Notes under the pieces: generated by a model | What the model was told of the DNA's origin: nothing | The model's input: only the letters and a program-made list of their open reading frames with translations | Databases searched by the model: none | Shown: positions 1-64,000 of the stretch, in pieces | Numbering within the stretch: the first letter of the stretch is position 1 | Layout of the letters: the number at the start of each line of letters is the position of its first letter | Source: the human T2T-CHM13v2.0 reference genome, Homo sapiens | Assembly (NCBI RefSeq): GCF_009914755.1 | Contig: NC_060925.1 | Length of the DNA: 64,000 bases | Direction: 5' to 3' (one strand) | Position numbers and translations under genes: made by a program

Positions 1-52
1 TTCTTCAGAGAGTTGATAGACTCCTGAGTAGAAAGGAAAACTAGGTAATGCT

Positions 53-370
53 GGCCAGGCGCGGTGGCTCACGCCTGTAATCCCAGCACTTTGGGAGGCC
101 GAGGCAGGTGGATCGCCTAAAGTCAGGAGTTTGAGACCAGCCTGACCAACATGGTGAAACCCCTTCTCTACTAAAAAATACAAAAAATTAGCTGGGCGTG
201 GGAGCGGTGGCTGCAATCCCAGCTGCTCAGGAGGCTGAGGCACAAGAATCACTTGAACCCAGGAGACAGAGGTTGCAGTGAGCCAAGATTGTGCCACTGC
301 ACTCCAGCCTGAGCAACAGAGTGGGACTCTGTCTCAAAAAAAAAAAAAAAAGAAAAAAGAAAAAGAAAAA
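53..370 (+). mobile_element. Alu (S-type)
   Basis: Dimer, A tail, TSD ACTAGGTAATG. Confidence 0.95.
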
Positions 371-811
371 GAACACTAGGTAATGATACTAGCCCACACC
401 TGAGTACTTTTATATGCCAAGCACCATGCCAATTGTTTTACACACTTTCTCATTTACTCTAAACAGCAGTTCTGTGATATAACTGCAATTATTATCCCCA
501 TTCCACAGTTGAGGAAAACACAGAAAGGTTGAATGACTTATCCAAGGTCACGTAGTAAGTGGAGTCAGGACGTAAATCCAGGCAGTCTGCCTCATGTGCC
601 TGAGACTTGCCTGCCATCCATAGACATTTCCCATGTGGGGCCCTCAGCAGACTTCATTGAAAGTTAAAGGCAGGCAGGACTGACAGCAGCACAAGGAAGA
701 ATTTTACTGGAAGTATTCCACAAGGGATATTGTGTGGATACTTTGGGTGGTAGTGAGCTGCAGAACAGTAGACAGATTCAAGCAGAGGATGCAAGAGGTA
801 TTACCCTGAAC

Positions 812-998
812 AGTTCGCAAGGAGCATTACAGCAACAATAGCACCAGGGAACTTGTTAGGAATACAACTTCTTGGACCACCCCCACCCCTGCCCTGAGTC
901 CCTGAATTAGAAACTCTGCAGCTGGGCCCAGCCATCCGAATTGTTCAAAGATGCCCTGCTGGTGATGTTAATACACGCTCAAGTTTGGGAAACACTGG
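812..998. mobile_element. MER5A-like hAT DNA transposon
   Basis: GGGAACTTGTTAG...GAATTAGAAACTCTG...AAGTTTGGGAAACACTGG. Confidence 0.65.
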
Positions 999-2246
999 CA
1001 TGCAAGTGTCTGCACACTTCCAGGGACTGGAAGACTGCTGCAGTCTCTTCTGCTTCCAAAACCCCATAATTCTACAGAAGTAAGATGGAAATACAATTCA
1101 ATGTCCACTCAGTTTTTCTTTGTCTTAATGTCGAGCACTTACTATTAGTATCTTGAAAACAATCTATCAGTTGCTAAATTGTGTAACTGGACTCATACAC
1201 CTTAGACATTGAAAGGCCCACAGGATACATATTTGGGAGGCTGTGGATGACCAGGAGGCAGCCTATATTTCAGCCACCTCATTGCTTCACTGACTTCCAA
1301 ACCAGCCCCATATGTCCCTGCTCCTTGCTGGTTCATACTGTTCCTCTACCCCTGCCTTTTGAAATCCTGCCTTCTTTCAAAGCTCAATTTAAATGTCACA
1401 TTGTCCACACAGAGTGCCTAACACTGTCTGCGCCCACAGGGCAGTCTCCTTTTCTTCCTCCCAACCTCCCCTGCTTCCTGGGTTCTCTCTCACTTCTGGG
1501 GTACTTAGAGCTCTTGGTGCATTCTGCTTCTGCTTCATCTCACGGGAATGCAGGCCTCTCTCAGCAGTGTGCTCGCCTTGACAGCAGGCCCCATTCAGTC
1601 ATCGTCAACCCCGCAGGGCCTGGCACACAATAACCTTGTGAGAAGCGACCAAAAGCAACATTTGCAGAAAACTGTGCATGCAACCGTTTGCAGGATGGAC
1701 AGACACTACATGGCTGGTGAAAAGGAAGGGCGCTGCGATCCACTTTTGAGCCCTGAGGTCTTTGCAGAACTTTGAGGTTTTTTGCAATAACCAGTATGAA
1801 TACATGTGTGTCAGCTAGTACTTAAGTGGCCCCAACCTCACTCACCCACAACTCTGGTTGCCTTTAACTTCTCTTCATGTTGCTAATAATCACTGTTTTA
1901 CAGCTCCTGGATGATAAGGAATGCTGAGTGCTCTCAGAGCCAACCTTTGAAAGGTTCTCATAGACCCAAGGAGGGAGAAGTCTCCATTTTAGAGAGCAGA
2001 GAGGTCATCTGTTTGAACACTATCATAGAGACAGCAAATAAGGATACTGGGAGAGCAGAGACCAGGCCCAGTTTAGCAGTTTATGCCAGTGGGACCCAGT
2101 ATCCTGTGGGCTGTGGTGGACTGGTCCTGTGACCAGGATGATGGTGAGACACTCCTCTTCCCAACATGGGTTCCCAACCCCCAGGCTCCCAGAATGGACT
2201 CATTCTGCAGTGAAAGCTAACACTTTGATGGAGTGAAGAAGTATTT

Positions 2247-2557
2247 CTTTTCTTTTTTCTTTTTTTTTTTTTTTTTAGAGACACAGTCTCACTCTGGCAT
2301 CCAGGCTGGAGTGCAGTGGCGCAATCACGGTTCACTGCAAGCTCCGCCTCCCGGGGGGTCACACCATTCTCCTGCCTCAGCCTCCCCAGTAGCTGGGACT
2401 ACAGGCACCCACCACCAGGCCCAACTAATTTTTGTATTTTTAGTAGAGACAGGTTTCACTGTGTTAGCCAGGATGGTCTCAATCTCCTGACCTCGTGATC
2501 CACCTGCCTCGGCCTCCCAAAGTGCTGGGATTACAGGTGTGAGCCACTGCGCCTGGC
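2247..2557 (-). mobile_element. Alu
   Basis: Dimer; TSD TGGAGTGAAGAA(G/A)TATTTCT. Confidence 0.95.
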
Positions 2558-3002
2558 TTGGAGTGAAGAAATATTTCTAATATCTGTCTCATTTGACGAT
2601 GGCTTCAGTGGAGCCATCTGGGAGTTCTCAAACCCCAGAGCACCCTACTGTTTTTAGGACCACAGAGTACTACAATAACAGGAATAAGAAGGAAAAGAGA
2701 GTCTCTAGACTAGTTATGAAAAATTTTCCCCCACCCTCCCTCCACCCTTGAATTCCTGGGTAGCCTGGCACTGGGTGGCAATCATGACAGGTGTTCCTCC
2801 AGAACCGTGGGGCTTCCTGGTGTGCTGTGCCCTTTGGCACAGGGCCTGGCCCAGCCTTGCAGGACTTAGAGCCCAATGCTTCTAATTCTCAGACTAATGT
2901 TCCTGCCATCTAAGGGCACAACCCTAGAATTTAGGAACAATTGTAATCTCCCAAGCCATCACTGACCAAGGAAGAACAGAACAGAATAGAAATGGATGGG
3001 AA

Positions 3003-3703
<701 letters not shown>

Positions 3704-4147
3704 TCATCCTCCCCCCACCACATCAGGACCATTTTGGTGCCCCCACTCGTTGCCTCCCCTGCTCACCACCACCCTCACCCAAGCCTTCTTGACAGCTCCC
3801 TGACCTTCTTCCCTTTCAGCCTGGAGCAGCTGTGTTCTCTGTCCTACTTCTAACCAAAACCTACTCTCAGGAGAAGACTTGGTACCTTTCTTTATACTTG
3901 AGAGGACATTCTGTCCTTTTATCTTCTAGTTATTCTATCATCAGTCCTTTCCTTATTATGAATTAGCAAATACAAAATCTTTGTTCCCCAGGGTAAAGAA
4001 AAGAATTTTAAGAAGTGGTTTTTCTTAGCCCCCTCAGCACCCTAGTCTATTTCTAACACCAAAAAGACAAAACAAGGGAGAGGAAAGGAGAAGGAGATGG
4101 AGGACCAGTTGCAGGAGAGAAAGGAGAAAAAAATCCACAGTGGGGGT

Positions 4148-4208
4148 GGCGGAAGATCTATGACTTCTAACAACCCATTCTGTGGTTTTCAAAGAGCGAA
4201 TATAATAA
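4148..4208 (+). promoter_or_regulatory. CD160: CD160 core promoter (ETS-like GGCGGAAG, RUNX TGTGGTT, TATA-like TATAATAA)
   Basis: GGCGGAAG 4148-4155, TGTGGTT 4181-4187, TATAATAA 4201-4208, about 30 nt upstream of the probable exon 1 start. Confidence 0.65.
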
Positions 4209-4230
4209 CAGCTATGAAAGTGTGAGCAAT

Positions 4231-4344
4231 GACGAAACTGGAGAGATAGGGTTTTAACAAGATGCAAGGACAATCTGAGGACTGAGAGCCATTTCAACGT
4301 GAGCCCCCAGTCTGAGAACAAGAAAGAAGAACTTCTGTCTCGAG
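4231..4344 (+). other. CD160: CD160 exon 1 (5' UTR; start approximate)
   Basis: Matches recalled CD160 mRNA leader; donor CGAG|GTAAAA at 4344/4345. Confidence 0.8.
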
Positions 4345-4737
4345 GTAAAAAGGCCTGCTGGGGACCTGGGGTCCAGGTGAAGGGATGGGATGGTTGACAG
4401 AACTGCTCAGGTGAGGACAGGCTTCTCATGAGGTCCCTGAGAAACTTGCCTTTTGGAGGGAAATGTCCTCTGCCCTCTGGAGCCTGGGGAGAAGGTTATT
4501 TCTGCCCGCCAGACCAGCATGCTCGCTTTTCTTCCATGGGCATTCAGGAATCCTGGCCCCATTCTGACATTCCTCAAATGGAGGAATTCCTCAAATTACC
4601 AGAGGAAAGTTACCAAAGTTTAGATCTGCTGGAGCTCTTCAAGGATTGGCCTGAGACAAGCCGGGAGGTGCCACGGGGCTTGGAGCTGGCCCTGTGAGGC
4701 ACCTCCGGGGGAAGTTCATGTCCTAGGTGGTTCACGT

Positions 4738-5170
4738 CATGGACCTCTTGGAGGTCCGTGAATAGATTTATTCATGGGATTTGTGAATTGGGGGGAAAAA
4801 TACATCTTTATTTTCACTAATCTTTAATTGAAAGTCAGCACTTGCTTCAGTTATGAATGTAGACAATGAACCACAATAGAATTTGCCATCAATAGAAAAC
4901 ACAAATATTTTCAAATCTCATTACAGTTTTTATAGATTTCTCCAAATGTCCTTAACGCTCAGCACTACTACAGAATTACAACAGTTATTAGGCTGATGTC
5001 AAATCTAAAGAAGCATGTGTACTGCTCTACCACACATTCTTCTAATGTTTTGACAACTGTCTTGTCATAATTTGTTCCCTTTATTATCCCATGTATCTTA
5101 TTAATTTTTAAATGTTGTTCTGAGAAGGGACTCCATATGCCTTCCCAGACCACCAAAGAGGTCCATGGCG
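4738..5170. mobile_element. hAT-Charlie-type DNA transposon relic
   Basis: Inverted ends CATGGACCTCTTGG / CCAAAGAGGTCCATG and Charlie-like AT-rich body. Confidence 0.6.
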
Positions 5171-5649
5171 CCTTTATGTCAGGCACCTGCTTTGGTGTGT
5201 TGAGCAGGAAGCCTGAGATCTCAGACAAGAGCTTCAAGGGCCCCCCAGCCCAAACCTCTGTCTACTAACAAGTCTGGTTCTACTTTAAGGCAGTTGGGGT
5301 TGTGGAGATTGAAAAAGAAGCCCCTTCACAGCTGCAAATGAGATCTTTCTGGGCATCTTTTTCAGTGTCGTGGGAGATCTGTATACAGAGGTATTTGTGG
5401 AGCTCAGAGCTGACCTTCCAGCTCCTCTGAGAGGTTAGATCCGGGCTCCGGTGGCAGAGGAAATGGAGACTCTTCCTTGCCCTCTTGTCCCCAACCTCCC
5501 CAGAAAACCTCTGGCAAAGCTTTATGTGTCATCTAACCGTCACCACATTCCTATGAGGTAGTTTTAAACACAAGAGGAATGTGAGGCTGAGTGAGGTCCA
5601 GCAATGTGCTGGTCACACAAAGCTTGGATTTGAACCCAGGAGTCCACAA

Positions 5650-6450
5650 GACTCCAGGACCGCCTCCGAAGGTGCGGGAGGGAAGAGTTTCCCGCCGTCT
5701 GTGAGCTGTCGCCTGAGAGAGGCACCGAGCCCTGGGGCCACCAGCGCAGCTCAGGAGCCCCGGGGACCATCAAAGATGAGGATGCCAACTCCACGGGCAC
5801 CCTCCCCCCTGCCCGCGCTGGGGCTCACAACGTTTTAAGAGGGGAGACCCGCCCCTGGCGTGTAGTGGGCCCGGAAAATTCCCAGACTTCTCACGACCAC
5901 CCGCTCTCCCCTCTGTTGAGGGCCAGGTGCCGCTCTAGTACATGCTGCGTCCCCAGGACCCACCAGGCCCAACTTTGCACCCCCTCATCTCCCCTCCTAG
6001 TTTAGACTTTCCCTGGCTAGCCCCCATGCTCGCTGGATGGCCCATGGCTGGAGTGACGCGGGCCAACGCGGGGCAGGTAGGGGGTCACTCGGCTTTGGCT
6101 GAAAGGCAGCGCCCTCTAGCGGCCAGAGTGCGAAATCAGCGCCGCCGGCTCCGCGCTGCCCCGCCTGCATCACAACAGGGTGCTCCCCTCCCGGGCACCA
6201 AGGTCACTTCCCAGAGCATCCTTGCCCAGTGACCTCGCTGCCCCCCAGCGCTGGTGAGGGGCCCACAACAGACTTACATGCTCTTCTTCAACTCGGCCCT
6301 AGGCACCGCGAAGTCTGGCCACTCCAGCGGAGTGACCAGCTGCATCAGCCCCTCCCGCCTGTCCTCTCTCTCCTTGGAAGCGGTCCCTACCCTGCGCCCC
6401 TCCCATCCCGCTGCACCAGTCCCTTAGGAAACACGCCTAGAGAAGGGACA
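5650..6450. promoter_or_regulatory. CpG-rich island in CD160 intron 1
   Basis: High GC and dense CpG in non-repeat sequence. Confidence 0.7.
6107..6125 (-). promoter_or_regulatory. CTCF motif
   Basis: Minus strand TGGCCGCTAGAGGGCGCTG versus consensus TGGCCACCAGGGGGCGCTA. Confidence 0.75.
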
Positions 6451-7345
6451 CGACCTTGTCAACATTCCACAGCTACCTAGTGCGGAGCCAGGACTGGAAG
6501 CCAGATCTCCTCAGCCCATTCCCCACCTTAATTCACCCACCGTATTCTTTAGTCACCAGCTCCCCAGAGCCCACAAACAACTATGAAGGCCTAACTTCAT
6601 TGCCATCTTGCAGCCTTTCCACATCCCTCATCCAGAATTTCTCCTGTGCTGCCCCTTGACACTTTATGACCTTATTACTTAGTACAGTCGTTCTTGTGTT
6701 AACAGCTGTTCGTGAATGGATGAGCGGCTGTGAGGAGAGGGACAAAGGGGACTCCAAGAGAAAGACTCTCATAACTTGGGTTAGAGTCCTGCTCCCCAAC
6801 TTAGGAGCTGTGATTTTAAGCAAGTCACAAGTCCCCTCCAAGCCTCTATATGCTTCGTACAAATAATAAATTTTAGAAAATAATAATGGCTTAGTGTTTT
6901 ATAAGGACTAAACACAGTCTTGCAGGTAGATGTGCCTGGAACACTGTCCATTGATTCCAATATAAGAAAGCATAAAACTAATCATAGCTATCATTTATTG
7001 AGCCCTTACTCTCTGCCAGGCACTGTGCTAAGTAATTTACATAGGTGACCTCATTTGACCCTCACAACCCAAGGAAGAGAATATTTTGTCACCATTTTAT
7101 AGGTCATTAAGAGATTAAGAAACTTGCCCAATATTACACAGATAGTTAAGTTTCAAAGCCAGATCTGAAACATCCTGGTCTGACTCTAGAGACCATTTAA
7201 CCACTAAAACGTCCGCCTCTGCTGTGTTAGTGATCTCTCTGTGCCCCATGGTGTCTGACACATTATAGATGCTCCGTGTTTCTGAAATATGTCTATTTAT
7301 TAAAGGCTGAGCATAGCGCCTGGCCCAGGAGCCTAAGAAACTTGA

Positions 7346-7677
<332 letters not shown>

Positions 7678-8099
7678 GCCACTATTAAGTTTTAGGACCA
7701 GGATTTGAACACAAACACTCTGGCTCTAGAGTCTACGCTTTTTAACCATAATTCTGGGCTGAATGAATAATTGCAATCCTTCTTTGTCTTCCTCTTTGAA
7801 TAAAATGATTTGTCATTTTATTCATTTATCCTCTTTGTCACTTAATATTCCATGTTTCAAGAGTCACCAGGACATTCTGGTGTAGCATGAAGGTATGATA
7901 ACACAGGAGAAGGAACAAGGAGAGGTCAAGGCTAGGAAAGGACATTGGGGCCATACCATGAGCTGCTGCTGGGATGTTTTATTAGGATTGTGACAAATGT
8001 ATAGATAAGTACAGAAGAATTTAACAATCGTCTCTACTTAGATTTTCTTTTATGTTCCTTAATAGTACTGTATAGTTTGTATCCTATAGGTCCTATTCG

Positions 8100-9540
<1,441 letters not shown>

Positions 9541-9569
9541 ATTTGTGTGTGTGTGTAATTTTTGATTTT

Positions 9570-9867
<298 letters not shown>

Positions 9868-9922
9868 TAAATAAAATATTATAAAACAGAATACAGCAGC
9901 ACATGAAAAGAATAACATACTA

Positions 9923-10364
<442 letters not shown>

Positions 10365-10862
10365 TCATTTTAGTTGATATTTAAAGGCAATTAATAAAAC
10401 ATTCACATCCATCCTTGACATTTTAAAACTCTTAATAAAATAGAAATAAATGTATATTCCTTAACATAATAAAATACATCTCATTCTCAAAGCTACTATA
10501 ATACTTAATAAGGAAACATTTAAGCATCCCCCATTAAACTTAGAAAAAAGACAGAGATTCATTATTACCATTATTATTTAATATTTTTCTGGAGATATTA
10601 ACCAACACAATTAGAAGAAAGAAATCAGAGATATAAAATAGAAAAGGAAGTAATTATCATTATGTACACATAATATGATTGCATAACTGGAAAATCCAAG
10701 AGAATCAACTGAAAAATGATAGAATTAAGGGAGGGGAGCTGGGTATGAAATTAATATCTAGTAAAACAAATAGCCTTTCATATATGAACAATAATGAAAA
10801 ATTAAAAGATATAATGAATGATATAAAGAGACTGAAAAAATAAGTTAAAAGATACAACGAGT

Positions 10863-11523
10863 GGAAACAACAGATGCTGGAGAAGATGTGGAGAAATAGG
10901 AATGCTTTTACACTGTTGATGGGAGTGTAAATTAGTTCAACCACTGTGGAAGACAGTGTGGGGATTCCTCAAGGATCTAGAACTAGAAATACCATTTGAC
11001 CCAGCAATCTCATTACTGGGCATATACCCAAAGGATTATAAATCATTCTACGATAAAGATGCACAAGTATGTTTATTGTGGTACTATTCACAATAGCAAA
11101 GCCTGGGAACCAACCCAAATGTCCATCAATGATAGACTGGATTAAGAAAATGTGGCACATATACACCATGGAATACTATGCAGCCATAAAAAAGGATGAG
11201 TTCATGTCCTTTGCAGGGACATAGATGAAGCTGGAAACCATCATTCTAAGCAAACTGTCACAAGGACAGGAAACCAAACACTGCATGTTCTCGCTCATAA
11301 GTAGGAGTTGAACAATGAGAACACATGAACCCAGGGTGGGGAACATCACACACCGATGACGTTCCACGGGTGGGGGCCCGGGGGAGGGATAGCATTAGGA
11401 GAAATACCTAATGTAAATGACAAGTTGATGGGTGCAGCAAACCAACATGAAACATGTACAACTATGTAACAAACCTGCACATTGTGCACATGTACCCTAG
11501 AACTTAAAGTATATTAAAAAAAA
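10863..11523 (+). mobile_element. 5'-truncated L1PA 3' end
   Basis: L1 ORF2 end, 3' UTR G-tract and A tail; degenerate TSD AAAAGATACAACGAGT / AAAAGATATAATGGGT. Confidence 0.9.
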
Positions 11524-13111
11524 GATATAATGGGTAAAAGATGACATTTTCAATAGTGAAAAAATATGAATTACTCAAGAAACAAACTTAGCTAAGAAAT
11601 GGACGAGGACTTTATGAAGAAAACTTCTATACATACCTGAGACACACATATTTGAAAAATGAATATCACATTCTCGGATCAAAAGAATCAATGTCACAAC
11701 AAATTCAGTTCTCCCTAAGTTAAAATATAAATTGAACATATCCCAATTTTAAAATACCAATAGGACTTTTTCTTGATGGTACACACAGTAGGAAGGGCAA
11801 GACTAGACAAGCTGATTATAAAAATCAGAAAAATAAATTTATAGAAAAATTCTTGTTTTCCCCTTTTGAATTTTAAATGCTGTGAATGTAATTACCACTT
11901 CAAAAGTTATAAACTACAAAACCTTAAATATATTTTTAAAACACATACACACATAGAGAGGATTTTTTAAAATAAAAATGTATTTATTTTATATACATAA
12001 TTGCAATTTGCCCTTTTTGACCTAATGCTATATCATGAACATCCCTCCAGGCCCATATTTATAGAAGTATCTCATTCTTTTAATAATATATAATATTTTG
12101 TCACATAGATTAATTGAAACTTATTAAACCATTTCCCTATTGATGAAATTCAAGTGTTTGTTTTTCTTCAGTTTGTTTATTTTGAAACAGGAGTAATTTT
12201 TCTTAGCCAGGATTAGAAGATGTAACTATAAAAAGTAAAACAATAAAAATATTGAAAGAAAATTATAGCCTCAATTGGAGGGAAACTTTCCTAAACAATG
12301 CAGGAAACCCAGACAACTTAAAGGAAAAGATAGATATGTTGTATTTAATTACATACAATGTAAACTTTCCTTGTGAAAAAAAAGCCTCATAAAAAAAGTG
12401 AAGAGACAAACAACAAATTGGGAGAAAGTATTTGCCTAAAAAAATGGCAGATGGGTTAATATCTCTAATACGGAGAAAGTGCCTAAAAGTTAAGAAATGT
12501 GAAGAATATGAACACACAATTCACAGACAAGGGAATACTAATGACCAATAAGCATATGAAAAGATCCTCAACTTCACTAATCATGGAAATGCAACATAAA
12601 GCAGGTCTAATTTTTCATCCATCAGATTGGCAAAAATGTTAAAGTACAGATAATACCCAGAGCTAGCAAGGGCACGAGGAAATGTACACTATCAAGCATT
12701 CTTGGTGAACATCTGATTATCAACAGCCTTTTTGGAGAGCAATCTGATTATAGTAGAAAAAAAGTTTTAATCATCATATTCTTTGACGCAGCAATCCAAT
12801 TTAACTTAAAAATATATATATGAGAAAATAGCCTTTAGTGTCTCCCTATGCCCCTCCCTCCCCGGCTCCCAGTGTATCTCACTTGGTTTACCGCCTCACT
12901 TCCCAGCCAGCTGGACTCTCATGCCCAAGCCCTCCTCTACCTCCATCATACTCTAGCCAATCAAAGCTAGAGCCTGGGATGGGGAAATGGTCTTGGAACC
13001 CTGGAAGGCTTTGTCTAGTGGGTCCCCCTGTGCTTTTAGGAGACTGAAGCCAAGGATACCAGCAGAGCCAACATTTGCTTCAAGTTCCTGGGCCTGCTGA
13101 CAGCGTGCAGG

Positions 13112-13184
13112 ATGCTGTTGGAACCCGGCAGAGGCTGCTGTGCCCTGGCCATCCTGCTGGCAATTGTGGACATCCAGTCTGGTG
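13112..13184 (+). CDS. CD160: CD160 exon 3 coding part: signal peptide MLLEPGRGCCALAILLAIVDIQSG (exon begins at 13040)
   Basis: Acceptor TTTTAG| at 13039; ATG at 13112; donor G|GTGAGG, phase 1. Confidence 0.95.
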
Positions 13185-13267
13185 GTGAGGATAGACCCTA
13201 GAGCAGAGACGGCCATGGGGAGGATCCTGGGCTTGTGGGAAGGGCTGGATCCCGTGATTTTCTCTAG

Positions 13268-13545
<278 letters not shown>

Positions 13546-14823
13546 GACTCACTCTCCTTGACATTAAGGAAAGGGTAAAGAATATATTGTCTTTTTCTTT
13601 TTCATTAGAACTGATACTATTGCCTCTCTATCAGACACTCTGTCTCTGCTATATGTTTCAAAGAGCCTGGCAATCTGCGCCTCAACCTAAGATTCCTTTA
13701 GGCTCTTATATACTATAAATTTATGAAATCCAGGTTTGAGATCCAGATACTGCAATCTTCATTAACTTCAGCAGCTAGTTTAACCACTCTGTGCCTCAAT
13801 TTGTGTATTTATAAAATGGGAAGAGTAATACCTGCCCTCTATGGCTATACTGAGGATTTGATATACAGAAAAGCACTCTAACAGAGACCCTATAGAAGTT
13901 CCAGCTGGAAAGTAGAAATAAAATATAAACCATTTTGGAGTTAATCAATGGCTGGGATTGCAGGTCTCCCTCAGATATGGGTCTTGGAAGACCCATATCT
14001 CTTACTCTTGTAGGAGAATGGCATTCAATATGCAGGGGGCAGCCTCCATCTCTGCCTCTTCACCGTTTTCATGAGAGTGAATTTAGTTTACTATGTATAC
14101 CAAGGGGAGTCTTAAAAGGAAAAGCAAGTCATAGCGGATCAAGCTGCCAAGGGAGTGGGGGAGGGGGCTGGCAGCCTCAGCATCTGCCGGATGAGTTTTC
14201 AGCAGAGAGCTGGATTTAACCGAGGTTGGGGTTTTGCGAGGATCCATCACAGTAGGAGTAAAGCTAAGGGAGCTGAGGGTGGATATAAGGGAGAGATTAT
14301 TAATAATGGACTACAAAATATAAACTACAGAAGGAAGTGAAGTTTGAGGAGAGTGAGGGGCAGTACAAAGTTGGCAGGGCCAATGCATTGCAAAATTAGG
14401 TCAGAGACACCCATCGAGCCAAAACATCCTGGGTTAACCCAACTATTTTCTCCACTTCTGTATCCAGGTTACAGATTACTTACAGGGAAAATCAAGTGGG
14501 CAGACTGGCACCATCAGAGTCATGGTCTTTGGATATCAATGGTCCCTCAATAATTAGTCTGTTTCTCCAGTCCATTCTCACTCCATTTCCACACAGTGGC
14601 TGTTTTTAATCATCTCTGGTATTTCTGTGGTCTCTCTCATCCTATATTTCTTAGAAAAACTTTTACTCATCCTTCAAGTCAGCTCCAGCACTAACTTCAC
14701 TGTGAAGTTTCCCTGATGCTTCAGACTCAGGAATCTCTAAGATTCCTCAATTATAATAACTGTGGAATTAAATTGTAACTTTTTGCTAATTTGTTTTTAC
14801 ATTAGGCTTTAAACTCTGAGAGT

Positions 14824-15127
14824 GGCCAGGCACAGTGGTTCATGCCTGTAATCCCAGCAGTTTGGGAGGCAGAGGCAGGAGGGTTGCTTGATGCCTAGAG
14901 TTCAAGACTAGCCTGGACAACATAGTGAGAATCTGTCTCTACAAAATAAAAAATTAGCCAGGCATAGTGGTGCATACCTGTAGTGTTAGCTATTCGGAAG
15001 GCGGAAGCAGGAGGATTGCTTGAGCCCAGGAGTTCAAAGGTGCAGTGAGTTACGATTGTGCCACTGCCCTCCAGCCTGGGTGACACAGCAAGACCTTGTT
15101 TTAAAAAAAAATTTTTTAAATTAAAAA
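14824..15127 (+). mobile_element. AluJ-like
   Basis: Dimer and A-rich tail. Confidence 0.9.
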
Positions 15128-15526
15128 TCCCCGGTCATCTAATGGTTAGGGGAAAAAAAAGTTCTGACAGTAGGGCTCACGTCCTAGTCCTCACAGCCCC
15201 AGCAGGGCTTGGCAGAGTGAATACCTAAACATATTTGTTAAGTGGAGGAACAAATAAACCTATGAATTAATGGATGCTTTGAGCATATTATTTAGTCCCT
15301 TAATTTTCATTTTCCAGATGAATAAACTACTGCCCAAGGAGTTAGGTAACTTGCTTACAGTCACACAGCCATCGATAGAGCTGGAATTTGTATTTCCTGT
15401 CTGCCAGCACTACTGCCAGGTTCTGCTTCAGTCCTTCCTTGAAGACTTCTAGTGATAAGGAGCAGTTACGGTGAAATTCACAGAATGCTACCTGACCTCT
15501 GGGTAATTCTTCCCTTTCCATTCCAG

Positions 15527-15853
15527 GATGCATTAACATCACCAGCTCAGCTTCCCAGGAAGGAACGCGACTAAACTTAATCTGTACTGTATGGCATAAG
15601 AAAGAAGAGGCTGAGGGGTTTGTAGTGTTTTTGTGCAAGGACAGGTCTGGAGACTGTTCTCCTGAGACCAGTTTAAAACAGCTGAGACTTAAAAGGGATC
15701 CTGGGATAGATGGTGTTGGTGAAATATCATCTCAGTTGATGTTCACCATAAGCCAAGTCACACCGTTGCACAGTGGGACCTACCAGTGTTGTGCCAGAAG
15801 CCAGAAGTCAGGTATCCGCCTTCAGGGCCATTTTTTCTCCATTCTATTCACAG
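15527..15853 (+). CDS. CD160: CD160 exon 4: Ig-like domain (CINITSS...LICTVWHK...TYQCCARS...SILFT)
   Basis: Acceptor TTCCAG|, donor CAG|GTGAGT; 327 nt, phase 1-1; overlaps ORF 15625..15906. Confidence 0.96.
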
Positions 15854-16171
15854 GTGAGTGCTCAAATACTCCTAATGCCACCAGGTGGGACAGTGAGCAG
15901 GGTTGACAGTGGAGATGTAACCAGATAGTTCAGGTCCTGGAAAGGCAGTTTCCTTCTTCCTCAATCCTTTTCCAACATCCCCATTGGCAGATGCTGCCTT
16001 TCTTCAAAGCGCACACACAAACATAATCTCATTTTGTCTTTAATTTTAGAACTCTTACTTGGGGTGGCCATTGCATTTTTACTGACAGGGAGATGGTGAC
16101 ACAGGGGTTGAAGAGACTTGTCCAGTGCTACTCACTGGTGAAAGTAAAAACAGATAGAAATTAGGCTTCCT

Positions 16172-16488
16172 GGCCAGGCATGGTGGCTCATGCCTGTAAT
16201 CCCAGCATTTTGGGAGGCTGAGGTAGGCAGATCACCCGAGGTCAGGAGTTAAAGATCAGCCTAGCCAACATGGAGAAACCCTGTCTCTACTAAAAATACA
16301 AAATTAGCCGGGTGTGGTGGCGCATGCCTGTAATCCCAGCTACTCAGGAGGCTAAGGCAAGAGAATCGCTTGAACCTGGGAGGCGGAGGTTGCAGTGAGC
16401 CGAGATTGTGCCATTGCACTCTATCTTGGGCAACTAGAGCGAAACTGTGTCTCAAAAAAATAAAAAACAAGAAAAGAAAAGAAAGAAA
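16172..16488 (+). mobile_element. Alu
   Basis: TSD AGAAATTAGGC(T/C)TCCT. Confidence 0.93.
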
Positions 16489-16939
16489 TTAGGCCTCCTG
16501 ATTCCCAATTCAGAACTCTCCCAGAAATGTGGCTATATTTCTAAATTCAGGCAGACAACGAGATTAGGTTTGAGATAATATGGGTGTCTGTCTTAAGGAG
16601 CATTTAGTTGGAGGAAACAGAAACCAATTCAAAGTACCATAGATTAAAGGAGGAAAAAATAAAAAAGTACAGCTGGCCCTCATGAGTTCTAGCTCCTGGA
16701 ATCAGAAACTAGAAAGGGGACAGGACGCAAAACAGTTACCGTTTCAAACTGTGAAGCAGCAAGGCCTCTGGCTTCTGCATCTGTCTTTCACTCTATGCAT
16801 GCTCCCCCTGCTCCATTACTACTTTGGCATATCCTAAATATGGCCACTCCAGCCCCAGCTTTAAGTGGCTTCCTTAAGTCAAATTGTGCCCAACAGAAAG
16901 TGTCTCTCTGTGTAACTATATTCCTAGACAATAGAGCAA

Positions 16940-18222
<1,283 letters not shown>

Positions 18223-19608
18223 TATCTTACTTTTTAAGAAAAACAAGTATAAATTACCCACTCACCACCCTCCCCCCATGAAAAACTGGCCCAGAGCCTT
18301 TGAACAAATGTTTCTAATCACCTCCTATGGTTCCTAGTTAATTCAAATTTTCAACTTGTTTAGTTTGACTGACTTTGTTCCTTGCTTCCTGGTGTCTTCC
18401 TGTCTGACCTAGCTATAGCATTCAGCACTTCTGACTATTCCCTCCTTCATCAAACTGTCATCTCCAGTGGCTTCTGTGACTGTACTCCCCTGGCTGTTCT
18501 ACCCACCTGGCTGTTCTTTTGTCTTCTCTATTTCCTCCTCCCACCTCTCAAACATGAGTATTCCCCAAGACTCACTTCTCACCCCTTCAACCTTTTCTCT
18601 TTACTCTCTCTCCCTAGTTCTCATCTACCCACGATTTAAACCAGCATCTCCCTGCAACTGACCAGCAAATCAACTTCTCCAGCTTGAACACCTTTCCTAA
18701 GTTTTAATTAAACGTTTAAACTAAAAACTGTACTCCTAGCTCCTGGATGTCCCACCATTTCCTCAAACTCAGTATCAAAGCTATCCTCCTGAGACCCTAT
18801 TTCTGTTCATGACGGAGTCAACTTTGGTTCCTCCTTTTTTCTTAACCCCCAATTCAGAGAGTTACTAAGTACTGCTGTTCTTCCGCACAGCAGTACTTAG
18901 TGGGGAAGAATAGCAGTACTTTGTTATTCCTTTCCTTCCAAAGGTGTTTTTCAGGTCTTCATCACCTCACACTTAACATATTCCTATAGTCTCCTAACTA
19001 GTGAGTCCCTTGAGTTCAGCAACTGTGCCCTAGTCACCTTTGTATCTCCCACACCTACCACAGGGCCTAGCACTGAGCTGTTGCCTAATGGTCCAGCAAC
19101 TCTAAATACTGTTTCTGCCTCCAATCCATTCTACATACTACCACCAGCTTGTCTTTCCAAAATGCTAATTTGTACATGCCACATCACTCAAAGTTTTAAT
19201 GGCTTCTCACTGTCTATGGAATAAAGTCTAAATTACATTAGCCTGGCACTAGAGACTCTATAGCATTTCATTCTATTTATGTGAATACATTGCTTCAGTT
19301 AAACTGCACTAGTGGATACTCCTCTTTCATTCATCTAACAAATATGTATTGTGCATCCCAGGCCCAGCGCTATGCCTTGGAGAACAGAATGAGGTATAAC
19401 ACAGTCCTTGCTCCTTATAACCTAAATCCTGTTCTCCTAATATATTGTTTTAGTTGTGAAGATTCTCCCTAAGGAAGAATGCTTTTCTCATCTTCTCAGC
19501 ATATTTAAGTATTAGAGTCAGCACATCTAGATGGTTCCCCAAGTGTGGAAATTAGGTGCATTTTGGAAGGTAAAACTAGTTAAGAAGAGACAGGTAATAA
19601 ACAATGTC

Positions 19609-19933
<325 letters not shown>

Positions 19934-20086
19934 TTACTGAGTGCTTACTGTGGGCCAGGCATTGTGCTAAGTGATATTATATTATTTAATCTCCATGGTC
20001 TTTTGAGCTATTGTCCTGTGATAACTCAAGCTTGAAGATAATTTATGTTCATCCAACAGTAAATGATGGATAAAAATCCAGATCTA

Positions 20087-20407
20087 GTCCAGGTGCAGTG
20101 TCTCATGCCTGTAACCCCAGCACTTAGGGAGGCCAAGGCAGGTGCATCACTTGAACCCAGGAGTTCGAGACCAGCCTGGGCAACACAGTGAAAACCTGTC
20201 TCTACAAAAAATACAAAAATTGGCTGGGCGTGGTGGCACATGCCTGTAGTCCCAGCTACTAGGGAAGCTGAGGTGGGAGGATCGATTGGGCTCGGGGCAT
20301 GAGGCTGCAGTGACCCATGATCATGCCACTGTACTCTAGCCTGGATGACAGAGCAAGACCCTGTCTCAAAAAAACAAAAACAAAACAAACAAACAAACAA
20401 AAAAAAC
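20087..20407 (+). mobile_element. AluJ-like
   Basis: TSD CCAGATCTA; (CAAA)n tail. Confidence 0.92.
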
Positions 20408-20779
20408 CCAGATCTATTCCAAAAGGGCAAGATTTTAACTTATGCTAGATTGCTTGAACCACTCTAGAAAATGGGGCTATTTGGGGATACCCAAGTCCAA
20501 GGCGACTAAGCTGTTTCAGCTATCTCTGTGGCAAAACTTTAGAATTACTTTAAGATCTATCTGCATCCCTAGTGTCTGACACACAGGAGATTCTATACTT
20601 ATTTATGGCTGCCTAAGTACATCATCATTACCCACAATGTTAAAAATACTTATTTGGGCAACGAATTACAGAGGGAGGAATCCTTGGAGATCATAAAAGA
20701 GATGTTATGAGATGATGCAAAAGGAGATACTGATGATTTCTGAAACCCTCCCCTGATCCATGATTCTCTTTTGAACCAG

Positions 20780-20917
20780 AGACAGGGAACTACACAGTGA
20801 CGGGATTGAAACAAAGACAACACCTTGAGTTCAGCCATAATGAAGGCACTCTCAGTTCAGGCTTCCTACAAGAAAAGGTCTGGGTAATGCTGGTCACCAG
20901 CCTTGTGGCCCTTCAAG
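20780..20917 (+). CDS. CD160: CD160 exon 5: stalk and hydrophobic GPI-signal segment (ETGNYTVTGLK...VWVMLVTSLVALQ)
   Basis: Acceptor AACCAG|, donor AAG|GTATGT; 138 nt; ORF 20797..21084. Confidence 0.95.
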
Positions 20918-21084
20918 GTATGTCCAAAAGAGCCGTAAGCACCCCAAGCAATGAGGGTGCTATTATATTTCTGCCACCTTGGTTATTCTCCAGGAGGAGA
21001 AGGTTGGAAAGGATGTCCAGGGGGAGAGAAAAATGTTACTCAAGCCCTGGCTATCCACAGGAAAGTTCAAACCAGTTTCACTGA
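20918..21084 (+). CDS. CD160: CD160-TM isoform C-terminal extension (intron 5 read-through, total 234 aa)
   Basis: Frame stays open past the donor to TGA 21082-21084; 73+327+305=705 nt = 234 aa + stop, matching the known TM isoform. Confidence 0.85.
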
Positions 21085-21730
21085 TCCAAAGGCACTAAGG
21101 AGGAAGACAGATAAATCAGACTTTTCAATGGGTAGGAGGTAAGACTCATTAGGAATGAAGGCCTGTGAGAGAGGCAAGTTAGTACAACTACCTCTACTCA
21201 CTGCATGAACAGAGGGCTACAAGTTGAAGCAACAGATTTTCAGCTATTAGAGGAAGAAAAGGCAAGAGACAGACTTGGTTTGGAGATGGGTTTTGAACAA
21301 TGCGGCTCCTCAGCAAAGGCTGATGGCCAGATTGAGTATATTAAACACATGTAGCTGAGTCCTCTGAAAACCATTTACCAATATAGATTAGCGTTTTCCC
21401 TATTAGATAACAAAAAGTGAAACTTCCAATAATTTGTCATAACGTTTTTGCATAACAAGCAACTGATTCAGGTTTTTGCCTGGCCTTGGCATTCTTAACT
21501 CCATTTTATTTAGGCATTCCTCAAATCAATAACTACCACTGTTTTGAATGGCATCAGAATGTAAGCTCTATATATATGTAAGGACTTTGTCTTCTTTACC
21601 CCAACGAAAAGTCCCACACATATGGCAGGCTCTTAATAAATTTGTTAAAAAACCTGTATGATGAATCAGATGCTTTACACATGATGATTCTAACCTTATA
21701 CAACCCTTGCAAGCAAACATCCCCTGGTTA

Positions 21731-22055
<325 letters not shown>

Positions 22056-23269
22056 GAGTTAATTGTTGCCCGTCACAGCAATTAATACAGATCCTTCTCA
22101 CTCTAAAACCTTACACTCAGTAATGATCTACTATATGCAAAGCACCTCTTACATCCTTCACCACCCCATTCATTCTGAGATTGACTCCTCCCCTTTCCAG
22201 AAACAGGACCACCTAAACATTCCCTATTCCAGTCCCTTATTTGCAAGTCATCAAAAGAAAACAGAGATTTCAAAAAGAAAACAGAGACCTTATCTGTAAT
22301 CCTTGGTAAGGATCTTCCAAATTTAAGCCTATGCCAGTTTTCAGGAGGAAACATGAATATGAAACAGTCTGACCTTTAGACATAATTTTTTGTTGACTTT
22401 AAATTCCCTTGGTTAGGCCACTGTAACCAGTAAAATAAATTTTATTTTAGAATAAAAATTATAAAGGGGAAATTGAGTCTAGCCATACAACCTACTACTA
22501 GTTACTATCTTTGATTCCCAAGTCATCCTAGAGCAAAAAAAAAAAAAAAAAAAATCATCTCTGGCCTTTTTTTCCTTTTCCACTCAGGTGAAGAGAATGA
22601 GCTTTTGAATCCAATTTTTTGTTTTCTCCTATATTCAATTCAAGTAGCTTTAAAGTTAATCAAAGGAAAAAACCAAAGCTCAATATTTGATTAAACGAGA
22701 AAATATACACTACTTAGAAGCTTTCTTTTCTTTATCCTTCTTCCCCAACTCAAGGCTTAGTAGAATTATTGAAAGAGGTAGTATTCAGTAGAATAGTACA
22801 CATGCTTTTTCAGGTCCAGAAACACCACATAGGTCAAGTTATCATGCTTACATGTGGGGAAAAGGAGGAGGGAGTTTCCTGGACCTCTGTGCCTCTCTCA
22901 GCTCATGAACTAGTTTCAGTGAATATCCTTGTCTTACCACTGTGCCAACAATTCAGAGCTATACGTGGAAAACCTACCTTCAACTTTTTGAGTGGCATCT
23001 ATTGCTTCTTTGATTGTTCCTTCCAGCAAGGAGCGATCAAAGGCTAGCCCCCTTCCCACTCCCACCAGAATCAGATTTGCTCAAGATTACAACCCTAATT
23101 TAGTAATAAGATGCAATACATAAAATAGTTCCCACTTTCCTTTTCCAATCCCTTTACAGTCATGAGGGCCTATCACGCACGCATCTCAGGACAGGTGAGA
23201 CTTCATTATATCAGGTATTTTGTTGCTATTCTAAGTTATAAGGCAGTAATACAAACTTTCTTTCCACAG

Positions 23270-23277
23270 CTTTGTAA
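23270..23277 (+). CDS. CD160: CD160 exon 6 coding part (AL-stop); 3' UTR follows
   Basis: Acceptor TTTCCACAG|CT TTG TAA; total CDS 546 nt = 181 aa + stop. Confidence 0.93.
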
Positions 23278-23668
23278 GCCTTGTGCCAAAAGAAACTTTT
23301 AAAACAGCTACAGCAAGATGAGTCTGACTATGGCTTAGTATCTTTCTCATTACAATAGGCACAGAGAAGAATGCAACAGGGCACAGGGGAAGAGATGCTA
23401 AATATACCAAGAATCTGTGGAAATATAAGCTGGGGCAAATCAGTGTAATCCTTGACTTTGCTCCTCACCATCAGGGCAAACTTGCCTTCTTCCCTCCTAA
23501 GCTCCAGTAAATAAACAGAACAGCTTTCACCAAAGTGGGTAGTATAGTCCTCAAATATCGGATAAATATATGCGTTTTTGTACCCCAGAAAAACTTTTCC
23601 TCCCTCTTCATCAACATAGTAAAATAAGTCAAACAAAATGAGAACACCAAATTTTGGGGGAATAAATT

Positions 23669-23674
23669 TTTATT
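23669..23674 (-). terminator. RNF115: Candidate distal RNF115 poly(A) signal
   Basis: TTTATT on + (AATAAA on -), followed on - by U/GU-rich sequence (TTCTCATTTTGTTTGACTTATTTT). Confidence 0.5.
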
Positions 23675-24058
23675 TAACACTGCAAAGGAAAGAGAGAGAA
23701 AACAAGCAAAGATAGGTAGGACAGAAAGGAAGACAGCCAGATCCAGTGATTGACTTGGCATGAAAATGAGAAAATGCAGACAGACCTCAACATTCAACAA
23801 CATCCATACAGCACTGCTGGAGGAAGAGGAAGATTTGTGCAGACCAAGAGCACCACAGACTACAACTGCCCAGCTTCATCTAAATACTTGTTAACCTCTT
23901 TGGTCATTTCTCTTTTTAAATAAATGCCCATAGCAGTATTTGGAGTCTTTTCTTTTCTCCTAAATCCACAAACTCTCTTCTTTCTCTTTGGACAGATGAC
24001 CTCTTGTCATAGTTAAGCAGAGAGTGGGCAGGATATTCCTGATAGGAGGAACTACATG

Positions 24059-24064
24059 AATAAA
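24059..24064 (+). terminator. CD160: Probable distal CD160 poly(A) signal AATAAA (others at 23510, 23661, 23919)
   Basis: AATAAA hexamers downstream of the stop codon; which one is used cannot be read from sequence. Confidence 0.5.
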
Positions 24065-24207
24065 GGGGTAAGAGCACAGAAATTTAGCTACAGCTCCATG
24101 GTGAGCCATTAAAAGGAAAGAGACACTTTACCTGTGCTCCTTGGCAAGGACCTGCCAAATGTGGGAGCTAAGGTTTGTGGGAACGGAAAGAGATATGGCT
24201 GAAGTAG

Positions 24208-24667
<460 letters not shown>

Positions 24668-25625
24668 TGAGGTTTTGAGATGCTATTTCTGTTTACCTAT
24701 CTGTAAAAAGGGATATTGCCTATTGTATCTTCTCTTTCCACAGAATTGTTCTGAGAATCAAAATGAGAGTCTGGATTTGGGACCTAGAGCCATTTGAGTT
24801 CTGACTCCAAAGTCTCCAAAGCTTTCTCCACTACATCACATTCATCTTAATCTTTCTCTACCTGTTTTAAATAGTTAGTTCTGTGTTTCTAACTAAATAA
24901 TAAACTCACATAGGTAGAGATGTCTTTTGTTTTTACTATTCAAATAATCTTCTGGAGCTACTCAACATTATACAATCACTGGAAGTCTCAGAAGATATAT
25001 CCAACTATAGGAAAAGTTTCAGCCATTGTACTATACTAATTATAGTCCACATATAAAAATCTGTGACACATAATCACAGAAAGGAAACATCACTGCCCAA
25101 GTTTATGAAGACATTTAAGAGCATCAGATTACTAGCTCTGACTCAAACTAAGCGGAATATATACAAAGCAATCCCACTTTGTACATACCAACTGAGTCTT
25201 GCTTCTAAAGAGTTTATTTACTCTGCTTATCTCGAGACTTGGTTAAACAGAAACTTAAAATACTTGTGTCTTGGCTTTCAAAATGTGTTGATACAATTGC
25301 CTTCAAATAAGCCTACAAATTTTCATGCATAATAGGTGGTTTTCTGGACACGCATCTTAGCCCCAATCTGTATGAGTGATTCACAAACACGGGTTTTGAA
25401 CCTGTGAGGCCATGAGGTTATCAGAAGGAATCTATATACCATAATCTTCAGCCTGAATAAATATCTTTCAAATATTTGTATATATTTCAATTGGATGTAG
25501 ATTCTGGTGTGACTAATAAATTAACTTAAAAGCATTACTGAAATCATAGCAGCTTTTTGTTATGTATTCTTTAATCAAAAATACTAATAATATGGCTATC
25601 AAGTTGTTGGAAGGGAATCTAATAA

Positions 25626-25928
<303 letters not shown>

Positions 25929-26611
25929 TAATAATTTTTGGATCTTGAAAATTGTATTTCTTATTAGAAAAAGTAAAGAATCACAGGCTTACATCCTATG
26001 ATCACAGATCTAAGTGTTCTGGTTGAAAGAGGAAGAAGAGGCAACATACAAACTACACTTCTGTGGACACCAAGTGTAGTGTGGCAGGAAAACATAAAGT
26101 TTGCATGTATAAAACCTTAAAAGTTGAATGCCTACAATGTACTTGTCTGTGGCAGGTATGAGAGATCGAAACCTTACAATGTCAATGGGATCAGACAAGG
26201 GCTCTATTTTGATCCTGGAAAGCATCACCAGCTGTATACATTGTATTCTATGCATTCTATTTTAAACCCCTGGAGCAGCTCAGTGGCTCGCTGGCTGAAT
26301 ACTGAGACACTGACATTACTGCAGGCTAGGATTTCCCCCTATAGGACAGCCACTTGTGATACTTACCCCATCAAAGTTTTCCTCCATCTTACTGTGACAG
26401 AACCTACATGAGATTCATTCGGGAAATTCTCAACAAGAGGACTCTATCCTATAAGTCGTCCCCAATCCCCAGATCTCCAATGGATTATTCTTGTAAACAG
26501 CACTTTTACCTTCCGATCGCTCTACCACAGAGGCCAAAAAGGGTTTTCCCCTAACATCCAAATACCTATTCAGATACCAGCCCTGCTCCTTCTCTTAAAA
26601 TCTGTCTTCTC

Positions 26612-26970
<359 letters not shown>

Positions 26971-27865
26971 CTATGCTTCCCTCCTGATTTATTAAGACCG
27001 ACATATTTAATTTGCATTTCTTGAGGGAATAGCACCTGGAAACCAGGGAGAAAGAAGCTGAAGCATGCAGGTCATGAATTATTCAATTTGGTGTCAATAA
27101 TTTGTCAGAAAAATTAAAAAAAATCAATAGATAACCGTATTGTAGTTCAACTGATTATAATATAGAAGCAACGGATAATGAACACCCTTTCCTCAAAGTC
27201 ATTTATTCTCAACCTTTGGAAATGATTACGTTTTTACCTCCAGTGAATCCCTTCATCACAGAGAATAACAGGGTACCAGCCCAAGCCAACAGTGCCCCAT
27301 ACCAGAGAACTCAGGGAAACAAAGACCCTAAAGGTTATGTACAATGAGAGAATCAGACTGTGAGGCTCCAGCTCTCTTCTGTATCCCTGCTCACTTTACC
27401 TCAGTGCACACCATATCCCTTCTTCCTCCATTGTGAAATGTGCATACACGTGTTTGTCTGTGAATATATAAATATCTCTATTTACACATATATACATATA
27501 TAAAAATGTGCAATACAAAGACATAAGCAAGGAGTTTTTCCTAATAACTATTTAATCAGAGACTGATTGGAGAAAAAACAAGTTCTTCCCCTCAAATTTT
27601 CCTTCTAACTTGAGAACCAATTCCTGGACCAATTCCTGCTCAAAGAAAACATTTAAGAAGCACCTGTCGGCTGGGAGTGCTAGCTCACACCTGTAATCCC
27701 AGCACTTTGGGAGGCCGAGGCGGGTGGTCACCTGAGGTCAGGAGTTTGAAAACAGCCTGACCAACATGGTGAACCACTTCTCATAGAGACACATTATTAA
27801 CTTGGTGAAACTTAATTGGGATGAGGAGCACTCTGTATACATGTATCATTTCTGTTTTTCCTCAT

Positions 27866-28635
<770 letters not shown>

Positions 28636-29977
28636 CCTCAACATAAATTAACCTGGACATCTGAGGTGCCTGCCATTATAAGAAGAAACACAACAGATCC
28701 ATTAAGTGGGACAGGTCTGGGAAACAGTAAAATGAGTCTCACATCCTCTATCCATCAGAGCAAAAAAAGTGAAGAAAACTTCATGTAACTTTGTCTGATG
28801 CTGTTTGCTATACTGTGTATAAAAAGGCAGACCCCTATCCAGTACTTTGTTTCCACCCTTTTTAAAGCTACTCAGATCCTTTCTAGTTCTCTAGGCATTG
28901 GTTCTCTATCTGTACGTAAAACTACAACTGCCTGTCCTGGCATCTCCAGACACTGACAAGCAAATATGTCCAGGCTGTCATGATTTTTCTGAGACAACTG
29001 ATATTGTGTACTTGAAAACTGCAATGTGTCCCAAGTTCAACATAGCCTTCCTCCATCTAAGTAGTGGCCAAATATTCATAATACACCTCTAATTTCCTTC
29101 CATCCTCCTCCCCAATTCAAAACCAGTGTGTATTCTCAAGCTACATTTCAGGGGCAACGCACAGTAAGTAGATCTCATTCCCCAAATAAACAATCACTAC
29201 AGAGGTGTAATATGGGAGGTATATGAAAAAACATATTTTATTCCCTCTGGGCCCAAATGAATCATACTTTCTGGTCACAACTTTTAGAGGCAGGCTATTA
29301 TTTCAGCAGGCCACTCTCTCACTTTTTCTGTTCCCTCTCTGACTCCTTCATCCTTTACCAAAGTACAGAGAAACGTTATCTCTAGCCCCCTTCCGTCACC
29401 CACAAATCAGCGTATGATAGTCAACAAAAACTGAGGAAAGACTTCTAGCCAAGAAAAAGACCCATTAAAGAGTGGTGTTTTTGTTCTGATCATTCTAAAC
29501 TGATCATTCTGATCATTGTTGTGTGACAATACAAATGGTGCCCCTCTGTACCTTTTTTTGGTACACCAACAGTTGTTCTATGTCCCCATCATTTCCTTTT
29601 GAGACCTTGAAGTTTCAACAACATTCTTGACCTTCTTAATTTATCCAATGTTAAACACTTGAATGCTACAAAGAGCATGTGCATGGGACACTACTAGGCT
29701 GAAAAAATAAGGCCTACCTCTTCCAGGCCAAGCTGTTTTGGACATGATCACACTGATCAGTTTGAGTCCAAGTATAGCCAGAACCAAGGAGAAAAGGAAA
29801 GTTTCAGAGATGAAAAATAGGCTTAAAAATTAAAATGTGACAATGTAAAATCTTAACTCCTGAAGACCAATGAATTACCAAAAACAGTGAACTGGCTGCA
29901 GACACTTACTGTCTCTATTTCTGTGAGGCAAATTATTTTAAGATTACTAGGAAAAAAGACAGTAAACAATGAGTTGA

Positions 29978-30533
<556 letters not shown>

Positions 30534-30724
30534 GGTAATCATTTTTTAAAATCTCAGAAGCAAAGGTCTCAAACATCTGTCTTTCTGTGCCTGTATGCTG
30601 CCCAACTCATTCCCAAAAAGGAATGGGAATCAGATTCCTATCAACATAAGGCTCCCAATATATGTTATGTAGGTTTCTTGGGAAACTGCATCAACTGAAG
30701 TAGTCTTTAAAAATTAAAATAAGA

Positions 30725-31109
<385 letters not shown>

Positions 31110-31645
31110 TCAAGACAAAACAAAATCATTAGTCTTAGATACCTGAATTTGACCTCGCCTCATAGCTAATGTGATCAAGAGTAGTTTTTTTTTTTTTTAA
31201 ATACAATTAAGACAAAAGGACTTTATATCAGCAGGACTTTAGGGCTGTGGTTCCACTGTTTTTATAGTAAAATACACTAATGGTGGGGTAGAGGTTGGAG
31301 AAGGAGGTGGAAACATCCGTTACAAGGCAACATGACAGACAGCAGGACCCTAACTAGACTTTAAGGAATTAATTCTATTCAGACGGGGGGAGCCCTACAT
31401 AATTAAGTTTCACACTTATAAAATTATCACTCTGAATTCAGGGATAAGAGGCATTTGGTTGTAGATACAATTCCATCTGTAGATACTAACTTTAAATTTA
31501 AAGAAGAAAAACATTCATTGCATTTATATTATGTGTTGAGTTTCTTACATATTCCTAAATCCATCTACTAATTTTTTGTTTTGATACAATTTACAGCTAT
31601 GGTAAGATGATTACCACAGCCCTGATTCAGGTGTGGTCTTTAGCT

Positions 31646-31777
31646 TCAGAAAGTCCATCGGTCATGTAGCTGACTGTCATTGCTAAATCTGTTGCTTGCA
31701 GAGGCCTCAGTGCTCTGGCTTTGCCGAGTAGAGTCCTCACCATTTAAGCTCTTCCTACATACAGGACATGTGTCATG
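31646..31777 (-). CDS. RNF115: RNF115 last exon coding part (HDTCPVCRKS...HDRWTF-stop)
   Basis: Acceptor TTTCAG|CAT; TGA at 31648-31646; end of the RING-H2 domain. Confidence 0.96.
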   Translation of the reverse strand, partial: HDTCPVCRKSLNGEDSTRQSQSTEASASNRFSNDSQLHDRWTF

Positions 31778-32108
31778 CTGAAACAGAAAAATATTAGTCT
31801 ATGTGAAGATCCTGGCCTGAGAAGCTGGGAGTATTGTACACTTAAATAACCCTGAGAATTGTCACATCAAAAATTATGACATGGAACAGAAAAACAATAG
31901 AGAATGCATCCTCATAGAGCATGCACTGGCTCTAAGGTGTGATACCAGGATATCTCCCAAACAGAACTTTAAGCAGAACTGACAGGAATAATTCTAGGCC
32001 AGCAAGTTAATAACAGCTAATACATACCACCAAACAGAACGAACCAGAAACAGTGAGTGATCTATGACAGGAGGGTAACTGCCCATTACTTCCCAATATG
32101 GTCTAGAG

Positions 32109-32628
32109 CAGAGGTCAGCAAACTTTTTGTTTAAAGGGACAGGAAAATTGGCCGAGTGCAGTGGCTCACACCTGTGATCCCAATACTTTGGGAGGCCGAG
32201 GCAGGTGGATCACCTGAGGTCAGGAGTTTGAGATCAGCATGGCGAAACCCTGTCTCTACTAAAAACACAAAAATTGGCTGGGCATGGTGGTGCACGCCTG
32301 TAATCCTAGCTACTCTGGAGACTGAGACACAACAATCACTTGAAACCAGGAGGTAGAGGTTTCAGTGAGCTGAGATCACGCCACTGCACTCCAGTCTGGG
32401 TGACAGAGTGAGACTCTGTCTCAAAACAAATACATAAGGGACAGAAAATAAGTATTTTAGGCTTTGCAGGCCACACCACAGCTGTTACAACTAATCAACT
32501 CTGCTGACGTAGCACAAAAGTAGCCACAATCTATAACCAAATGAACATAGCTGTGTTCCAATAAAATTTTATTTACAATAACAGGTGGCAGGACACAATG
32601 ACCTGTAGAACATAGTTTGCAACCCTTG
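32109..32628. mobile_element. MER58A-like DNA transposon, interrupted by an Alu
   Basis: TIRs CAGAGGTCAGCAAACT / AGTTTGCAACCCTTG. Confidence 0.75.
32150..32435 (+). mobile_element. Alu
   Basis: Inserted in MER58; TSD AAGGGACAG. Confidence 0.92.
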
Positions 32629-32774
32629 GTCAGAAAAGTTCCAAACAAATAACAGTATCAGAGTAAGCCAGGGATTTATGGGATAAAATCTGATCTACTT
32701 GGATCTCGAGGAACTGTTAACTATACCTTTACTCTGAATCATCCCCCAAAGAAGCCATGACTTGCTGTACTCAC

Positions 32775-32890
32775 CAGTTCTAGCCACGGCACAATACAAC
32801 TGCTGTGAAAGAAGTGATTGCAAGGTAACTGCCGGACTTCCTCTTCAACTGTGTAATCTTCTTTGCATACTGGACACTCTAAACCCATAT
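32775..32890 (-). CDS. RNF115: RNF115 exon 8: RING-H2 ([12 protein letters not shown]...[18 protein letters not shown])
   Basis: Acceptor CAACAG|, donor CTG|GTGAGT; 116 nt; C-x2-C...C-x-H-x2-H-x2-C pattern. Confidence 0.96.
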
Positions 32891-33424
32891 CTGTTGAAGA
32901 AGGAAATGCCTTTTAAAGTAAACAGGCAAAAGGAAAGAAGAAAAAACTAACCCAATGTCTCTACCAACCCTACGAATGCATAAAGAAAAGACACAAGAGA
33001 CAAAAGAAAATGTACACCCAAGTAGCAGGCAGCTAAGAGGCATGACTTGTATTTCAAAATGAGGGTAAAGGTGGTAGTAGACAGAGACATGAAAAGAAGG
33101 AATGATGAATGGGGCCTACTCCAAAAAGGCCTATATAGGAACTATATAAGGCCTATTTTTTGATGTAAAGAGTTGGAAGAAATAAACTGGGGCTTAGATG
33201 ATCTGCTCAGTAAAACAGGAAAAACATCTTCCCAATGTGTGACAGCCCTCTGGCAGTCAGTTGCTACTGTGAATCTGTCCACCATAGCCAAGGGATTCAT
33301 CTCAGCAATCTTATCAGTGCAGCGTCTCAAGCCACTTGCCACTTTCACCATGCTCTTTTCAGCATGGGATGAAGCATCCTATTTCAGTGTGGCTGTCCTA
33401 AAGTCCTCTGTAAAAACTGTTAAT

Positions 33425-33678
33425 GAGGTTGAAGGCGGGTGGATCACGAGGTCAGGAGTTCAAGACCAGCCTGGCCAAGATGGTAAAAACCCTGTCTCTA
33501 CTAAAAATACAAAGATTAGCTGGGTGTGATGGTGAGCGCCTGTAAACCCACCTACTCAGGAGGCTGAGGCAGAGAATTGCTTGAACCCGGGAGGCGGAGG
33601 TTGCAGAGAGCCAAGATTGCGCCACTGCACTCCAGCCTGGATGACAGAGCAAGACTCTGTCTCAAAAAAAAAAAAAAA
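33425..33678 (+). mobile_element. Alu, 5' truncated
   Basis: Alu body and A tail. Confidence 0.9.
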
Positions 33679-35187
33679 TTATTAATAAAAGCTATACCAG
33701 AAAAGAAGAAAATACCAGAAGCCATACCAGAAAAGCTATACCAGAAGTGGTGCTGCAGAACTGCAAAGTCGAAGTCTAGCTCAGGTCACCAAATCAAGAG
33801 ACAGAAAGCCCTCTTCTCTGAGAAGAAACAGTCATGAACTATACTGGGAGCTCCAAGCAGCAAGTTTTGAGTTTCCCAAATTTGGCTAATACTGTCAGCT
33901 AGTCTATACGCCTAGTGGCTGGGATATGCTCCATGAACTAACAGCAGATAAGGCATTTGGAGCAGTACTACTACTTAATAGATTCACTCCTTACTCTCCA
34001 TTCCTATCACCTTAGCCCTAATTCTTTTACTTCTCATGCCTAGTCTGCTGCAACAGCCTCCCAGCTAGTATCCCAAATTCCACGGTCTTAACCCTCCAAA
34101 TATATCCTATACTTTGCTACAACTTAGTTTTCCCTCAAACCAGCTCCACAGCAATCCCCAGCTCCTCTTCACTTGGATTCTCAGCTGGCACCTCAAAAAT
34201 CAACAAATTAAAAAATGTAAAACATCACCTCATCTCCTTACCCAAACCAGGGTCCATTCACTATTTCCCTGTCCCTTAAGATGGCAGCACCATGTTTATA
34301 GTTACAAAGCTGTGAAATCTCAGAATTCTCTTTGACTCTTTCCCCTTCTTCATCCCATTATGCAATGAGTGAGGAAAGCATTTCTCCAAAATGATCTTCT
34401 GAATCCTTTCCTTTCTGTTAGCATTGTCACCATCAACTGAACCTCATCTGGACTGCTGCAACACTCTAAAATCCCTGTTTCTGCTCTCTCTCACTTCCAA
34501 TGTTTCACACACTGCCCCTAGACTAATCTTCCCTAAAGACCACTTTACCTGACTCACACACCACGTATATTAGTTCATACTTTTCCTTAAATAGAATGAC
34601 CTAAGATGGCCCACCTTGTCTTTAAAATCTCTAACTCTAAACCCGAACTGATGGGAACAGAAACTCCCAGACCAAAATGCTGTCCCTTGTCACTAAATTC
34701 CTCCAGTGCTTACAAATAAAATAGTATCTATGACTAAGATACCTAACTGTACCTGACACAAAGTAGATTTGAAACAAACTCCCAGCCTATTTTTTTCTTC
34801 TCCTTTCCCCAATGTCAGTATCATGTGTCCAACACAGTTTTTAATCATTTGATCAGTTTTTCTTCAACTTGTTACAATCAATTCTTATCTATCTTTGTAC
34901 CTCTTTATTCCCAATGGCACCTAAAAAAGAGACATAATTGCTCAGGAAATACCAACTGACTAACCTAATAAAGGGGTAGGAACTTTCCAGATTTGGCACC
35001 CAGATAGGAATTTTAGAGGGCTATAGCTTCACTTAAAGGTCCTTAATATAGGAAGGTATTGGGATTTTTTTTCTTATTTTTTTGTCTTTTTATTTTGTTC
35101 ACTTTTTAAACTTTTCACCTGTCAGAAGATACCGGGATTTTGAACCGAGATCAGAAGATGACAGAATAAGTATAAAAATGAACCTAC

Positions 35188-35281
35188 CAACTTGTTCCTG
35201 AGTTACTGTCACTGTTGGAAGAGATGTGATCTTTTCCTTGTCAGCTGGGGGAGGGCCTGTGTTTTCCAGTTGTCCTAAAAG
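35188..35281 (-). CDS. RNF115: RNF115 exon 7 ([31 protein letters not shown])
   Basis: Acceptor TTTGTAG|, donor G|GTAGGT; 94 nt; phases fit. Confidence 0.95.
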
Positions 35282-36218
35282 CTACAAAAAAAGAGAAAGA
35301 AAAAGACGAAGTGGCAGACATCGCAATATCCCTGGAGAGGGAACTGCTCCAGCTGAGAACAAACAGTGCAGACATTAGGTATGTTAGTTACTCTTACTTC
35401 TGCAAGGCTCTGAGAGGCTTGGGTTTCCCCTTTCCTGCTGCCAGAACACTCATAATTGCTTTACAATTTCAGAGTGACGTTCGTATAAGCCTACAGACAA
35501 ACCCATGATTGCAAGGCCCACCTCTAGGCATAAAGCAACTTCAGAGGCAGCAAAAGGGTTGTGGTGTCACGAGTAAAACTATAGCTTAATAAAAAGTAAA
35601 ATGTAACTGGTCCAAAAGCTTCATCTTCTGGAAGAAGAAAAAAGCGAGAGTATGAAAAGTAGCATAACGTGAGCCAAGAAATAGGTAAATTACTGCCTAT
35701 AAGACGACTGAATATAAAGGACATGCTTTCTAGTCTCAGAAATCCACAACGGAAATGAAAAACCAATCAAATTAAAATGAACATAAACAAGTGGAAGCAA
35801 TTATACATGGCATGGGAATACTTTTTTCTCTGCTTCCTTCCCCTACTTTGCTCCATCTAGCAGAAATCCCTGCTTCAACATGTGAGGAAACCCTCCTTTT
35901 TTTGTGAAATATTTGTTAATAGAATCCTTATAGAACTGAGCAAGAGAGACAAAAATACAAAATACTATTTGTTATAGAAGTCTTTTCTTCCTATGGAGGT
36001 GAAACCATCTTCTAGAAATTCCCTCAGACCTAGGAAGTGCATGGATGCTGAGCTAACCCCATAAATCATTCATCCCTTTAGTAAAATGGAAACCCCAAAG
36101 CTCAAAATATTAGAGAAAGCAGAGTGACTGCCATTTCAGAAAGTAGCAGAAGGAAAGCAGGAAGCCTGTGGAACCATGAGACACACTGAACAGACACCCT
36201 CAAAAGGCAGCTCCTCAC

Positions 36219-36291
36219 CTGGGTTACAATGGCATCAAGCCCTGTCTGACCCCAGGCATAGTCCCCAGGGTTGGAGTGCAGCATCCCGCTC
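36219..36291 (-). CDS. RNF115: RNF115 exon 6 (SGMLHSNPGDYAWGQTGLDAIVTQ)
   Basis: Acceptor GTATAG|, donor CAG|GTGAGG; 73 nt; ORF 36102..36284. Confidence 0.95.
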
Positions 36292-37316
36292 CTATACGTG
36301 AGATGAGATAGACAGCATTAGATGGAGTGACCAGGCTCTGCCTTACACCACAGAAAAAAATTGGCAGAGGGATCCTGTTCTCTCTCAGAGCTGGAAAGTC
36401 ACTAGTCCTCCAGGATCAAGAGGCAAAGAATTCTGTACATTTTCAAGATCAAACAGACTATCCAGAGATAGTACCTCATTCTCTAAGAATTTTACTTAAC
36501 TAGAACATAAAATGTGAAGCTACCTAAAGTACCACATGACACGCCAGAACAAAAAGAGTGACTCATTGCCTGTTGGTTTCAAAAATTTGTGTTTTCTGTG
36601 CCCACTGATATTAAACACAGATGGAGCTGCTTTTTAAGGAGAGTTTTCCCTTCATGACTGGTCAAAATCTACAGCAAACATCCCTCATTATAAGAGGCCG
36701 CCCACAGTTCTGGACAATGAGGAGCTTTCAAGTAGAGAAGCAGCCATAGCAGTCTCTCTGAATCACAACTTAGAGCAATTATAAAAGGGACTTGGCAACA
36801 CCGTTTTTTTTTATTTTCCCTCAGAGCTGCTGGTACACTACCAGCAGAGGTCCAGACTACTGGATGACAGAGGTCCTAAAAGGACTGAGGTTCCTTTGAG
36901 CAAAGAAACCTTCTGGGCCACAGTTAGAAGCAGCAAATAATTTCTCAGACAAGAAGAAATTCCATCTTTAATCCCATCATACATAAGTGTCACTCTGATA
37001 CTGAATTACAGCCTATTGTTTCTTCTGACAAATCCTCTTACTTTGAAAAAAATGAAGTTCAGCATAATGTTTTCAATTTCAGAAATTCTTAAGGAGTAAA
37101 ATATTCCTGTGTAGTCTACTGGGGAAACCCACAAATCAGATACCAAGCCTGGCAGGGACCATCTCATTCTCTACCTCAATACAACTCTCAGACCTGAATA
37201 TAAAAGGAATCAAGACATTTCTAGCACCCAAACATCCTGGGGGACCAGGACGGCCTTCCTGAGCCTGAATAATAATAAAAAAAAAAGTTCTGATTAAGTT
37301 TGGGCTTAGCAGATAA

Positions 37317-37673
<357 letters not shown>

Positions 37674-37764
37674 TATGCAGCTCTTTTTCTCTACTGCACA
37701 GAAATGACAGCACCTAAAATATGTCACTCCAATAGAGTAAGATAGAAAACAATTAGTTACTTAC

Positions 37765-37836
37765 CAGGAAAAAGGGTGTGGAGATCCAGGAATGGCAGAA
37801 TTTGCAAAGAATCCTGCAAAGATGTGTTGTAGTATT
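37765..37836 (-). CDS. RNF115: RNF115 exon 5 (ILQHIFAGFFANSAIPGSPHPFS)
   Basis: Acceptor TAACAG|, donor TG|GTAAGT; 72 nt; phase 2-2. Confidence 0.95.
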
Positions 37837-38407
37837 CTGTTACAGAAGAAAAAATTAGATAAGACAACAGACTAATGAAAAGTACTCTACAGATATCCAT
37901 GGCTGCCTAATCACCAACTAATTCCCTAAACCAAAATGGCTTTTCATTGGCTAGTACACAAGAGACAGCATCAGAAATCAGCCTGCCACACAGCGGTGTG
38001 CTATTTTGCTATTATGGCTATCTTCCTGAGCTCTGCTATCTTACAGATTAATAGATTTTTGTGAATTAAGCTGGAAAGGGATCTGATGGTATGGTATAGT
38101 TTTTCAAACTATGTTCCCTGAATATCTGACATCAACATAAGGAAGGGTTAAAAGGGATGCCGAGCCAGTGGAACTCTGGACCCACCTCCCTTTAACAAGG
38201 GTAGTTCCATTTTTGTATGTTGTACACATTGGGTTTCTGAATAAGATATCATTTAAAGAGTCCTTTAAAAAAAAGTTTAAGCAATAATTCTATGTTAAGG
38301 TTGTTTCAGATGATTATAACACAAACACATATAAACACACACATGCTTAGCATTTGTCACTCTGAATACTTAAGATGGCACAGGTACACAGTTCTTTACA
38401 CGAATGA

Positions 38408-38794
<387 letters not shown>

Positions 38795-38954
38795 AATGAT
38801 ATGCAATTTTAAGTCCCTGGTTCCCACTTTACTTATTAGGCCAATTAATATAACAATGGCAATAGCCAACATTAGACTTTCCCTGCTACTAAAGTTCAAC
38901 AGCAGCTAACTACACTATTCCGTTTGTTTGCTTGCTTTTTTGTATTATTTTTCA

Positions 38955-39580
<626 letters not shown>

Positions 39581-39678
39581 TTCTTTTTTTTAGAATGCTT
39601 CGTGTTGTTTTAAAAATATGTCCAAAAATTATTTGATAATCTTCCCTTCAGTGTGGGCTGGACTTAGTGACTCACTTA

Positions 39679-40030
<352 letters not shown>

Positions 40031-40959
40031 GGTGGGGGGCGGGGGGCAGTGCTTTCTCCTTGTACTTCTGTCGGATCAATCACTTGCTCTGGGAGAGTGC
40101 CATATCAAGCAGTCCTATAGAAAGGTCCATGTGATGAGGAACTGAGTACTGCCAACAGCCAGAACAAACCTGCCAGAATATGTGTAAAGCCTAGTCAATC
40201 CTATACTGCAGCAATGGCCAACATCTTGACTATAAGCTCATGAAATCCTGGGCCAGAACCACTCAGCCATGCTACTCCCAACTGAACCTGTTCCTGACCC
40301 AGTGAATCTGTGAGATAATAAATATTTGTTGTTTTAAGCCACTAAGCTCTGAGATAATTTGTTATATGGCAATAGATAATATACAGATTTCGATATCTGG
40401 ATACCGGTGCCGCCACAATAAAGACCCAAAACTTGAGAGTATCTTTGGAACCCAGCAGTGGGGCAGAAGTTAAAAGGACTTTGAGGAGAGCATCAGTGAA
40501 GTTTGAAGAGCCTTAAAAAAAAACAGAAGCACTATGGCCTTTGAGGAAGTTAAAGGTGAGAGATTAAGAAAAGGCAGAAAAAATCTGATTAGAAACTGGA
40601 GGGAAAAGGATCCTTGTTATATAATGGCAAAGCTGTGGCCTTACCATAACATGGAAAGTAGATGTTGTGGTCCAAAAACTGGTTGATAATCTAGCTAAAG
40701 TGATTTCACTTTTGAAAGTACCTCCTGGCTTCTTGCTGCTTACTTTAAAATGCAAAAGAGGGATGAATTAAAGGAAGAACAGTTAAACAAAAAGGACAGA
40801 ATTATATAATTCTGAGAATTCCCAGCATCTCCAGATTAGTAAATGACACTAAAATTAAGAGATTTCAAGCAAAGATCGAATCCAAGGCACTGCCAAAAGA
40901 CTGATTTCAGATGAAGCCAAGGATCAGACTATAACACTTCTTTGTTAAGACCTCAGAAA

Positions 40960-41260
<301 letters not shown>

Positions 41261-41332
41261 CAACCTCACAAAGATCTAGAATGGTACCTAAAGAATCATT
41301 CAATTAGAAAATCGGACTAAGAAGCTTAAGGG

Positions 41333-42111
41333 TGTTATGTTAGTTTCCTAGGGCTGCTATAACAAACTACCACAAACTGGGTAGCTTAAAACAAAAGGAA
41401 TTTATTCGTTCACTGATGTGGGTGTCAGTAGGGTTAGTTCCTTCAGGAAGTTCTGAGGGAGATCAATTCCATGATTCTCTCTGGCTTCTGGTGATGTTTG
41501 ACAGCAATCTTTGCCATTCCTTGATTTGTAGATGTATGCCCCCCACAACCTCTGCCTCTGTCATCACATGGCTTTCTTCTGTCTTCTGTGTTCATGTGTT
41601 CATGTCCAAATTTCTAGCTTCTTTTTTTTTTTTTTTTTTTTTTTTTTTGAGGCAGAGTCTCACTCTCGCCCAGGCCAGAGTGCAGTGGTGCGATCTCAGC
41701 TCACTGCAACCTCTGCCTCCAGGTTTAAGCAATTCTCACGCCTCGGCCTCCTGAGTAGCTGGGATTACAGGCATGGGCCACCACGCCTGGCTAATTTTTG
41801 TATTTTTAGTAGACACGGGGTTTTACCACATTGGCCAGGCTGGTCTCGAACTTCTGACCTCAGGTGATCCTCCCACCTTGGCCTCCCAAAGTGCTGAGAT
41901 TACAGGAGTAAGCCACCGCACCCAGCCAAATTTCTCTCCTTATAAGACTATCAACCGTTGGATTAGGGCCCTTCCTGATCCAGTGTGATCTTACTATAAC
42001 TTGACTACATCTGTAATGACCCTATTTCCAAATAAGGTCATATTCACGGTGACCTTATCAGGGTTAGGACTTGAACACAGCTTTTTGGGGGACACAATTC
42101 TACCCATTACA
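41333..42111 (-). mobile_element. MLT1 (B/C-like) solo LTR, interrupted by an Alu
   Basis: TTAGTTTCCTAGGGCTGCTATAACAAA...GGGGGACACAATTC. Confidence 0.7.
41622..41927 (-). mobile_element. Alu
   Basis: Long poly(T) and dimer. Confidence 0.92.
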
Positions 42112-43879
42112 AGTGGTATCTCTCAGCAATCCCAGCAGAAACCCAAGGTGGAAAAAGCCTATTTAGAAGAGATTGGTGGATGTGGCTTTTGCCTAATGGC
42201 ATGAATCCCAGTGAGATTCACAGGATACTCGAAGTTTTAAAAAGAAACACTGCCAGCTTAAACTGAAAGGTGGAAAAATAGTACAAAATGAAAACCGGTC
42301 TCTGGGCCCTGAAATTTCTACTGGCAAGAAGCAAGCTAAGAAAGCTATGCAGCTACAAATATGAACTACTTTTAATGGAAAAGAAAGGATGACTAACAGG
42401 GTGGATTCCAGAGTCACAGAGAAGAACTCCTGGGCAGAAGTAGAAGTCCTAGTCAAGGAACTTCTGACATTTGTCTAGACAACTATCAGAATTGCTGTGA
42501 ACCAGCAACTTCTTTGTGCCATCATTTTCCCTTTTGGAACAGGAAATCTCTATACCTGTTCAGAATCACTGCCTGTCCATATCACTGTATGTTGGGTGTG
42601 TGATAGGTAGTTAACCTGTCTCTTTAGTTTACAGGTCTTCACAACAAAAGGAACTATACCTGAGGAACTATACCCAAGGAGCCACACCCACACTTGGACC
42701 TAGTTAAAAGGACAGCTACCTATATTTCAAGCTGATGCTATAGAAGAAGGAGACTTTTTTGATAGATTTCGGGAGGAAGTGAGTGCATTTTGCACATAGA
42801 AGAAGTGTAAATAATTTGTGGCTAGAGGGCAAACTGTGGTGATTTTAAAATACATCCATAAATTCTCTAGAGGTGGAGCTAATTCTCTTCTCCTTGAATG
42901 TAGGCTAGATTTAGTGATTCACCTCTTACAGACAAAATGTAGCAGGAATGACAGTGTGTGACTTCCAAAATTAGGATATAAAAAGATATTATGGGTTTTT
43001 TTCCTGCTTCCTCTATCATTCTCTTGGATCACTAACTCCAAGAGAAGCTAGCTGCCAAGTAATATGGACATTCAAGGAGCCCTATGGAGAGGCCCAGATG
43101 GTGAGGAACTAAGGCCTCCTGCCAACAGTCATGTGAGTGAGCCATCTTGGAAGTGGATGTTCCAGGTCCAGTTAAGTGTTCGGTTGACTGTAGCCACAGC
43201 TGACATGTTGATTATAACCTCATGAAGCCCTTCACCAGAACCATCTAGCTAAATTGCTCCCAAATTCCTGACCCTCAAAAATATTGAGATAATAAATATT
43301 GTCATAAGCTGTTAAATTCTGGGGTAAAGTGTTACACAGCAATAGGTAACTAATATATACCCACCTATTTGTCAGTGACAAGAAGGGCAAATTATCTTAT
43401 GCTTACACTGACCAATAAGTAAATGGTAATAATCAAGTTTGAGAGATAGCCTAGTTCTTGAAGCTGTAAAAGTCAATCCTATATGAATGCTTGGAATTAC
43501 GAGGGACAACTCACCAGCAGCTGATCAGCTGATGATTTCTCTTTCTTGGCTACTTACTCTCTGGAAGTCAGATGTTAGTCCCATGTTTCTGTAGCAGTAA
43601 CAGAGACTGCTGAGGGTGGCCCCAATGCATAAGAGCTGTTGCTCGGAGAACAATAGTTGACAGAGTATTTACAATGAATTTTGTTTATTAAAAAAAAATC
43701 TTTTCTTGTTAAAGCTAAATGTCTGGGGAAGATGTGGAGGGAAGGAAGATAGTGTATACATTTAATTTTAGAAACTCACAGACGAGAAAAATCAACCCAC
43801 TGGGTCTGGAAGGGAAGTCACATGCTAAAACCAGGTAAGAGTCTTCACATAGTTTCCAGAGCTGTAGCCTCTCTAGGTT

Positions 43880-44930
43880 TTCCTTGTACTTCCCTGGCTG
43901 TTTCTTCTCAGTCTCCTTTGCTTATTCTTCCTTATCTTCCAAACTTCTAACCATCGAGGGCCCAGGCCTCAATTCTCTGAGCTCTGCTATTTCCTATCTT
44001 GACTTCTTTGACCACTTTATCCAGCTTTATAATTTTAAATATCATATATAGGCCACAACTTCCAAATATTATCTCCAGCCAAGACCTCTGCCTATTCAAC
44101 ATTTCCACTTGTATAATAAGCACCTCAAACTTATTATGTCCCAAACTGAATGAACTCTTAAATATTTTCCTCCAAACTTACTCCTCCTAATGTTCCCCAT
44201 GTCAGTGGATGGTGGCTCCATTCTTCTTGTTTTCAGGCCAAAAACCTTGGTGTCATAACTCTTCTTTCTGTTACACCCCACATCCAATCTGTCAGTAACT
44301 CCTATCATGAATATTGCCAAACTGCATCTGAAACCAAACCATTTTTCACTGCTCTCACCCAAACCACTGGCATCTCTAGCTTATATTAATGCAATAGCCT
44401 CTTAAATGGTTTCTCTGCTGTGTCTTTGCCTCGCACACCTCGCAGCCCCCCATTCTATTTTCAGCACAGCAGTTAGAGCAATCATTTCAAGATATAAATG
44501 ACACCTAACTCTCCATTGGAACAGAAGCTCTTATAATTGCCAACTAGGCTTCATATAATCTAATACCCACCTCCCCATTCCCACTCCCATCAACTTCTCC
44601 TACCATTCCCCTCACCTTCTCTGCCCTACATTGGTCTCTCCTTGTTTGTCCATCCCTACACTTCCTTGGTGTCTATTCAGATACTTTCTCAATAAGACAT
44701 TTGCTGACTATGCTCTTTTTGAAACTTCACTTCAACCATATTCCCTATCTCCCATCCCTGCTTTTCTTCCACCATAGCACTTACTACTGCTTAAAATTCT
44801 ATTTATTTTGATCATCTATCTTTCTCCATTAGTACTTAAGCTCCACGAGGGCAGTCATTCTTGACTATTTATTGACTACTGTATGCCCAACATCTGGCAC
44901 ACAGTAATACACAATGTCTGCTGAATAAAT
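43880..44930. mobile_element. L2 fragment
   Basis: Pyrimidine-rich degenerate L2 with a TGAATAAAT-type 3' end. Confidence 0.6.
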
Positions 44931-44947
44931 TAAGAGACCTCTTATGG

Positions 44948-45140
44948 GGCCAGGCAGAGTGGCTCACACCTGTAATCCCAGCACATTGGAAGGCCAAGAC
45001 AGGAATACAAGACTAGCCTGGACAACATAAGGAGACCCCATCTCTACAAAAAAAATTTAAAAATTAGCTGGGCCTAGTGCTGCACACCTGTGGTCCTAGA
45101 TGCTTAGGAAGCTGAGATGGGAAGATCACTTGAGCCCAGG
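44948..45140 (+). mobile_element. Alu, deleted/truncated
   Basis: Partial dimer. Confidence 0.8.
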
Positions 45141-45176
45141 AAAAAATTAATTAAGAAACCTCCCCTAGATGGGCTC

Positions 45177-47250
45177 TGATATGGTTTGGCTGTGTCTCCA
45201 CCCAAATCTCAGCTTGAATTGTATCTCCCAGAATTCCCACATGCTGTGAGAGGGACCCTGGGGGAGGTAATTGAATCATGGAGGCCGATCTTTCCCATGC
45301 TATTCTCATGACAGTAAGTCTCATGAGATCTGATGGGTTTATCAGGGGTTTCTGCTTTTGCTTCTTCCTCATTTCTCTTGCCGCCGCCATGTAAGAAGTG
45401 CCTTTCACCTCCCACCATGATTAAGAGGCCTCCCCAGCCATGTGGAACTGTAAGTCCAATTAAAGCTCTTTTTCTTCCCAGTCTTGGGTATGTCTTTATC
45501 AGCAGCGTGAAAATGGACTAATATAGTAAATTGGTGCCAGGAGTGGGGCATTGCTGAAGAGATACCAAAAATGTGGAATTGACTTTGGAACTAAGGAACA
45601 GGCAGAAGTTGGAACAGTTTGAAGGGCTCAGAAGAAGACAAGAAAATGTGGGAAAATTTGGAACTTCCTAGAGACTTGTTCAATGGCTTTGCCCAAAATG
45701 CTAATAGTGATATGGACAATAAGGTCCAGGCTGAGGTGGTCTCAGATGGAGATAAGAAACTTGTTGGGAACTGGAGCAAAGAAGACTCTTGTTATGTTTT
45801 AACAAAGAGACTGGCAGCATTTTGCCCCTGCCCTACAGATTTGTGGAACTTTGAACTTGAGAGAGATGATTCAGAATATCTGGTGGAAGAAACTTCTAAG
45901 CAGCAAAGCATTCAGGAGGTAACTTGGGTGCTGTTAACCAGTTTTATAAGGGAAGCAGAGCATAAAAATTTGGAAAATTTGTAGCCTATGTGACAAAAAA
46001 GAAAAACCCATTTTTTGAGGGGAAATTCAAGCCAGCTGCAGAAATTTGCATAAGTAGCAAGGAGCCTAATGTTAATCCCCAAGACCACAGGCAAAATGTC
46101 TCCAGGCCCTGTTAGAGACCTTCACAGCAGCCCCTCCCATCACAGGCCCAGAGACCCAAGAGGAAAAAGTGGTTTTGTGGGCTGGGCCCAGGGTCCCCGT
46201 GCTGTGTGCAGCCTAGGGACTTGGTGCCCTGTGTCCCAGTTGCTCCAGCCATGGCTGAAAGGGGCCAACATAGAGCTTGGGTTGTGGCTTCAGAGAGTGC
46301 AAGCCCAAAGCCTTGGCAGCGTCCATGTGGTGCTGAGCCTGCGAGTGCACTGAAGACAAGAACTGAGGTTTGGGAACCTCCGCCTAGATTTCAGAAGATG
46401 TATGGAAACACCCGGATGCCCAGGCAAAAGTTTGCTGCAGGGGCGGAGCCCTCATGGAGAACCTCTGCTAGGGCGGTGCGGAAGGAAAATGTGGGGTGGG
46501 AGCCCCCACACAGAGTCCCTACTGGGGAACTGCCTAGCGGATCTGTGAGAAGTGGGCCACCATCTTCCAGATCCCAGAATGGTAGATCCACTGACAGCTT
46601 GCACCAATGCGCCTGGAAAAGCCACAGACACTCAACACCAGCCAGTGAAAGCAGCCGGGAGGGAGGTTGGACCCCGCAAAGCTACAGGGGTGGAGCTGCC
46701 CAAGACCACGGGAACCCACCTTTTGCATCAGCATGACCTGGATGTGAGACTTGGACTCAAAGGAGATGATTTTGGAGCTTCAAAATTTGACTGTCCTGCT
46801 GGATTTTGGACATGCATGGGACCTGTAACCCCTTTGTTCTGGCCAATTTCTCCCATTTGGAATGGCCGTATTTACGAAATACCTGTACCTCCATTGTATC
46901 TAGGAAGTAACTAGCTTGCTTTTGATTTTACAGGCTCACAGGCAGAAGGGACTTGCCTTATCTCAGATGAGACTTTGGACTTCAGACTTTTGGGTTAATG
47001 CCTAAATGAATTAAGACTTTGGGGGACTGCTGGGAATGCATGACTGGTTTTGAAATGTGAAGACATGAGATTTGGAGGGGCCAGGGGCAGAATGACATGG
47101 TTTGGCTGCTGCCATGTTAGAAGTGCCTTAGCCTCCCACCATGATTCTGAGGCCTTCTCAGCCATGTGGAACTATTAAATCCAATTAAACCTCTTTTTCT
47201 TCCCAGTCTCAGGTATGTCTTTATCAGTAGTGTGAAAACAGACTAATACA
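45177..47250 (+). mobile_element. THE1A-type MaLR element: 5' LTR 45177-45525, internal region, internally deleted 3' LTR 47093-47250
   Basis: TGATATGGTTTGGCTG start and GACTAATACA end; TSD GGCTC/GGCCC. Confidence 0.9.
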
Positions 47251-47611
47251 GGCCCCAATCAAATGTATCTTGAAAGATATATACAATCTATTAAGATAAA
47301 AAAGATTATAAAATATGTGTAGTATAATCAATTCAATTTCAATTATATAGATGTAATTATCATATATATGTATTTAAAAAGGTCTACAAGATTATACATC
47401 AAGGTGTAACTATGGCTATTTCTGGATAAGGCTGTCTTTTTATTCCATACCAAAACAAATTTTTTTTAATAAGAAAAAAAAAAGTTAACCAAAAAAAGTC
47501 AGTTCTCAAAATCTGAGATGTGATCAGTGGTCAGAAATCTATGGTCCAAGAACCTAGGGTTAATTTCAGAAGAACATATTCTCTAGGTGGGAAATCTTAA
47601 AACATATTCTT

Positions 47612-48025
47612 TACATAGCCATAAAAAAGAACGAAATCATGTCCTTTGCAGCAACATGAATATAGCTGGAGGTCATTAGCCTAAGCAACTTAACACAGAA
47701 AACAGAAATACCACATGTTCTCACTTATACATGGGAACTAAACATTGGGTACACAAGGACACAAAGTAAGGAATAATAAACACTGGAGATCACAAAAGGG
47801 AGAGGGAGGGAGAAGGGCAAAGGTTGAGAAACTACCTATAGGTACTATGTTCACTGCTTAGGCCATGGGATCATTAGAAGCCCAAACCCCAGCATCACAC
47901 AATATACCCGTGTAATAAACCTGCTGTTTTGTGAGTTACCAGGAAAGCAAATTTTTAAAAATTAAAAAATAAAAACCAAACCTGTACACGTACCCCCGAA
48001 TCTAAAATAAAAATAATAAATTTTT
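47612..48025 (+). mobile_element. L1PB/L1MA 3' end
   Basis: AGCCATAAAAAAGAACGAAATCATGTCCTTTGCAGCAACATG...AATAAAA. Confidence 0.8.
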
Positions 48026-48207
48026 AAAAGAACGTATTATTTAGGTGGGACACCTTCTTAGAAGTAATGTACCCTACAAAGCGAATCAGAAACAGCTTAC
48101 TGCTAAAATCAAAGAGGCTTCCTTTATATAACCAGGAAGGAGACTAAACTACCAAGCTAAAGTGTAACAAAAAAACAAAAGAGTAAAGCACAATAAAATA
48201 AAAATGG

Positions 48208-48633
<426 letters not shown>

Positions 48634-48674
48634 CTAACAAGCATTAATATTTTACCGTCTTAAAAAAATATTTG

Positions 48675-50227
48675 GCCCTCCCCCTCCCCCTCCCCCTCTC
48701 CCTCTCCCCATGGTCTCCCTCTCCCTCTCTTTCCATGGTCTCCCTCTGATGCCGAGCCGAAGCTGGACTGTACTGCTGCCATCTCGGCTCACTGCAACCT
48801 CCCTGCCTGATTCTCCTGCCTCAGCCTGCCAAGTGCCTGCTATTGCAGGCGCGCGCCACCACGCCTGACTGGTTTTCGTATTTTTTTGGTGGAGACTGGG
48901 TTTCGCTGTGTTGGCCGGGCTGGTCTCCAGCTCCTAACCGCGAGTGATCCGCCAGCCTCGGCCTCCCGAGGTGCCGGGATTGCAGACGGAGTCTTGTTCA
49001 CTCAGTGCTCAATGTTGCCCAGGCTGGAGTGCAGTGGCTTGATCTCGGCTCGCTACAACCTCCACCTCCCAGCCGCCTGCCTTGGCCTCCTAAAGTGCTG
49101 AGATTGCAGCCTCTGCCTGGCCGACACCCCGTCTGGGAAGTGAGGAGCGTCTCTGCCCGGCCGCCATCCCATCTAGGAAGTGAGGAGCGTCTCTGCCGGC
49201 CGCCCATCGTCTGAGATGTGGGGAGCGCCTCGGCCCCACCGCCCTGTCTGGGATGTGAGGAGCGCCTCTGCCCGGCCGCGACCCCGTCTGGGAGGTGAGG
49301 AGCCCCTCCGCCCGGCAGCCGCCCCGTCTGAGAAGTGAGGAGCCCCTCCGCCCGGCAGCCGCCCCGTCTGAGAAGTGAGGATCCCCTCCGCCCGGCAGCC
49401 GCCCCGTCTGGGAAGTGAGGAGCCCCTCCACCCGGCAGCCGCCCCGTCTGGGAAGTGAGGAGCGTCTCTGCCCAGCAGCCACTCGGTCCGGGAGGGAGGT
49501 GGGGGGTCAGCCCCCGCCCGGCCAGCTGCCCCATCCAGGAGGGAGGTGGGGGCCAGCCCCCGCCCGGCCAGCCGCCCCATCCGGGAGGGAGATGGGGGGT
49601 GCCTCCGCCCGGCCAGCCGCCCCGTCCGGGAGGTGGGGGGTGCCTCTGCCCGGCCGCCCCTTCTGGGAAGTGATGAGCCCCTCTGCCCGGCCACCACCCC
49701 GTCTAGGAGGTGTACCCAACAGCTCATTGAGAACGGGCCATGATGACGATGGCGGTTTTGTGGAACAGAGAAGGGGGAAAGGTGGGGAAGGGATAGAGAA
49801 ATCGGATTGTTGTTGTGTCTGTGTAGAAAGAAGTAGACATGGGAGACTTCATTTTGTTCTGTACTAAGAAAAATTCTTCTGCCTTGGGATGCTGTTGATC
49901 TATGACCTTACCCCCAACCCTGTGCTCTCTGAAACATGTGCTGTGTCCACTCAGGGTTAAATGGATTAAGGGCGGTGCAAGATGTGCTTTGTTAAACAGA
50001 TGCTTGAAGGCAGCATGCTTGTTAAGAGTCATCACCACTCCCTAATCTCAAGTACCCAGGGACACAAACACTGTGGAAGGCCGCAGGGCCCTCTGCCTAG
50101 GAAAACCAGAGACCTTTGTTCACTTGCTTATCTGCTGACCTTCCCTCCACTATTGTCCTATGACCCTGCCAAATCCCCCTCTGCGAGAAACACCCAAGAA
50201 TGATCAATAAAAAAAAAAAAAATTAAA
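48675..50227 (+). mobile_element. SVA retrotransposon, full length
   Basis: CCCTCC/CCCTCT hexamers, Alu-like region, GC-rich VNTR, SINE-R, AATAAA and poly(A); TSD AAAAAAATATTTG / AAAAAATTATTTG at a TT/AAAA site. Confidence 0.96.
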
Positions 50228-50794
50228 AAAAAATTATTTGAAGTGAAATATGAGTAATTCCTTAGCATTTATCACAATCTGGATGGAATTTCTCTTAAAG
50301 ATCATGCAATTTCCTTGCTGATTCTATATGTACTAAACAACCATCTGATTGCTTTTGATTTCTTGATACTTGAGAAATTCAAAGACAAGAGTATGCTAAC
50401 AAACAAATGAGTTTTATAGTCACTGAAACAGAATACCCTGTTATAAATTTATAAATTAATCTGCTGGCACAGGTCAGATGCACTTAAAGTCAGATAAGAT
50501 GAGCTAGTCTATTCAAGACCTAATTAACTATCATTCAAAAGCTGCAGATTAGAGGATAAAGCACATACTTTAGGGACACTGAATAAATATTTGCAGAATG
50601 AATGAACAATGTGAGAGTTCCCTGTCTCTGTGTTAGTAAAAAAGTTTTACTCATGCCAATGAAAAAGTCAAAGAAAATGGACCTCATTTCAGGGAAACTT
50701 ATTAAGTTGGTGTGAGGAACACACTAATAATCCCACAAAGGCTAATCTCTGACATCTGATTTCTTAAATACAAATACAAAGTACTCTTTTTCTT

Positions 50795-52833
50795 TTTTTT
50801 TTTTTTAATTGATCATTCTTGGGTGTTTCTCGCAGAGGGAGATTTGGCAGGGTCATAGGACAATAGTGGAGGGAAGGTCAGCAGATAAGTGAACAAAGGT
50901 CTCTGGTTTTCCTAGGCAGAGGACCCTGCGGCCTTCCGCAGTGTTTGTGTCCCTGGGTACTTGAAATTAGGGAGTGGCGATGACTCTTAACAAGCATGCT
51001 GCCTTCAAGCATCTGTTTAACAAAGCACATCTTGCACCGCCCTTAATCCATTTAACCCTGAGTGGACACAGCACATGTTTCAGAGAGCACAGGGTTGGGG
51101 GTAAGGTCACAGATCAACAGGATCCTAAGGCAGAAGAATTTTTCTTAGTACAGAACAAAATGAAAAGTCTCCCATGTCTACCTCTTTCTACACAGACACG
51201 GCAACCATCTGATTTCTCAATCTTTTCCTCACCTTTCCCCGCTTTCTATTCCACAAAACCGCCATTGTCATCATGGCCTGTTCTCAATGAGCTGTTGAGT
51301 ACACCTCCCAGACGGGGTGGTGGCCGGGCAGAGGGGCTCCTCACTTCCCAGTAGGGGCGGCCGGGCAGAGGCGCCCCTCACCTCCCGGACGGGGCGGCTG
51401 GCCGGGCGGGGGGCTGACCCCCCCACCTCCCTCCCGGATGGGGCGGCTGGCCGGGCGGGGGGCTGACCCCCCCACCTCCCTCCCGGACGGGGCGGCTGTC
51501 CGGGCAGAGGGGCTCCTCACTTCCCAGTAGGGGCGGCCGGGCAGAGGCGCCCCTCACCTCCCGGACGGGGCGGCTGGCCGGGCGGGGGGCTGACCCCCCC
51601 ACCTCCCTCCCGGATGGGGCGGCTGGCCGGGCGGGGGGCTGACCCCCCCACCTCCCTCCCGGACGGGGCGGCTGTCCGGGCAGAGGGGCTCCTCACTTCC
51701 CAGTAGGGGCGGCCGGGCAGAGGCGCCCCTCACCTCCCGGACAGGGCGGCTGGCCGGGGGGGGCTGACCCCCCCACCTCCCTCCCGGTCGGGGTGGCTGG
51801 CCGGGCAGAGGGGCTCCTCACTTCCCAGTAGGGGTGGCCGGGCAGAGGCGCCCCTCACCTCCCGGACGGGGCGGCTGGCAGGGCAGGGGGCTGACCCCCC
51901 CACCTCCTTCCCGGACGGGGCGGCTGGCCCGGCAGAGGGGCTCCTCACTTCTCAGACGGGGCGGCTGCCGGGCGGAGGGGCTCCTCACCTCCCGGACGGG
52001 GTGGCTGCCGGGCGGAGACGCTCCTCACTTCCCAGACGGGGTGGCTGCCGGGCGGAGGGGCTCCTCACTTCTCAGACGGTGTGGCTGCCCGGCGGAGGAG
52101 CTTCTCACTTCTCAGGGCAGTTGCCAGGCAGAGGGTCTCCTCACTTCCCAGACGGGGCGGCCGGGCAGAGACGCTCCTCACATCCCAGACGGGGTGGCAG
52201 GGCAGAGGCGCTCCCCACATCTCAGATGATGGGCGGCCGGGCAGAGACGCTCCTCACTTCCTAGATGGGATGGCGGCCGGGCAGAGACGCTCCTCACTTT
52301 CCAGACTGGGCAGCCAGGCAGAGAGGCTCCTCACATCCCAGACGATGGGCGGCCAGGCAGAGACGCTCCTCACTTCCCAGAAGGGGTGGTGGCCGGGCAG
52401 AGGCTGCAATCTCGGCACTTTGGGGGGCCAAGGCAGGCGGCTGGGAGGTGGAGGTTGTAGCGAGCCGAGATCACGCCACTGCACTCCAGCCTGGGCACCA
52501 TTGAGCACTGAGTGAACGCAACTCCGTCTGCCATCCCGGCACCTCGGGAGGCCGAGGCTGGCGGATCACTCGCGGTTAGCAGCTGGAGACCAGCCCGGCC
52601 AACACAGCGAAACCCCGTCTCCACCATAAAAATACGAAAACCAGTCAGGCGTGGCGGCGCGCGCCCGCAATCGCAGGCACTCGGCAGGCTGAGGCAGGAG
52701 AATCAGGCAGGGAGGTTGCAGTGAGCCGAGATGGCAGCAGCACAGTCCAGCTTCGGCTCGGCATCAGAGAGAGACCATGGCAAGAGAGGGAGAGGGAGAC
52801 CGTGGGGAGAGGGAGAGGGAGAGGGAGAGGGAG
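50795..52833 (-). mobile_element. SVA retrotransposon, full length (insertion extends to 53126 via 5' transduction)
   Basis: Poly(T), SINE-R, VNTR, Alu-like region and (AGAGGG)n on +; TSD CAAAGTACTCTTTTTCTT at 50777-50794 and 53127-53144. Confidence 0.96.
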
Positions 52834-53126
52834 CCATTGTTTCATCTTACCCCTGAGAAACAAAGGCCCAGCGAGGTCAGACGCTTGCCCTTGGCCTGGG
52901 CCACACAGTGAGTGAAGGTCAGAGCCTAGGCGGGAAACCACCTCTTTCACGGCAAAGCCTTTGTTCTGGCCTCACTCCTCCACTTTCACTCTTCTCCGCT
53001 CAGATCCTGCCCATCCCCTGGGCTCACAGGAGATGCCCCTTGGAGGCCTCCAGGCCAGCGCCCACCCCTGTGGCTGTGGCATCCTCTCCAATGGCAGGCA
53101 CAGACCTGGACCCTGTTGGCGCCAGC
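52834..53126 (-). other. 5'-transduced sequence carried by the SVA (contains a MIR core fragment)
   Basis: GC-rich non-SVA DNA between the hexamers and the TSD. Confidence 0.85.
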
Positions 53127-53136
53127 CAAAGTACTC

Positions 53137-53424
<288 letters not shown>

Positions 53425-54329
53425 ATTAAATACAAAGTACTCTGTCTACAGTGAAACCCGTAGAATGAACAGGAATCTGAGATGCAGCCCATGGAAACCA
53501 TAAGTGGAATGCCCATATGCTCCTTCTCAAAGCAAGAGGACAAAACTGTTATCAGGAAGAAGCCATGCTAAAATTCAATCAATTTTTAAAAATGTATAAA
53601 ACATGAAATTGTACTTTCAAAACATACAGTGACATCATAATGACAATTACTGTAAAGTAACAACCATATGGAACAATCTAGGCAGGCCTGCTAGCTGGGT
53701 ATAGTAATAGGCCCCAAAGATATACTGTGTTTATTTATACTTCTATGAAAGAAAAGAGAAAAGAAACTGAATTAAAAACTTTCAAGTTCTATTTACTGAT
53801 ATACTGGTGCCTTGGAAGGAAAGTTTCTGAGAAAATTAGGGAAATGCTTAAATCTTTGGTTAAAAAATAAGTGAGAAGGCTACTTAATTTTAAATTTTTG
53901 ACTTATACTAAATAGTTATACTAAAATTTTTTAGTATAAGTGAACAGTTAAAAATCTCACCAAATACAAATACTTTGATTTTTGCACTATCCTGGCTCCA
54001 ATATTTAACTGCCTTTATACTCTTAGACAATTTACCTAAACTCTCTGTGCCTCAGTTTCTCCAGTAAAATGGAGATATTCACAATACCTTCTTCACATGG
54101 TTATAGTGAGGATTAAACAAATGAATACCTGTAAAGCATTTAGACTAGTTTCTGGCACATACTCTTAGCTATTATTACTATTAATTCATATGTTTTTTAT
54201 ACTTTTTAGAGACATAATTACAATTATCCACTTATTCAAAACAAACATGTTTAGTAGCCACTATAAAACCGATACTGCACTAGAAGCTGAGAATACAGAG
54301 ATAAATAAAACACTACCCTATACTATCAA

Positions 54330-55110
54330 CCACAGAAGTAACTGAAAAGACTGTAATAGATCTAGTTCCCAAAAAGATACCAGGTCCAGATGGAATTACA
54401 GGTAACTTGCATTAAACCTTTAAATAATAGGTAATTCCTGTGTTATGTAAACTATTTCCAAGCATAAGAATACAGCAAGTTTTCCCAGTTCCTTTTATGA
54501 AACTAATATAATCCTGACACCAAAACTTGATAAAGAGACTCATCCTCTTTTGAATAAATGTAAAAATCCTTAAAAAAAAAAAAAAAAAAAAGATAAGGAA
54601 CAAATCAACTCCAATAATGTGTTAAGAGACTCCAGCTTGGGCAACCTAGTCTCTACCAAAAATTGAAAAATTAGCCAGGCGTGGTGGCACATGCTTGTAG
54701 TCCTACCTAGTTCATAGGCTGAAGTGGGAGGATTGCTTGAGCCCACCGAGTTTGAGGTTGTAGTGAAACATGATCTTGCTACTGCATTCTAGCCTGGGAA
54801 ACAAAGTGAGACCCTGTTTCCCCAACCCCGACCCCTAAAAAAGAGGTTTTAGTGCTCCTTGACAAAGCAGCTTGAATAAAAACACTAGAAAACATTAGAA
54901 AACCTACTTGTTAATAAAATGCATTAACTGTTTAAGGGAGAAAAACTCTAAGGTCATTTTGATAGGACTGCAAAGGGCATGTGACAAAATCATTAGTCAT
55001 TCTTAATTAAAAGCCCCTAATAAATTATGAATAAAATTAAACTTTCTTAGTATGATAGTGCATATATTAGGAACCAAAAGCAAACAAGTTTAACAAAGAA
55101 ACACTAATGG
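54330..55110 (+). mobile_element. Old L1M ORF2 fragment
   Basis: CCAGGTCCAGATGG...CCTGACACCAAAAC motifs. Confidence 0.55.
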
Positions 55111-55197
55111 ATAGATATGTAATAACGCAAGTATAGTAAAATGTTAATAAAGCCTAGAAGGTGTGTGTTGGGGGAAAGGGGGAGTGTAGGCTCTAGA

Positions 55198-55415
55198 ACA
55201 GCACTGTTCAATAGAACTAAGATAATGGAAATTTTCTATAATATGTTCTGTCAAATATGATAAGTATTAGCTACATGTGGCCAATGAGCACTCAAAATAT
55301 AGCTATTTGGGATTGAGGTACTTTGAATTTTGAGTTTTATTAACTTTTGGTTAACTTAAATGTAAACATATAGCTACATGTGGCTAGCAGCTACCATATA
55401 AGACAATGTCGCACT
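55198..55415. mobile_element. MER3/MER33-like DNA transposon
   Basis: CAGCACTGTTCAATAGAACT...AGCTACATGTGGCTAG. Confidence 0.6.
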
Positions 55416-55899
55416 AGATTCATATAGCCCTAGATTCAAGTCTTAGATCCACCAATGGCTGTTACTTTATTTCTCTGAGACTCAGTTAATTATTTTATAA
55501 AATGAAAACAGCAATAGCACCTATTACTTCACACAAATTAAACAACATAAAGCAGATAAAGCATGAAGCACAGTCCTCTGCATATGGTAAACACTTAAAA
55601 TTAACGTTTATTATTCCAACTAAATGAGATCCATGAGCAAAACCATCTATTTGACTCATCATTGTGTTCCTAGTGTCTAGTACAGTGTCCCATACAAAAG
55701 ACACTCAACAAACATTTATTACATGAATGTTTTTACAGTCACAAGACTTCATATTTATCCTATTAAATTTTTTTCCTTTCTTCACAAAAAGCAGATACTT
55801 GATTAAATTTCATGTTAAGTCCACTGTTCCAATCTGTTGAAATATTTAATCCTAATGCCTAATATATTTGATACCCTTTTGAAATTTTGATAAATATAC

Positions 55900-56281
55900 T
55901 GCTATAGTTTGAATGTGCCCTCCTCAAAAATTCACGTGTTGGAAACTTAATCCCCAGTGGAGCAGTGTTGAAAGGTGGAGACTTTAAGAGATGAATCTCC
56001 TGTGAGTGGATTAAATGCCTTTATCCTGGAAGTGGATTAGTTATTGTTGAGTGAGTTCCTAATAAAAGGATGAGTTTGGCACCTTTCTTTCTTGCTCATG
56101 CATGCTCTCTTGCCCTTCTGCCTTCCAACATGGAATGACACAGCAAGAAGGCCCTCGCCAGATGTGGATCCCTCAACCTTGGACTTCCCAGCCTCCAGAA
56201 ATATAAGAAATGAATCTCTGTTCTTTATAAATCACCCAGTCTCAGGTATTCTGCTATAGCTGCACAAAATGGACTGAGACA
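55900..56281 (+). mobile_element. MST-type solo LTR
   Basis: TGCTATAGTTTGAATGTG...GGACTGAGACA. Confidence 0.8.
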
Positions 56282-56525
56282 CATATCATCTATAAATTAA
56301 TCTGAGCCATTAATAAAAATGTTAATCAGAGACATAGCATTTCTCACTCTCTGGTTTATCATCGGGTGAGTACTAACATTCAATTTAGCTTCACTTTCAT
56401 CCTTTCTACATATGTCCATCTTGTCCACAAAGGTAATAAGTATGAGACCCTTATAAAGATTAGATTATACCAATTTGTCCTTCATTGAAACTACCTTAAA
56501 AAGAACTTAAAATAAAACAACTCAC

Positions 56526-56734
56526 CCTTCAATAGCTGGAGATCTGTCAGGACGAGAACTTCCTCGAGATCTGTATCTCCGACCCAATGGCAACCGTGGA
56601 GGTCTTGCTCCCCAGAAGTCAGTGTGAGTCTGGTGACCCCTTTCATTGGCTCTATTATCTTGGTCCAGTGGACTGCTACTTAGAAAGGGTCTAAAATCTT
56701 GAAAAAACATCGTGTGATCCAAATGGCCCCAAAG
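56526..56734 (-). CDS. RNF115: RNF115 exon 4 (LWGHLDHTMFFQDF...RSRGSSRPDRSPAIEG)
   Basis: Acceptor TACTAG|, donor GG|GTGAGT; 209 nt; ORF 56522..56722; upstream exons lie beyond the window. Confidence 0.95.
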
Positions 56735-57196
56735 CTAGTAAAGACCAGAAATAAGTCACATGTTAGAAAAATCAATCAATAAACACCTGGATTGTTTACA
56801 GTTTTTTATATTACAAATGGCCACTGTGAATATTACTGTATGTCTTCTTCTGCAGAGGTACCAGAGTTTCTATATTTTTGGTCTGTAAAACTATTACATG
56901 ATCTATACATCTTCAACTTTACTGGGTAATGACAAATTGTTTTCCAAACTGGTTGTAGCAATTTAAACACCCACCAAGTGTTTAAGAGTTTCTACTGTGC
57001 CACATCCTGGCAAGCACTTGATGTCACAGGACTTTTTTTAAAAAAAGTTTTTAACAATCAGTGAACAGAAAATGATTTTCCATTGTGGGGCTTTTGGTTT
57101 TGCTGTGTAAGAAAAATTACGAATGTTTAATTAAAATGCATGTTTCGGTCCTATGCCAAAAAGAAAATTTAATAGATCTGTGGTGAGCCTGAAGAC

Positions 57197-59010
57197 TCCT
57201 TTTAGCATTTCTTACAGGGCAGGTCTATTAACAATGAAGCCCCCTCAGCTATTGTTTATCTGGGTATGTCATGATTTCTTCTTAATTCCTGAAGGATAGT
57301 TTTGCCAGATTTAGAATTCTTGGTTGGCAGGTCTGTCTTTCATCACTTTAAATATGTTATCCCACTGCCTTCTAGCCTCCATGGTTTCCGCTAAGAAATC
57401 AACAGAAATTCATCTTATTTAAGATCCCTTATATTTTACAAGTTGCTTCTCTCTTGCTGCTTCCAAGATTCTCTCTTTATCTCTGGCTTCGGAAATTTTA
57501 ATTATAATGTGTCTTGTATGGATGTCTTTGAGTTTATCCTTCTTGGGTGTTAGCTGAGCTTCTTGATGTGTATATTCATGTCTTGTCAAATTTGAAATGG
57601 TTTTGGCAATTACTTCTTAAACATGTTTTCTGCACCTTTCTCCCTCTCCTTACCATGATATATATGTTGGTATCCCACACATCTCCTGGACTCTGTTCAT
57701 TTTTCTTCAGTCTTTTAAATGTGTGCTCTTCAAACTATATAATTTCAGTGGACCTATCTCCAAGTTTGCTGATTCTTCTGTCTGCTCATATCTTTTGTTG
57801 AGCTCCCCTAGTGAATTTTCATTTCAATTATTGTAACCTTCAGCTCCAAAATTTCTCTTTGCCTACTTTTAAAAATTTCTCTTTATTGATATTCTCTATT
57901 TGTTGAGACATTATTATCTTGAATTCCTTTACTTCTTTGTCCATGGTGTCCTTTAGCTCTTTGAGTATACTTAAGACAGCTGATTTAAAGTTTTTGTCTA
58001 GTAATTCTAGTATTAGTGCTTCCTCGGGGTAGTTTCTGTTCATTTCTTTTTTCTTGTGAATGAAGCATATTTTCTAGATTCTTCACATGCTTCGTAATTT
58101 TTTTTAAAAAAACTGAACATTTATAATGTGTAAAAAATAAAAACAAAAATAGATGGGTACAGTGGTGTGTGCCTGTAATTCCAGCTACTCAGGAAGCTGA
58201 AGTGGAAGGATCGCTTGAACCAACGAGTTCAAGATTAGCCTGAGCAAGGCAAGACCACATTTCAAAACAAATAAACCAAAAAGAAAAAAAAAAGAAAGAA
58301 AAAGAAAAGTAAAATGCTCGCCAGGTCTCTACTGATTAGCTGTTGGGGCACTCCTTCAAAACTTACCCAGGGCCTTTATAAATCTACCTTAATATTCACT
58401 TCCTGTTTGTGTTGAACCTAAAGACAAGCCAGAGGTGAAAGCTAATGGCCTTCTCAGGTCTTTTCTGAGCACACATACTGCCCTGAGCTGTGCACTTGGC
58501 TTTCTAGTTTCTCATCCACAATAGCTTTTCAAAGCTCCTATTCCTCTACAAAAACTCACTCTACAGCTTTTCCTCTCAGGCTTTCAATATCTTATTGTTT
58601 GCCCTGTTTTTTTTTTTTCTTTTTTTGGTTTTTTTGTTTGTTTTTTGCCCCTGGTGGCAGTCCTTTGGAGAAAGGACAAAACAGAACACAGAATCCCTCA
58701 GGAGGAAGAGTGTCCACTCTCTGGAATCAGGCACCAGCATGGGGAACACAGGCTGTCATCTTCAAGACTGCAGCCATACCAGGAAGGGAGGTGAGGCTAG
58801 GGTAAGCTAAAATGCCACAAAGATCTCTTACCTTGTTTCAGTGCCCTTTCTTCTGGCGAAGTATTTGCTTGGCTGCTGTAAACCTTTGATTACCTTTCCA
58901 GAGTTTTGATAAGCTAAATTCTGACTTTTCTGTCAAGGTGTTTGGTGTTTCTGCAGAGGGATGACCCACAGAAGTCCTACTCTACCATTTTCGCTGACAT
59001 CACCCTGTCA
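57197..59010 (-). mobile_element. Old L1M 5'/ORF1 region
   Basis: ORF 57840..58043 resembles L1 ORF1p coiled coil (LELLDKNFKSAVLSILKELK). Confidence 0.65.
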
Positions 59011-59059
59011 TTGTGGTTTTAGTTTGCTTTCCCTGATACGAATATACCAATAAGGCTAA

Positions 59060-59505
<446 letters not shown>

Positions 59506-59748
59506 TGAGTTTACTTTTTCAGTACTCATCAGTTGTTTCAATTAAATCAGTTTTAAATCTCTATTCTTTCTCTTTTATGTCTTATCTTGTTTCATGTCTT
59601 TTGTCCATTTTCCTATTGAACTGACTTTCTAATTGCCTTAGTATCTTTTTTTTAAAATTCTATATTTTAATAGTTAATTCCTGCTAACAGAAACGCAACT
59701 GATTTTTGTATATTGACCTTAGTATACAGAAAATTTGCTGAACTCTTA

Positions 59749-60030
<282 letters not shown>

Positions 60031-60211
60031 ATACAGAACCCTAATTATATGCTATGTTTTTTCCTATACACACATACCTACAGTAAAGTTTAATTTATAA
60101 CTTATAACTTAATTTATAACTTAGACATAGTAAGAAATTAACAACAATAACTAATAATAAAATAGAACAGTTATAACAATATATAATAATAAAAGTTTTG
60201 TGAATGTGGCC

Positions 60212-60505
<294 letters not shown>

Positions 60506-60527
60506 ACTTTAAAATATCTTATTGTAA

Positions 60528-60928
<401 letters not shown>

Positions 60929-60950
60929 TCAGACTCCTACCAGAGTATAA

Positions 60951-61340
<390 letters not shown>

Positions 61341-61375
61341 TAATATGCAGAGTAAAAACATCAATTAGATTTCTC

Positions 61376-61725
<350 letters not shown>

Positions 61726-62744
61726 TTATCAAATCTGCCTTATTTCCCTTTACTTTCTAATTATAGTCTTCATCTATTAGAGATCACTGGTTTCTAGTCT
61801 GAAAAACGGTCTAGAACACAAGAATTCTCTTGACCCAAAATTCCAAAGTAAACACGACATTTAAAAACCTAAAACTATACTTGTCTTCAATAAGTGAAAA
61901 AGTACGAGCAGACTCCTCCATGTTCTCAATCATCTATCTCACTAAGGTGAATTATAAGAAATCTATGATTCCCTTACTATATACAATTCCACAACATTTG
62001 CTCACAGAAGACAACTCTCAAAGTAACCATTAGTTTCATTATAATATAAAAATGAAATATTTAAAATCTTGACTGGCAGAAAAGTCAAGCACCAAGTTCA
62101 TAATACTCTGCTTTGATACTAACATACTTTAGATGACTATAAATTGTTACCACACCTAATAATATACAAAATTTCTAAAGGATCCATGCCTAAAAACAGC
62201 TTCAACATCAGCATGAGGCATTTTCCTACTAGTATACAAAGTGCAAATTAGTGCAAATTAATAGTAACAGTCAATGTATTTGTGGCCTATTTTAATCTCA
62301 AAATAATAGTGTACCCTGACCAAAGAACACAGGATGGAAAAGCACACCTCACAAATTTATACCAAATCAGCACTAAGGATAAAAATAGCTTCAGGTCATT
62401 TGTCTCTGAGTAGACTTAGATAAGCATAAAAGAAAAAAAAAATAGCTCATACAACAAAACTGGGTATTCAGGACACAGCTTACATAAGTAAAAACTAATA
62501 GGGAACACTATCATAGAGTTTTGCTAAAACAGTCTAAAGAATCACAGAGACAGTTTGACAAGTTTTGCCTTGAAAAACTGAAAACATTACTCTGAATGTA
62601 AGTATAATGACAGTATTTCTGAAAATATTTGGGGTGAACTATTTACACATTCAAAATAAAAAACAGGATGGACAATATCTTCCATTTGGCAGAACTTGCT
62701 CTACACTAACCATGATCACATCAGCACTTCTTAAAATATTATGG

Positions 62745-63320
62745 TCTGTTCCTCAATGAGTTGAACAGTTACCATATGACGCAGCAATTTCACTCCTAGT
62801 TATATAACCAAGAAAATTAAAAACATATGATCACACAAAAACTTGTACAAAAATATTTACAGCAGCATTATTATCCATAACAGGCAAAAAGTGTAAACAA
62901 CCTAAATGTCCATCAACTGATGAATAAATAAAATGTGGAATATCCATACCATGTAGTATTATCCAGCCATAAAAATGAAGTACTGATACATGCTACAGCA
63001 TGGATGAACCTTGAAAACAGTATTCTAATTAGAAAAGAGTCAGTCACAAAGGTTCACATATTGCATGATTTCATTTATAACAAATATCCTATATAGGCAA
63101 ATCCATAGAGACAGAAAATAGATTGGTGGTTGCCTAGGGCTGAGAGAACTGTGGAGAAATATGTAGTGACTACTAATGTGTATGGGGATTCTTTTGGGGA
63201 TGATGAAAAAGTTCTAAATCAGTGGTAATAGTTGTATAACTCTGTGAATATACTAAAACCACTTAGCTGTACACTTTAACAGGGTGAATTACGTAGTATA
63301 TGAATTATATCTCAAAAAAT
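62745..63320 (+). mobile_element. L1MB/MC 3' end
   Basis: AAATGTCCATCAACTGATGAAT...CATGGATGAACCTTGAAAAC...GAATTATATCTCAA. Confidence 0.8.
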
Positions 63321-64000
63321 AACATTAGAGTGTATAAAGATGAGTCAATTAAGGGTAAATAATTTTATAATTATTAACCTTAGAAATGTAATCTTGAAAA
63401 AGTTCACAGGCGATTTTGTGAAAACATTAAAGCAAAGTAAGGAAGATACTCATCACCCCGAAATGTTTCCTCGTGTGCCTTTGTAATCCTTCCCTCCTGC
63501 CCCTTCCCATCCCCAAGCAACCCCTGATCTTTCTGTGGTTTGCATTTTCTAGAATTTTATGTAAAGGGCATCATATTGTATGTACTTTTCAACAGAGGAA
63601 TGATGTAGCTGATTAGTGAATAGCAAAGTCTAATCTCTAGTGATTTCGCATTTCTCCAGCAAGTGGAGTTCATGTATTAGGAAGTTGCACAAATGCAAAG
63701 TACATTGTTCTGATTATGTGTGCCTGCTTTGCAGCCTCTAATTCTCAGGTAGGTCATCCTGTATAAACTTAGGATGTCCATTTGACCACAGTTCAACTTT
63801 GTGTTCCAATTCAGCTGAATAAAAATTAAATTTTTATATCCATCTGTCTGGTGTTCTATGTTTTCTCAGTATGTTCTAGACTCAGGTAAAGGAAGTATGA
63901 TCGATGATCAACCATCATATATAACTAGACATGCCTAACACAGGATAATAGTTTAATAAATATAATGTAGCCATTAAAGAATATGAAGTCCTAATTTTTT

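What the first reader, a model, noticed from the sequence alone, without database searches (positions are those of the whole stretch)
48675..52833. Two full-length SVAs in tail-to-tail inverted orientation about 540 bp apart in one intron
Seen: independent insertions with separate TSDs. Their SINE-R, VNTR and Alu-like parts are near reverse complements; the ORF track gives almost identical peptides for 49724..50038(-) and 50974..51354(+). SVAs are sparse, so such a close inverted pair is unusual. Inference: RNF115 pre-mRNA can fold into a roughly 1.5-kb GC-rich duplex (hyper-editing, altered splicing or elongation). The DNA is also a substrate for inversion or deletion and for KRAB-ZNF/H3K9me3 silencing.
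Basis: partly seen in the sequence, partly recalled or inferred. Interest (0 to 1): 0.7.

Follow-up and report, generated by a model that had tools for sequence, protein, structure and literature searches.

The report
Inverted SVA retrotransposon pair in RNF115 intron
Two separately inserted SVA jumping-gene copies lie tail to tail in one RNF115 intron and could fold the pre-mRNA into a very long hairpin, but this is ordinary repeat biology with one published precedent and no effect shown.

Summary
SVA1 (+, 48675-50221) and SVA2 (-, from 50795) are both full length, from hexamer to poly(A), and lie tail to tail. 537 bp of single-copy DNA separates their target-site duplications (TSDs), all within one RNF115 intron.

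One correction: SVA2 does not end at 52833. Its perfect 18-bp TSD lies at 50777-50794 and 53127-53144. The insertion therefore carries 293 extra bases (52834-53126), copied from chr20 (288 of 292 identical). No SVA is present at that chr20 site in this assembly.

The arms are 94.6% (hexamer plus Alu-like) and 95.7% (SINE-R) identical. Each has closer relatives elsewhere in the genome (97-98%), so these are two insertions, not an inverted duplication.

Folding the RNF115-sense strand predicts 1474 inter-arm base pairs at -3843 kcal/mol. With one SVA flipped, the prediction is 35 pairs at -1901.5 kcal/mol.

About 0.2-1 such pair is expected per genome by chance. An inverted SVA pair forming an intronic hairpin has been proposed at ASIP. 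Editing, splicing effects, instability and insertion age could not be tested here. I rate this a new member of a known kind, of modest interest.

The parts
48660..48674 (+). SVA1 upstream target-site duplication (degenerate)
   Evidence: TTAAAAAAATATTTG against TTAAAAAAAAATTATTTG at 50222-50239, read. The copies differ by 3 inserted bases in A and T runs. The sequence is low in complexity, so this TSD is probable rather than certain.
48675..50221 (+). SVA1, full length, antisense to RNF115: extra G plus hexamer 48675-48729, Alu-like 48730-49108, VNTR 49109-49712, SINE-R 49713-50210, AATAAA and A13 to 50221
   Evidence: hexamer period 6 x 9.2; VNTR period 40 x 14.9. In one search the SINE-R draws 2260 first-look candidates in the genome; 40 were scored and the best non-self hit is 97%.
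50222..50239 (+). SVA1 downstream target-site duplication
50240..50776 (.). Single-copy AT-rich spacer between the two insertions (537 bp; 32% GC and no CpG measured over 50233-50794)
   Evidence: the only genome match is itself. Composition.
50777..50794 (-). SVA2 target-site duplication, poly(A) side
   Evidence: the exact 18-mer CAAAGTACTCTTTTTCTT occurs only here and at 53127-53144 in the 64-kb window.
50795..52833 (-). SVA2 canonical body, sense to RNF115: A12 (50795-50806), ATTAAA signal (reverse complement of 50804-50809), SINE-R 50810-51303, VNTR 51304-52404, Alu-like 52405-52783, hexamer 52784-52833
   Evidence: VNTR periods 37-49, with a 176-bp higher-order unit x 2.9 at 96%. In one search there are 1927 first-look candidates; 40 were scored and the best non-self hit is 98%.
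52834..53126 (-). 293-bp non-SVA 5' extension of SVA2 (5' transduction or template-switch chimera), copied from G000:C20:65468037-65468328
   Evidence: It lies inside the TSDs. One search finds 2 places in the genome, itself and chr20. 288 of 292 aligned positions are identical. It is not masked as repeat in the hub table.
53127..53144 (-). SVA2 target-site duplication, 5' side, at the T-rich tail of an antisense Alu
48207..48520 (+). Flanking Alu, inverted partner of the Alu at 53145-53445; extends the predicted hairpin
   Evidence: I8 169 nt at 80%, I15 102 nt at 86%. predicts 255 Alu-Alu pairs outside the SVA stem.
53145..53445 (-). Flanking Alu whose tail was the target site of SVA2

Best explanation
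Shown: these are two independent LINE-1-type retrotranspositions of full-length SVA elements into the same RNF115 intron (the intron between exons 56526-56734 and 37765-37836, gene on the minus strand). SVA1 is antisense to the gene and SVA2 is sense. SVA2's RNA carried 293 nt from a chr20 site beside a stathmin-family gene's CpG island. No SVA sits at that site in this assembly. The 293 nt most likely come from read-through transcription that started upstream of a donor SVA which never reached fixation. Predicted: in the pre-mRNA, SVA2 is transcribed first and SVA1 about 0.55 kb later. The arms can zip into a hairpin of about 1.47 kb (SINE-R 476 pairs, VNTR 570, Alu-like 366, hexamer 46), which a flanking inverted Alu pair extends by about 255 pairs. 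Inferred: that duplex is bound and A-to-I edited by ADAR1 like inverted Alu pairs, then removed with the intron. At the DNA level both copies are heterochromatinised by ZNF91, like other SVAs. The net effect on RNF115 output is small, so the pair is a near-neutral accident of two insertions.
For: Domain order, hexamers, VNTRs and poly(A) tails come. The 293-bp piece has one other genomic copy, on chr20, with 4 differences in 292 columns. The chr20 sequence runs straight on without an SVA, and Pfam stathmin exons lie 10-12 kb away on the minus strand. Arm identities are 94.6% and 95.7%. Neither arm appears among the other's 40 scored best hits, which are 96-98% identical. In the tree each arm sits among its own relatives, with end branches of 0.020 and 0.018. 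The spacer is single copy. The fold has MFE -3843 kcal/mol with 1474 inter-arm pairs and a longest helix of 182 bp (6 helices of 50 bp or more), against -1901.5 kcal/mol and 35 pairs with SVA1 flipped. Flanking Alus add 255 pairs. 5' transductions are common: 1389 of 7554 polymorphic SVA insertions (PMC10681720 passages). ZNF91/H3K9me3 over SVAs is reported in the PMC11479940 abstract. Editing of inverted Alu duplexes is described in PMC11485995 passages.
Against: No expression, editing, chromatin or population data could be consulted, so every functional step is inference. A minimum-free-energy fold ignores co-transcriptional folding, helicases such as DHX9, bound proteins, and the strong self-structure of the GC-rich VNTRs (161 SVA2 self-pairs even in the MFE). 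The donor SVA on chr20 is absent, so read-through transduction is not proven. SVA1's TSD is degenerate and low in complexity. Named subfamilies were not assigned. Ages are poorly bounded: the transduced piece gives 6.8-13.7 My with a 95% range of 1.9-35 My. The SINE-R end branches would imply implausibly old ages, so they must include inherited or non-clock changes.
Confidence: 0.8

Rival explanations
1. ASIP-type functional pair. The sense-oriented SVA2 brings an ATTAAA poly(A) signal and possible splice sites into the RNF115 intron. Pairing with the antisense SVA1 hides them and so preserves full-length RNF115 mRNA. Under this reading one insertion buffered or compensated for the other.
For: Same layout as ASIP: two SVAs in opposite orientation in one intron, with a hairpin proposed to block a splice acceptor and early polyadenylation in the fixed SVA (PMC11319198 passages). 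SVA2 is sense to RNF115 and keeps an ATTAAA hexamer before its A-tail. The predicted stem covers the whole SINE-R and tail region. The arms here are much closer together (0.54 kb against 3.9 kb at ASIP).
Against: There is no evidence that SVA2's signals are ever used. The hub annotation lists no RNF115 transcript ending or spliced in this intron. Many sense intronic SVAs are tolerated without a partner. The order of insertion is unresolved: CpG decay is 9 vs 3 in favour of SVA1 being older, p = 0.15.
Confidence: 0.12
2. The 293-bp piece was joined to the SVA cDNA by reverse-transcriptase template switching from the 5' end of the SVA RNA onto an unrelated chr20 transcript. It is then not read-through from a donor SVA on chr20. 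This rival concerns only that sub-step.
For: No SVA is present at the chr20 junction in this assembly. The join falls exactly at the 5' end of a complete hexamer region, with one extra G that chr20 does not template. This is the only copy with that piece.
Against: 5' transduction is frequent for SVAs. Donor elements that never fixed are an ordinary explanation. The last 14 nt of the piece (AAGATGAAACAATG, preceded by T) look like a usable LINE-1 endonuclease target and TSD of a lost donor; this is my reading. The extra G fits the capped 5' end of the donor's own insertion.
Confidence: 0.15
3. The pair is a DNA-level fragile or rearranging site. The inverted arms would drive inversion of the spacer, hairpin-mediated deletion, or arm-to-arm gene conversion, making the locus structurally polymorphic.
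For: The inverted arms are 1.5-2 kb long and 537 bp apart. One SINE-R CpG carries the same T in both arms where the relatives have C.
Against: The arms differ by about 5%, and the longest perfect tract is 131 bp, the next 60 bp. The spacer is long for hairpin extrusion. From recall (Lobachev et al. 2000), instability of inverted Alus in yeast falls steeply with spacer length and divergence. Both copies are intact and have diverged about 2% from their nearest relatives, so the arrangement has persisted. The shared change is a single CpG site, where parallel decay is expected.
Confidence: 0.08
4. The two arms arose by inverted duplication of a single SVA (a palindromic rearrangement) rather than by two insertions.
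For: Only the mirror symmetry itself.
Against: Each copy has its own TSD. Only SVA2 has the chr20 piece. The VNTRs are 604 and 1101 bp. Each arm is closer to copies on other chromosomes (97-98%) than to its partner (94-96%). Lineage markers differ: SVA1's 2-bp deletion is shared with 62 other places and is absent from SVA2.
Confidence: 0.01

Closest known systems
ASIP intronic SVA F / SVA F1 pair (PMC11319198; passages read)
   Same: Two SVAs in opposite orientation in one intron. An RNA hairpin between them is proposed to alter RNA processing.
   Different: At ASIP the copies are 3.9 kb apart, one is a polymorphic human-specific F1 without hexamer or Alu-like parts, and there are expression, splicing and trait data. 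Here the copies are 0.54 kb apart, both are full length, both are diverged about 2% from their nearest relatives, and there are no functional data.
Inverted-repeat Alu (IRAlu) duplexes in introns and 3' UTRs (PMC11485995 passages; PMC13019027 abstract in the listing)
   Same: Oppositely oriented retroelement copies in one transcript that pair into dsRNA, the usual ADAR1 substrate.
   Different: The predicted stem is about 1.47 kb, against about 0.3 kb for Alus. It is GC-rich (61-66% GC) and its middle third is a VNTR that can pair in many registers. An ordinary inverted Alu pair also flanks it.
SVA 5' transductions and transduction groups, e.g. the MAST2-derived SVA_F1 and a chr17 source with 65 offspring (PMC10681720 passages)
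   Same: Non-SVA sequence from the donor's upstream flank is carried inside the TSDs.
   Different: This is a singleton, the only copy with this piece. Its donor SVA is absent from this assembly. The hexamer and Alu-like parts are intact, so the piece was not spliced in as in SVA_F1.
TAF1 intron 32 SVA of X-linked dystonia parkinsonism (PMC11479940 abstract)
   Same: An intronic SVA under ZNF91/H3K9me3 control that can disturb the host gene's RNA (intron retention).
   Different: That is a single recent pathogenic insertion. No disease link or expression effect is known for the RNF115 pair.

Membership tests
SVA retrotransposon, full-length canonical copy (both elements) | 5' (CCCTCT)n hexamer array | tested here: met
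   period 6 x 9.2 at 48676-48729, and x 8.5 at 52784-52833 on the opposite strand.
SVA retrotransposon, full-length canonical copy (both elements) | Alu-like region, GC-rich VNTR, SINE-R, in that order (order as described in PMC11485995) | tested here: met
   The SINE-R parts match thousands of first-look candidates genome-wide at 96-98% among the 40 scored. No labelled repeat library (Dfam/RepeatMasker) was available, so the domain names rest on the published description and my recall.
SVA retrotransposon, full-length canonical copy (both elements) | Poly(A) signal and A-tail, with TSDs at an A/T-rich LINE-1 endonuclease-type target | tested here: met
   SVA2 has a perfect 18-bp TSD, ATTAAA plus A12, and target TTTC/AAGA. 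SVA1 has a degenerate ~15-18-bp TSD, AATAAA plus A13, and target CTT/AAAA.
Named SVA subfamily (A-F) | Diagnostic positions of the subfamily consensus | not testable with these tools
   No labelled consensus was available. Indirect evidence: the nearest copies are 97-98% identical and the end branches are 0.018-0.020, which does not suit very recent copies. SVA1 shares a 2-bp deletion with 62 other places and an AAGGG variant with 10.
SVA 5' transduction | Unique non-SVA sequence between the 5' TSD and the hexamer, with a single donor locus elsewhere | tested here: met
SVA 5' transduction | Donor SVA directly downstream of the donor sequence (corroborating, not defining: donors may be unfixed or lost) | tested here: not met
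   chr20 continues without an SVA in this single haplotype assembly, so template switching stays open.
Inverted-repeat dsRNA / ADAR substrate | Two copies in opposite orientation within one transcription unit, with a thermodynamically favoured duplex | tested here: met
   Both lie in one RNF115 intron (hub table)..
Inverted-repeat dsRNA / ADAR substrate | Clustered A-to-I editing observed in RNA | not testable with these tools
   No RNA data were available. The literature search for RNF115 + A-to-I + ADAR found 7 papers and listed 6. I read passages of only one (PMC13349986), which does not concern this intron; the other five I judged unrelated from their titles and abstract starts alone.
ASIP-type splice/polyadenylation-masking SVA pair | Aberrant splicing or early polyadenylation in one SVA that the partner suppresses | not testable with these tools
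   Only the layout is shared.

The most novel reading that the evidence does not exclude
The pair is a fixed, self-neutralising arrangement. The sense SVA2 would truncate or mis-splice RNF115 transcripts through its ATTAAA signal and internal splice sites. The antisense SVA1, 0.54 kb downstream in the RNA, sequesters it in a ~1.5-kb edited duplex. RNF115 output would then depend on ADAR1 and helicase activity. That would tie a ligase reported to degrade MAVS (PMC13349986 passage) to the cell's dsRNA-handling state.
Probability: 0.07. Interest if true: 0.6.

Novelty: new member of a known kind. Interest (0 to 1): 0.3.

Why it matters
If the hairpin forms, it would be one of the longer constitutive intronic dsRNA structures made by retroelements. 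It would also be a natural second test case, after ASIP, for whether inverted SVA pairs change host-gene RNA processing. The locus lies in the 1q21.1 region, where structural variation is clinically relevant (recalled, not checked here), so a check for inversion or deletion alleles is cheap and worthwhile. The singleton 5' extension also records a chr20 donor SVA that no longer exists in this haplotype. None of this changes current understanding: SVAs, 5' transductions and inverted-repeat duplexes are all well described.

Tried and rejected
1. Inverted duplication origin: rejected.
2. Segmental-duplication copy or paralogous empty site: the spacer is single copy, so no empty-site comparison was possible.
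3. Transduction family: rejected, since only this copy and the chr20 original exist.
4. Spliced 5' exon capture as in SVA_F1: rejected. The hexamer is intact, and chr20 has ATGCCC, not GT, after the join.
5. Subfamily naming: not possible without a labelled library. Lineage-marker counts and a tree of the 58 nearest copies gave only weakly resolved placement (1 of 57 inner branches starred).
6. Dating: the SINE-R end branches (0.018-0.020) are 3 times the median of their relatives. Those relatives were picked as best hits, so they are biased toward low divergence. The transduced piece gives a wide range. The relative order of insertion from CpG decay, 9 vs 3, is not significant.
7. Literature on this exact locus. 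RNF115 + SVA found 5 papers, all about the 'sva' software package. SVA + transduction + STMN3 found 5 unrelated papers. RNF115 + A-to-I + ADAR found 7 papers, 6 listed; I read passages of one only (PMC13349986), which does not concern the intron, and judged the other five unrelated from their titles and abstract starts alone. SVA + hairpin + inverted + same intron found 2 papers, of which only ASIP is relevant. SVA + hyper-edit + ADAR found 1 paper, on L1.
8. Supplements searched for RNF115: PMC12593883 (2 files), PMC11479940 (6 files) and PMC3667099 (3 files), with 0 occurrences in each. The first lists non-reference insertions only, so it says nothing about these reference copies. The PDF supplement of PMC10681720 was listed but not read.
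Full report
**What is there.**
Reading window 48100-53300 shows two complete SVA retrotransposons.
- SVA1 lies on the + strand. It starts with an extra G and a (CCCTCT)n array at 48675-48729. An Alu-like region follows to 49108, then a VNTR at 49109-49712, SINE-R at 49713-50210, AATAAA and an A13 tail ending at 50221.
- SVA2 lies on the - strand. In + coordinates it has a T12 run at 50795-50806, SINE-R to 51303, a VNTR at 51304-52404, the Alu-like region to 52783 and (AGAGGG)n at 52784-52833.
- Tandem Repeats Finder reports both hexamer arrays (period 6, 9.2 and 8.5 copies) and both VNTRs. It also reports a 176-bp higher-order unit repeated 2.9 times at 96% in SVA2.
- A BLAST of SVA1's SINE-R and VNTR against the whole 64-kb window finds no further SVA pieces.
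- By the hub's gene table both copies lie in the RNF115 intron between exons 56526-56734 and 37765-37836. RNF115 is on the minus strand, so SVA2 is sense and SVA1 antisense to the gene.

**Arms.**
- The repeat finder gives inverted arms of 484 nt at 94% (hexamer plus Alu-like) and of 278 nt at 97% and 103 nt at 96% (SINE-R and tail). It also gives many VNTR registers at 76-92%.
- Global alignment gives 406/429 = 94.6% for hexamer plus Alu-like, and 468/489 = 95.7% for SINE-R with 14 gap columns.
- The longest perfectly identical tract is 131 bp (49903-50033 against 50979-51109); the next is 60 bp.
They are mirror images of the antisense SINE-R, not evidence of genes.

**Target-site duplications and a correction to the coordinates.**
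- SVA2's TSD is a perfect 18-mer, CAAAGTACTCTTTTTCTT, at 50777-50794 and 53127-53144. It occurs nowhere else in the window.
- The second copy lies 293 bp beyond the hexamer array, so 52834-53126 was inserted together with SVA2.
- That piece has exactly one other match in the 3.1-Gb assembly, G000:C20:65468037-65468328, with 4 differences in 292 aligned columns.
- At the chr20 site the sequence runs on without any SVA. The bases after the join are ATGCCC, so this is not a splice donor.
- The chr20 site lies just outside a CpG-rich block. Pfam stathmin-domain exons lie at C20:65456451-65458278 on the minus strand. By recall this is STMN3, and an ATG followed by MASTIS in L002 fits its first exon, but I did not verify the name.
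- The ordinary reading is a 5' transduction: transcription began upstream of a donor SVA on chr20 that is not present in this haplotype. 5' transductions are frequent, at 1389 of 7554 polymorphic SVA insertions (PMC10681720, passages).
- Template switching of the reverse transcriptase onto a chr20 RNA cannot be excluded.
- SVA1's TSD is TTAAAAAAATATTTG (48660-48674) against TTAAAAAAAAATTATTTG (50222-50239). The copies differ by three inserted bases in homopolymer runs, so this TSD is probable but weaker.
- The DNA between the two inner TSD copies is 537 bp (50240-50776). It is AT-rich (32% GC, no CpG) and single copy in the genome.

**Independent insertions, not a duplication.**
- Each SINE-R was searched against the genome. 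SVA1 drew 2260 first-look candidates and SVA2 drew 1927, with 40 scored each. The best non-self hits are 97% and 98%.
- Neither arm appears in the other's top 40, and the arms match each other at only 94.2% by BLAST.
- In a maximum-likelihood tree of the two arms plus 58 fetched relatives, each arm sits with its own set. Resolution is poor, with only 1 of 57 inner branches starred.
- End branches are 0.020 and 0.018, against a median of 0.0064. The relatives were chosen as best hits, so they are biased toward low divergence.
- SVA1 differs from its nearest copy by 12 substitutions and a 2-bp deletion. SVA2 differs from a zero-branch relative by 12 substitutions.
- SVA1's deletion is shared with 62 other places in the genome. 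Its AAGGG variant is shared with 10, while the exact 25-mer is unique.
- Together with the separate TSDs, the different VNTR lengths and the one-sided chr20 piece, this rules out an inverted duplication.

**Age.**
- The transduced piece gives 6.8-13.7 My for mutation rates of 1.0-0.5 x 10^-9 per site per year. The 95% Poisson range is 1.9-35 My.
- Read as a clock, the SINE-R end branches would exceed the age of the SVA family. They must therefore include changes inherited from unsampled sources, or changes that did not accumulate clock-like.
- CpG decay between the arms is 9 sites decayed in SVA1 against 3 in SVA2, p = 0.15. Together with its degenerate TSD, this is a weak hint that SVA1 is older.
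- Whether either copy is human-specific is unresolved, because no ape sequence was available.

**RNA structure.**
- I folded the minus (RNF115-sense) strand of 48600-53200 with ViennaRNA. The MFE is -3843 kcal/mol.
- There are 1474 base pairs between the two SVAs: SINE-R 476, VNTR 570, Alu-like 366, hexamer 46 and tails 10 make up 1468, and 6 scattered pairs the rest.
- breaks these into 67 helices. The longest is 182 bp, 6 are 50 bp or more, 17 are 30 bp or more, and 31 pairs are G-U.
- With SVA1 reverse-complemented in place, the MFE is -1901.5 kcal/mol and 35 inter-SVA pairs remain.
- Extending the fold to 48150-53480 adds 255 pairs between an Alu(+) at about 48207-48520 and an Alu(-) at about 53145-53445.
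It is not evidence that the duplex forms in cells.

**How unusual.**
- PMC10681720 counts 5107 reference SVA annotations, of which 1927 are full length. About 4-6% of neighbouring annotations lie within 1 kb; the paper gives no orientation, and many may be fragments of a single copy (passages).
- Uniform placement of 1927 copies predicts 0.18 tail-to-tail pairs with a gap of 600 bp or less. The figure is 0.36-0.89 if SVAs occupy 20-50% of the genome.
- 0 of 58 other SVA loci fetched here hold a second SINE-R within +-1.5 kb.
- One such pair in a genome is about what chance gives.

**Comparison with what is known.**
- The nearest precedent is ASIP. [quoted passage not shown] It is proposed to form a hairpin that blocks a splice acceptor and early polyadenylation in the fixed copy (PMC11319198, passages; also cited in PMC13648404).
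- A full-text search for SVA + retrotransposon + hairpin + inverted + 'same intron' found 2 papers, of which only the ASIP paper is relevant.
- Inverted Alu duplexes and their editing are textbook material (PMC11485995 passages).
- None of my searches turned up anything about this RNF115 pair. For one search this rests on passages of one paper and on the titles and abstract starts of the other five listed. RNF115 did not occur in the supplements searched.

**Verdict.**
- The origin of the pair (two insertions, one with a 5' extension) is well supported.
- The hairpin is a sound prediction.
- Editing, splicing, elongation, instability and any fitness effect remain untested.
- My best estimate is a near-neutral pair.
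- An ASIP-like masking role, suggested by SVA2's sense orientation and ATTAAA signal, is the most interesting open alternative.

Noticed in passing
window 48207-48520 (+) and 53145-53445 (-): An ordinary inverted Alu pair brackets the SVA pair. It adds 255 predicted base pairs outside the SVA stem, giving a nested hairpin. SVA2 inserted into the T-rich tail of the right-hand Alu.
   Followed up: partly
L002 (G000:C20:65466537-65469828), positions 1501-1792: This is the donor of the 293-bp piece. No SVA is present there in this assembly. The site lies about 0.2 kb from a CpG-rich block, and an ATG encoding MASTIS on the opposite strand lies about 0.55 kb away. Pfam stathmin exons lie 10-12 kb further along on that strand. 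The gene name STMN3 is recalled, not checked.
   Followed up: partly
window 51304-51815: SVA2's VNTR contains a 176-bp higher-order unit repeated 2.9 times at 96%, which suggests a recent internal expansion. SVA2's VNTR is 1101 bp against 604 bp in SVA1.
   Followed up: no
window ~50021 (SVA1) and ~50991 (SVA2), SINE-R alignment columns 309/311: Both arms carry T at the same CpG where their nearest relatives have C. This is either parallel CpG decay or arm-to-arm gene conversion. It is a single site, so it is uninformative alone.
   Followed up: no
window 50810-51303 (SVA2 SINE-R): At 6 of the 12 substitutions against relative L034, SVA2 has A where the relative has G. Four of these are in a GG-to-AG context, which resembles an APOBEC3G-type footprint. 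The count is too small to test.
   Followed up: no
window 49765-49795 (SVA1 SINE-R): Five changes relative to the nearest copy fall within 30 nt, three of them A-to-G. The exact 25-mer is unique in the genome, and 10 other copies share part of it.
   Followed up: partly
window 50804-50809 (minus strand): SVA2's poly(A) signal reads ATTAAA instead of the AATAAA seen in SVA1. It lies in sense orientation inside the RNF115 intron.
   Followed up: no
literature (PMC13349986 passage): RNF115 is described there as a ubiquitin ligase that lowers MAVS, the adaptor of dsRNA sensing. The same gene hosts a very long predicted intronic dsRNA, which I regard as probably a coincidence.
   Followed up: no
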